This document shows, one piece after another, positions 1 through 64,000 of a stretch of DNA of 64,000 nt (position 1 is its first letter; every line of letters starts with the position of its first letter). Where the stretch lies: the NCBI RefSeq assembly GCF_021869535.1, contig NW_026262679.1, positions 19,468,001 to 19,532,000 of the forward strand, read 5' to 3'. The notes under the pieces are model-generated. The model made no database searches. It worked only from the letters and a program-made list of their open reading frames with translations, and had not been told where the DNA came from. The stretch is from Mytilus californianus. Taxonomy: Eukaryota. The position numbers were made by a program, and so were the translations under genes.

Positions 1-1099
1 TTTCGATATGTTGCAGTTACATTGATTTTTTTCAATCTATATTTAGCCTTTCTCTAATTCGAGTTCTCTGTTGATCAATTTTGAAATTTTCAGAGACTAG
101 ATACCAACTTTCTCAGGCAAAATAAATCTGAGATTGAAATGGCTAATCTTTTCACATATCTTTTAATCATAATGCTTCTAATGTATTCAAGTTGTAATAC
201 ATCCTTTGCAATCAGTCTTTTTGCCTTAAGCATTTTCTATGAAGGTAAATGCTTAATTTATAATCATTGTGAAATGGTTGTATGTGAACTGTACCCAATT
301 ATTTTCGCTGATTTTTTATTTTGAGTTTTACCTATTTCATTTAACTTCGTAGCGTTTTTGTTTTTGTTGTTGTTTTTTTGGCAACTTTCGTATTTTATTT
401 TCATTTTAGCGAAGATTGAAGTTTTGATTTTTTTTCGCGTGATTTTGTTACTGACAAACTTCTCGTAAGTAAGCTTGGTATAATAAGTCTGTTTAAAGTA
501 TTATCATTTCAAAATAAAATGTATTAAAATGGAAAACCCCTAAAACTGCATCCGAAGCATGATAAAATCACAATATCATTCATATTTTAATGCTTTACAT
601 GCTAAAATTCTTGATGATGCGAAGATCTCGTTTATACGTAATGATTTTGATATAAATTGACTAATTGATAATTATACATATGAAGACAAGCGAAAAAAAA
701 TATAACTTACAAGTTCAGTGTCAGGGCTGATATGAATAATTTGATATTCTGACTATTTAACTTGTCTATCTTGAATACGATACCTTCATTTCCATCTTCA
801 TAAGTTGAGTTTGAAATTGTGACATTTCACTAAAGTCTAACAAGCGATGTTGTTGGTGTTCATTACATATTTTATAGACAATGGAAAGACATTTGAAAGA
901 ATGAAGGGCTTCATATCCGCGAAGGGCATCCTTACAAATATATATGACATATTAGTTTGTCAGTACCGTTGTGATTTCATTCTTGCATAGAAATTGTATG
1001 TACCGTAAACTGTTATTTTAAATATTTTCTTTATTTGAAAAAAGGATGAAGATACCATGACGAAAATCTGAAACCATGAGTCGAAGAAACACAGATAAC

Positions 1100-1197
1100 A
1101 CCGAGCCCAAATAAAAACAGTCCAAAACACTATACAATAAAACGAAAACGAGCACATCCAAAACAGGGGGTGATCTCAAGTTCTCAGGAAGGTATTC
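1100..1197 (-). repeat. Fragment of an abundant interspersed repeat (same family as 40815-41125)
   Basis: Reverse complement TACCTTCCTGAGAACTTGAGATCACCCCCTG matches TTACCCTTCCGGAGCACTTGAGATCACCCCTC near 40940. Boundaries approximate. Confidence 0.55.
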
Positions 1198-1799
1198 AAA
1201 CTTTTACAATATTAGTTTTCAGTCTTTTTTTGAGAAACAAATATTAATAATGTAGTAGCAAGCACAATTAACTCGATTGGTGATTTATTTAAACATATTT
1301 TATTGTCGAAATAATATTAGACAACAATAATAGGACATAGGCTAAATAACTTAGAAAAGTTTCGTCTTAATAACATAAGTATTTCTTTTTACACAAAATA
1401 ATTATTGAGTTTTTTTTCTTACCTAGACAGTGAAAGAAAATAACGACACAAAACTTATGTTTAAATGGTCGCACTGCCCACAATTTGAATGTATGGTTTA
1501 AAAACTGATGGTGCAAACAGTATTCATTTGAATATTGAACGACATTAAACTTCTTAACACGTCTAACACTTTAAAAAAGAAAAAACAACAGCAGTAGCAT
1601 TATTTGTAGTTCTTCGATATGCAAAGTACAATTTCGTGTTTCCAAACGCAAGAACATGTAGCCAATTTCTAATCTACGACCGATTTAGGAGCAAGAACAT
1701 TAACATTATGGCATTTCAACATGTCTTCAAGAGATAATAAGCTGGACTGACAACCTAATTTAACTGTACACAGCTATTATATTTCGTTTCACATTTTAA

Positions 1800-2751
1800 G
1801 GTTGATTATCTGTATACCGCTATATTGGATTGTAAAATAGCAATTATTAATCGGTCTTGTTCTTAGGTAAAATCTGCAAATTTTGAGAAAGATTGGTAAT
1901 TTATGAGTAAGGATGTTTATTTAAATGAAGGAAAATTATTGATTTACTGCATAGTTTAGACTGTTTTAACAAATACTAAATATCTGTGTTTTTTTCGAAT
2001 CATTTTTCAACTTAGCCATTCAAGGGGAGATAACTCTTACAGTAAACATTTTATAAAGGAAATCTAAAGAAATTTTCAGTGGTTTTAGTGCTGTTCTTCA
2101 TGGCAAAGTCACAGTAAGGCATTCAACATGGAGCAAAAAAACACTTCACTGACGGCCCCTAGCTCCGGTTTGAGCGGTATTCTTTGCAAAACAAATTGGA
2201 TAAACATTGTAAGATATAACACCATCAAATCGGGCCTGTTGAAAAAAAACATACTTGAAAGAAGAACATATTCAAAACAAAATAGTTCATACGCATAGGT
2301 GTAAATATCAAACTCGGTAGAATATATTTTGGTAATTTAGGTATCAAATGAAAGTTGAAGGACTGGTGATCCCTGTAGGACACATTTTGACTGATAATTT
2401 TGAATAACATAAAAATGTATGAATTAATTCTAAAATTGAGGGCATATATTGCCTGTTTCTCAGATATGAGGTACCTGATTTGGTGTATCCAAAGTTCCTG
2501 GAACCAGTACAGTCTGCCATCTCCTATTTTATTTCAAATTCTATCTCATAGATTTCCTTTTATTCACAAAAATGTGTTTTTTTCAGGAAAAATCTGTGCA
2601 TAAATGGACAATTTTGCACGACTTGTAGCTCGAAAAATAGCACGGTGACCCATACTCTTTATTATATTTTTGAAAAAAAGCACGGTCAAATCTACATTTT
2701 TGTAAAGCATAAAAACATTCTATCTGAGGAAATATAAACCGATGATCCACC
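1800..2751. mobile_element. Non-autonomous Kolobok-like DNA transposon (TTAA-flanked MITE), probably with nested inserts
   Basis: TTAA at 1796-1799 and 2752-2755. Termini GGTTGATTATC ... GATGATCCACC are imperfect TIRs. Internal sequence related to 49664-50242. Confidence 0.65.
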
Positions 2752-4214
2752 TTAATTACCATTCTTCATTATGGCAAATTATGTTCTCCCTGACAATCGA
2801 TTAAAACATAGAAAAAGTAAAAGGATCTCTATTTGTAGATAGTATTTTGGCCGACTGCAAAAGCTCCAATAAAAGGATGTATCCAGAACAATATACATTA
2901 ATTGTACTATAAAATTATGAAAAAGATTTCCTTGGTCTTTAAATAATAATTTTATTTTATTTTTGGCATATACACATTGATCCCCAACTAATATATAGCT
3001 TTTAAATCATTTTTTTATTTTTGAGAAGTTTTTCAAAGGCGTTTTGCTGTTAATATTGTGCAATTAACTTGTTTGTTCGCGTTTGTTTTGGAATTATTGT
3101 AGTCTATTCTATGAGGTCATATGATTCAAGAAAAACAAATCATTCCAGAACCTGAAACAAGCTTTTTGTCCAATTCTGTTGAAATTAAGGAATGTTCATT
3201 CTTAAACATTGACCTTCATTTCAAGGAAATTGCACCGTTTGAAGTTTTTCCGACTGGGTAAAAAAGAGAGTACAGATAATATGATTTCGAATGATATATA
3301 ATATAGCCGTATGTTACGTGGGTTCATTAAAGTCGCTAACTAAGATTTTTCTTCTAAAATAAATGATTTACTTTTATGTTCATTTTGTGATTCCACTTAT
3401 CGATATTAAATAGAGGACATATTGATCATGAAGAAAAACCTTTTTTGACCTCGGACTAAATAATTAGTTTGGTTATGATTTATTATTTGCTTTATTAACG
3501 CATATCTTAAGTCTTAAGTATTTGAAAACATTAAATACCATTATGTTAACTATTAATTGTAATGCTGGTTCAAAATTTACCGTCCACTGTAACCAACGGT
3601 TGGTATTCATGACTTTCTTCTCATTTTCAGAGGTCTGTTGGTCAGTTCATTATTATCATTTTTATCACATAGGGACACAATGTATGCAAAACACTCTATA
3701 ATTCTATGCCGATTTAAATTTTCCCCGAACGATTGATTATTCTTATAATCAATGTGTATTTCGCAAGATTTCAGTTCTTCATTTTTCATTTCCTCTGATT
3801 TCGATATGTCACGTAAAAACGCGACCATGCCTAATGCCGTCATCGTATCTTGTGTGATATAATTCTTCAATTTTGAGAAGTCTCGCGTTTAAAATTTTGA
3901 ACATTTAACCGTCTTGGGAGGACAAGTATCGCTTAACACTCGATGCTGTGATAGAATCTGTATTTATCTACGACAACTGTTTCAGCAAGTTCCTTTACTA
4001 CTGTCAGATGAATTGACTTTTACTTTTTTGACGAGTACTTACACATATTGCTTAGTGAAGTTAAAATTGAGGATACTGCTAAAATGTCTATTACGTACTG
4101 AGAACTTGATCTTGAAATTGACTCAATGAATAACTCAAAACTATTACCATGATAACAAACGCGAAAATAGTTTCCTACTACAAGTTTTTCATGACTTGTA
4201 ACATATTATTGTAC

Positions 4215-4390
4215 TATAGACATTTTTTGTATTCTTGTCTTTCATTTTTGCTTATGTGCTTTGTCTATATAATGGAATTCTATGCGACTGTCATAAAAGA
4301 AAAAGGTTAGCTAGCTATAAAACCAGGTTTAATCCAACATTTTCTACATAAGGAAATGCCTGTACAATGTCAGGAATACGACAGTTTTTT
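4215..4390 (+). repeat. Fragment of the PLE-associated 3' repeat, inverted relative to the copies at 16.4-16.8 kb and 35.8-36.3 kb
   Basis: TATGCGACTGTCATA...AAAACCAGGTTTAATCCA...AAGGAAATGCCTGTAC is the reverse complement of sequence at about 16530-16620. Confidence 0.65.
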
Positions 4391-4581
4391 CAAAGTACCA
4401 TTCTTTTTTTATTTGGTGTTTCTATAAAATATTTTGGAAACTTGAGTTTACATGGTTACTCAAGCTTGTACACAGGGAAAAAAAGGGTAAAAACTTGATT
4501 GGTTAACTTCCAGTGATGGTTATTATCGTATATGCAATGAAATGTTGTGTGAAAATTTGTCTGTAGTACTGGACAGGATAC

Positions 4582-5161
4582 AAAGGAGAAGGTCCGGTAA
4601 GGGCTAGTTTGGCCTAATATTTGAAGTACATCTAATGAAAGATTTTTGACATTTTTTTAACACTTAAGTGTCTACTTCAGTCTATTCAATTAGTTTATGT
4701 AAAAGGTTTGGACTGATTTGGTCATTAAAGACGCTCAAATTCAAGTTTAAATATGAAAAAATATCAAATATGCCATAAAACGTCACTTTTTAGATGGTTT
4801 TTGTCTAAAATGTAAGTGGCCGCATTCGTGTTCAGTCTCAACCTTTATATATTTTATGTATTATCATCAAATACAACATATATTTAAATATTAAGACTGA
4901 ACACAAATGCGGCCACTTCCATTTAAGACAAAAAACGTCTTACAATTAGCACAAATGTTAAAATTGTGAAGATTTCAGTAATATTGCATGAATTTATGAT
5001 GCCATTACCTGATGCATGTGCATTGTATGGTCAAAAATAGCCCGTTTATGGAACAGAAGTATTCTACTTTCCAATAAATTGCTCAAAGTTTACATTTTAA
5101 CAAATTTACAAAAATACTATATTTTGGGGCCAAAAATGGGTCTTACCGGGCCTACTCCTTT
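4582..5161. mobile_element. MITE with about 25-bp terminal inverted repeats
   Basis: AAAGGAGAAGGTCCGGTAAGGGC at the left end; GGTCTTACCGGGCCTACTCCTTT at the right end. Confidence 0.7.
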
Positions 5162-6628
5162 ACTCATGCCAAGTATTTCTTTATTTGAAACAAAGATACA
5201 TTCTGCACAATTTTTTTGAAAAGTGCCAATTTAACAAAGACTAATAGGGGAATATCAATAGTGGTATTACTCCTATAACCAGGAAAAGAACTATAAAAGG
5301 AGAGAAAACTTAATTTTGATATGTTCTTCATGTGATCTCATGTTAATTTGAAATATTTGTCCCTTTAAATATTGGTATGAGATTGTGACAGTATCTAATT
5401 TAAAAAAAGTGTAGTATTCGTGACTTTATCAAGAATAAATTTACTGAAAACGGCAAAGGTGATTGATTAAAAATGATGAAAAAACATGCATTGTGTCAGA
5501 ATCGTGCCTAATAACTTCGGAATACACAATTTGTAATAAAGATATTGAAGACATTCACAAATCTGAAAGGAATAGAAGAAGGAGAAAGTCTTGTAACATT
5601 TCTTTATACGGACAACCACATTATTTCCAAAGTTGGCGAGCGTCATGTTTCGAGTGAAATGATCCTTATGTTACTAGAAACACAGATGTTTTTGTACCAG
5701 TTGGAACACGTAAGTTATTAGAATTAATGTAATGACCAAAGATTTTATATATATGTATAAAAGTATATATGTATCGGGGTGGGGGAGGGGATGGATGTCA
5801 TGCAAGATATCTGATTTATGTTAAGCTTTTTTAATTATTTCTATTTACAGCATCCTAAATGTTTTTGTTTTTTTTTAAATGTTGACAATTTAATAACTTT
5901 TTTTCATTTCTTCCAACAAGTCAGACAACCAAAGTATTCATTTGTAAATGTACATGTATGTTCGTGCTGCATGTGGTTGTGCGGAGCCGTTGGTCCGTTG
6001 CTCTTACGGTCCATGTAATATATTTTTTACAATTGTCCCCAAATTGTAAAAAAAAGTATTGCAAAGACCATAAGTGCTACAGTTCCCTAACTATATTAGA
6101 ACAAGACATAGGTTATCAAAACATATATATTTTTATATTTATTCATTTACAACATCTAACACTCTGATTAGTCTGATAAAGTTCAATGATCCAATAGCAT
6201 AAGAAGTCAAGTGTACATATTGATCTCATGAAAGAGAGTCCCCCTAAATACATGTATAAATATTTCTCATTATAATGCATAGCTTTGTTACATGAAAGTA
6301 GGTGTGAAACAGGAACATGAAAGTAGAAACAGTCCAGAAGTTTCAATTACATATATATATATCATGATCAGGCCAATCATTAAAAAATTTTTTTTTATTT
6401 ATAGTAGATTGAGTGGATTCCTTGAAATGTGAAACCTAAACATTGTGCAGTGCTAAACAGGGGAAACTGTTTTCCAAGAGATACTAATTTCAACTACATG
6501 TACATGTATAACTTAAATTATACATTGTGGAAAAACAATGTACACTATGTAATAACTTTATTAATGCAAATTTACATTCTGAAAAAATTGACATGGAGAC
6601 TTTTTGTTGTTTTTTGGCAAAAACATAC

Positions 6629-6646
6629 ATATATATGTGTTTCCAA

Positions 6647-6678
<32 letters not shown>
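6629..6678. repeat. (TA)n/(TG)n microsatellite
   Basis: Direct reading. Explains the overlapping low-complexity ORFs at 6429-6965. Confidence 0.9.
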
Positions 6679-7145
6679 ACTTACAAATAGTTTTGAGATA
6701 CATGAAAAACAGTCTTTATACATACATGTATTTAAAGCTCTTACATTTTTCCATGATCAAAATCCATATGTACATAATGTTCAAAATGTATATTAAACTA
6801 ATCAATTTCATTTTCATTGTTTCTTCATATATGTTTTCAGCTACATGTATTTGCAGAATATATATATGTCTTGAACACATCAGTGCCAGTAAATTTAACA
6901 GTGATCAACAAGACAGAGATTCAAAATATTGCAAAGAAATTTTAAATGAAGTATGTAAATTGTAAATCCAGCAGTAGATAGCAACTATATACAAATATAA
7001 TTTAATTTTGGATGCAACACATCTTCTGATTGGCTGAAAGTTTTTTGTCTATCATCACATAGACATAATTTTGTCATGTGACCGTAACGTCATCAACGTC
7101 TTTTTCATGATTTATTCCTTTAAAATGGATTTTAGAATTAAATTA

Positions 7146-7292
7146 TAAGGAATGACTGTAATATTTTTTCTGTCTATTCGAAATAACCTAAAAAATGTGG
7201 AGCACACTTTTAAATAACCCGCGTATTCAGTGTGCACCACATTTTTTATTTTATTTCTTCATAGACAGAAAAAATATTACAGTCATTCCTTA
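7146..7292. mobile_element. Palindromic hairpin MITE with TAAGGA...TCCTTA termini
   Basis: TAAGGAATGACTGTAATATTTTTTCTGTCTA is perfectly inverted as TAGACAGAAAAAATATTACAGTCATTCCTTA; inner arms AAAAAATGTGGAGCACAC / GTGTGCACCACATTTTTT. Confidence 0.85.
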
Positions 7293-7347
7293 AATACATT
7301 GCATATATACATTATACAGTCATACAGGGGGGGGGGGGGGGGGGGGG

Positions 7348-8627
7348 TAGGGGCTAGGATGAAAATTTTGTCCTGCATGTTTTTTTTACAGTGGAATCTC
7401 TGTCCTGCCTTTTTATTTTTCACTCTATTCGGTCCTGCCTTTTTTTTTATTAGTTTATCCTGACTTTTTTACATGAATTGTCATCCTGCCTTTTTTTTTG
7501 CCAAGTTGTTCATCTTGCCTTTATTTTTACTCAAAACTCCTGTCCTGCTCCCCTAAAAATCAAATGGAAGCTCCCTAATGTATCCATGTATTTTTATCAG
7601 TTCATAGATCAAAAAACATAATCTCTGTTAAGAAAATGAAAATTGAAAGTGTGCCTTACTATGTGTTTTTTTTTTCTTTCATTCTTTTTTTTTTACTGTC
7701 AGGAGTTGATGGTTATATGGTTTGTTAAAATATAACTTGTTAATATTTCTGGTAGTTTTTGTCTATCATCACATAGAATATGTTGGACCTAGGTAGGGGC
7801 TAGGATGAAAATTTTTGGACCTAGGTAGGGGCTAGGATGAAAATTTTTGTCCTGCATGTTTTTTTTATAGTTGTAATCTCTGTCCTGCCTTTTTATTTTT
7901 CACTCTATTCGGTCCTGCCTTTTTTTTTATTAGTTTATCCTGACTTTTTTACATGAATTGTCATCCTGCCTTTTTTTTTTGCCAAGTTGTTCATCTTGCC
8001 TTTATTTTTACTCAAAACTCCTATCCTGCTCCCCTAAAAATCAAATGGAAGCTCCCTAATGTATCCATGTATTTTTATCAGTTCATAGATCAAAAAACAT
8101 AATCTCTGTTAAGAAAATGAAAATTGAAAGTGTGCCTTACTATGTGTTTTTTTTTTCTTTCATTCTTTTTTTTTTACTGTCAGGAGTTGATGGTTATATG
8201 GTTTGTTAAAATATAAGGGGCTAGGATGAAAATTTTTGTCCTGCATGTTTTTTTTTATAGTTGTAATCTCTGTCCTGCCTTTTTATTTTTCACTCTATTC
8301 GGTCCTGCCTTTTTTTTTATTAGTTTATCCTGACTTTTTTACATGAATTGTCATCCTGCCTTTTTTTTTTGCCAAGTTGTTCATCTTGCCTTTATTTTTA
8401 CTCAAAACTCCTGTCCTGCTCCCCTAAAAATCAAATGGAAGCTCCCTAATGTATCCATGTATTTTTATCAGTTCATAGATCAAAAAACATAATCTCTGTT
8501 AAGAAAATGAAAATTGAAAGTGTGCCTTACTATGTGTTTTTTTTTCTTTCATTCTTTTTTTTTTACTGTTAGGAGTTGATGGTTATATGGTTTGTTAAAA
8601 TATAACTTGTTAATATTTCTGGTAGTT
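7348..8627. repeat. Near-identical triplication of a ~400-bp unit (7348-7760, 7826-8215, 8217-8627)
   Basis: Each copy runs AGGGGCTAGGATGAAAATTTT...CTCCCCTAAAAATCAAATGGAAGCTCCCT...GGTTTGTTAAAATATAA. Preceded by a G21 run at 7327-7347. Confidence 0.95.
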
Positions 8628-10489
8628 TAAGCTAATAATCCTTTGTATAATTATTTTAATTCAACATCTGAGTAGGCTGGGTTCATTTAGCAACATACAA
8701 ATACTATATTTGAAATATTGGGGTGTATTAATACATTTTTGCTTATAGAAAGATGAAAATAAAATAAAGCTTAGATTTATTTTAGAAATTTACTATGAAA
8801 TCTAATGAAAGTGTACATGAAGCAAATGAGCGTCCATTGAGGAGGAAATATGTGCAGTAAAACATAATTTTATTATATCAAATGGCTCAATTTTGCAAGT
8901 CTTTGACATCACTTGAGTTTTTTTTGTCAGTATTTTTGTACATATTATGCAAACTACCAGACTGAGTACTATTGTCCGTCCAACATATTCTAATGGAAAC
9001 AGGTAATGTGCAAAATAACAACTCCTTGACTGATTTTTATCAAACTGATGTGGGGGAGGTGCATATGTTTGTCAACCTTAATTTTTGTTTTAAAAATTAC
9101 ATACAGGAATATATTTTTAATGTTGTATTCAAATTTTTCTTTTTCATTTTTTAGAATTTCAGAACTTACTCAAATTATTTGAAACCTTTATCTCCCCTCA
9201 CCCTAAATTGTGAAAATTGAAGATAGTTGTCCATGGCTACTATTTGAAATTAGAAGAAATTTTTCATCTGCTATAAAAGGAATGAATGATGTCAGTTTTC
9301 ATAGAACTGCTTGATATATTAAAGCAAAATACAAACTTTAATTATAAAAATATATCTTGCGTTTTTGACCTTTTTCCAATTTTCATTATGATACTTGGTT
9401 TTTGGACTAAATAACATATGTATAAATCTGAATTTAATGGTCAGTTGCCTCTTGAACAAACATCTATAGGGTTTAGCAAAATGAAATCAGTTTCTACCAA
9501 TGACAGCAAGATCACAAAAGCAACAGTCAAATTTTAATAAATGATCTTCATCAATATTTTTATATTGTAAAGTATTTATACTTTTTGCTACCCTAGAAGT
9601 CAAATTGTTATCTAGAAATGACTTCTGATTCAATATCATTGGGTCCATTCCTGAGTTTATGATCATTGTTTCTGCATGACCATGTGACAGAAGAGCAGCA
9701 CATGCAAAATTTATCATTGAAAGATCTGCCAATGAAGGACAGGATGTCATTACTGGAATGGATATAAAAAAGGTAAGATTTGTCTTCCATCATGATAAAC
9801 AAATCATCAGGAAGCTGCTTTTTCCTACCTTACCCTTTAGTGATATGCTTCAACAAAATATTCTTCTGTATGTAATTGGACAATCATCATTGAGCCTATT
9901 ATTTCTCATATATTTATAAATCTGGATTTCCACTTAGTGTTTAAGTTGCCCCTACAAACTTCTTACAATTTTTGTGTAAGCATTTTTTTACCATTAGACT
10001 CAGATTATAAGATTTAATTTTTTTAAGGTTCTAAACTACATTTCATTTCATTTTAGAGTTATGACTATTTTTAAAGAAAATGAACAACATTTTGTTTGTT
10101 AGTGTTGCAATGTAACATTTCCCATGACTGGCTGATACTGTTAAGATACTGGCAACATTTCACCACCCCTTTACTAGAATATGTTACAAAAATGATAAAA
10201 AAAATTAAAAAATGTCAGAATACCAACATTTTTATGGTAGGATTGATTAATGTTGTTCAGTTTAGGCTCTAGACAAGTTGGGAAAAGAAATTTACAGGCT
10301 ACAAGTTGTTGATGCTGTCTTTGGTGTACATGTAGATGCTAACAAACACACAGAGAATATAAATACAATCTCAACTTTGCCTTTGAGGACACTGGATTGA
10401 GGATGTGGCGAGCAAATTGTGATGGTGAAGGTAAAGTTATTTACAATTCTTACGTTTTGTGTCAGCAGCAATAATATTATAATAAACAA

Positions 10490-11330
10490 GAAACAGGTCA
10501 AACAATAAAACTTGATATTTACCAATGAACCATGCCAGACAGACATATACACCTTACAATCATTCCATACACCAAATATAGTTGATGAATTGCTTATAGT
10601 TCTAAAAAAAGGACCTTACTACTGAAACTTAACATTGATAAATGAACCATGAAAATGAGGTAAAGTACAAAAAATACATGCCAGACCGACATGTGTACCT
10701 TAAAACCATTCCATACACCAAATATAGTTGACCTATTGCTTATAGTGTTTGAAAAACAGACCAAACATAAAAACTTAACATTGATAAATGAACCATGAAA
10801 ATGAGGTAAAGTACAAAAAATACATGCCAGACCGACATGTGTACCTTAAAACCATTCCATACACCAAATATAGTTGACCTATTGCTTATAGTGTTTGAAA
10901 AACAGACCAAACATAAAAACTTAACATTGACCAATGAACCGTGAAAATGAGGTCAAGGTCAAATGAAATCTGCCAGACTCGCATGTACACATTAAAATCA
11001 TTTTATACATCAAATATAGAAGACCTAATGCTTACAGTATCTGAGAAACAGACATAATCATGTAACTTTAACCTTGATCACTGATACATGAAATGAGGTC
11101 AGGGTCCGGTGAACCCTGTCTGATGGACATATAAACCTTGCAAGCCACCCATACACCAAATATAGTTCGCCTATTACTAATAATAAGTGAGAAATTCATC
11201 TAACAAAAAAACTTAATTTTTTTTCAAGCAGTTGCTGAATCATGAAAATGAGGTCAAGGACAACAGACATATGACAGACAGAAACTTAGTAACATGAGGC
11301 ATCTGTAAACAAGGTATGTTTTTTTAAGCC
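10490..11330. repeat. Interspersed element with internal ~146-bp tandem subunits
   Basis: AATGAACC(A/G)TGAAAATGAGG recurs at 10641, 10787 and 10933 (146-bp period), with diverged units on both sides. Confidence 0.8.
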
Positions 11331-12948
11331 TCTAGGTTTATTATTTTGAATTATTTGCCAAATGTTTAATATAAGGCAGGCGTTACCTGTGAAAGGGGAC
11401 GAAGTCTGTTTACATTATTTTTTTAATTCAAGCATATTAACTTCAGTCGTTCAGAATCTGTCAAAAAGAAACAGAAATACGTAAACGTTTCCGACGTTGG
11501 TCCTGTTGTTAGGGATTTTAGTTGTATAAATAAGAAATTGTGGTATGAGTGCCAATGAGACAACTCTCCATCCAAGTCAAAATGTATAAAAAGTTAACAT
11601 TGAATTAACAAATAAAGAACAAAGATATAATAAACATGTGAAAGCTCTCTCACAGGCAAACAACCCATAATTGTAAAATATAAGGGCATACACCACAACG
11701 TCATTTTCAATATAAAAAAAGAAACGCTACCATCAGTTACGTTTTTTTTTTTCATATCAAAGAATTTACAACATATTAACGGGAAACAATATGATGCTCC
11801 TTCCAATATTTTACAAGTCTCGTGACAAATGAGACCGGAAGAAAGAAAGTGAATTATGCGCAAATGCGGGAAACTAAAAAAAGTTAAAAAAAAGTAAACG
11901 ATTTTGAATTTCATTAGAATATATATTGTTTTTGTTTCTTTGTTTTTATTTCTTCATTTTATTGATTTTCTTACCATAATTGTGGACTACGTCCCCATAT
12001 CATTTTAGAACACAGTAATAATAGATAGACAGAACATAAATAGCACAAAAGAATGACAAACAAGATAATATTCCAATATAAATGAAACCATCAATTTTCT
12101 ACATTTATATTATAGGAGATATTGCCCTATATAATCTAAAATTACAACATTTTTGGTAACAATATATTAGGTTTTCTTTATTGATGATAATCTGTCTTTT
12201 ACAAGATAACAGGTACAGGGGAAATAAAATCATGGAATTTTTATTTTTGTAGAAATTGTAAATTCAGTCATGGAGCCAAAACAAATCTGACTTGTCCCAT
12301 GGAGGATTGCATTCAAGAGTTTAAGAACAAAGGAGTTTTATTCATTTTCCAAGGGAGTGTCAATACCAATTAGAAAAGGAATTATTAAGTGACAAAGCAA
12401 AAATAATCTATGCCAGCAAATATTCTCAGGCCTCATCCGGTTGTCCTGAAATGAGTTCTGTGAGGGTATTCGAGGTTGAGGAACAGAAGGACAAAAATTT
12501 GAAGTTGGGCTTTAAAAATCAAAATCAAAAAAACATCTTCAACGAAAAGCAAAAAACTGTATGGTTCAAAAATTTGATATAGGCAAACAAACTGGGAGTA
12601 AAGCTGATATATATATATATAAGAAATTTATTCCTCCTCCCAAACACCAATATTGAAAAAAAATTACCAGTGTATTGATTATTGATAATTTGTATAGCAT
12701 TCAAGATTTTGTATTTCAGTTTGACTACCACATGTCAAGATAAGATTCATTTTACATCTTACTGATGAAGGATATTAGTTATCCGAAATATCTAAAATTT
12801 GTTCATGATTTATTTATTTTTTGGTGATGTTGTACCCTTTTAGATTTGTTATATATTATATTTTGTAGTGTACTGTATCATAATTTTATGATCCATCGCC
12901 CCGTAAGATTTATCGTTGGCTATTATTCAGTCATTTTATATATATATA

Positions 12949-13051
12949 TTCGAATTCCGACAAGGGAAGAACAAAAAATTTGCGAAAGCAAATTTACAGA
13001 TCTAACATTTTTGGGCTGATGTTTAGACGAGTTGTATATATATATATATAT
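12949..13051 (+). mobile_element. 5'-truncated tRNA-derived SINE with (TA)n tail
   Basis: Starts with a B-box-like TTCGAATTCC and ends GTTTAGACGAGTTG(TA)n. Confidence 0.55.
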
Positions 13052-13568
13052 AAGTCTAAATTGAAAACAACGTTCAAACCTATGATTGCGTTGGATAAAA
13101 ACCGCAATTTTTATACGTGTGCATGCAAAACAAATTTCTTGGTAGAGGGGTCTGAATACAGCACAAACAACATTTTCCAAAAGACCAAAACAGTGAAAAA
13201 GTATATTTAAACAAAACGCATTTGACTAACAGGTCGAACAACGGATGTTCTTAAACCCTGCTGACTGCCATTGGCGAATGCCTAATAAACGGATCACAAG
13301 ATGTAACAAAATCGATCTTTGTTATAATTTAATACCAAACAGAAAACAATAAACTTGCGAAAAAGATGGTATACCGCAAACATGAGGTGCAAAAATTTGT
13401 ACACCATATCCGGATTTCGACAATTAATGTCTCTTCAGTGATGTTAGGAATCGAAACGGTATTTGGAAGGCCATATAATTTATCTCAATTTAGGATAGAC
13501 TCTTGAATTTTGAAGAGTCGAAATAGGATGAACGGATCATATAAACCCGAAGTGAAATATAATACAAG
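13052..13568 (-). mobile_element. Hammerhead-bearing non-autonomous retroelement (retrozyme-like), family 2, copy A
   Basis: Inverted and permuted homolog of 56294-56779; contains an intact hammerhead core. Confidence 0.8.
13401..13444 (-). ncRNA. Minimal type-I hammerhead ribozyme (family 2)
   Basis: Minus strand ACAUCA-CUGAAGA-GACA(UUAAU)UGUC-GAAA-UCCGGA-UA/UGGUGU. 6-bp stem I, canonical core, 4-bp stem II, AUA cleavage triplet. Confidence 0.9.
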
Positions 13569-13698
13569 ATCTGATGGCCATGGATCCATTTAAGAATAAT
13601 TTCTCACTGCTCAACAAAAATAAAAAAGGAAATTATTGAAATCACTTATGACCATCTGTTTTAATATGATTAATGAAGTATCTAAGAAATAAATGTAA

Positions 13699-13990
13699 AA
13701 TAAGGAGGTGTGGTATGGTTGTCAATTAGATAACTATCTACCGGTCAAAATGATACAGATAAACACAACTATAGGTTACCATACAGCCTTCAACAACGAG
13801 CAAAATCCATACCGTAAAGTCTGCTAAAAAAAGGTCATGAAATGACAAACTGCGTTAATTGTCAAAGAAAAAATTCAGGGTCTGAAAAATATACAAATGA
13901 GAGAGAGCATCCAACAAAAAACACTGGATTATAGGATCCTGACTTGGGACAGGGAAATACAGAACATTTCAGTGTTAAAAATGAATGTTT
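13699..13990 (+). repeat. Diverged copy of the abundant AATAAGGAGATGTGGTATG... interspersed repeat
   Basis: Matches 27371-27790; short heads also at about 11530, 48411 and 51335-51405 (minus). Confidence 0.7.
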
Positions 13991-16924
13991 TTGAGCGCTC
14001 AACCATATTACAATTGTGTTCGACCTCTATAAGCAAAAAAAGCTATACTCGTTGATCCAAACCATCATAAAGCATGCCTGTCATTGCATTCGAAATAAAA
14101 CCAAAGGGTATTTTTTTTAGATATCCTATCAAGTCTGTGAATATGCAAATTTTGTCACATATACAATATACAGGTACATTGTCGAAAAACACCAAATTTA
14201 TTTTTCTTAGCTTTACAAAATGCTTTAGAAACGGGAAGAAAAGCGAAAGATTTTCTACTAGTTTGTAGCAAGTACATGTACAAATACATTACATATTTTC
14301 TGATAATGTACATATATATTATTGTTATTCTGCAGAAGGCAAACCATTATTTGTATACCGGTCATTGTTAATTGCAGAATAAAATATTTTAGTCATAATA
14401 TACAAGTCAGGTTTTCTAGATTGTAGGATGGTTTTTTATACCCTGCTTATGATCTACAAGCATGACAAGTACCATTATAAGATATATATTATAATTTTTA
14501 TAGTTATACTATTAAATCACTTATAAAAAGAGAATTAATATGTTTGGTAAAAAAAAACAATTCTAGTTGGTTTGTTTTGCATTCAAACTTTTTGTGGTCA
14601 ATTTGATATTTGAGATATATATGCCTTTAAATCACAACATACTGATGATTAAAGAAAGCGTTACATTGAATTAGTAGCTATGATTACCAAGTTCTTTAAT
14701 TGAATATTTTTTGTTATGAATAAAATGAACTTCTTGATGTTTAATATAACTTTTCAATGAAATTTAAACCCTTTTGAAAAAAAAATTACCAATTTTTCTT
14801 TGATTTTCATAAAAAGTGAATTTCTTATTTATTCAGACTTGGTTACCATAGCAACCATTTTTTAAAAATCTGCTTCTATTGATCATAATTGGATTGAACA
14901 ATATTTTTATACAAGAAGGAAGCATTATTGTATTTGACTTAACCATCTGTTTTCATATGATTAATGAAGTATCTAAGAAAATAAGAATTTTGAAAATTTG
15001 AGATTGTTTCCATTTTTTGTTTTTATACAGTATTCCTGAATATGATTTGCCCATTGAATTTATTTTTGTTTTTGAAAGACTTATAGTTGTACCAGTAAAT
15101 GACACTATACACAGACCTGAGAGGTGCTGCATTTTCTTTCAAATAGCATTTAAAATTACTATTCTCTGCACATTTTCCCTGAAATCGACAAAAGCCGTTT
15201 TGTTCTCTTATGACAAAACCTTTTGCAAATCAGTGGTTCATGGTAAAAATGAAATTTATATATCAGATTGATATAATATATTTAAAAAGAAGAAATAAAC
15301 TGCTGGCATTTCTGTGTCAGGAAAGGTGAAAAGACCACTATTTTGACGGTGAAAAAGACCTCATTTTAGCAGAAATCTACTTTCATAATTACCATGGCAA
15401 CCATACATCATTGGGACAAAATATGTTCCATTTTTTTTCTTATATAGAGTTCTTAATATAATACAATAGTTTTATCAATATCTGAAACTATGCGTGCCAG
15501 ACCCCTTCGGAATATTTCTTATGATTACAGAGAATTGATCATAAATCTTTACTTTTCAATTTCTATGATCGCCATCATTGCTCGAAACAATAGACAACGT
15601 GTCCCTGAATCCTAGTGTTTATCCTTAACTGTCACTGATCCCGATGAAAGGGTATTGTATTTCTGTTAATACCGTTGTTGTATTATTTTTCTTGCTTTGA
15701 CCATTGCTCTTATATTTCGGACTTCGGAATTGTGTATACGTATAAAACGATATGCCTACCCTGCATCAATATTTAGCCTCTTTCTTTTTCGAAATTTATT
15801 CAATTTCGAAATGTTTTTTACCTTAACAATAAATTTTGGTGCATTTAAATATGAATTACCACATAATAAAAGAAATGAAAATTAAAATTAAAAAAATTTA
15901 TATCGATTTCAAATTATAAGGTTACTCTTTCAAGTTGAAATCAGGTGGACTTATATCTCAATATTAAGTTAAGATTGTTGAAAAATTAAAACTATTAAAT
16001 TAATGTCAAGACGGTCTTACCTCCAAATACGAAAGTCAAGACAAAAATCAAAACGTTCATCAACATGATGATCCGTTCCTCTTGGTGGTTGAATTAAAAA
16101 CGACCTAGTTATAGAAGAATTCGTTTTAGATGTGATACATGTACAGTAATTTCAGAAAAAATATCATTGTTGATAGTCTGTATCAAACTTATATCAAATG
16201 TTCTTAGGCTTGGGGATGATTTACAGCTTTACTTTTTGTCGGCACTTGTCTTTTTTGACGTATATATGTCTTTTATTTATATTGATATGCAAAAAACTAG
16301 ATTTGTTGTAACATCCTCATTAAGATTTGTTATTACAGTTGTTCACAAATGATTGATATTGAAATTAAGATAAATTATGAGAGAAAAAAAACTTAGTTAA
16401 AATTAAAAATAACAAAAATACCGAACTTCATGGAAATGTCAAAGCGGAAAGTCCTTTATCAAATAGAAAAAAATCAAAAGCTCAAACACATCAAACGAAT
16501 GGAAAACAAATATTATATTCCTGACTTGGTACATGCATTTCCTTTATAGAAAATGGTCGATTGAACCTGGTTTTATAGCTAACTAAACCTTTCACTTGTA
16601 TGACAGTCGCATAGAATTCCATTATATTGACAACAACGTGTGAGCAAAACAAACAGACATAATAGGTAAAAATGTCAAAAATTGGGGTACAGCAGTCAAC
16701 ATTGTGTTATAATCATAATCACTATAAAACAAATAACTATTTCAACAAAGAAAAATAAAATGGCATATAGACACTATAAACACAAAGTACATGAGCAAAC
16801 TGAAAGACAAGAATACAAAAAATCACCATAGCACAATAACACAATGGCGGGATGTAAAAATACCGTTCCACGCCAAAAGTATATTATATACATAATTATA
16901 AATCAACTGGTAACAAAAAAAAAA

Positions 16925-17132
16925 ACTAAGGATTTTCTACCCCAGGAAAAGATTACCTTAGCTGTATTTGGCATAACTTTAAGGAATTTTGAGTCATCAA
17001 TGCTCTTCAACCTTGTTTATTGTTTGACCTATTTAACTTTTCAGATTCGAGCGTAACTGACGAGTCTTTTGTAGACGAAACGCGCGTCTGAGGTACAAAA
17101 TTTCAATCCTGGTATATATGATGAGTTTATTT
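16925..17132 (+). mobile_element. Hammerhead-bearing repeat (family 3) inserted in the PLE 3' region
   Basis: Segment is absent from the paralogous PLE end at about 36250 and carries a hammerhead core. Confidence 0.7.
17051..17094 (+). ncRNA. Minimal type-I hammerhead ribozyme (family 3), stem I decayed
   Basis: CUGACGA-GUCU(UUUGU)AGAC-GAAA-CGCGCG-UC/. Core, stem II and GUC site are intact; stem I (GCGUAA vs UGAGGU) pairs poorly. Confidence 0.75.
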
Positions 17133-17844
17133 ACCAAAAATGTACTAAACAGTAATGGTGAAAAATATACAAAGACAAACAACAAGAACACTATAACATG
17201 TAATTAAGATGATAAAAAACGTCAGTTCCTAGAATCTATACTTCAAGACCATCATGTATTATTTTTGAAGTTGATACGGAATATTTATCAACAAGGTCTT
17301 GGTATCTTCCGAGACGTTCTTTGGCATTACCCTGGTTCATCAACTTTCTGCTCACACACTGGTGACGTTTTATAAAGTCTGAGCTGCAAGCTCTTGAATA
17401 CCAAATGAGTTGGGAAATGTATATCCCATATGCAGGTGAAGTTGGTATATTGCTGCTAAAGTGGGAGAAATTAGATTATAGATGACCGTTTATGTCAAAT
17501 TCGAGGTATAAGTCTAAAAATGAGGTGGATGAAGCCGTGTCTGTTTTTTCTTTTATTTCTAGTTCTGGAGGATATATTAATGAAACCCAATCAGAAAAGT
17601 TTGGAATGTTATTGAAAAGAACATCATCAAAATATCTGAATGTGAAATAAATGATCTGGCATCTTTGATCTTCTCGTTTTTGACAAGTGTCCGAAGAAAC
17701 TCCGATTCGTATGAAAATAGGAAGAGGTCGGCAAGGAGAGGCGCAAAGTTCGTTACCATAGAAATGCCGACATTTTGTTGAAAAAAGTCGACCTCGAAAT
17801 TCAACAAAAATGTTTTCGAGCTCACCTTTTGCTCAAAGGGCATG

Positions 17845-20800
17845 AAGTGACTCGAGAGAAACAACAAAACTAGATAACATGAGAAAGTTGATACAAAAGA
17901 ACGGTACAGATAATACAAGGAATGAAAGGTGGGAAACAAAATTTTTTACATACAAAACTAATAAGAAGTAAAAAATGGCAACTCAAAGTGATAAACAATA
18001 TGAACTCAAAGACAATGACAATATGGCGTACTACGCCGAGGTCGTGAGAACCGAGAGACAAAGTAATAAATTTGAAGATCCGGTAGGACCGTCATCAAAT
18101 TTTCAAACACAGAAGCCAGTATGTATTCTAGAACAACATATAATATTATAAATGAATATAAAGATCAGGAGGGGCGTTATTTATTAATTAATGTTGAATT
18201 AGGAGACAATGTATATTCTCTTATAAACATATATGCACCACATATAGCAAAAACAAAAAAAAAAAGAAACGCCTTCTTCTTCTAGAATTGATGTCTTCCT
18301 TGTAAGTAAAGATTGCAAAACTCATAAAGTAAACAAAGGGAAAGGATACTGGAAATTAAGCTCATCAATACTGAATGAGAAGGACTATTGTTGCAATATA
18401 GAAAAACTCATACAATACTATGAAAATAAGGAAAGAAACTACAGAAAATTTAGGTATACTGTGAGATAACTTTCAAGCTGAAGTGAGGGACAGTAGTTTA
18501 GGTTTTTGCAAATGAGCAAAACAAAAAAAAAGTAAAAATTCACTCTTATGAAGAAGACCTTAATAAGCTAAATATTAGATTAGATCAAAGCGAGAGCAAT
18601 AATAATTCTGATTTACTTTCACAGATAAATAATATAACTGACCATTTCGATCAATTATACCTTGAAAAAACAAAAGGAGCTCAAATAAGGTCAAGAGCAA
18701 AATGGATAGAAGACGGTGAAAAAAATACAGCTTTTTTCTTGAACCTAGAAAAATCAAGACAGGTATATAAAACCATAATAGAACTATACGACAATGAAGG
18801 CAAAACAACAACCGACCAAACTGAAATTATAAAACAAGAAGTAAAATATTATGAAAAGCTATATAAATCATCAAATCCAGACAAATTACAGACAAAAGAG
18901 TATATTCAAAACACTAAAATAGAAAACAAACCTATCAGATAAAGATAGCAAAAGTTTAGAAGATCCAGTAACATCTGAAGAAATTACAGAAGCAGTGTTT
19001 AAAATGAAACTTAACAAGGCTCCAGGTTAGATGGACTTAATGTAGAATTTTATAGGAAATTTTGGCCCTAAATCCAAAAATTATTATCCGAAGTATATTA
19101 TGCGTCCTATAACAAGAAACATTTGACAAATTCACAAAAAAGGGGCCAATTTCATTAATCCTTAAAAAGAATGATCCAAAATCTCTTCAAAACTATAGGC
19201 CAAAAACTTTATTAAATGTTGATGTTACAATTCTTGCTTATACACTTGCGCAAAGGCTAGAGATAGTTTTACTAAATATTGTAAATGCTGACCAGAAGGA
19301 TTTTGTGAAAAATAGATACATTGGGTTTAATATAAGACTTATTCAAGATGTAATTGACTATGCTGAACATTGCAATGAAGAGGGGGCATTTCCGGACTTT
19401 TCAAAAGCTTTTGATTCAGTTGAATGGATTTTCATGATACAAACATTAAAAAAAAAAATGGATTTAAAAAAGATTTTGTACATTGGGTTGATGCTACGTA
19501 TAATGATATATCTGGGTGCATTGTAAATAATTTGTGGATATCAAACCCCTTTAAGATCTGTCGAGGAATTCGACAAGGATGTCGTTGTCTGCTCTGATTT
19601 TTGTACTAGCGGTGGAAGTACTAGCATGCAGAATTAGATCCGAAAAAAAAACCATCAAAGGGTTCCAAATTAAATTAAATGGAAAAGACTGTTATATAAA
19701 AATAAGTCAATTGGCAGATGATACAACCCTATATTTAAAATCCAAAAAGGATATATCTTTAGTTATGAACTTTTGGCTCATTCTCTGGCTTAAAATTAAA
19801 TAGAACATAAACTGAAGGTATTTGGCTGGACAGACTTAAACATACTAAAGACAAATTCGAAAGAATCAATTGGACGAAAGAACCAATAAAAAGTTTAGGC
19901 ATTTATTCTGGCTATGATAAAGAAAAGTGTCAAAAACTTAATTGTCAAAAACAAGCTGATAAAATTGAAAAGATTATAAGTACATGTATGTGGTCAAAAA
20001 GAAAGCTAAGTATGGTAGGAAGAATAACCGTAGTGAAGTCTCTCATACTCCCCAATATAACATATACAACAAGCAATATGATATTACCAAAAGATTTTAT
20101 ACAAAACATAAAAACTATGGTATATAACTGTATTTGGAATGGAAAAAGAGATATGAATAAAAGAGATATTTTTGTCACAAAACTATACTGAAGGGGGATT
20201 AAAAATGATTTTTATAGATACTTATATATCAACAATTCAACTCAAATGGATTAAACAATTACTTGTTGAAGAAAATGTTGAACAAAATTGGAAGATATTG
20301 CCAAAATATATTCTGAATAAGATAGGAGATAACTTTTTAATATTCAAGATGAATATAGACAATATAAGTTTTATTGAACAAAATATAATAAATTTGATTT
20401 TTTATTTGATTTTTTTGGTGTTTTAACGTCACTTTTAAGCACCGCTTTTGGGCTATTTCGTGGGCGCCAGTTTTTATTGGTGGAGGTAGCCGGAGTGCCC
20501 GGAGAAAACCACCGACCTTCGATAGGAAAACTGACAATCCTAGTCAATTAAGATTGGAGTCGAGTGCACCCGCACGACCGGGGTTCGAACTTACAACCTC
20601 AGTGTTGACTGGCTAGTGATTACAGTAGTAACTACTTAGACCACTCGGCCACCGAGACCCCTCAAAATATAATAAAACAAATTCCAGTGTTTTATCAGCA
20701 GTTAATAAAGACCTGGATAATAGCAAAAGAAAAAAACAATACAAAAGCCTACCATGTTTTGAGAAATAAGGAAACAAATAATACGGGACAACAAATATAT

Positions 20801-21790
20801 TACAGTCAACAATAAATGTTTACTGTTTAAAAACTGGATACAGAGCCACATTCTAGTTATGGATGATTTATTAGATGGTGAATGAAACATATCGTCAGAC
20901 ATCATATCATACTAAGTAAACTTAAAAATAAGGAAAACTCGATTGCCGAATTAACAAAACCGAAGAAAGTTATTCCAAAACAGTGGACCAATATCATCAA
21001 AAACTCACCATCTAAACATACCCAAGTTAATATAAATAAAAATGAAAATCTTAATATCCTGAATAAAAAACTATTCAATCCCTAAATAACCATGACATTA
21101 ATACCTTTTTACAAAAAACAAGAGGAATACAAACACCCATTGGCTTTTTAAGATGAAAATCACATTTGACAATAGAAAATACTAACCCTGCATATGAAAC
21201 ATTGATCTTTACATTTCTAGATGATAATAGATATAAAATATTTAGATGGAAACTGCTACATTATATACTTCCCTGTAATAAACTATTAAAACAATGGCAT
21301 ATAATAGAAATAGACACATGCTAACACTGTAAAGAATTAGAGGATTATGATCATTTCTTTCTCATATGTTCATATTATGAATCCTTCTGGAAGAAAGTAC
21401 AACAAATTATCGCGAAATTAAACATTGGAAGACATGTTCTTAAACTGAAAAGTATAGTTTTTTTTTTATATAAAGTATATGATTAAGATTATTATGAACC
21501 TAATTTACTTCTAATCATAATTAGTTACACTATATATAAAGTATAATATATGTCAGACAAAAAAATAAAAAAATATACAATCACTCAAAATATTTAGACA
21601 CGACATCAGAAATTATACTAAAACAAGAACACATTTTTAGAATACAAGATTGGTAAATTATTAAAGAATGCAAGCTATTTAATGAACTAATTTAAAAAAT
21701 AAAAATATGAAGAAAGCGGAGGGAATTTGATTTACACAATGAGATAAACTTGCTATTATCGTAAAAATAACACTTCTTTCAAATATAGAT
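17845..21790 (+). mobile_element. Decayed L1/Tx1-clade LINE (APE endonuclease remnant, RT, C-terminal Cys/His motif)
   Basis: Frameshifted motifs in order: GRYLLINVELG..LINIYAP, GYWKLSSS, GAQIRSRAKWIEDGEKNTAFFLNLEK, KAPGLDG..EFY, RYIGFNIRLIQDVI, DFSKAFDSVEW, GIRQG, SALIFVLAVE, ISQLADDTTLYL, EDYDHFFLIC. Ends approximate. Confidence 0.9.
20393..20662 (-). mobile_element. Full-length tRNA-derived SINE (V/Meta-type central domain) inserted in the LINE
   Basis: Minus strand head GGGGTCTCGGTGGCCGAGTGG (A box) and AGTTCGAACCCC (B box); core GGTTTTCTCCGGGCACTCCGG; (TCAAA)-like tail; 14-bp TSD CAAAATATAATAAA at 20379-20392 and 20663-20676. Confidence 0.92.
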
Positions 21791-22213
21791 AGTATTACTG
21801 TAATTTCTACATACAGGTGTGTCTACCTGTTTATTATTTTTTGTATAGAGCTTTGACTGCATTTTTCTACAACTGTTGTTTTATTCTTGTTGTGTTATAT
21901 TCTTAGTCTCTTTTTGTTGTTGTCAACTAACCATTTACTGGTACAATGATATTCAAGATATAAGGAATCAAACATGTCATGAACACTTACTAAATGAACA
22001 TTACCTTCAACTCAATGATCTGATAAAATAGCATCCGATTTTACTGTAGATATATAGTTTGTAAAACACATATGAATTTCGATCAAACAATTACCACAGA
22101 ATAAAATGACGAATTATCATAAGTCCTGCAAAACAAATATTTTGAAAAAATTCCATGGCTAATCCATTTGATCAGATATATTCCATAGCAATACACATGT
22201 TAATAAAGCTATT

Positions 22214-22372
22214 TAATGAATTGCTATTATTTATTTTGAATTTATTGAACAATAAAATTAATTTTTGACTCTTCACATTGATTAATCCGCGAAGCGGATT
22301 ATGTAAAATGTGAAGATTCAAAAATTAATTTTATGGTTCAATAAATGCAAAATAAATAATAGCCATTCATTA
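22214..22372. mobile_element. Palindromic hairpin element with central GCGAAGC mini-hairpin
   Basis: 66-bp arms (22214-22279 and 22307-22372) with 4 mismatches; centre TAATCCGC-GAA-GCGGATTA at 22283-22301. Confidence 0.85.
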
Positions 22373-22745
22373 TAAATAAATTTCTATAAAAAAAAACGGC
22401 TCAAAGAGATTTTAATATTATTTATATTAACAATCACAACGTACACACATGTTGGCGTATGAATACACAACGTCAGAGAGGGCGTGTCGCCATAAAAATT
22501 GACAACATTGAAAATAAAGGTAATACTTTTAACCAATCAGAAGACAGTAAATACACCAAATTTATTTATTTTGTAAACAAAACAATTAATAAGAAATATC
22601 ATTCAGGTGAAGATATAAATTATATCCGGATTAATGAAAATTTGTGTACTAACACAACTAACCATAATATATGCTCTATACTAATGTTAACGAGGCCGGG
22701 ATAAGGTACCGGTATTTGATATATCTATTAACAAATGTAAATATC

Positions 22746-24395
22746 TAAATAAAATTTTGTTTTAAGAAAAAGAAAAAAAATATGTTGTCAATAAGAATCT
22801 CCAGCATACTAATCACTTGGTCCTCTGTGTAGCATGTTTTATCTTTTTGTTCCTTTTTAACAAAATATGTCGTATGGTATCCCAAAGCAATAAATTTATA
22901 TTTATACCGTCTGCCACCATTTTTATATTGAAAAGCATTGTGGATTATTTCTTTTAGACGATTTTTCAATTTCACATGGGGAATTGTGGTATAAAGAGTT
23001 GAAAAATCAAAAGATTTGATAGAATTAATTTCAGAGATAGAACGAGATATAAAATTATCCGGAAGTTCTTTAGAGTTTTTGTCAAACTAATGAACAATTC
23101 CTTTGTAGAATATGCAGATGAGCCGGCAATGTACCGTTGTTTGTACGGAATTTTGTGAAGCTTAGGTATCCAATACAAATAAAGTAAGTCCTCATATTTG
23201 CTGTTCAATGTAATGTTCATTGAAGCCATGAAGGACTTATGATTAGCCAAACTCTCATCCTTGTCAAATGATATGTTTTTGTATGTGGGACTACCTGAGT
23301 GCTCATGTGTTCCTAATTATTTTACAAAACACTCGTAGTAGGACAATTTACATACAAAATAATATTATTTGCAGCTTTATCTGCAGGAACAACAACATAT
23401 TTATCGTGAGGGGATGATAGACATTTCACAACTTATTTGTCTCTAAAAACGGAAATTGGTCGATCATTCACACAGTTTCTCTACTTATGAACTCGACGTT
23501 TTATCAGAGACCTGATTATTTTGACCCAGACTGACAAAGTGTCCAGTTCAACTTCATCTCGGTAAGCCCATGGTCTGTCGTAGTCCTCAATGGAATCCAT
23601 AATTATTTTGAAGTTATGGTTTCAATTAATATGTTGGGGTTCTCTGAACTTAGGACCATGAGATATCACCTTTCGAAGATGTTGATGTTGAATTATATTT
23701 TGATCCCTAGTAATAAAATGGCCAGAGGGGCTGTAATTATAAGGCGCGTGGGAATAGTCACATGTCGGAGTTATTTTTATTAGGTATTCTTCTAAATCAA
23801 GGTCGTGATATACTTGCTTATATTTAAATACTTTAGGTTCAATGACGTTGGTGTAAATGTAGGATACAATAGGATCAGACTGATTTTGAAAAAAAAGTGG
23901 AATTTTAGATGTTACCTCTTTGTGATGAAGAACGTTGCTGATGTTGATAGCATCAATTCCTTTGTTAGAAAACTGAACTGGAAGGAATTCCCTATTTTCA
24001 TCATATAATGGTTTCGATCTTACTGGTTTAAAAGACGGAAAAGAGCTACATCACAAATTATACTGACCAGTCTTTATATTGGAGAAAATGTATCTATGCA
24101 TCCCTTGTCAAGAGTACAATCTCTCAAACATTTTAGAAAATTAACAGGCAGTGAAAAAAACATAGTTCTAATATAATGTTACCCTAGTGAATGATGAAGA
24201 TGTGAAAGAAGGTCATCAAAGCTCCCAAAGGGCGATCTAGATGTTTTTGCCTATGACTACGCTGGTTCATAAATTAGTATTAAACAAGCTCATTACATTT
24301 ACATGACTGCAGGCTGGACTTTAAAATTTTCCTACTCCTTTGATGTTATCATTGCAACCATATGGTATTGCAGCACCTAGTTCCCTTATCCAGAA
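22746..24395 (-). mobile_element. Decayed Penelope-like retroelement with GIY-YIG remnant N-terminal to RT (Naiad-like), truncated at both ends
   Basis: Minus-strand order: FWIRELGAAIPYGCNDNIKGVG (about 24390-24330), SFDDLL..HYIRT..FSLP, GPKFREP, HDKYVVVPADKAANN, LYWIPKLHKIPYKQRYIAGS, KLKNRLKEII..MLEILIDNIF. Confidence 0.88.
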
Positions 24396-24750
24396 ATACT
24401 TGAGTAGGGTTGGCCTGTTAGATTGTTTTCCCCTGATTTACACTTCGATAAACAATGTTGCCGAAACTACATTCGTAACTAATGTAAACCCTATTTCCAT
24501 TTCAATGTGATCTATTAATGTGCGATACGATACACGTGCATGGGATCCTGTGGTTCCAAGAAAATCCAAATCGAAAATAAATGTACAGAACTCTAATTCT
24601 TATTCTAATGCATTAAAAAAAGACATAATGCTTAAGGGCTAGGAAAAATGTGTTAAATCAAAATAAAACCAAGTTCCACGAAATTTCATGAATGATGAAT
24701 TAATGGCTAATGAAACAACAAATTGTACGTTAAAAGTTACAGACGAATTA

Positions 24751-24849
24751 TAAGGATGAAACACATTTTTTTCTAGAGGTTTGCATGTTTGTGAGCTAAT
24801 CGCCCGTGTTTACACATCAATAACCTCTAGAAAAATGAGTGTAATCCTA
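24751..24849. mobile_element. Hairpin MITE (internally deleted; longer paralog at about 32951-33084)
   Basis: ACACATTTTTTTCTAGAGGTT ... AACCTCTAGAAAAATGAGTGT inverted arms. Confidence 0.7.
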
Positions 24850-26082
24850 TATTAATTGGCCTCTGAAATTGCAAAACAGTAAACTTATGCAAGACTATCA
24901 GAATTAACTTTACTGATAAATGAATAGGTCAATATAATCTGGACACTTCTGTGCAGAAAGGTTACTTGAGATGTCACAAATATGTTAACAATATTTTAAC
25001 AAAAAAATGTCATTTTCAAATGAGAGGCGAAAGATACCAAAGAGACATTTAAACTCATAAGTCAAAAATAAACTGACAACGCAATGGCTAACAAGACCAA
25101 CAGACAAACAACAGTACACAAAACACCATAGAAAACTAAAGACTCAGTTTTAGACAAAATAGATATGCACAACAGCTTAACTCAAAAAAGTATTTTACAC
25201 GCATTAACATCTTTAAACAATTCTTTTTATAGCAAAATATCTTTTTGTGTAAATATGTTACTCATAACTTAATATAAATGGCAAGACCAAAAAATGAGTC
25301 TTATTCAGCAGTTTCTGCAAGAAGTTTGAAGCCTCAATGTTAAGATTAAAGAAACAATTCAAAGCTATTAATACTGATATCTAGCAGACTAATGTCTACT
25401 CAACATTTGAAAATACTTAACTTCAATTTACAAATTAAAACATGTCATTGTTATCATTCCGTAACATCACTGACGAATTGGCTACTGGGGAGTTTTATTG
25501 TAAAATTTCCTATTTTTGTTTAAGGCAACAAAACGAGTGTAGTGACCAACAGTTTTCAATTTTTGTTCTGAAAGCTTTCATATCAGCTATTTTCTCATAT
25601 ACCAAACAAACTTCAGCATTTCTGGTAATATGTTTTACCTTTATTGGTTATATTAACATTGCAAGTTTTATTTTGCTGTATTAACATGGTTAATGCAATA
25701 AAGTCCAATAAAAAAACTCTTTACATAAAGAGATAATTCCTTGATACCACAAAAATAGTCTACTTATGTAATTTACAAAAAATGTATCACGATAAAATAA
25801 ATTCATGAAATATATAATATTTAGAATTGTGTAAAACAGGAAACAAGATAGAAATATATATAATTGTGAAATTTCATTTGTGAGAAAATCATGACTTATT
25901 CAATTCAAAAACATTATGATTTTTTCCATTTAAAAAGATTAAAACCAATCATATCTTTTCTAAAATTTCCCCAAATAACTGATTCGTCTCGTTGTTTAGA
26001 ACATACCTACATTTACTATATACTGTTAACTACCTATGCATATGATTCATTTTGCTAAAAAAAAAAATAACTGCACATTTAA

Positions 26083-26693
26083 GGTAGCTGGGGTGTCTCC
26101 TTCCATCTTGGATTTTGAAAAAGTAGAAAACAATCGGTGTAGATCTTTAATGAAATGAGCAAATTTCAAGAGTAGTATGTAATTCATGTGTAAGACTTTT
26201 TATGTTAATATTGAAAATTATGTGTTTTATCATATTTACGGCTGTATTTTACAAAAAACAGAATACTTTTGTTTGATTCATTTTTTTTCAACTCTGCCAC
26301 ATAAGGGGAGATAACTCATATATAAGTGGAGATAACTCAGATTAAGAACCTTTTATAAAAGAATGTGTTGTGAATTTACCTATTTTATTATGTAGCGAGA
26401 GAACGAGTCCGGTGACCCCATTTTTTCTTTTTCTTATCTCAAAGCATATTATTAGTGCTATCCTCTCATATTTTATCGTAAAATTCTATGGTGTAGTTTT
26501 CTTTTTATCACACAAAATTAGGTTTTACATGCATAATCTATACAAAATCTGACAATTTAGCACAACCTGTAGCGTGAAAAAAGCCCGGTGACCCATACTT
26601 TTTATCATATTTTTGAAAAAAAGCATGATATAAACTACATTTTGTCAAATTATTAAAAAATTCTATGGATTCTAATTTAGACCCCCATCTACC
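26083..26693. mobile_element. Kolobok-like MITE with TTAA target-site duplication
   Basis: TTAA-GGTAGCTGGGG ... CCCCATCTACC-TTAA. The paralogous empty site has a single TTAA at 34184-34187. Confidence 0.9.
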
Positions 26694-26734
26694 TTAACAT
26701 AAACACTTTGATGTATTACTTGTGATAGATTTCA

Positions 26735-26905
26735 TGTTGCTGTTAAATGCCACTTTCACCAATGTTGGCTATATCGCGACTGCCAGTTTTTATTAGTGGA
26801 AAAGCCGGAGTGCCCGGAGAGAACCACCGATATTCGGCTGGAAAACTAGCATTCCTAGTTATTAAAGATCGATTCCGAACTAACCTGTCACGTGCGGGGT
26901 TTGGA
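26735..26905 (-). mobile_element. Diverged SINE copy (same superfamily as 20393-20662); paralog at about 34235-34450
   Basis: CCAGTTTTTATTAGTGGAAAAGCCGGAGTGCCCGGAGAGAACCACCGA matches the SINE core. Confidence 0.8.
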
Positions 26906-27370
26906 TTCACAAACCTCTTGATTTTTTTATTTTCAATACTCTGCAGCTTCGTATTTGATTTTGCTTTCCACCTGTTTTGATTCGAGCGCCACCTATAGGT
27001 CAGAAGTTGACAAAACGCGCGTCTGGCTTATGCGGATTCCGATATCTTTGATGATTTAAAATTCAACAATATTGTCATTATTTGTTAGGCATAGATATAC
27101 CTTAACTCTTTACTCTGTAGCAATCTTTGACACTTGAACCGAGATTTTGCGACACTTGAACTATTGACGTCATACACCAGTCATTTTGCATTGTGTCGCC
27201 AAACAATCCAATCCAAAAGATTTCACTGACAACTGAAGACTTAACAAAACTAACTCCTGACCAACAAAAACGTGAGGTGATCTCATGTGATCTGAAAGGA
27301 CAGCATATCCTGTTCCCCTAGTCGGACCCGTGATGTTGCTCATGGCAAGTAGATATTTGGTTTAATATCA

Positions 27371-27790
27371 AAATAAGGAGATGTGGTATGATTGCCAATG
27401 AGACAACAATCCACCAAAGTTCTAATGAAATGGATGTTTACAATTATAGACAACCGTACTGCCTTCAACAATGAGAAAAACCCATACCGTATAGTCGGCT
27501 ATGAAAGGATTCGACATGAAAAATATGAAACAATTTGAGAAAGCGTACGGCCTCATTTATAACAAAACAATTTACCAAAAATATATATGACAGACATGAA
27601 CCAACGACAACCACTGAACTACAGGCTCCTGACTTGGGACAGGCACATAAAGAATGTGGCGGGGTTAAACATGTTTTAGAGCGCTCAATCCTCCCCCTTA
27701 CCGGGGTCAGTGGTGTCACAGCAAGGCATAAGAACAAACTACAAACATCAGTTGAAAAGGGCTTAACTAGTCAGATCGATACAAAGCAGA
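27371..27790 (+). repeat. Abundant interspersed repeat (AATAAGGAGATGTGGTATGATTGCCAATGAGACAAC family)
   Basis: Near-complete inverted copy at about 51815-52425; shared CTCCTGACTTGGGACAGGCACATA and GTGGCGGGGTTAAACATG. Confidence 0.8.
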
Positions 27791-27799
27791 CAAACATCT

Positions 27800-28030
27800 A
27801 ACAACCCACCATTTTTTCTTAAAATGTCCTGTACCAAGTCAGGAAAATGGCCATTGTTATCTTATAGTTCGTTTCCGTGTGTGTTGCATTTTAGTGTTGT
27901 GTTTCTGTTGTGTCGTTGTTCCCCTCTTATATTTGATGTGTTTCCCTCAGTTTTAGTTTGAAACCCGGATTTGTTTTTTTTCTCAATCGATTTATGAATT
28001 TCGAATAGCGGTATACTACTGTTGCCTTTA
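27800..28030. repeat. Interspersed repeat; other copies at about 46870-47130 (inverted) and 50590-50730
   Basis: Shared TTGATGTGTTTCCCTCAGTTTT..ACCCGGATTT..CGGTATACTACT(G/A)TTGCCTTTA. Confidence 0.75.
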
Positions 28031-28416
28031 TTTACCCGCTAGTCATCAACCACTCCCTTTCTTCTTGCTGTTTATATTTACGTGGAAGACGTAAAGAGAA
28101 AGCTGATTTGAAATCATTTAACACTTTCTTTAAGTGTGCTTAATGAGTCGTGTTAAACAAGTCAGTAGTAATTTTTTTTTCGTTTTACTAAAACTATATC
28201 CAGACTGGAAAAAAACAAAGTGGATAATATCGGAAAGATTTTGTCATTAAACCTGCTGACAAATCAGCCAACCACGTTGTTCTTGTCTAAATTATTTCAA
28301 ACTGAAATGACAAACGAGTAGGTATGATAAAAACCAATAATTAAGGTCTTTCCTTTCTAAATGGAAAGACCTTATTGTATTTCGTTTGTTTATTTTTAAG
28401 GTTTTTCCTTTCTTAA

Positions 28417-28806
28417 GGATGTTCGCTACTCAGTTTCAAAATAACAAGGTTTTAAAAAGACTGTTATCAATTGATAGTATATAAATGAAGGAACTGAAAA
28501 ATCAGAAAAAAATGAAGGGTTCGTGTGCTTGTTTTCGAGATATAAGCCATTGAAAATTTGGCGGAAAATGATTCTCTCTAGATTTTTCATACATTTAACA
28601 TTGGCACCTTTTTTCTTTCAAAAACTATAAAAAAATAACAAGGATTTTATAAGATTTTCAAATATGGCTTTTAAAACTATATGTAATAAAATTATGAAAA
28701 GAAAAGTAGGGGTTAGTGGGCAATATTTTTTAATGGCAATACATGAGTAAAACCAGAGGATTCCGAAAATCTGTCAAAAATTCAAAAACAACAGGAGCAA
28801 ACATCC
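28417..28806. mobile_element. Kolobok-like MITE
   Basis: TTAA-GGATGTTCGC ... GCAAACATCC-TTAA. Confidence 0.75.
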
Positions 28807-28810
28807 TTAA

Positions 28811-30905
28811 TGGAAAGACCTTACTGTTATTCGTTTGTTTATTATTCTTTTTCCTCGTCCGTTTTCAAAGTCAAAAATCAAAAAAAGTACGCCATATATC
28901 TAAATGATCTTTGGTACTAGGTATCAGGTTAATAAAATCTATCTTGCATTAGGGGAACCAAAGTGTACTATTTACCTTATAGGAGTTATCTCCCCAACTA
29001 CAAAAGACATTGTTATCGCTACTCTTTATAAACTATAAGATTTAGCGGCAAATAGTTTTTTTTAAATGTGCCTTGCCACATGTCGCAACTTTAAATAATT
29101 TTAACCGAAGCGATCCAGTGACCTATTATAATAGTTATTTCCCCTTGAATATTTTACTTTTCGGTATGCATAAGAATCTCTTTAACCATAAGTTTTAAAG
29201 ACCTAGGGTCTTTTGATTTGAGATCATTGGACCATAACTTGAAAATATAGGTCAAGGTCATATTTTAGATTTTGACATTTCTTTGATTTTACTATAATTC
29301 TCAAATGGTTATAGATAGAGAAAATTTAAATAGTGAAAAATGTTTGGTACTTTAAGGAGAAACTTTGTTGAATTATGACTGTATTGATTTTACCATTATT
29401 TAAGGGACATAACCCCCATTGACGGTTTACTAAAAGACATTATTAGGCAAATCTCTTTAACAAAAGGTCCTAGACCCATAAGGTCTTTCGCAATGACATT
29501 GTGGACCAATGACCTTGACCAAGGTTACAAGGTCAAAGGTCAAGGTCATGTCAAAAAAGGCAAACTATGTGTTTTTGACCCTATATAAAGGGTTTTATGT
29601 ATGTTTTAATGCTTTTGTAGGTTGACATTAACCTTTGACCTTAATACTCGTTAAGGGATATCTCAGAAATCCTTATACTTACAGGAATCGTAAATAGTGA
29701 AAAATATTTGGGTCATTAAGGCGCAACTTTGTTACATATAACCTTTCTGTAAGGGGCATAACCTCCTTTAACGGTTTCTGAAAGAAAAAATTAGATTTAA
29801 CTCTTAAACCTCAGTTGCAGAGGTTCAAAAAATGTAAACAACTTGGGGACCCATGGTGTAAGGGAGTGTTACATGATTTTAGCGTTAGTCATAGATATAC
29901 AACTAAATTCCCCCTATCAAGGGACAACACCAGTATTTTGGTGCGACAAGTGTATGACAGTATGTATATTTAAAAAAAATATGGAAGGAAAGACCTCTCA
30001 ATAATCAAGAAGAATTGAATTTTAATTATTATTCTTTTTCCTCCGCCGTTTTCAAAGTCAAAAGTCAAGAAAAGTACGCAACATATCAAAATGATCTTTG
30101 GTTCCAAGTATCGGGTTAATAAAAGCTATCTTGTATTAGGGGCACCAAAGTGTACTATTTACCTTATAGGAGTTATCTCCCCAATTACAAAAACCATTGT
30201 TATCGCTGCTCTTCATAAACTATAATAGTTAGCGGCAAATGTTTTTTTTTTATAAATGTTCCTTGCCACATGTCTCAACTTTGATTAATTTTAACCGAAG
30301 ATATCCAGTGACTTCTTATAGGAGTTATTTCCCCTTGAATACTTTACTTTTCGGTATGCATAGAAATCTCATGAACCGTAAGTTGTAAGGACCTAGGGTC
30401 TTTTGATTTGAGATCATTGCACCATAACTTGAAAATATAGGTCTAGGTCAAAGGTTAAGGTCATATTTTAGATTTTTATATTTCTTTGATTTCCCTATAA
30501 TTCTCGAATGGTTATAGATACAGAAAATTTAAATAGTGAAAAATGCTTGGAACTTCAAGGGGCAACTTTGTTACATTATGACTGTTTTGGTTTTATCATT
30601 GTGTAAGGGACATAACCCCCATTGATTGTTTATAAAAAGACATTATTAGGCAAAACTCTTGAACAAAAGGTCCTAGACCCATAGGGTCCGTTGCAATGAC
30701 AGTGTGGACCAATGACCTTGACCAAGGTTACAAGGTCAAAGGTCAAGGTCATGTACAAGGAGGCAAATTATATGTTTTGGCACTAATTAAAGAGTGTAAT
30801 GTGTGTTTTAATGCTTTTGTAGGTTGACATTGACTTTTGACCTTACTACTTGTTAAGGGATCTCTCAAAAGCTAAATCCCATGTGTTGAGATATAGTATC
30901 TAGGC
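28811..30905. repeat. Two tandem ~1-kb copies of a non-autonomous element rich in AGGTCAAAGGTCAAGGTCA (about 28811-29870 and 30020-30905)
   Basis: Colinear similarity, e.g. CCGTTTTCAAAGTCAAAA..AAAAGTACGC and GGACCAATGACCTTGACCAAGGTTACAAGGTCAAAGGTCAAGGTCATG in both copies. Confidence 0.85.
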
Positions 30906-30929
30906 TTTCAATTCCGTTTTTGCATGATT

Positions 30930-31470
30930 CTAGTGGCTCGGTTCCATGTGTTTAATCAACTAACAAACCAACCGACCAACCAACCAATCAATCAATCAAC
31001 CAATCAATCAGTTAATCATTGCATGCATGTTTCCGTCTCATGTGTTTAATATGGGGTCCAAGATCTCATTTGTTTCTTTTTTGTTTGTTTCAAGAGACCC
31101 TATCCCACGTGTTTAATTAATCAATCAATCAATCAACCAACCAACCAACCAACCAACTAACCAGCCAATTAATCAATCAATCAACCAACCAACCAATCAA
31201 TTAATCAATCATTGCATGCATGCATGTTTCCGTCTGATGTGTTTAATATGGGGTCCAAGATCTCATTTGTTTCTTTTTTGCTTGTTTCAAGAGACCATAT
31301 CACATATGTTCAATTAATCAACCAACCAACTAACCAATCAGTCAATCATTCATTGCATGCATGTTTCCGTCTCATATGTTTAATACTGGATCCAAGATCT
31401 CCTTTGTTTCTTTTTCGCTTGTTATCGTGTTTTATCAACCAATCAATCAACCAACCAATCAATCAACCAA

Positions 31471-31502
<32 letters not shown>

Positions 31503-31742
31503 CCAACCAATCAATCAATCAATTGTTACATGCATGTTTCCATTTGTTTCTTTTTCGGTTGTGTCAAGAGACCCTTTCCCACGTGTTTAATTAATTAAAC
31601 AATCAACCAACCAACCAACCAACCAATCAATCAATCATTCATTGCATGCATGTTTTTGTCTCATGTGTTAAATGCGGGGTCCAAGGTCTCATTTGTTTCT
31701 TTTTCGCTTGTGCCAGGAGACCCTATCCAACGTGTTTAATCG

Positions 31743-31792
<50 letters not shown>

Positions 31793-32535
31793 TAATCAAT
31801 GAATCACTGAATCAATTATTCATTCATTCATTGCATGCATGTTTCGGTCTCGTGTGTTTAATACGGGGTCCAGGATCTCATTTGTTTCTTTTTCGCTTGT
31901 TTCAAAAGACCCTATCCCACGTGTTTAATTAATCAACAAACCAATAAACAAACCAATCAACCAACCAATCATTAAACCAATCCACCAACCAATCAATTAA
32001 TCAATCAACCAATCAATCAATCGTTACATGCATGTTTCCGTCTCATTTGTTTCTTTTTCGCTTGTGTCAAGAGACTTTATCCCACGTTTTCAATTAATTA
32101 ATTGATCAATCAATCAATCAATCAACCAATCAATCAATTAATCAACCAATAAATCAATCAATCATTCATTCATTGCATGCATCTTTCTGCCTCATGTGTT
32201 TAATTCGGGGTTCAAGGTCTCATTTGTTTTCTTATTCGCTTGTGCAAAGAGACCCTATCCAACGTGTTTGATCGATCAATAAATCAATCAATCAACCAAC
32301 CAATCAATCAAGTAATGAATCAATATATCAATCAATCAATCAATCAATCATTCATTGCATGCATGTTTCCGTCTCGTGTGTTTAATACGGGATGCCAACA
32401 TCTCATCTGTTTCTTTTTCACTTGTTTTAAGAGACCCTATCCCACGTGTTTAATTAATCAACAAACCAACCAACCAATTAATCAACCAATCAACCAACCA
32501 ACCAATCACTCAATCAATAAACAAATCAATCATGT
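30930..32535. repeat. Compound satellite: (AATC/AACC)n tracts alternating with two conserved core blocks
   Basis: Repeated TTGCATGCATGTTTCCGTCTCATGTGTTTAAT...CAAGATCTCATTTGTTTCTTTTT...AAGAGACCCTATCCCACGTGTTTAATT between tetranucleotide tracts. Confidence 0.95.
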
Positions 32536-32607
32536 TTCGGAGGGGAAAGACCTCTCAGTTATTCAAGAAGAATTGAATTTTAATTCTTATATGATTTCCA
32601 TTTTTAC

Positions 32608-34405
32608 AAAAACTTGAATAGGGTTGATCTGTTAGATTGGTTTCCCTTGATTTACACTTCGATAAACCATGTTGCCGAGACTACTTTCGTAACCAATTTA
32701 AACCCTATATCCATTTCAATGTGATCTATTAATGTGCGATACGATACACGTGCATGGGATCCTGGGGTTCCAAGAAAATCAAAATCGAAAATAAATGTAC
32801 AGAACTGTAATTCCTTAAGAGCTAGGAAAAATAAGTTAAATAAAAATAAAACCAAGTTCCGCGAAATTTCATGAATGATCTTGATGTATTAATGACTAAT
32901 GAAAAAGAAAATTGTAAGTTAAAAATTAAAAATGTTTGTGTGACGAATTATACGATAAAACACATTTTTTCTAGAGGTTATTGATATGTTAATGAGGCCG
33001 CTGACTCACAAACTTTGAATGTTTGTGAGCTAATCGCCCGTGTTTACACATCGATAACCTCTAGAAAAAATGTGTTTAATCCTATATTAATTGGCCTCTG
33101 AAATTGCAAAACAGTCAACTTATTCACACCTTTCAGAATTAACTTTACTCATAAATAAATAGGTCAATATAATCTGGACACTTCTGTGCAGAAAGGTTAC
33201 TTGAGATGTCAGAAACATGTTAAACATATTAATAATTGTCATTTTACATAGTTTTTGGGCAAAATAGATATGCACAACAGCTTAACTCATAAAGATATTT
33301 TACACGCATTAACTTTTTAAAATTCTTTTTATAGCAACATATCTTTTTAGGTAAATATGTTGCTCATAAGTTAATATAAATGACAAGACCAAAAATGAGT
33401 CTTATTCAGCAGTTTCTGAAAGAAGTTTGAAGCTTCAATTTTTACACTAACGAAACAATTCAAAGCTATTTATACTCATATCTATCAAACTAATGTCTGC
33501 TGAACATTTGAATATATTCAATTTCAATTTACAAATGAAAACATGTCTTTGTTATCATTCCATAACATCACTGACGAATTGGCTACTGGACAGATTTATA
33601 GTAAAATTTTCTATATTTGTTTAAGGCAAGAAAACGAGTGTAGTGACAAATAATTTTCCATTTTTTTTCTCATAAAGCTTTTTATATCCGCTATTTTCTC
33701 ATATAACAAACAAATTTCAGCATTTCTGGTTATGTGTTCGTACCTTTATTGGTTATATTAACATTGCAAGTTTCATTTTGCTGTATTAACATAGTTAATG
33801 CAATAAAATCCAATTAAATACTTTTTACATTAACAGTTAATTTCTTGATACCACAAAAATAGTTTACCAATGTAATTCATCACGATAAAATAAAATGTCG
33901 TGAAATATTTATAATAATATAATATATAATATTTAGAATTATGTAAAACAGCAACCAAGATAGAAATATATATAAATGTGAAATGGCATTTGTGAGAAAA
34001 TCATGTCTTATTCAATTCAAAAACATTATTAATTTTGACATTTAGAATTATTAAAACCGATCATATCTTTTCTAAAATTTCCCCAAATAACTGATTCGTA
34101 TCGCTGTACAGAACATACCTACATTTCACATATACTGTCCAATGCCTATGAATATGATTGATTTTGCAAAACAAAATGCACATTTAACATAAACAATTTG
34201 ATGTATTACTTGTGATTCATGTAATGTTGGTGTTAAATTCCACTTGCATCACTGTTGGCTATATCGCGACTGCCAGTTTTTCTTAAATAAAAAGCCGGAG
34301 TGTCCGGAGAAAACAACCCATCTTCGGCTAGAAAACTGGCATTCCTATTTATTTAAGATCAAAGTCGAACTAACCTACCACGTCCGGGGTTTGGACTCAC
34401 AACCT
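32608..34405. repeat. Segmental duplication copy 2 (paralog of 24396-26925)
   Basis: See copy 1. Confidence 0.92.
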
Positions 34406-35789
34406 CAATAGACATGAACTACTTACTCCAATCGGCCAACCGAGGCCCCTTACTAATAGTGAGTTCATTCCACGTGCACTGCTAATTGAATATCGTAAAC
34501 TCCACACTTCCCTGTTAGTTCATGATAGCATGAATTTGTCCGATGTTAGTGCTTCGGGTGATCCAAGACTTATCACATAGATTTTAGTAAAAAAATCTAA
34601 TAATAACTAAAAATCAAAATAAATTGTTAGAATATCAATTGACATGTTTTGCCTTTTATGAAATATTTAAACCAAGGAAGGAAGGTTCTAGAGCCTGTGC
34701 AATTGAAGTGATTTCATGAAAACTGGAATTGGCATAAATTTGATGCACAGAATACCTAGTATTAGCAAATACCATCTACAACCAAAACATATGACCTCAA
34801 TGATTATAACTGAACACCGCATGGGTCTACGAATTATGGTTTGTGATTTGTGTCAACTTAAAAACAGTTTTATCTTATTGTCCTTAAAATTTTCATTATT
34901 TTACTTTTTCTCTATATACTATAATTTTTGAAATACAGCGCTAACAGGGTTCAAAGATATATGTCAAGGTCAACCAAGAAATTGAATTGTAAGCAAAATT
35001 CAATGTCATATGATTTGATGATCATTAATAAAGACCCCATTAGTCCAGGGCCAATGGTTTCAAAGTTCATGGTAATAATGCCTTTTAATAAAACGTCAAT
35101 AGATGTTATGCCCGTTGCGTAAAGGTCAAATCTTTTCGGTCAAAATTTAACAAAGTTGCCCCTTAATGACACAAAGATGATTTCCACTATTAAAGTCCTC
35201 ATTAACTAGTAAGGCCTATAGTCAAAGATCAAGATCAACCTACAAAATTGAACTTGAAACATTTTCAATGTCACATGAATTGATGATCATTGGTGAAAAT
35301 CCAGGGTGTCTACAACTTACGGTTTCTAAGTTGAAGTGGATAACAGACATCGGTTAATTTTAAAAAAAGTATAACCTTACCAAGGAATCTTTGAATCTTT
35401 TTTGGTCCAATGTAACAAATTACGTTGGCAAGTTCTTGAACAAAATCCACTATTCGTTTTTGGTCTACCTACTTCGGTTACAGTATTTATCCTTTAACAA
35501 TGTTTTTAGGTTTTGGGCAAATAACTCAGTACCTACCAAATTTATGACTCACAGCAGTGAGTTTTCCCTTTTTACGATCTCATTGCATATAGAAGCTAAA
35601 ATGGAATATAATAATTAGAAACTGTGTTGTCTATTTGAAAATGCATTCTCTATTCTGTTTGATCAGCACTCTCTGAAATATATAAATGACTATGATGCAT
35701 TGCCTATATATAAATGTCTAAAATAAATATTGTCTATCAAATTTAAACATACTTCAGCATGATAATTTCCATTATACAAGAAAAAGTTA

Positions 35790-36506
35790 AACAACAAAAA
35801 TACCGAACTTCAAGGAAAATTCAAAACGGAAAATCCCTTACCAATTGGCAAAATCAAAAGCTCAAACACATCAAACGAATGGAAAACAACTGTCATATTC
35901 CTGACTTCATACAGGCATTTCCTTATGTAGAAAATGGTGGATTAAACCTGGTTTTAAAGCTAGCTAAACCTCTCACTTGTATGACAGTCGCATACAATTC
36001 CATTATATTGACAACAATGTGTGGACAAAACAAACAGACATATTAGGTAAAAATGTCAAAAATAGAAGTACAGCAGTCAACATTGTGTTATTATCTCAAT
36101 CACTATAAAACAAACAAATATGTCAACAAAGAAAAACAAAATGGCATATAGACAAAGCACATACGCAAAAATGAAACACAAAAATACAAAAAATTACCAT
36201 AGCACAACACACAATGGCGGGATGTACAAGTACCGAGCCACGCCTAAAGGATATTACCAAATACGGACCAAACAGTAAACGTAAATAATTTACAAAGACA
36301 AATAAAAGGACACTATAACACGTTATAAAGACGATAAACAACGCTAGTACCTAGAATCTATACATCAAGACCATAATGTATTATTTGTGAAGTTGATACG
36401 GAATATTTATCAACAAGGTCTTGCTATCTTCCGATGAACTTTTTTAGAAAAAGGACGAGACGTTCTTTGACATAACCTCGGTTCATCAACTTTCTGCTCA
36501 GACACA
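35790..36506 (-). mobile_element. Second copy of the PLE 3' end (ORF terminus plus 3' region)
   Basis: CTAGAATCTATAC(A/T)TCAAGACCAT..GAAGTTGATACGGAATATTTATCAACAAGGTCTTG is shared with 17228-17310; the upstream block matches 16400-16870. Confidence 0.85.
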
Positions 36507-38479
36507 AATTGCACCGTTTTATTCTAATAAATATAAAATGTTGTAATTTGATATGTTTTTTGGCATCTTCCGGTTCTTATAGATGCTTTACTAGAAAACC
36601 AGAAGATTAAGTTTGACAATAATGAATTTGACATTTTCCAGTCAAAAGGCATATATAAGAACAAGGTTAAAAATAATGTTTAAGAATACTACATACATCA
36701 ATGCTAAGTTATTGCAATTTAATAAGTCTTTCATTCCAAAACTCATGGCTAACATTATGACTATGAATTATTTTTTTGTGCGAACTTAAAACGTGTGATA
36801 TATATGAATATACACATATTATAATCAATTTCATTCCTGACAGCAGTTATTTAAAACAATATTCTAGTCTACTCCGTGTTGATGTATATTGATTGTTTGT
36901 CATGTCTTTTCTGACACGTTTGTTCTGTATATTCAGTTAGTCTTGAAGAAACATGCTAGTAGGTAAGAGGGAATGCAAAATTATGGTAGCAAAAGGCTTT
37001 CTGTTTTCTGTTACAAAATGTATGTTTGTTGTTAAAGATGTTGAATTTAAGAAAGATCTTTTAAAACCCCAGGTTGAATATATAACCATATGCATTTGCG
37101 CTTTATAAAAGTGTAATTGATTTTTTCACAAAATTTATTATTTTCTAACAAAAATATATATCTAATACATACTATTTGCTTTAGAAAGTTATTTAATTTT
37201 ATCTCTATTGGTCGCAAACAATAAAGGTGTTTGAAAAAAAAATATCACCTTGAGTATTGGGTAAATTAAAAAAATGTTTAGATATTTGGAAGAATAAAAC
37301 ATTATTTCAAGAAACCCTATCATTTGTATCGTTTTGCATAATTTTAATACTGCTATTCAAACTTTGACCAACAGTAAACGAGCAAAATTTATGGAGACTT
37401 GTCAAATAATTTTTATAAGATTTTTAAATCGACTTGAACATCAAACAACATAAGAAATAAGGCTTCTTTCTCTTTTAAGACTCAATATCTTATTAAATAA
37501 ATGTTCCTAAATTTAGATATATATTCATAGAGCGCTTTGAAAAAGGTGAAATGTCAGAATAGGCAAAACAATCATCATTTGTCAATAACAATTCAAACGT
37601 CCATAGACTATTAAATGAGAATTTAACAGATATAAACCATTGAATAATTACTCATTTCATACCATTTGACAACACTGACCTTGAGACCGTTAACGATATG
37701 TACATTAATTGAACATTAATCTATAAAAAGGGCGTAAAAAGACTCATAACAATAAGGAAACAAATAAAACTGAACATAACCAATCCCTTTTTAAGATGCA
37801 GATTAAATTACCAGAATAACTTGGCAGATATATATATAATCTAGCTGTATATTAACTCATCTTACCTCCTTTAAGATTTTAGGAATATCATTGATAAAAA
37901 GCAAACACGTGAAAACAGTGTATATGTAATACACGGTCGGTATGATTATATTTTGAATTCAAGGTCAGTGGGCGTGATTTATTTTAATACGCGAGATGAA
38001 TAAAACATCTGCATAACATAAACATTTCCCCTACGTTATGTTAGGTTTTCACATATAATGACGTCATTACAAAGAAAAACAGTGTCGTTTATATTTCTTA
38101 ATTGTATACACTTTTCTTTACTTTTAGCAAATTTGAAGTTGTTAAACAATATTTTTAGTCAAAATCCCGACGAAAATGCCCCTTTTGCTGTGTCGTGTTT
38201 GAAGCCACAAGTAGTAACAATCAAATGAAAAAAAATACGATAAGTTAGCGTAAGGTCTGGATGTGACATTCGATTATAACCATAATGTTTTACTTGACAG
38301 TATACTAGAAGGTAAAACGTATCTAGGAACGAATATTTATAAATGAAATTATACTCATAAATATGGCCTTTCAACTGTTTTGAATTGAAAGCCGCTGATT
38401 GATTAAATAGACGAAAAATACCTCTGATATACAAAACTATAAACTTAGTATCTCTGATAAATTTTTTAAACATGAATTG

Positions 38480-39341
38480 CAATAAACAATGGTATGGAAA
38501 TGGACGGTGTTAATTGGAATTACAATGAACAATGATAGGGTACTGGACGATACACTGGTAAAGTACAGGACGATGTTATCTGCAATTGCAATGAACAATG
38601 GTATGGTGATAGACGATATATGTGGAATTGCAATGAACAATAGTATGGTACTGGACAATGTTATCTGGAATTGCAATGCATAATGGTATGATATTGGACG
38701 ATGTTATCTGCAATTGCAATGAACAATGGTATGGTACTGGACGATGTTTTCTGGAATTGCTATGAACAATGGTATGGTACTGGACAATGTTATCTGGAAT
38801 TGCAATGAATAGTGGTGAAGATGTTATCTGGAATTGCAATGAACAATGATATGGTAATGGACAATGTTATCTGGAATTGCAATGAATAGTGGTATGGTAC
38901 TGGACGATGTTATCTGCAATTGCAATGAACAATGGTATGGTACTGGACGATGTTATATGGAATTACAATGAATAGTGGTATGATACTGGACGATGTTATC
39001 TGGAATTGAAATGAACAATGGTATGGTACTGGGCGATGTTATCTGGAATTGTAATGAACAGTGGTATTGTACTAGATGATGCTATTTGAAATTGAATGAA
39101 CAATGGGTTAGTACTGGACGATGTTATCTGCTACTGCAATGAACAATGGTATGGTACTGGACGATGTTATCTGGAATTGCAATGAATAGTGGTATGATAC
39201 TGGACGATGTTATCTGGAATTGCAATGAACAATGGTGTGGTACTGGACGATGTTATTTGGAAATGCAGTGAACAAGGGTATGGTACTGGACAATGTTATC
39301 TGGAATTGCAATGAACAATGGTATAGTACTGGACGATATTA
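38480..39341. repeat. 43-bp minisatellite, about 20 copies
   Basis: Unit GTTATCTGGAATTGCAATGAACAATGGTATGGTACTGGACGAT; 43-bp period seen at 38881 and 38924. Confidence 0.95.
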
Positions 39342-39831
39342 TTCACCATCACCGGTAGTTCCACGCGTTCTTTTGTTAGCCTGAAACAGATTTGTTAAGG
39401 ATGAAGGACACTTTTATGATGGCTCCTACCATGTATTAACTAACTAAACTACATTGCAAAGTCACATACCCTTTCTTCTAGGCTTCTAGAACATTTTCTA
39501 CAACTGATATTTCTGTTTTAATTTATTTTTTGTTTCTTGACTATTTAACTATAAAACTTATTTTTTAATTGCCAATAAAGCATATGTAAATAATATAATT
39601 AATTATCTTGGAGTGTAAAAACTCTTTGAATGTAATAAAGTTGTCGAACAAGTTTGGTGTTTAAAATCTCGATGAAATGAAAAGGGCGTGTAAAATAGAA
39701 TATTAAGTCGGAAAACTGATTTACTCAGTATTGCGCAACAGAAAAAGTAAGAAATCCCAAAAACGAAAAGCAATATAATTATGTTCTACCTCGCTAGGCT
39801 CGTCCAGACATAAATTATTTCTGATTCTGTA

Positions 39832-40810
39832 TTAAGAAACAACAAAGACTTTTATAGCAGGAGATACAAACCAAACAGTTCGACAAAACAAAGGAAATAT
39901 GTGTGAACAGGTTTTCATAAAAAAACAAAAATAGTAGTTTACAAATTCAAAATTATTTGTAACAGATAACCTGTTATATACATTTTCTTTGATGTAACCG
40001 TCTTTTGAGAGTTCTGACTTTCTGCGACCGTGCGCTTTTAATAATATTTCTGGTATTCTATTATGAGCTGCCTGAATCACACCTCCTCTTCTCAGACTAT
40101 GAAGATCAAATTTCCTTTATCGAAACCTGATTGACACAAAGCATCTAAAAGTAATTCTCTTGCTCTAGTATACGATGTAGGTTTGTTAATTTATACAAAG
40201 CATAACTTTATCTAATTTTTAAGAAAGTATTAATTCACTGGAAATCAAAAAAGATATTTGCTACTCTTAGATATCTCTCAAACATGGTCACTGGACACAA
40301 GTCCGAATTGGTTCTACAAATAGTGTTGCCCTGTCTATACACATCAGTAATGCTACTTTCTATTATAATTTCGAGATGAGAATTATGAAAAGATAAATTG
40401 GAAGCTTTGATATTTGCAAACTTGCTAAATTGAATAAAACCGGCGTATCCCAACACCACCAAGCAACATATTCTTAAATTCTTAATACTATTAAAATTTT
40501 CATAATTATCGATAACTTTTTGTAGAATTTCAGACGTAATTGGTTCTTTTTTATTCTTATTCATAGGCTTTGATAAAGTTCTAGTTCCTTCTTCTAAAAC
40601 CAACTGAAAAAAGGTTTCAGAAAACATTGATTGTACAAGTTAAGCTAATGCTCTCCTTTGATTGCGTTATAAGCATTTTGTAAAAGTGAAGAAGATACTT
40701 CCAGCTGAATTAGATAAGATAAGTAAAGTGCAATGTTAGCCACTGACGCTGGTAACGTAAATAAACTATGATCTGTACACCAAGTGTTTAATTTCTTAAT
40801 GACAACGGAT
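39832..40810 (-). pseudogene. Tyrosine recombinase (SAM-like N-terminal plus catalytic domain) of the DIRS element
   Basis: KKEPIT..KNLRIC..LGYAGF..F..IIIESSITDVYRQG..CPV; HSLRRGG..AA..IPE.LLKAHGR.KSE.SKDGYIKE. Frameshifted. Confidence 0.88.
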
Positions 40811-40814
40811 ATGT

Positions 40815-41125
40815 TCGAATTGTCGTAACTACAATCCCGTCCCCTTTTTTCTCGAATGTGACCTACTGAATTAGACTTATCACCAGATTTTACTAACATG
40901 ATCAACACGACGGATGCTGCATGTGGAGCAGGATCTGCTTACCCTTCCGGAGCACTTGAGATCACCCCTCATTTTTGGTGGGTTCGTGTTGCTCAGTCTT
41001 TAGTTTTCTATGTTGTGTTTTGTTTACTGTTGTTTGTTTGTCTTTTTCATTTTAGCAATGGTGTTGTCAGTTTATTTTCGACTTGTGAGTTTGAATGTCC
41101 CTTTGGTATCCTTCGCCTCACTTTT
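40815..41125 (+). repeat. Interspersed repeat, probably a retroelement 3' terminal region; inverted fragments at about 1100-1197 and 25020-25146
   Basis: GGAGCAGGATCTGCTTACCCTTCCGGAGCACTTGAGATCACCCC ... GTTTGAATGTCCCTTTGGTATCCTTCGCCTC. Confidence 0.7.
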
Positions 41126-41355
41126 AAAAGTCGTAATCATTAACTTTTATAGTATTTTTGCTTTTGCTGGACTACACACTGTTTTGTAGTTTATCAGCGA
41201 GGTCGCGTAAATAGGGGTTTTCAAATGAACTAAGATCCTTCCTGTGAGAAAAATTAAACCTAACCTGAAAGGAAAATAATACAATAAAAAAAAGAAAATG
41301 ACTTATATTGCGCAAACTACCAAACTAAAAAAAAAACGAAATTCTTTCAAGGATC

Positions 41356-41490
41356 TCCATCACGGAGTTGACAAATCCCACCACAGGAGACATAAATAAA
41401 GTTACATCACGGGAAACTGAACAAAATCCCATCACAGGAAACACAAAGAAAGTTCCATCACGGAGTTGACAAATCCAATCACAGGAGACA
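41356..41490. repeat. Short degenerate tandem repeat (CCATCACGG/CACAGG subunits)
   Basis: TCCATCACGGAGTTGACAAATCC(C/A)A(C/T)CACAGGAGACATAA at 41356 and 41454. Confidence 0.75.
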
Positions 41491-43297
41491 TAAGGTTTCA
41501 ACTCCCTCAGGCAAAGTTGACCTTAGACGGATTTGGCTATTTGTTTTAGGTATTTTTGTCATATAGCTCTTCAACTGTTTCGGTACTTATACATCCCTCG
41601 GATTTCAAATGTTTGGCTTTGAGCGTTCCTGATGAAGGTTAATCCAGAAAAGCGCTTCGGACGCATGCAATTATTAAACGTGTTGTTTTTATTTTTTTAC
41701 ATCACTGGGTCGATACCTCTGCTGGTGGACTATCAGTCCCCGAGGGTATCATCAGCTCAGTAGTCAGTACTTCGGTACTGACATGATTTATAACAAACCT
41801 TTCTAAAATTGCCCGTTTATAAACTTTGAAATTATAAAGAAACTAAGGTTTCAACTCCCTCAGGCAAAGTTGACCTTAGATGGATTTGGCTATTTGTTTT
41901 AGGTATTTTTGTCATATAGCTCTTCAACTGTTTCGGTACTTATACATCCCTCGGATTTCAAATGTTTGGCTTTGAGCGTTCCTGATGAAGGTAAATCCAG
42001 AAAAGCGCTTCGGACGCATGCAATTATTAAACGTGTTGTTTTTAATTTTTTACATCACTGGGTCGATACCTCTGCTGGTGGACTATCAGTCCCCGAGGGT
42101 ATCATCAGCTCAGTAGTCAGTACTTCGGTACTGACATGATTTATAACAAACCTTTCTAAAATTGCCCGTTTATAAATTTTGAAATTATAAGGAAACTAAG
42201 GTTTCAACTCCCTCAGGCAAAGTTGACCTTAGATGGATTTGGCTATTTGTTTTAGGTATTTTTGTCATATAGCTCTTCAACTGTTTCGGTACTTATACAT
42301 CCCTCGGATTTCAAATGTTTGGCTTTGAGCGTTCCTGATGAAGGTAAATCCAGAAAAGCGCTTCGGACGCATGCAATTATTAAACGTGTTGTTTTTAATT
42401 TTTTACATCACTGGGTCGATACCTCTGCTGGTGGACTATCAGTCCCCGAGGGTATCATCAGCTCAGTAGTCAGTACTTCGGTACTGACATGTTTTATATC
42501 AAACCTTTCTAAAATTGCCCGTTTATAAATTTTGAAAATATAAAGAAACTAAGGTTTCAACTCCCTCAGGCAAAGTTGACCTTAGATGGATTTGGCTATT
42601 TGTTTTGGGTATTTTTGTCATATAGCTCTTCAACTGTTTCGGTACTTATACATCCCTCGGATTTCAAATGTTTGGCTTTGAGCGTTCCTGATGAAGGTAA
42701 ATCCAGAAAAGCGCTTCGGACGCATGCAATTATTAAACGTGTTGTTTTTAATTTTTTACATCACTGGGTCGATACCTCTGCTGGTGGACTATCAGTCCCC
42801 GAGGGTATCATCAGCTCAGTAGTCAGTACTTCGGTACTGACATGATTTATAACAAACCTTTCTAAAATTGCCCGTTTATAAATTTTGAAATTATAAAGAA
42901 ACTAAGGTTTCAACTCCCTCAGGCAAAGTTGACCTTAGATGGATTTGGTTATTTGTTTTAGGTATTTTTGTCATATAGCTCTTCAACTGTTTCGGTACTT
43001 ATACATCCCTCGGATTTCAAATGTTTGGCTTTGAGCGTTCCTGATGAAGGTAAATCCAGAAAAGCGCTTCGGACGCATGCAATTATTAAACGTGTTGTTT
43101 TTAATTTTTTACATCACTGGGTCGATACCTCTGCTGGTGTACTATCAGTCCCCGAGGGTATCATCAGCTCAGTAGTCAGTACTTCGGTACTGACATGATT
43201 TATAACAAACCTTTCTAAAATTGCCCGTTTATAAATTTTGAAATTATAATCGCTTCGGACGCATGCAATTATTAAACGTGTTGTTTTTAATTTTTTA
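41491..43297 (+). mobile_element. Retrozyme-like tandem array: five 353-bp units (last ends about 43249) plus a 47-bp terminal fragment, one hammerhead per unit
   Basis: Unit starts TAAGGTTTCAACTCCC at 41491, 41844, 42197, 42550, 42903; only a few substitutions between units. Confidence 0.92.
41623..41664 (+). ncRNA. Minimal type-I hammerhead ribozyme (family 1); further copies at 41976-42017, 42329-42370, 42682-42723, 43035-43076
   Basis: GCGUUC-CUGAUGA-AGG(UAAAU or UUAAU)CCA-GAAA-AGCGCU-UC/GGACGC. 6-bp stem I with one GU pair, canonical core, very short stem II, UUC site. Confidence 0.82.
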
Positions 43298-43304
43298 TCT
43301 AAAC

Positions 43305-44171
43305 TAGGCATAAAAGAAATGATTTACCCCGTTATTCATGCTTATTGTCTTGCTGACAGGATTAGAGGAGAGTTTATCGATGTTATTTTTGAAACGAATA
43401 ATTTTTATCTAATGGAAGATCCAAAGTTGAATTACGCAAGTCCCATGCAAATCAAACCCAAGTTAATTTTTGAGTAGGCTTCAAAACACTCTTCCCTTGA
43501 TTAAAGAAAAATCCTGCGGATTTAAGATGTAACTGCAAGATATTAAATAATATTGTGAGTTACACTCTACTCCCCAACCATCAATATATCATCAAGATAC
43601 GATATAAATCTAAGGCACTGAAAACGCCAAGGATTGACAACAGGACGTAAAACTATTGAAAACACATGTGCTGCTGTAGATGTCTCCCAAATGTGAGAGC
43701 GGAAAATTTAAAGTATTTAGTTGTGTTCTGAAATTTCCAAGAAAACCCTGAATATGTCTGATGATCTTAATGCATGCTTACATGATGATAACCGCTTGTT
43801 AAATCAAATCTAACCATACATCTGTCTTTAATTGTGTTTTGTTAAGTCTCCAATACGCTTTCAAACTTTAATAATTTTCTTTTTCCTATAAATTGATTGA
43901 AGTGCCTTATATCTAGTATCAACCTTTCTTTAACTGAGACGTTAGCTGATACGGTGAGTGGTTTGATAACAAAAGGAATGTGATCTTTACTTTCAATAGC
44001 TGCCCCTGTTTGTAAAAGCTTATTAATGGCACGCAACATGAAAACTGAATGTTTAAAAACAGACATATTATTGTTCAATCTAGCTGATGAAGGATGTTCA
44101 AAAAAAGGTATTAAATAACCGCTAGAAATTAAGTTGAGAACAAAATTGAATGAAAATTTCCAACAAAACAT
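43305..44171 (-). pseudogene. Reverse transcriptase of the DIRS element
   Basis: ISSGYLIPF..PFVIKPLTVS..KERLILDIRHFN..KFE, FDLTSGYHHV, GFSW..YFKF..LTFG, ISYLDD (YxDD), KSVLKPTQ. Confidence 0.9.
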
Positions 44172-44329
44172 GAAGTTTTGTGCAATTTTTCATATTCATA
44201 ATCTTGCTCATGTAAATTATATAACTGGTACTCAACTGTTGCACTGCTGCTGTTTCTCTTGGGGATATCTGTCTGCTTTCTTGGGACACTGGTAGGCTCA
44301 ATGACTTTCCTCATTGCAGTAGTAATAAC

Positions 44330-45020
44330 GGGTTCCCTCCAAGGTACTCGCTTGACGTGTAAATGCGTTTTCCACCTGTTGCGCCCCTGTTCTTAGATGA
44401 TTCTTCTGTATACGCTCAACTAGGCCCACGAAAAAGATCACACGTACCCTATTCTTCATCTTGGTTCCTTTAATATGGGTTCGGACGATCGGTTGTAACA
44501 GATTTTTCCCTCCTCTTCATTTTAGCTCTATATTCTGCCTACTATAGCCTAGTAGCCTCTTCCGTATTCTTTGTTAACGGGTCGTCCATTAACTCTTCAA
44601 CGACGTCCAAACCATACTTTTCAGCTATACGAAGTAATATGTTCCTTTCTTTTAGAGATGCATCAGCTTGCTCCAAAGTTTTAACTGCTGAGCCGACAAT
44701 ATAGCGCTCTTGAAAATCTGTCACTCTCTTCAGTTCATTTATACGAGCAGTATTGATCTCGTGTTGTCTTCCATTACCCTCTAATTTAATTTTGGGAGCG
44801 ATTGTTGGTATGCGCGAACTCTTTTCCAACTATTGCCTATTTTTAAATCAATTTCTGCGAAAAGTTCTTTCTTGTGCCTTATCAAAGCAGAATCTAGTTA
44901 ACGGGAAAACAAAGAAAGGGCATCTTTAGAAGAAAATTCTTTATGATTACCTGGGCTTTTTTGATTGGACGTTTCACTAGCTCTGTTAGTAGCATCGTGT
45001 TGGTCTTCCTCGTCACTCAT
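44330..45020 (-). pseudogene. gag-like ORF of the DIRS element (disrupted)
   Basis: ATG at 45020 (MSDEEDQHD...), then IKLEGNGRQHEIN..ERNILLRIAEKYGLDVVEE..DPL, which resembles DIRS gag regions and lies upstream of RT. Confidence 0.7.
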
Positions 45021-46008
45021 GTTGAACGTTAAAGTTGTCGAACAAATTTGGTATGTGAAATCGCAATGAAATGTAAAGGGCGCGTTAAATAGTATATAAA
45101 GTCTGAAAATCGATTGACTCAGCATTGATTAACAGAAAAAGTAAAAATCTCAAAACGAAAAGAAATACAATTGTTTGATACCGTATGTTAATCTAAGAAT
45201 GTTGTTTATTGTGTAGAGTTGTTGCTATGTACTCGACATCTCCGCTTACACAAATTTATTTACATTGTATTTTGTATTGGATGATATATTGATTGATTGA
45301 TTGATTGATTGATGGCTACTAAATATCAAATGGCAAATTTAACATACATTTTCTTGACGATAACATTATTAATAATGCATATTAAATAAATATGTTTTTC
45401 CATTAGATACTACAATAGAATTTTTTTCCATTGCTGTAATTTTCTTGAAGTTCAATAAAGTATACCGCGATTGCTATCTGATAAGTAAGAAACTGATAGA
45501 AAAACTTATGTTAATGGAAAAAATGTACAAAGTGCAATGGCGTTTTTGATTCGGTATTCAACAAGCTAAGTTCAGAGACCAAAAAGAAAATTCAGTGCAA
45601 CAATTGGAAAATTTGATTCACATTATAGTTCACTAGATGCATATATGGCATTAAAGATATTAATATAATACAATGTAATCCAATCAGAGTAAAACGAGTC
45701 ATAATATGTTTATCTCTTTATAGATTCTGCAGTTACGGTGATAAAGATAATCAAAAATTGATGAGGTTATGGCGGTCATTTTCCCTACCCGTTCGAAAAC
45801 AAAATGGAGAATTGTTTAGCAAAAATATTGTGTATTTTATTTTCTCCTTCAAACACTTTTTGAATTTGCTTAGTTGTTACAGAAATTAGGCTGAAACAGG
45901 TGACATATTCCTACAATGTGATATCAATAGCTCACAACGGCAATGCTTATAAGCCGATAAAGATATGTAGTATCATAACAATGGATATACAGCTATAAAT
46001 CTTTTTAT

Positions 46009-46148
46009 TTATGCAAAATGTTGGTTGAGCAGGTTTTTGCATCCTCTACAGCATAAGCCATCATCCACTTTTGGTTCACATCCAGTACAGGAAACATCAG
46101 TATAGTGATTTTTGATTGGACAATCCTTTGGAACGTTACAACCTATAG
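46009..46148 (-). CDS. Putative terminal exon of a small Cys-rich protein (xIGCNVPKDCPIKNHYTDVSCTGCEPKVDDGLCCRGCKNLLNQHFA*)
   Basis: Acceptor CAATTTTCAAACAG, phase 1, open to TAA; 7 Cys in 45 aa; higher GC than the flanks. Confidence 0.55.
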
Positions 46149-46434
46149 CTGTTTGAAAATTGAAATATTTTAATGGTATTAAACATAATAAGAAGTCACT
46201 GAAATATGTTACAAGCAGACAAAAACAGTAAAAACGTCCAACTTGCATGAATTCAAACCTGACTATGTCAAATTGAGGCAAATTAAGACATTATGGTAGT
46301 CTTATCCTGATAATCAAACATGCATTGCTTTATCACATCAAGCAGAATAACGAACGAGTAAATGTGCAAAGTGTCCGGGGCTGATACAGGGTCCGAGGTA
46401 AGAGTACGTAAGTGTCAAAATTGCTTCTAATTAC

Positions 46435-46530
46435 ATCCCAGCTCAACTAATGGACATTTAAATGGTTTTAAGCCACAAATATATTTTTCGTGATCACTTG
46501 GGTGATCACCTCTACCCTCTGAATCTTTCA
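46435..46530 (-). CDS. Possible internal 96-nt phase1-phase1 exon (xKDSEGRGDHPSDHEKYICGLKPFKCPLVELG)
   Basis: Acceptor TATCACTTTCAG; weak donor T|GTAATT; phase-compatible with 46009-46148. Could instead read through to the stop at 46427. Confidence 0.35.
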
Positions 46531-49500
46531 CTGAAAGTGATATACGAAGACCAATGGTAATGTCCTGTGTAGTAAATCGAGCAATATCTGTTATATAAGT
46601 GAATATCATGATCTTTCAATGGGTTTTTCATATTCAGTGATACATAAAACACGTTTCTACCATGCAAATACAATAACGTATGTGTTTCGTGTATATTAAT
46701 TGCATGCTTAAAAGTTCGTAAAAACTTGCATGAATCCCAACCTGAGTAATGCAAACTGAGGCATTAGGTAAGTCATATCCAGATATTCACATAATTATGT
46801 CATAATGCATGCACTACCTTATCACATCAAGACGACCAACAAACAAGTAAATGTCAAAAGTGTTAGGCGCTGAATAAAGGCAACAGTAGTATACAGGTGT
46901 TCAAAAGTCATTAATCGATTGAGAGAAAATCCGGGTAAACTAAAATCGAGGGAAACACATCAACTATAAGAGGAAAGCAAAAAAACAACAGGAACACTGA
47001 AGTGCAACAAAAACAAACGCCAGCATACATAGAAACGAACTAATTGAATAACAACTGCCATATTCCTGACTTGGTACAGGAAATTTTAAGAAAAAATGGT
47101 GGGTTGAACCTGGTTTAATGGTTAGCCAAACCTCCCACTTAATGACAATGTTAAAAAAATATCTCTAAAATGACTACACTACGTGACAGAAATACAGCAC
47201 AAACACACGTAAGAACATTCATCACAGAGAAACGCACAAACAAATAATATAATAGTCGACAAAAACGGGCAAACTGCAGAACAACAATGAACATATTCCA
47301 TCAACGACAGACACCACAGGATATCAAAACAGTGACGCGCTTACGTAACTAACATGCAATCTCGAACTTTATACAATTATTTTTACAATACTCGTCCAAA
47401 CAAACCAATTTTCATGACAAGGGTCCGAGGTTAGGGAGTCGTAAGTGTCAGTTAACGACAAATTTTAAGTATTGTCGGAAGACTTCATCAAAGTTATTTC
47501 CAGCTCGATGATTAATCCAAGGTTATTTAAAGTTTCGCACTAAGTTTGAAGCCTCAATGCAAATATAAAAGACACAATTCACAACTATATATACTGATAT
47601 CTAGCAGACTAGTGTCTACCGAACAATTTAAAGATGTTTATGATAATTATTGATTTTAAAATTCAAGGGGCAAAAAAAGTTGCATTATCATACCTTCTCC
47701 CCTATATTCGAATTATCTGTCAGTCAGTAAACTATGAAGTTCAAGAACTATGAATTGAGTATTTTCTTTGCCAATTTGACATTGTAATATTACATTAAAA
47801 CGTTTTTCAACAATTAAAACTATTGTGTTCTAAAATACAAATAGTTGTTACACACAATTAAAAGGTACTTGAAATATTATTTCTATCTGCTAATGCAATA
47901 CTGTTACATAACAAAGGAAAGAAATCTAACCTATATGCAAAATGTTATAGTTCTGCACAATAAAAATTAAAAATTATATCATATTCGAATATTCGGAAAA
48001 TGATACGAAATATTCAGCTTCTATTATTTGCAACAATATCTTTTTAAAGTGTACAGGGTAAATATTTAACCTCCTATCAAAAAACCCGTTCGAAAGAACT
48101 TGCATTACTTATCTTCTATGTCATGATAGTATATCATTGAGTAGTGAGTAACCAGAATATAAGTGTATACCATACACGGTGTATGGTGAATTGCACGCCA
48201 GGGGTGAATTGTGTAACAGGGAGTAATAGCTTGTATTAAAGAAAAATAAATACTGTGAAGTTTGTTAACCTTGATCCAAAATCAAGGTGACAGTTGTTTA
48301 CAGATGTTAACATCTTGTAAATCGATAAGGAAAAGAAAAATCAAGGTAAAAAATAAAAAAATTATATATCTCCAAAATGAGCGAGACCGGATGAAGCGAC
48401 AGTTATTATAGAAACGAGGAGATGTGGTTTGATTGCTAACGAGACAACTATCCACAAGAGTTAATATGAAGTTATACATGCATCACCCGCAATGCAAATT
48501 TACTGTCAGTAAAAATTTCACAATCGGAAATATGAAACATAACATACGAAATTTGGCTTATTCAAACGTTGATTCTGTAATCTGAAATAACAGAACTTAA
48601 AACTTAATGTTTTTTTTCAATTTTACAGTTTTAATCAGATAAACTCGTGAGTACTTACGTGGAGCTTTTACTACAAACAAATCAAACAAAATGTTACTAG
48701 TATTTGCAATGTTTTTAAGATTTGTGTTTTCCACAAGTATTCATTTAAAGATACGTGCTTAATAAAGTTTTTACAACTTCTTCTTTCTCTACACTATGAA
48801 AATATCTATTTAATGTCTAAACTGAAGTGTTTGTTATAAACATTACAATAATTAAGCAATATTCCTTCAATAAACAAACGGTGGATTGTTAAAATCATAT
48901 TCAAATATAGGTGTTTGTCTTCAATTTGCCTTGTGGATAACGATTCAGTTCTATTATAACTATATTTCTAATCATGATTAAGGACTCATCAGCGTAGTTT
49001 AACAGTAGTAACACGGCTGATGTCACTAGTGGAACAAAAACTGTTAACCCCAAATGGAGCACCTAAGTTTAATTTCATTTCTTAGTGGGTTCTTGTTGGT
49101 TTCATGTTGCTACTTTTCTGTTTGGTGTTAAGGCAAAACATTGGTGTCTTTACGTTATTTTTGGTTTTGGGCATGCTATTGTCTGCTCAAATGTGAATTA
49201 CGTTTTTTTCATGTATCTTCTCGCTGTTTGGTTTGCTTAGTTTAAAACTAAATAAAATGACTTCATTTCGTATCTTATTTTTACAGATACATTGATACAT
49301 GTATGACATACCTCTCAGTGCTCTTTGTCCTACAATAATGTACTGAACATCACAATCATATCTAAATAATAGCACGTTACATGTATGATTCCATATACAG
49401 ATTTTATAGACATACTCAATCATTGTATGATAATCAAATCAAAAAAGTTAAATTTAAATCTTATGATTTGGAAAAATTATTGTTTTCTTTGAGATCGTTG

Positions 49501-49663
49501 CACTAACAGTTTTGTGTATTTTATTTATTTCTATTTCTTTTCTTTGTTTTGTGTTTGTTTGTAAATTCCTTTCGTGTGAATAAATTACGAATATATAAAT
49601 TGAAATTAGATCAAATATGGTTTATTTTAAATTTGAAGAAAATACCATCCTGTTTGAAACTAA

Positions 49664-50242
49664 GGTGGATTGACTGTATACCGCCATCTTGGATTGTAAA
49701 ATAGCAGTACACAAAGTCTAGTTCTTTGCTTAAATTCGAAATATTTAGTCAGACTGGCAATTACTCTGTAAGACTGTTCGTTTAAATAAAGAAAAATAAG
49801 TGATTAATTGCATTTGTTTGCTGTTTTAACAAATATTTAATATTTGTTTTTGTTCGATTCAACTTTTCAAATTAGTCATTAAAGTGGAGATAAATCTTAT
49901 AGAATTTACTAGAATGAATGTGAAATGTTCAGTTTTGACTTGTATCAAGAAAACAAATTCCATGACACCTTTTTTCCTTTTTATTTTCTTAAAGCATATT
50001 ATGAAACCTATTTTCTCAAATTAATTTTAAAATTCTATCGCAAAGATTTCTTTTTATTTAAAAAAAGTTGTTCTTTCATGAATAACCGTTGCAAAATTGG
50101 GCAATTTTGGACCACTTGTAGCTTGCAAAATATCACGGTGACCCTACTTTTGATTATATTTTTGAAAAAAGCATGGCATAATCTCCATTTTGAGAAAGTG
50201 TAAGAAACTTCTATCTGAGGAAATATTTAGTGACGATCAATC
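49664..50242. mobile_element. Kolobok-like MITE related to 1800-2751
   Basis: GGTGGATTGACTGTATACCGCCATCTTGGATTG start and GACGATCAATC end; flanks CTAA/TTAG do not form a clean TSD. Confidence 0.65.
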
Positions 50243-51814
50243 TTAGAAATAATGAATAACGCAAAACCTATAAGGTTATTTCGTATACTCACTTGAAACG
50301 CCTTGGGCTGAAAAAGAAGAGATGTCAGATTATACTATATAATTAATTTTATGTCACCTGTGTAACTTAATTACACACTTTAACAATTGATGACGCTGGC
50401 GTCTACCGACTCGAATGTTCGCCAAAGCCGACGTGAAGCAAAAACCAACACATCAACATCTCGCTTTCTTGGAATTTGGAGTTCGGTATTTTTGTTATTT
50501 TACTTTTCACAACTAGCACCGCAGCCAGGAAAAAAATCGATAATATTAGTTTTAGAAATAAAAAAAAAAAACAAAAAAAAAAAAACAACATTGCAATTCA
50601 GTGTTTCTGTGGTTCCGTTTTTTTTTCCTCTTATAGTTGATGTGTTTCCCTCAGTTTTGGTTTGTGACCCGGATTTTTTTCAGCTAAATCGATTTATGAC
50701 CATTGATCAGCGGTATACTACTATTGCCTTTATTGGCATTCATACCACATCTTCTTATTCTTATATTATAATGCAGTAACCTATAATTGTTTACATCATT
50801 ACGAGTGTTCTGTATCTACTTTATATTCTCCGGCTTCTAAGTGATTGACTTTGCCAGCTATAATCAAAATAGGAAATTATAAACATCTGCAGATAAAAGC
50901 AAGACATAAAATCAGTTATTTGCAGGAATTTTGACAAATACAATAAACAGAAATTTAGCGTCATAAATGTAACTAGATTATTGTCGATTTCTCATTTCTC
51001 AGTTTATCTCTCGTCCATCGTGTTGAGTCAACATATCTCAACTGATACGTTGACCACAAGACTGACCAAATGACCATTGTTATGGGTTTTTATTTTTGAA
51101 AATACACCTTATGACCAAAACATGGACAACTTTCTACAACCCTAACCTATTTTCAAACAAACCAATTGAACAGCGCTCTATATTAATTTCTACTAAACAG
51201 ACTCTTCTAAAACATTCTGGTTGTTGTATAAATCAGTTTGTTTGATTTTCTCTTTTGAATTCATTAACGATGCCTTTCATTGCAGTACTGTATGCATGTT
51301 GCCATTGCTGAAGGTCGTGCGGTGACATATAATTGTTTACATCATTAAATATTGTTCTGTGGTCTCTATTGCTCGTTGTCTCATTGGCAATTGTACCACA
51401 TCTCTTTAATACCTGCGTAACCATCTGGGAAAGCAGGGCAAATAATCGCTCACTCCGTCCACCGTTTCGCCGTTCCGTCCGTCCGAAAAACCTTGGGTAA
51501 AAAAAATATCGCCAAAATTTCTTGGCTTCTATGAAAGTAAAAGATTCTATATTTGGTCTGCAGCTTCATAATGTTGGGTTGTAGCGTGTTAACAATTTTA
51601 AGATCTGCTGTGTATCTACCAACTTTTTAGCCGATAGATTCAAGTTTCAATCAATAATACACAGCGTCATATATCAAGACCCTGTATTTGTCTTGTTTTT
51701 ATCTACCAATTGCTAAAGACTAAGCAACACAAACCCAACAAAATAAGTAAGGTGTAATATGAGGTGCTCCGACAGGAAAGATGGATCCTGCTCAATTCTT
51801 GACATCTGACGTGT

Positions 51815-52425
51815 TTACACTAAATCCATTGGATGTTGGATGTGTACGGATTGATAATTTAGTCTTAGATGCATGATTTTTTTTATTAGTTGTTAGTGGT
51901 TTTGAACTAGCTGTCAGTAACTGCGAGTACTCTCAGATCTATACTTAGTGTCTTTTTGTTGTTTGGATGTACAATACCCGGCCACGTCCACATGTATTTG
52001 TAGTATTTGTTTTTTTATCCATCTGATGAGTTAAGCCTCTTTCAACTGATTTTTATAGTTCATTCTTATGTTGTACTGTTACACCACTGTCCCAGGTGAG
52101 GGGGAGGGTTGGGATCCCGCTAACATGTTAAACCCCGCCACATTCTGTATGTATGTGCCTGTCCCAAGTCAGGAGCCTGTAATTAAGTGGTTGTCGTTTG
52201 TTTATGTGTTATATATTTGATTTTCGTTCATTTTTTGTACATAAATTAGGCCGTTAGTTTTCTCGTTTGAATTGTTTTACATTGTCATTTCGGGCCTTTT
52301 ATAGCTGACTGTGCGGTATGGGCTTTGCTCATTGTTGAAGGCCGTACGGCGACCTATAGTTGTTAATTTCTGTGTCATTTGGTCTCTTGTGGAGAGTTGT
52401 CTCATTGGCAATCATACCACTTCTT
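51815..52425 (-). repeat. Long copy of the AATAAGGAGATGTGGTATG... repeat family
   Basis: Reverse complement of 27371-27790 plus an additional segment. Confidence 0.8.
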
Positions 52426-53269
52426 TTTTATATTTACCTATCGCGAATAAAACTCACATGTTGTGATCATCAGTGACACATATATTCAATAAAAACTAAA
52501 AAAAATGGATAGGTCAGGACTGGAAGTTTAAATATTTTCTGGTTTATTTCTCACCAGACACTGATTCTAAAATGTTAGATATTTGTAAAGATTTGAAACA
52601 TTAGAAAAACCAGTTTAGTTCGTACCATTTTGTGAAGATTACTACTAGTATATATTTGGTTTCCATAACTTTGTTACTCGAGTTTAATTCTGAAACATGA
52701 TCCATGTGCAGTGAATATGATATCATTCACTCATATAACTTTTACTTCTTTGATTGCGATGTTGGAGACTTGTGAATTTGCGAGGGTATCATTCAACAAC
52801 TTGTCAGATTACAGATTATGAAATGGTTTAAATGGTGCATTGTCATCGTAAAATTTCATATTCTTAATTATGTTTTACATTAAATCAAGGCGGTTGCAAA
52901 GCTGTCAATTAAATCTCTGTAAACCGTCTCAGGGTTATGATGCCATTGAAGTTTTGTATATTTTGGTTTTCACACTTTCAAGGGGACCTTTAGACTAATA
53001 GTGTGCTCTGTTTCTTAAAGTAATTTTCTACGTCTTTAAAGACATGCCTGTAAACAATCCAATTTTACATCTTAAAAAAGTCATAATGAAAAGTAATCTT
53101 ACTGTTTTCTCTAAACGTAACGCATTTTAAAACAAACAAAATAACAGCCGTCTCAGACTGTGTGTTTTTTATAAATCTGATGACGGACAGTTTCATCAGA
53201 AAAAAAAACCTCAACAACATTTTAATCCACTGACCATTAATCTTAATTGTTTCTTTCTTTAAAACACAA

Positions 53270-53466
53270 TTACCTGCAAACAGAGCTGACGAACAGTGGT
53301 CTGGAGAACCACAAACTTACCTGCAACGAGAACTAATGACCAGCGGTCTGGAGCACCTCACATATACCTGAAAACAGAGCGAATAACTAGTTGTCGGGAG
53401 GGAGAACCACACACTTACCTGCAAGCATAGATAATAACCAGCGGTCTGGAGCACCACACACTTCAC
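53270..53466. repeat. ~47-bp degenerate tandem repeat, 4 copies
   Basis: (T/A)TACCTG(C/A)A at 53270, 53317, 53364, 53415; shared GGTCTGGAG(A/C)ACC. Confidence 0.85.
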
Positions 53467-55184
53467 ATAATGTAGGGGTCTTGGAATAAGTTCCTAAAAT
53501 TATAAATAAAAATATGGTGTATTTCTTTTTTTTCTACGAAATATTAAAAAGATAGTAATAAAAATATTTTTTCGACTGTTATTTAATGTCTACCTCTATA
53601 AGCCTGTTCAAAACATGTACATATGATACTAAGAAAATAACAATTATAGAAAGGAATTGTGTATATATGTTCATTACTGACTTCCATTACATTGTTGCAA
53701 TGGATTCCATGTTTTCTTTTACATTTGACAGATTTATATTCAAATACACCATAATTTATCATACCGATCATGTCAGGATCAATGTATGATTGAAAATTAC
53801 CAGACGTGTATTTGTTCACCTTGTAATTTTTTTATCACAAGCGGAATCATTTGGAGAATAAATGTGTCGTTGTAAATTGAAAGTTCAATACTATTTGTGT
53901 GCCGTCGTGCACAATTAATTGTTATCAACGTGCCAAAATTGAACCCAGAATTGTTAACGTCCTCGTCCTTTAATCTCTACTGCTAGTTATCTCACTGGCA
54001 ATTTTATCACATCTTCTAATGTTCAAATGCATGACTGAGATGCGGTATATGGTTAAACGCAGTAGTTTCGATGACATTTGACCTTTTTTATCCCAAATAT
54101 TTGCCGTCTCTCATTTCCTCATTCCTCCGTATTTCCTAGTTCAAGTATGTGGTCATTCTGCTGATAATCGTATTGAACAGATTTTGACAAATTATCTAGA
54201 TAGGCATTGGGAAGGCATATGTTGCTCGTTGTTGTTTTTTCTTTAATTGTGCGTCTGATTTTTTCATTCATAAGAGGTTGGTGTGGTCTGTTTTATTGTC
54301 CAATACTTATGTTTTTCCTGTTTTTGTATTATGTTGTATAGTGAATAAATTTGACGAGTACTTAATAATTGTCACAAAATACTTACTAAAGGGTTTTGCA
54401 TACAGAACCACAATTTGGCTTGATGGATCAATAGTCATATCTTTCAGACATCTAAACATTAATCTTTGTCCTTGCAAACTAAAAACAAATAAAATCAAAA
54501 CACAAAGGATCAAATCTGAGGGAATCACGTGACTTCAAAAGAGCTTAGACCGGGAACGTCAAAAGTATACTGCTTGGTATGCAGCACGCAGCACCTAAAA
54601 TACAAATTCATACTACGTCTGTTATTCATATTCTTAAGTTGAATCACATGGAAAGTTGAATTTCCTCGAGTAAGAATGTAAAACGGAAATATTTTTTTAT
54701 AACACAATCAAGTCAATGCATTGATACATGAACTTACGGGTATTACCATTCTAGGAGCTAGTTCTTCAATTCTGGCATATTGAAATGTTACATCATAATT
54801 GTTAATTTGAAGTCAAACCAATTATATTACTACAGAGATATACAATAAATGTTTATACTTAACACCAAGTTTAAATTAAAACAGCATTTAGTGAACAATT
54901 ACAAGCCATGATAAGATATAACAGATTTTGGATAATTAGTGAGTGATATTAGGACAGGAAACAATACCGGTATATGTTAAAATTAATTGTCATTAATTGT
55001 AATTCCTTATTTTTGTTAATTAAAGCTGTAATCACATAAAATGATAATAAATGACATAAGAAACTATTTTTCTTTGCCAACATAATTTTCCAACAGTTTC
55101 AAGAAATCCTAATTTTTTAAGATGAGGTACAACATTTCATGCATTTTTCATAAGTATAGCCTTTCTAATAACCATAATTATAAA

Positions 55185-55369
55185 TTACCGTTGAACTATA
55201 AACGGTCCATTCAGTGCAAAACACTCCCTCGTTTCACCAGTTTCAGGTGAAACTACCAAAGTAGGATGTTTGCAGTTGAATTGAGAAACTCTATTCCTTC
55301 CTGGATCGTTAAGTTTGATATATTTCCCTAACTCCTGTCTTCGACAAGGATAGAAACAAAGACCTTCAA
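55185..55369 (-). CDS. Putative exon of a small Cys-containing protein (xEGLCFYPCRRQELGKYIKLNDPGRNRVSQFNCKHPTLVVSPETGETRECFALNGPFIVQR*)
   Basis: Acceptor TATTTGTTGTAG, phase 1; 60 open codons to TAA; 4 Cys; higher GC than the flanks. Missed by the ORF track because it has no start codon. Confidence 0.5.
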
Positions 55370-56293
55370 CTACAACAAATATAGAATATAACCAATTTTA
55401 TTTGCTTATTGAAAATTAGGGACAGCAGGGAATATTATGTATAAATTGTTTATTACTGAGGCTTGGATAAAGAGTGAGCTATTTATACTGTAAATTTATG
55501 ATGTCTCTGTACTGGTCAATGGGTCAGATTCGTTATACTTAATTAAACGATAAATTGTTGAAATTAGATAACATGTTTTCACGTGTAGAGAAATTTCACT
55601 CATGATCAGTGCATGATTGGATTACATCTTTCTTATTGGTCAACGATCTTGTGGGGTCAGTACGAGTTCACGTGTATGTGCGTTGTGGGCACTTCCTTTT
55701 ATCACCAGTTCTTGACTTGGTAACTTGTAATTCTTATTTAACAATTTGTGAAAAATTTAAATTTTAAAGATAACTTTGGACTGGAGTGATTTCCTTTTTG
55801 CAATTTGAGGTAAAATCGAACTATACTTTCATGTTTTAGCTAATTTATGCTTATATTCTAGACAAACGTACAGTTGCTTTTAGACAATTCTTTCATTCGT
55901 AAAGATTACACGATTTTGTTTTATGCAATACACGTAGTGGTTGGTCAAATTTATCTCATTGTGAATGAGCTAGATACTGGGGTGAAATCAATTTTGGTTT
56001 TGGTGGTGATACTGTGCGTTTGCGATCAAAATGTACTTATTTACCATACTTATGGAAAATGATAGATGATGATAAACCCGATGTTGTATTTTTACAAGTT
56101 ACTGAATCCTTATTAGCATAATGAATATGTACAACGTCATATGCTAATAAGGATATTTGCAATGGCATCCAAATGTTTGCAGAATGTATACGATCCGCCT
56201 TTTGTATCTGTATGAAACATGGTCCATTTAAATACAAATAAAAAAAACTTATTGGCAAACGCTAATTAACAATGAATTGTTAAGACCTTATAT

Positions 56294-56779
56294 ATGGCAG
56301 TCAGCAGGGTTTAAGAACATTTGTTGTTCGACCTGTTAGTCAAATGCGTTTTGTTAAAATATACTTTTTCACTTTTTTGGTCTTTTGGAAAATGTTGTTT
56401 GTGCTGTTTTTAGACCCCTCCAACAAGAAATTTGTTTTGCATGCACACGTATAACAATTGCGGTTTTTATCCAACGCAATCATAGGTTTGAACGTTGTTT
56501 TCAATTTAGACTTGTTTATATTTTTTCGTTTGGGCTTGTATTATATTTGCCTTCGGGTTTATATGATCCGTTCATCCTATTTTAATTCCTCAAAATTCAA
56601 GAGTCTATCCTAAATTGGGGTAAATTGTATGGCTTTCCAAATACCGTTTCGATTCCTAACATCACTGAAGAGACATTAATTGTCGAAATCCGGATATGGT
56701 GTACAAAAACCTTTGCACCTTTTGTTTGCGGTATGCCATCTTTTCCGCAAGTTTATGGTTTTCTGTTTAGTATTAAATT
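56294..56779 (+). mobile_element. Hammerhead-bearing retrozyme-like element, family 2, copy B
   Basis: Homologous to 13052-13568 with the two segments in swapped order. Confidence 0.8.
56659..56702 (+). ncRNA. Minimal type-I hammerhead ribozyme (family 2)
   Basis: ACATCACTGAAGAGACATTAATTGTCGAAATCCGGATATGGTGT; 44/44 identical to the reverse complement of 13401-13444. Confidence 0.9.
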
Positions 56780-58793
56780 TATTATTATTATATATTTATT
56801 TATCATAACAAATATGTTATGAGCTATTGGCTATGTCATTTTCGTTCATATTCATCGCAAAACAGATAACTACTTTGTTATTTCATTATAAACTTAATGT
56901 GATATTTATGTTCATATATATTTTTTTCTGGTTGGTATGAATTTTTAATCATAATCATGTTTGATACATTTTATATAATGATATTGTATGTAGTGACTCG
57001 AGAAACATTTTCATTAAAAAGTACCAACCCCCAGAAAACGAAGTATTTACCAAATTCATTACAACTGGCGGATTTTTTGCAGATGTGATTTTTTTTTTTA
57101 TTTAGTTTTGTATGTTTAGTTAAATGAGCAGTAAACAAATTAAGATCGAACAAAAAAAGAATGATAAATGAGTAAAAAAATGTGTTTTGCTTTAACACTT
57201 TGTCATATCAATTATTCTTTTTTGTTCCTAGAAATAAAAATAACACTTTATAAATTTGCTGCACAGTTGCAAAGTTCACCTTAATGTATAATACTTATTT
57301 CAGTATATGTTTTTGAATTATATACCTGTAGTATGCCTGATATCAAATGGGTAATACATCTACGAGAACAACCAATACAACTACAAAAGGTAGTCTTTGT
57401 CTGAGGTATATACGTAGTTGTACAATGTAACCTTCACTTAAGTGAAAAGAAAACTGAGATATGACTTTAGTGAAAATGAAACTTAGATATAAATTAAGTG
57501 AAAAGTAAACTTGGATATATATATATTGCTGATAAGAATGTTTACTCAAACAGTTGGCCAAAATGCCACCATCTGAAACAAATAAACGTTGTATCTGTTC
57601 AGCGCAAAATACATGTTTGTCGTCAATATGAGATTGAAGAAACGCTATTCTTAAAAGTGTGAAAAAGTTTAAAGGTAATGATACACGCGGGATTCATCAT
57701 TCTGGGGGAGATTTAGTGGCGAAACTTTGATATTCTAATATGTGTTGTTACTGTCACCGCGAAAAAAAACTATTTCGACATCTCGTTTTTTAATTTGATT
57801 TGTTATTTCATGATAAACATTCAATTTTATATAAATAAAGGACTTATTATTGATATATAGTCAGCCCACAAAAAAATAAATAAATAAAAACTTTCATATC
57901 CAGAAATTAACGCCAATTTGCTTATTTGAATATTATACTACAGAAATCGGATACGGGTCACGGAAATTATATTGAAATGATAGGGAATTTTGAAAAAAAA
58001 TGTCTGTTTTAACTTTAATTTAAGTGATAGACAGGTTACGGGACAGAAAATAAATATACACAACAATATACACCATTTAAAAGAAACATTATGACTGTCG
58101 TTGCAAAAATCAAGGTTCCTGACATATTTTAAAAATCGAAGCGAGAGGCTTATAACATTGCTGTATAAAATACAGGCTAAAATGGCTGAAACGTCAAATT
58201 TGCAAACTTCGTGTTGAAAATTGGCTAACAAGGTCATTACAAAAACTGGTTGCGGAGATGAAACTTGAAACTTGAATGTCCAAAGAATAAGCAAGTCAAA
58301 ACCTTGTATGTGTAGTCGTTGAACTCTAGGTTCCCACGTAAAGTTTAAATGCCCTATTTCAAGAAGAATAAACTCACGAAAACACGAAAAATTCACTAAA
58401 TTCGCGTTCATTGTTTTCATTTTGACCGCCTGACAACTTTACGGAAATATCAGAGTGATTATAAACAAAGACTCTGTGACGGGCAACTTATAATATCGGT
58501 GTTTTAAAGATTTTAATGATATCAAGCAAGTCCAGTTCAAACTATTATCACGTGGTACAATTCTCATTTACATATTATGGATATTAATTAGCAAAAGTAC
58601 TACTAATTTCTGGCTATGTATAAAAAAAAAAAGAAATTATTTGATGAAAAGAAAAATTCAGAACAATTCTCTAGTCAAAAGTAGAAAACTTTTCTTTTTT
58701 TCTTCAAATGCACAGTGCTTTGTTCATTGTTCAAATGCATATACATTTATCTATGAATGAAAAGGAGGATAAATTTTTATATATACAAAAATA

Positions 58794-60825
58794 GTCGTCG
58801 AGGAGGCAAATGAACGTCTTGAATTGGAGATGTGGGGAAGGAAATGGAATTGTATTATCCGTGGGCTCGAGGGGAGTGTTGGTGAATCCCCTAAGGTCAC
58901 CCAAACCATAGTCCGAATCTGGCTGAATAATAATAAAAAGGGGCTTGGGATGGATTCTGAGCTGGTGAAAGGTATGCTATTTACAGCAGTTCATAGATTG
59001 CCAAATGGTTCTGAACAGAAACGCAATATCATCCTTAGGCTATCAAACATGATAGATCGAGATGATATCCTTACTGCTGCCACAAAGCTGCCTAGGGGGT
59101 ACGGATACAGCGTGGTCCCGGACCTCTCCCCTTCATTTGCAGTTCGTCGCGGTGAACTTCTGGCAGAAAGAAGCAAGATGTCCAGTGAGGAGAAAAGAAA
59201 ATGCAGACTAGTATATTTGAAAGAGCCACCTTTCGTCCAACTCGTAAAGAAAAGATTCTAAACATTGTGCGTTAAGTACAGAGATCGCTTTGAAAATCGA
59301 ATAATTTTCGCTTTCAAGATTTATTTGACATTGAAATAAAAATGATGTTACATTTTTTTTATCTCCTTTATTTACCTTTTTTGTTAGTTTGTTTATATAT
59401 TTATTTGAATGTATATTTTCTCTTTACTCTATCTCGTTTTTCGTCAGGCAAAATTTTATATAACACTATTTGTGTTATTCGTGAGTTCTCCTCTCAATAT
59501 TAACTTTTCTAAACGTGAATAGTGGGTGTGGCATAGTTGTACATTTCACTTTCCTGTAGGCAGAGTCTTGTGTATTCATAATGTAAACATTTGGACACTC
59601 GGAATCTCTTTATATTTTTGTACTGCTACAATCATAACACAATAGAAGCCTCCGTGGAAAAACACATATTATTATTTAATCATAAGCCTCGTCACATATG
59701 TGATGTTTACAGGTATAAAGAATAAGAACAGGGTTAACCCTAACAACCTTAGTCCTACACATGCATCTGTTGATTTTTATCAAATTTCATTCCCCTAATT
59801 CGTACAATAAGTGTGTGCTATAATTATATGATCTGTTAAATACTATATAGAAAAATATATATTCTTTTAGATACAACCAGAATGCGGTTAAAACTTAATC
59901 TAGATTACTACATGATATGGTCTATGTAATTGAAGTAAAACATTGCATTAGGGAAACTATAAATCAATACTCTCTGCTTGGGAATGATCTAGAAACAGAA
60001 TTATCAGTAAACCCACACATGTTTTGGGAACTCTTAAAATGTATGATAAGAGGGAAAACAATATCATATGCCAGTTATATAAAAAAGAAAAACACAAAAA
60101 CCGAAAATGATATAGAACTTAAGTTAGCTAAATTACTTGAAAAATTATGAAATAGATCCCTCAGAATTAATAAATACAGGAATTAAATTTTTGAAGATGA
60201 GCTTGTTCAACACAGAGCAAAAATAGTAACAGGTATTATGACAACAGCATAGGCAAGATGGGTAGCAGAAGGTGAAAAATGTACTAACTATTTTTGTAAT
60301 CTAGAAAAAAGAAATTATAATGAGAAAATAATTCCAAATTAATTAAGGATAATGGAGAGGAAATTCTTAATCAAGGTGAAATTTTAGAAGAACAAAAAAC
60401 ATTTTATGAAAAATTGTACTCCTCAACAAATCCTATTCTTCATCAAGAACATAAAAATCTATTTTTTGATGAAAATAATCCTTTTATGCGCAAACTTTCT
60501 GATGAACAGAGGTTACAGGCAGAGGGTAATTTGAATGCTAATGAATGTTTAAAAACATTGAAAAATATGAAAAATGGTAAATCTCCAGGGATGGATGGAT
60601 TTACAACTGAATTTTATGAATTCTTTTGGATAGACCTCCATGAATTTATTATAAAATCTTTTAAGTACAGCTTAGAAATTGGAACTTTTTCAGTTAGTCA
60701 GAAACAAGGAGTTATAACATGCATTCCAAAAGAGGGTAAATCAAAATTTCAATTAAAAAACTGGAGACCAATCACTTTATTAAATGTTGATACAAAAATT
60801 GCATCAGCTGCTTTAGCAACCCGTC
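58794..60825 (+). mobile_element. Second L1/Tx1-clade LINE: ORF1 C-terminal part, and ORF2 lacking the endonuclease and truncated early in RT
   Basis: ORF1-like WNCIIRGL..VHRL..RNIILRL..RDDIL..VVPDL (58824-59261). ORF2: FWELLKCMIRG, ARWVAEGEKCTNYFCNLEK, KSPGMDGFTTEFY..FW, GVITCIPK..NWRPITLLNVDTKI. Confidence 0.9.
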
Positions 60826-61416
60826 CCTAGATCTTCCATCAATTTCTTCATTTTCCATCAACACTTGATGGACAATTGATGGAAAGTTAATGGTACTTGA
60901 TGGAATTCCATCCCAAACCAAAAAAAATCCATCAAAGGATGATGGAAATTAGGAATATTATTTCCATCAGCATTCTTTTGATGGAAAATTTGACGGCATT
61001 TGTAAGCCCCTGATGGAAAATTTGATGGCATTTTTACCCCCTGATGGAAAATATGATGGCATTTATTCCATCTGATGGCAAATAGGATGGAAATGTAGGA
61101 AGTTTGATGGAAATTGGACTTAGAAATTTTCTTTGATGGAAAGTGGGATGGAATTTGGACTCTGTCATTTTGCTTGATGGAAAAAAACTTAGAAAATTTC
61201 AGCAAAATTGTGTCTGAAAATTTAACATCCCTTACGTATCCCAAGAGAAAATGAAAAGGGGATCAATCGGGATACCAATGAAATCACGGTGAAATTGGCG
61301 GGATAAGCCGGGATAAGTATCTGAAGTCGGGATCCCATTCGGGATAAATATCTGAAACTGGGATCCCATTCGGGATAACTGTCTGAAGCCGGGATCCCAT
61401 TCTAGTTGAAACGGGA
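60826..61416. mobile_element. Insertion built from short-motif arrays (TGATGG/CCATCA; GGGAT/ATCCC; 3 x 31-bp tandem at 61309-61401)
   Basis: About 17 exact TGATGG/CCATCA hexamers in 60836-61180; unit CGGGATAAGTATCTGAAGTCGGGATCCCATT. Interrupts the LINE RT frame. Confidence 0.55.
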
Positions 61417-61562
61417 AAACATAAACCAGAATTTTGTGTGGAAAAATATGCAAGTGTTTAGTAAACAGGAAGTTGTTGAGTGCTGAATCTGAAAACGCAT
61501 ATGGATCTATTCAAATAGCATGGTTGTTTTAACAAATATGGTTTTATCCATTTACAGCCATG

Positions 61563-61970
61563 TAAGTAGTCCAAATAATTATGACGTCTGGCAAGGCTAG
61601 TATTCTAATTATTTTCTGGGACACCTTCCTTTTTTGTCAAACATTTTTTAAATACACGATTATTTATGACATAAAGCAAAGGTTATTGGTGTTAATTAAC
61701 AATGTGTATGACACCAAAGCTGTCAGGTGAAGCCAATCACTTAATGGGTCACTTAATTTGACAGTTTACACAGCTACATGTAGCTGAACTTCTTGTTCAT
61801 GGATGGAATGAATCACAAATTTCAGTTTGACAGTATTTCTTAGTCTAAATAATTATGACGTCTTGGAAGGTTATTTTAAATTTTTGCTTTGACGCCTTCC
61901 TGCGACGATGTAAGGCGTCAAATAAAAAAAATATAATAGCCTTTCAAGACGTCATTATTTATTGGACTTA
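61563..61970. mobile_element. MITE-like element with imperfect TIRs
   Basis: AGTCCAAATAATTATGACGTC ... GACGTCATTATTTATTGGACT. Confidence 0.55.
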
Positions 61971-63577
61971 GTATTTCTAAGTCAGAAAAATGCCGAGATT
62001 TTCGCGATAAAAATGGCAGGGCGTCCGACAAACGTCAACGGCTGTTTTGCCAAACAAGCTGGGGCGTTTCTGATTTTCTCCAAGTTCACATAAGTGTTCT
62101 ATTAATTGTTGTCCGGCATATATCAATGATAGGCCAATGATTGACATCGTAACACGTTGGTTTCCTCAACTTATGTAAAATGTAAACAACGTTTTTTTTT
62201 TGTAATTGTACTGAACAGTCCGACCCTAGAAAATACCGTCCTAGATAATGCGGCCACTATTTCATCCGCATGCAGCCTGTGCCGATTAAATTAAAGTTGT
62301 TTTTCCTTATATTTAAAAACTGGCTAGTAATAAATTATTTTATGCGACACCCTTGATTTATTTTTTCAATACCGTTACGGGAACAGATCAACTTCTTGCC
62401 GGTATAATATGGGGCGAGATTGTCATATCGACGTTAGTGTACTGGATAAATACGTCATCAAATTCTGATTACGCTGAATATGGAGGAATACGATGCAGAT
62501 GTTTTCAGATAAGTGCATTAACAATTGGAGTTAACATGTGTATATGTGTATATAATGATTATAAAAAATAATTCATTGAAGAACTAAGATTTTTTAATGG
62601 TTTTTATTTGAGCAAATCAACATCAGAAAGTCTAAAAGCATAAACTGAAAATATATTTATTTTGAACATAAAACAATAAATAATCTGGTTGTCACATAAC
62701 AGGCATAACTGGTAGATATGTTAAAACTTAATTGGATTGTGTGAATGGTTATTTGGTGAAAATGATAAGTCGCGCTACCCACTAAACACATAACGTTCAA
62801 TGAACGTTGTGGATTGGTTCCTGTAAGGTTATTTCGGACCTGAACGTTACACGAACATTGTATGTACGTTAAAATGAAACGTTACAATTCAACATTCTAG
62901 GAACTTTTTTTTTAACGTTGTGTGCAAGTTTCATTTTGGTTATGTTACAAATAATATGTTGAACAAACGTTGAATATTAGTTATTTTTTAACATTACTTG
63001 ACTAACAGTCTTAAAACGTTCGAACAATGTTCCTCATTTTTTAGAAAATTTAATCTTTCAAAAAAAAAATAAATTAATAGCAAACAATGCAATTTAGTAA
63101 CATGTTTGCCATCATGCATATTAATCAAACCTTTATTTTATTTAAGAGAGTCAATGCTGAAAGTTTTTGAAACTCCTCATAAAACAATACTGTACTAAAT
63201 AAAACTGTTATTCCTTAAACATAGATTGCCTGATTAAAAGTTTAAATTTATTATTCTCATTATTTATAATAACTTTTTTCATTCAACTTTAATTTGTGAA
63301 ACAAAATTAGCAATTATATACAGAATGATATTTGATACAGCCATTCTGTTAATCAAGCATATTCTGATAAGGTTGACCAAATGTTAGACAAATTTGAAAG
63401 ATAGTTGCTATGGTAATTAAGGTTATAGGAAATCTAAATGTAATGGGAGGGTCACTTTTAAGGCTATTTCCTGTCGTGTATTTGTAAGAAAGCAGTGATA
63501 ACAAAGAAAACATAAAGAGGAAATCACACCATCTTAAGAGAAAGAAACATGTAAGTTGTTACTTTAAAAATTCTGAT

Positions 63578-63612
63578 ATATATATTATGTATATATATAT
63601 ATATATATATGA
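63578..63612. repeat. (TA)n microsatellite
   Basis: Direct reading. Confidence 0.9.
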
Positions 63613-64000
63613 TTATGAATGACAAATACAATATGTTTATCTTACGTTTCGGGTGAAATAGATTTTGTTTAAATCATTTTTAATACTAAATAAACATGAA
63701 AATTTGCCACTGAACATTAGTATCATTAAACAAATTGTATATTACCAATAATTTAAAAAAAATTTCCGAAATCTTTGTTTAATATAAAGATTGCATTTAT
63801 AACCATTACCAATGGAAAAGTTTGTTTTAGGATGTACCTTGTTACGTACTGTTTCAGAAATGTTGTTTAATTATTTCTACTTCATACAACATACAAATAT
63901 AAAAGAATTTTTTTGTTCCTTTCTAAATCGCCAAACATGTACGATATATATTTGTGAAACATGATCATATACAAATGTACATGTGTAACAGTGTTTTAGA

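What the first reader, a model, noticed from the sequence alone, without database searches (positions are those of the whole stretch)
41491..43297. Young 5 x 353-bp retrozyme-like array with one hammerhead ribozyme per monomer
Seen: an exact 353-bp period, few substitutions, and in each unit GCGUUC-CUGAUGA-AGGUAAAUCCA-GAAA-AGCGCU-UC/GGACGC. Known: 150-400 nt tandem repeats with minimal type-I hammerheads (retrozymes) give monomeric and circular RNAs in metazoans, including Mytilus, and are thought to be mobilised by Penelope-like elements. Inference: a recent rolling-circle-type integration, potentially a source of 353-nt circRNA. Stem II is atypical (A/A next to the core, only 2 firm GC pairs).
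Basis: partly seen in the sequence, partly recalled or inferred. Interest (0 to 1): 0.8.

Follow-up and report, generated by a model that had tools for sequence, protein, structure and literature searches.

The report
Mussel retrozyme array, odd hammerhead
This is a young five-unit copy of a non-coding mussel jumping element (a retrozyme) whose 353-base repeats each carry a hammerhead self-cutting RNA motif with an unusual stem II; the class is already known in Mytilus, but this roughly 2,500-copy ribozyme variant and its fixed insertion end appear not to have been described.

Summary
Window 41491-43249 holds 5.0 units of 353 bp at 98% identity, followed by a 48-nt tail to 43297. Every unit carries the stated hammerhead-like motif.

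It belongs to a known class. Non-LTR retrozymes of Mytilus, with 350-390 bp repeats and abundant circRNA, were published in 2020. This unit is about 69% identical to genomic units that carry the published ribozyme.

What seems new:
- **Ribozyme variant.** The hammerhead has an A.A at 10.1/11.1 and only two G-C pairs in stem II. It occurs 2,506 times exactly in this genome but gets no Rfam hit, whereas the published form (4,061 copies) does. The catalytic core is identical. Four stem pairs changed on both sides and still pair.
- **Insertion ends.** In 60 dispersed copies the 3' end is fixed (50/60 at unit position 204-215, 41 nt past the cleavage site). The 5' ends fall at 55 different positions, and lengths run from 85 to 1,008 bp. 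The window array ends at the same point.

This pattern fits target-primed reverse transcription from an endless (circular or multimeric) RNA.

Sense-strand RNA of the family exists. Cleavage and circularity remain untested. The scan has noted many other retrozyme arrays in this genome (mostly a 538-bp family), but none of this family.

Verdict: real, a new member of a known kind.

The parts
41491..43249 (+). Tandem array of five 353-bp retrozyme units. Units start at 41491, 41844, 42197, 42550 and 42903; the fifth stops at unit position 347.
   Evidence: TRF: period 353, 5.0 copies, 98%. Eleven private substitutions and no shared ones.
43250..43297 (+). Terminal 48-nt tail: one odd T plus unit positions 163-209. 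It is the remnant of a sixth unit with an internal deletion of unit positions 348 to 162. It keeps only the cleavage-site remnant CGCTTC|GG (43251-43258), without a catalytic core. It ends at the family's canonical 3' terminus.
   Evidence: 47/47 identical to unit positions 163-209. The family's 3' ends cluster at positions 204-215.
41623..41664 (+). Hammerhead-like motif of unit 1 (stem II loop variant TTAAT). Predicted cut after C41658.
   Evidence: Sequence.
41976..42017 (+). Hammerhead-like motif of unit 2, used as reference. Helix I is GCGUUC/GGACGC. The core is CUGAUGA..GAA. Helix II is A.A plus two G-C pairs with loop UAAAU. Helix III is AA/UU with palindromic loop GCGC. C17 = 42011.
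   Evidence: No Rfam hit.
42329..42370 (+). Hammerhead-like motif of unit 3. Predicted cut after C42364.
42682..42723 (+). Hammerhead-like motif of unit 4. Predicted cut after C42717.
43035..43076 (+). Hammerhead-like motif of unit 5. Predicted cut after C43070.
42039..42052 (+). T-rich tract (T5 AA T6 A) ending at unit position 209. This is where nearly all family insertions end, and it is the inferred start site of cDNA synthesis. It recurs in every unit.
   Evidence: 50 of 60 dispersed copies, and all 13 arrays whose 3' boundary lies inside the locus, end here.
42053..42148 (+). Conserved structured domain directly 3' of that terminus (unit 2 copy). It includes the 8-bp UUCG hairpin at 42116-42135. 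After the ribozyme it is the block best conserved with the canonical retrozyme family.
   Evidence: 81-86% identity to canonical units, against about 69% overall. RNAalifold finds 24 pairs, 5 of them with changes on both sides that keep pairing.

Best explanation
The array is one recent insertion of a non-autonomous, non-coding retroelement of the metazoan non-LTR retrozyme class, in a Mytilus-type mussel genome. The proposed life cycle has five steps, each marked shown or inferred. (1) Source copies are transcribed on the + strand; sense-strand RNA of the family is shown. (2) The type I hammerhead in each unit cuts after C17, most likely as a two-ribozyme dimer formed through the 8-nt palindrome AAGCGCUU of helix III. 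This is inferred from the intact core and compensated stems. (3) The 353-nt monomers are ligated into circles by a host ligase; this is inferred from the published sister family. (4) A reverse transcriptase supplied in trans starts cDNA at a fixed site, the U-rich tract 41 nt 3' of the cleavage site and just upstream of a conserved folded domain. A Penelope-like element is the likeliest source. The enzyme runs round the endless template for a variable distance. The fixed 3' end, scattered 5' ends and lengths from 0.25 to about 3 units in the dispersed sample are shown; the circular template and the enzyme are inferred. (5) Here it made 5.6 rounds. A later or concomitant 168-nt deletion or template jump removed the sixth ribozyme core.
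For: The repeat and motif are confirmed. The family is dispersed: 1,867 candidate places and 231 scored matches at 94-100% identity on many contigs, with 2,506 exact variant ribozymes. It is homologous to the published mussel retrozyme. The published HHR sequence occurs 4,061 times in this genome, and units carrying it align to this unit at 69% over 302 nt. The published Mg353 construct shows the same conserved blocks. Compared with the canonical, experimentally self-cleaving ribozyme, the variant has an identical core. Four pairs changed on both sides and still pair (2.1/1.1, 10.2/11.2, 10.3/11.3, 15.2/16.2). The helix III palindrome is kept. Of 60 dispersed copies, 50 end at unit position 204-215 (binomial p about 2e-63). 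Their 5' ends fall at 55 different positions, 22 of 60 are longer than one unit, and all 13 arrays whose 3' boundary lies inside the locus end at the same place. The window array ends at position 209. The canonical family shows the same anchoring, 6 of 6. All 11 substitutions in the array are private, which fits a single origin. RNA reads cover the repeat and give zero depth on both unique flanks. In two libraries the first mates lie mostly on the - strand, which indicates + strand RNA. The ribozyme bin is the deepest and shows no variant calls inside the motif. Intact PLE ORFs of 755-911 aa exist in the genome. Published work shows mussel retrozyme circRNAs at high level and self-cleavage of the sister ribozyme (PMC7229834).
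Against: No Rfam hammerhead model scores the motif, even at E<=10 on 65 nt. Stem II has only two Watson-Crick pairs behind an A.A, where G10.1-C11.1 is otherwise nearly universal (PMC4209133). The nearest-neighbour energy of the hammerhead fold is only -2.0 kcal/mol, and other folds are more stable. No read pile-ups mark the predicted cleavage site. Most RNA reads are only 90-95% alike, so they come from sister subfamilies; transcription of this locus and circularity are not shown. The circular fold of the unit is not clearly more stable than shuffles (z = -1.3). Target-site duplications are weak: mean junction match 5.22 against 4.81 in permuted pairs. Inverted neighbour copies, typical of PLEs, are rare at 2 of 60. 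No PLE sharing the 3' region was identified.
Confidence: 0.8

Rival explanations
1. The hammerhead variant is catalytically dead or nearly so. The family spreads as a SINE-like retroposon from uncleaved linear or multimeric transcripts. Arrays arise when the reverse transcriptase jumps from the 5' end of one RNA to the 3' end of another, with no circular RNA involved.
For: There is no Rfam hit and stem II is weak. The 3' end lies 41 nt beyond the cleavage site, not at it. No reads end at the cleavage site. PLE partial tandems are classically explained by template jumps (PMC8557442). In the large array on contig C154, units with core-killing changes were still amplified.
Against: The core is invariant and four stem pairs are compensated relative to the active sister ribozyme. 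The 2,506 exact copies span an old and a young subfamily. All five cores in this young array are intact. The axolotl HHR_Amex2, with a U.U at the base of helix II, still cleaves (22% in one hour; PMC7229834). A linear template would need a defined 5' end, yet the 5' ends show no pile-up at any position.
Confidence: 0.25
2. Only one unit or a partial unit was inserted. The five copies arose later at the DNA level by unequal crossing-over or replication slippage, as in ordinary satellite growth.
For: The same family forms an array of at least 40 kb on contig C154, in which mutated units are shared by several copies. That shows DNA-level amplification does occur.
Against: In the window array all 11 substitutions are private to single units and none is shared by neighbours. 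In the dispersed sample, insertion lengths run on past one unit: 22 of 60 exceed 353 bp and 4 of 60 exceed 706 bp. The array keeps the canonical 3' terminus.
Confidence: 0.12
3. Each unit is an RNA polymerase III transcription unit, SINE-like. The T5AAT6 tract is its terminator, and that alone explains the fixed 3' end. The B-box-like GGGTCGATACC just downstream would be an internal promoter.
For: A T-run lies exactly at the 3' terminus. A 10-of-11 match to the B-box consensus lies in the conserved domain; this was read from the sequence and the consensus is from general knowledge.
Against: ARAGORN finds no tRNA-like gene. The A-box-like word lies downstream of the B-box-like word, which is the wrong order. 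Multi-unit insertions (22 of 60) would need read-through of two T-runs per unit. The canonical family is anchored at the equivalent position without a comparable T-run.
Confidence: 0.08
4. The array is a satellite-like repeat carried inside a Helentron or MITE-type DNA transposon, as is common in bivalves, or it is an assembly artefact.
For: Bivalve genomes hold many such dispersed arrays (PMC7492417, listed).
Against: The flanks of 13 arrays and 60 dispersed copies share nothing with one another, and no conserved termini were found. The 1.8-kb array sits in a 175-contig, 1.65-Gb assembly, and near-identical units occur at about 20 other loci.
Confidence: 0.03

Closest known systems
Mytilus galloprovincialis non-LTR retrozymes (Mg353; HHR A and HHR B), Cervera & de la Pena 2020, PMC7229834
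   Same: Same host group, and the cloned example has the same 353-bp unit length. Both are AT-rich, non-coding tandem units with one type I hammerhead per unit at the same place in the unit. Overall identity is about 69%, with the same conserved domain. The catalytic core, the GCGC helix III loop and the 3'-anchored insertion pattern are identical.
   Different: Helix II is A.A plus two G-C pairs with a 5-nt loop, in place of GUC/GAC with a 7-nt loop. Pair 15.2/16.2 is A-U instead of C-G. Helix I differs at four positions. The motif is not found by Rfam Hammerhead_1. It is not one of the two ribozyme families counted in that paper (2,880 and 1,681 motifs).
Axolotl retrozyme Rtz_353 with HHR_Amex2, and newt satellite 2
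   Same: A tandem unit of about 330-350 bp. A type I hammerhead with a short helix III capped by a palindromic tetraloop, which favours dimeric cleavage. HHR_Amex2 has a mismatch (U.U) at the base of helix II and still cleaves slowly.
   Different: No sequence homology. The mismatch here is A.A, and only two pairs follow it. Copy numbers differ by about 50-fold.
Minimal hammerheads in the pseudo-LTRs of Penelope-like elements (PMC4209133; PMC8557442)
   Same: The ribozyme lies near the 3' end of the inserted unit. There is strong 5' truncation and partial tandem copies. An extra unpaired nucleotide follows A9. Helix III is palindromic, and action as a dimer is presumed.
   Different: PLE hammerheads keep G10.1-C11.1 and have a long helix II of 6-8 bp. 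PLEs encode RT and GIY-YIG endonuclease, whereas this element encodes nothing. Inverted 5' copies are rare here (2 of 60), and no sequence link to a PLE was established.
Schistosoma Sm-alpha and cave-cricket pDo500 hammerhead repeats
   Same: Dispersed or tandem non-coding repeats of a few hundred bp that carry a type I hammerhead (general knowledge; pDo500 in PMC2837043, listed).
   Different: Unrelated sequences with canonical stem II. They were not examined here.

Membership tests
Hammerhead ribozyme, type I (Rfam RF00163) | Conserved catalytic core: C3-U4-G5-A6-N7-G8-A9, G12-A13-A14, A15.1-U16.1, H17 | tested here: met
   All core positions are present in all five units, identical to the experimentally active mussel ribozyme.
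Hammerhead ribozyme, type I (Rfam RF00163) | Helices I and III can form, with helix I open-ended | tested here: met
   Helix I has 6 pairs (GCGUUC/GGACGC). Helix III has 2 pairs plus loop GCGC, and the 8-nt palindrome allows an intermolecular 8-bp helix in the dimer fold.
Hammerhead ribozyme, type I (Rfam RF00163) | Helix II closed by G10.1-C11.1 with at least 3-4 pairs | tested here: not met
   There is an A.A at 10.1/11.1, followed by only two G-C pairs and a 5-nt loop. No G..C version appeared among the first 100 loose-pattern hits.
Hammerhead ribozyme, type I (Rfam RF00163) | Covariance-model score at or above the gathering threshold (34 bits) | tested here: not met
   No hammerhead hit at the gathering threshold, at E<=10 on 2.1 kb, or at E<=10 on 65 nt. 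The canonical mussel ribozyme, used as control, scores 28-36 bits.
Hammerhead ribozyme, type I (Rfam RF00163) | Site-specific self-cleavage after H17 | not testable with these tools
   This needs in vitro transcription. The RNA reads show no ends at the site, which is expected for circles or for uncut RNA alike.
Metazoan non-LTR retrozyme | Tandem units of 150-450 bp, each with a type I hammerhead, with low GC and no LTR, PBS, PPT or ORF | tested here: met
   Units are 353 bp and GC is 37.9%. No ORF of 130 aa or more overlaps the array. The flanks are unrelated between loci. The caveat is the non-canonical stem II.
Metazoan non-LTR retrozyme | Dispersed multicopy family in the genome, from monomers to multimers | tested here: met
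   There are 2,506 exact ribozymes. Copies range from 85 bp to arrays of at least 40 kb, on many contigs.
Metazoan non-LTR retrozyme | Sequence homology to a described retrozyme of the same host | tested here: met
   69% identity over 302 nt to units that carry the published ribozyme, and 81-86% in the conserved domain.
Metazoan non-LTR retrozyme | Expressed as monomeric linear and circular RNA | tested here: inconclusive
   Family RNA is present with a sense-strand bias and zero depth on the flanks. Most reads come from sister subfamilies, and circularity cannot be read from these data.
Non-autonomous partner of Penelope-like elements | Fixed 3' end with heavy 5' truncation and partial tandems | tested here: met
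   50 of 60 3' ends fall at positions 204-215. The 5' ends fall at 55 positions, and 22 of 60 copies exceed one unit.
Non-autonomous partner of Penelope-like elements | Adjacent inverted 5'-truncated copy, or 30-40-bp extra tails at the insertion ends | tested here: not met
   Inverted neighbours occur in 2 of 60 copies. Short element-derived pieces were found in the flanks of only 3 of 60.
Non-autonomous partner of Penelope-like elements | Sequence similarity of the 3' region to the pseudo-LTR of a co-resident autonomous PLE | not tested
   Intact PLE ORFs exist, with 1,480 GIY-YIG candidates and frames of 755-911 aa.

The most novel reading that the evidence does not exclude
Mussel retrozymes, both the published canonical family and this variant family, are copied from a circular RNA by a telomerase-like (Penelope-type) reverse transcriptase. 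The enzyme starts at one defined internal site: a U-rich tract about 40-50 nt 3' of the ribozyme ligation site, directly upstream of a conserved, covarying folded domain that would serve as its recognition element. On this reading the ribozyme with an A.A at the base of stem II is a third, still active hammerhead class that standard descriptors miss.
Probability: 0.3. Interest if true: 0.65.

Novelty: new member of a known kind. Interest (0 to 1): 0.42.

Why it matters
Animal retrozymes are among the most abundant sources of small circular RNA in some invertebrates. How they are copied back into DNA is still open: the 2020 review states that no conserved motif points to the enzyme or to the priming step. 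This family offers two testable handles. The first is a fixed cDNA start site next to a conserved folded domain, shared by two diverged mussel families. The second is a natural hammerhead with a mismatch where G10.1-C11.1 is almost universal, amplified to about 2,500 copies. If that ribozyme cleaves, it widens the sequence space that search descriptors such as Rfam and RNAmotif should allow. It would also mean that ribozyme counts in bivalve genomes are underestimates. For annotation, the result says that roughly a quarter of the 10,775 hammerhead-like motifs in this genome (loose pattern) are invisible to Rfam.

Tried and rejected
- **Rfam.** Searches at the gathering threshold and at E<=10, on 64 kb, 2.1 kb and 65 nt, gave no hammerhead hit for the variant. 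The control on canonical units was positive.
- **tRNA-like reading of the conserved domain.** ARAGORN found nothing.
- **Target-site duplications.** There is only a small excess of short, mostly T-rich junction matches: 5.22 against 4.81 nt, with 7 of 50 at 7 nt or more. No consistent duplication was found.
- **PLE-type scars.** Inverted neighbours occur in 2 of 60 copies, and extra short tails in 3 of 60.
- **Stability of the circle.** The circular fold is -79.3 kcal/mol, z = -1.3 against mononucleotide shuffles, so it is not distinctive.
- **Covariation within the variant family.** Helix I shows only scattered single decays, several at CpG, so covariation is informative only between families.
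- **Unbiased sampling of ribozyme state.** The replacement anchor turned out to be specific to a 32-unit sub-subfamily, whose ribozymes carry about 1.4% substitutions, like neutral copies.
- **Search for the autonomous partner.** I did not try another route. Listed PLE coordinates on contig C1 do not coincide with listed ribozyme hits.
- **RNA ends.** There are no pile-ups at the cleavage site or at position 209. The listed begin and end places fall where similarity to sister subfamilies breaks.
- **Literature.** No held paper describes this variant or a Mytilus satellite of this sequence.
Full report
**1. Observation**

Tandem Repeats Finder reports one array at 41491-43249 with period 353, 5.0 copies, 98% matches and no indels. 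Read directly, the units begin at 41491, 41844, 42197, 42550 and 42903. They differ from their majority consensus at 11 positions, each private to a single unit.

The fifth unit stops at unit position 347. It is followed by one T and then 47 nt that are identical to unit positions 163-209 (43250-43297). The locus is therefore 5 units plus a sixth that has lost about 168 nt, including its ribozyme core.

Unit 1 has one change, in the stem II loop. GC content is 37.9%. No ORF of 130 aa or more overlaps the array.

**2. The element in this genome**

The window lies in a 1.65-Gb, 175-contig assembly. The unit matches 1,867 candidate places. 231 scored matches at 94-100% identity lie on many contigs, including an array of at least 40 kb on contig C154.

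The exact variant ribozyme pattern occurs 2,506 times, against 0 for the reversed control. The ribozyme published for Mytilus galloprovincialis retrozymes occurs 4,061 times. A loose pattern covering both gives 10,775 hits. Its first 100 listed hits fall into two discrete classes, with no intermediate that has a G-C at the base of the variant stem II.

Together with the genome size, this places the window in a Mytilus-type mussel. Earlier notes of this scan say the same.

**3. Relation to what is published**

Cervera and de la Pena (2020, PMC7229834) described mussel retrozymes as follows:
- about 5,000 type I hammerheads in two ribozyme families (2,880 and 1,681 motifs);
- repeats of 350-390 bp;
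- slow self-cleavage in vitro (kobs about 0.1 per min);
- abundant circular RNA in gonad and mantle.

Genomic units carrying that ribozyme align to the window's unit at 69% identity over 302 nt, and at 81-86% in one block. The cloned Mg353 construct shows the same conserved blocks by eye. The window's element is therefore a diverged sister family of a described element.

None of the held papers mentions this ribozyme variant.

**4. Is the motif a hammerhead?**

Rfam says no. There is no hit at the gathering threshold on the whole window, none at E<=10 on 2.1 kb, and none at E<=10 on 65 nt. The same search scores the canonical mussel ribozyme at 28-36 bits, around the threshold of 34.

A direct comparison with the active sister ribozyme gives a different picture:

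| Element | Variant (this array) | Canonical (published) |
|---|---|---|
| Core (CUGAUGA, GAA, A15.1-U16.1, C17, loop GCGC) | identical | identical |
| Helix I | 6 pairs; 2.1/1.1 is C-G | 6 pairs; 2.1/1.1 is A-U |
| Helix III, pair 15.2/16.2 | A-U | C-G |
| 8-nt helix III palindrome | kept | kept |
| Helix II, pairs 10.2/11.2 and 10.3/11.3 | G-C, G-C | U-A, C-G |
| Helix II, pair 10.1/11.1 | A.A (unpaired) | G-C |

In total, four pairs changed on both sides and still pair, one pair is lost, and the unpaired core did not change. This is the signature of a constrained ribozyme, not of a decayed one.

Three points weaken the case. Stem II is left with two Watson-Crick pairs. The nearest-neighbour energy of the hammerhead fold is -2.0 kcal/mol, against -3.4 for the canonical form. 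Other folds are more stable in both.

Two precedents soften the objection. The axolotl HHR_Amex2 has a U.U at the base of helix II and still cleaves 22% in an hour. Penelope-type hammerheads carry an extra unpaired nucleotide after A9, though they keep G10.1-C11.1.

The two-strand fold of the variant forms the 8-bp intermolecular helix III expected of a double hammerhead.

I put the chance that the variant still cleaves at about 55-60%.

**5. How copies are inserted**

I took the first 60 separate places on contig C1 that hold the exact variant ribozyme. I aligned each to a five-unit reference.

- **3' ends:** 50 of 60 end at unit positions 204-215, with the mode at 208/209 (binomial p about 2e-63 for a 12-position window).
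- **5' ends:** they fall at 55 different positions.
- **Lengths:** 85 to 1,008 bp, median 258. 22 of 60 exceed one unit and 4 of 60 exceed two units.

All 13 arrays whose 3' boundary lies inside the locus, taken from the whole-unit search, end at the same place. So does the window array, at position 209. Six canonical copies show the same rule: they end 37-54 nt after their cleavage site, with scattered 5' ends.

The flanks are unrelated between loci. That excludes a carrier transposon.

A fixed 3' end with random 5' truncation is the mark of target-primed reverse transcription. Insertions run on smoothly past one unit, so the template has no 5' end within a unit. It is either circular or multimeric.

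The terminus is not the ribozyme site. It lies 41 nt further on, in a T-rich tract. It sits directly upstream of the block best conserved between the two families. That block folds into hairpins with compensatory changes: 24 predicted pairs, 5 with changes on both sides, including an 8-bp UUCG hairpin. An internal start site beside a recognition fold would suit a telomerase-like enzyme. That step is inference.

Other junction features:
- Target-site duplications are weak. The mean junction match is 5.22 nt against 4.81 +/- 0.14 in permuted pairs (0 of 300 permutations reach it), and 7 of 50 copies have 7 nt or more, mostly T-rich microhomology.
- Inverted neighbour copies (2 of 60) and extra short tails (3 of 60) are uncommon.
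- Intact Penelope-like ORFs of 755-911 aa, some in tandem, exist in the genome.

**6. Age and origin of this array**

The array has 11 private substitutions and no shared ones in 1,759 nt. This fits five units copied at once from one template and diverging since, at 0.6% per unit.

The window's sub-subfamily is marked by one tail variant. It has only 32 units, spread over 14 contigs (about 27 separate places), nearly all 98-100% alike in the ribozyme region. The lineage was therefore active recently.

The contrast is the C154 array. There only about 40% of units keep the exact ribozyme, and core-killing changes are shared by up to seven units each. That array grew at the DNA level.

The 168-nt gap in the last unit has a one-base filler at the junction. 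It could be a template jump or a later deletion; I cannot tell which.

**7. RNA**

Three raw RNA-seq runs and one contig set were laid on 41300-43450.
- Both unique flanks have zero depth, and the repeat is covered.
- Depth is highest over the ribozyme.
- No variant calls fall inside the motif, apart from the unit 1 loop base.
- In two libraries the first mates lie mainly on the - strand (for example 73.5 against 4.9). In the usual stranded protocols this means RNA of the + strand, the ribozyme-sense strand.

Most reads are only 90-95% alike and run on into unlike sequence, so they come from sister subfamilies. Twelve reads in one run are 99% or more alike.

There are no pile-ups of ends at the cleavage site or at position 209. 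The family, including members with this ribozyme, is therefore transcribed. Cleavage and circles are not shown.

**8. Rivals**

- **Dead ribozyme with linear templates and template jumps (0.25).** This remains possible.
- **DNA-level duplication after a short insertion (0.12).** It is disfavoured by the private-only substitutions.
- **Pol III unit with the T-run as terminator (0.08).** It is disfavoured by the multi-unit insertions, by the canonical family's T-poor terminus, and by the ARAGORN blank.
- **Carrier transposon or assembly artefact (0.03).** It is not supported.

**9. Verdict**

The element is a new family member of a known class in a host where that class is already documented. 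This scan has already met many retrozyme arrays in this genome, mostly a 538-bp family. A look-up by sequence found none of this family, though the operators note that a blank there means little.

Two details appear new. One is a roughly 2,500-copy hammerhead variant that Rfam cannot see. The other is a fixed cDNA start site shared by two mussel retrozyme families.

Noticed in passing
window 17051-17094 (+): A solitary canonical-type mussel hammerhead with N7 = C (CTGACGA...GTC..GAC..GAAACGCGCGTC). It was found by a loose pattern and belongs to the published ribozyme class, not to the variant.
   Followed up: no
window 35-250 (+): A diverged retrozyme fragment, 66-68% identical to unit positions 296 to 153 of the 353-bp unit. 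It is probably an old copy of a sister family.
   Followed up: no
window 41358-41493: A 51-bp / 26-bp minisatellite (CATCACGGA...ACAGGAGACATAA) directly abuts the 5' junction of the array. It is absent from the flanks of all other copies examined, so it is target DNA and not part of the element.
   Followed up: partly
G000:C154:69996709-70037797 (loci L009, L010, L013-L020): An array of at least 40 kb of the same family, with 352-bp units and some 361-bp units. Only about 40% of units keep the exact ribozyme. Core-killing changes (A6 to G, G12 to T) are each shared by about seven units, which shows satellite-like growth at the DNA level that does not depend on ribozyme function.
   Followed up: partly
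L031-L036 (G000:C1, canonical retrozyme copies): The published canonical mussel retrozyme family shows the same architecture. Six of six copies end 37-54 nt after the cleavage site, just before the conserved CCACTGGGTCGAT block, with 5' ends at six different positions.
   Followed up: partly
G000:C110:55838761-55861102: Seven GIY-YIG matches, six of them spaced 3,927 bp apart on the minus strand, each in a 755-aa open frame. This is a tandem array of an apparently intact Penelope-like element. Identical-scoring 755-aa frames lie on several other contigs.
   Followed up: no
window 42053-42148 and the equivalent block in L031, L032, L046: The domain after the insertion terminus contains a 10-of-11 match to the Pol III B-box consensus (GGGTCGATACC). 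It also holds two hairpins that covary between families. ARAGORN sees no tRNA-like gene.
   Followed up: partly
window 7827-8605 and 38552-39342: Two other tandem repeats: a 390-bp unit x 2.0 at 98%, and a 43/129-bp minisatellite. Neither holds a hammerhead core by the patterns used.
   Followed up: no
window 13052-13568: Another first-stage note on this window speaks of circularly permuted copies 43 kb apart with a conserved ribozyme. My pattern scans found no variant or canonical mussel hammerhead at that place.
   Followed up: no
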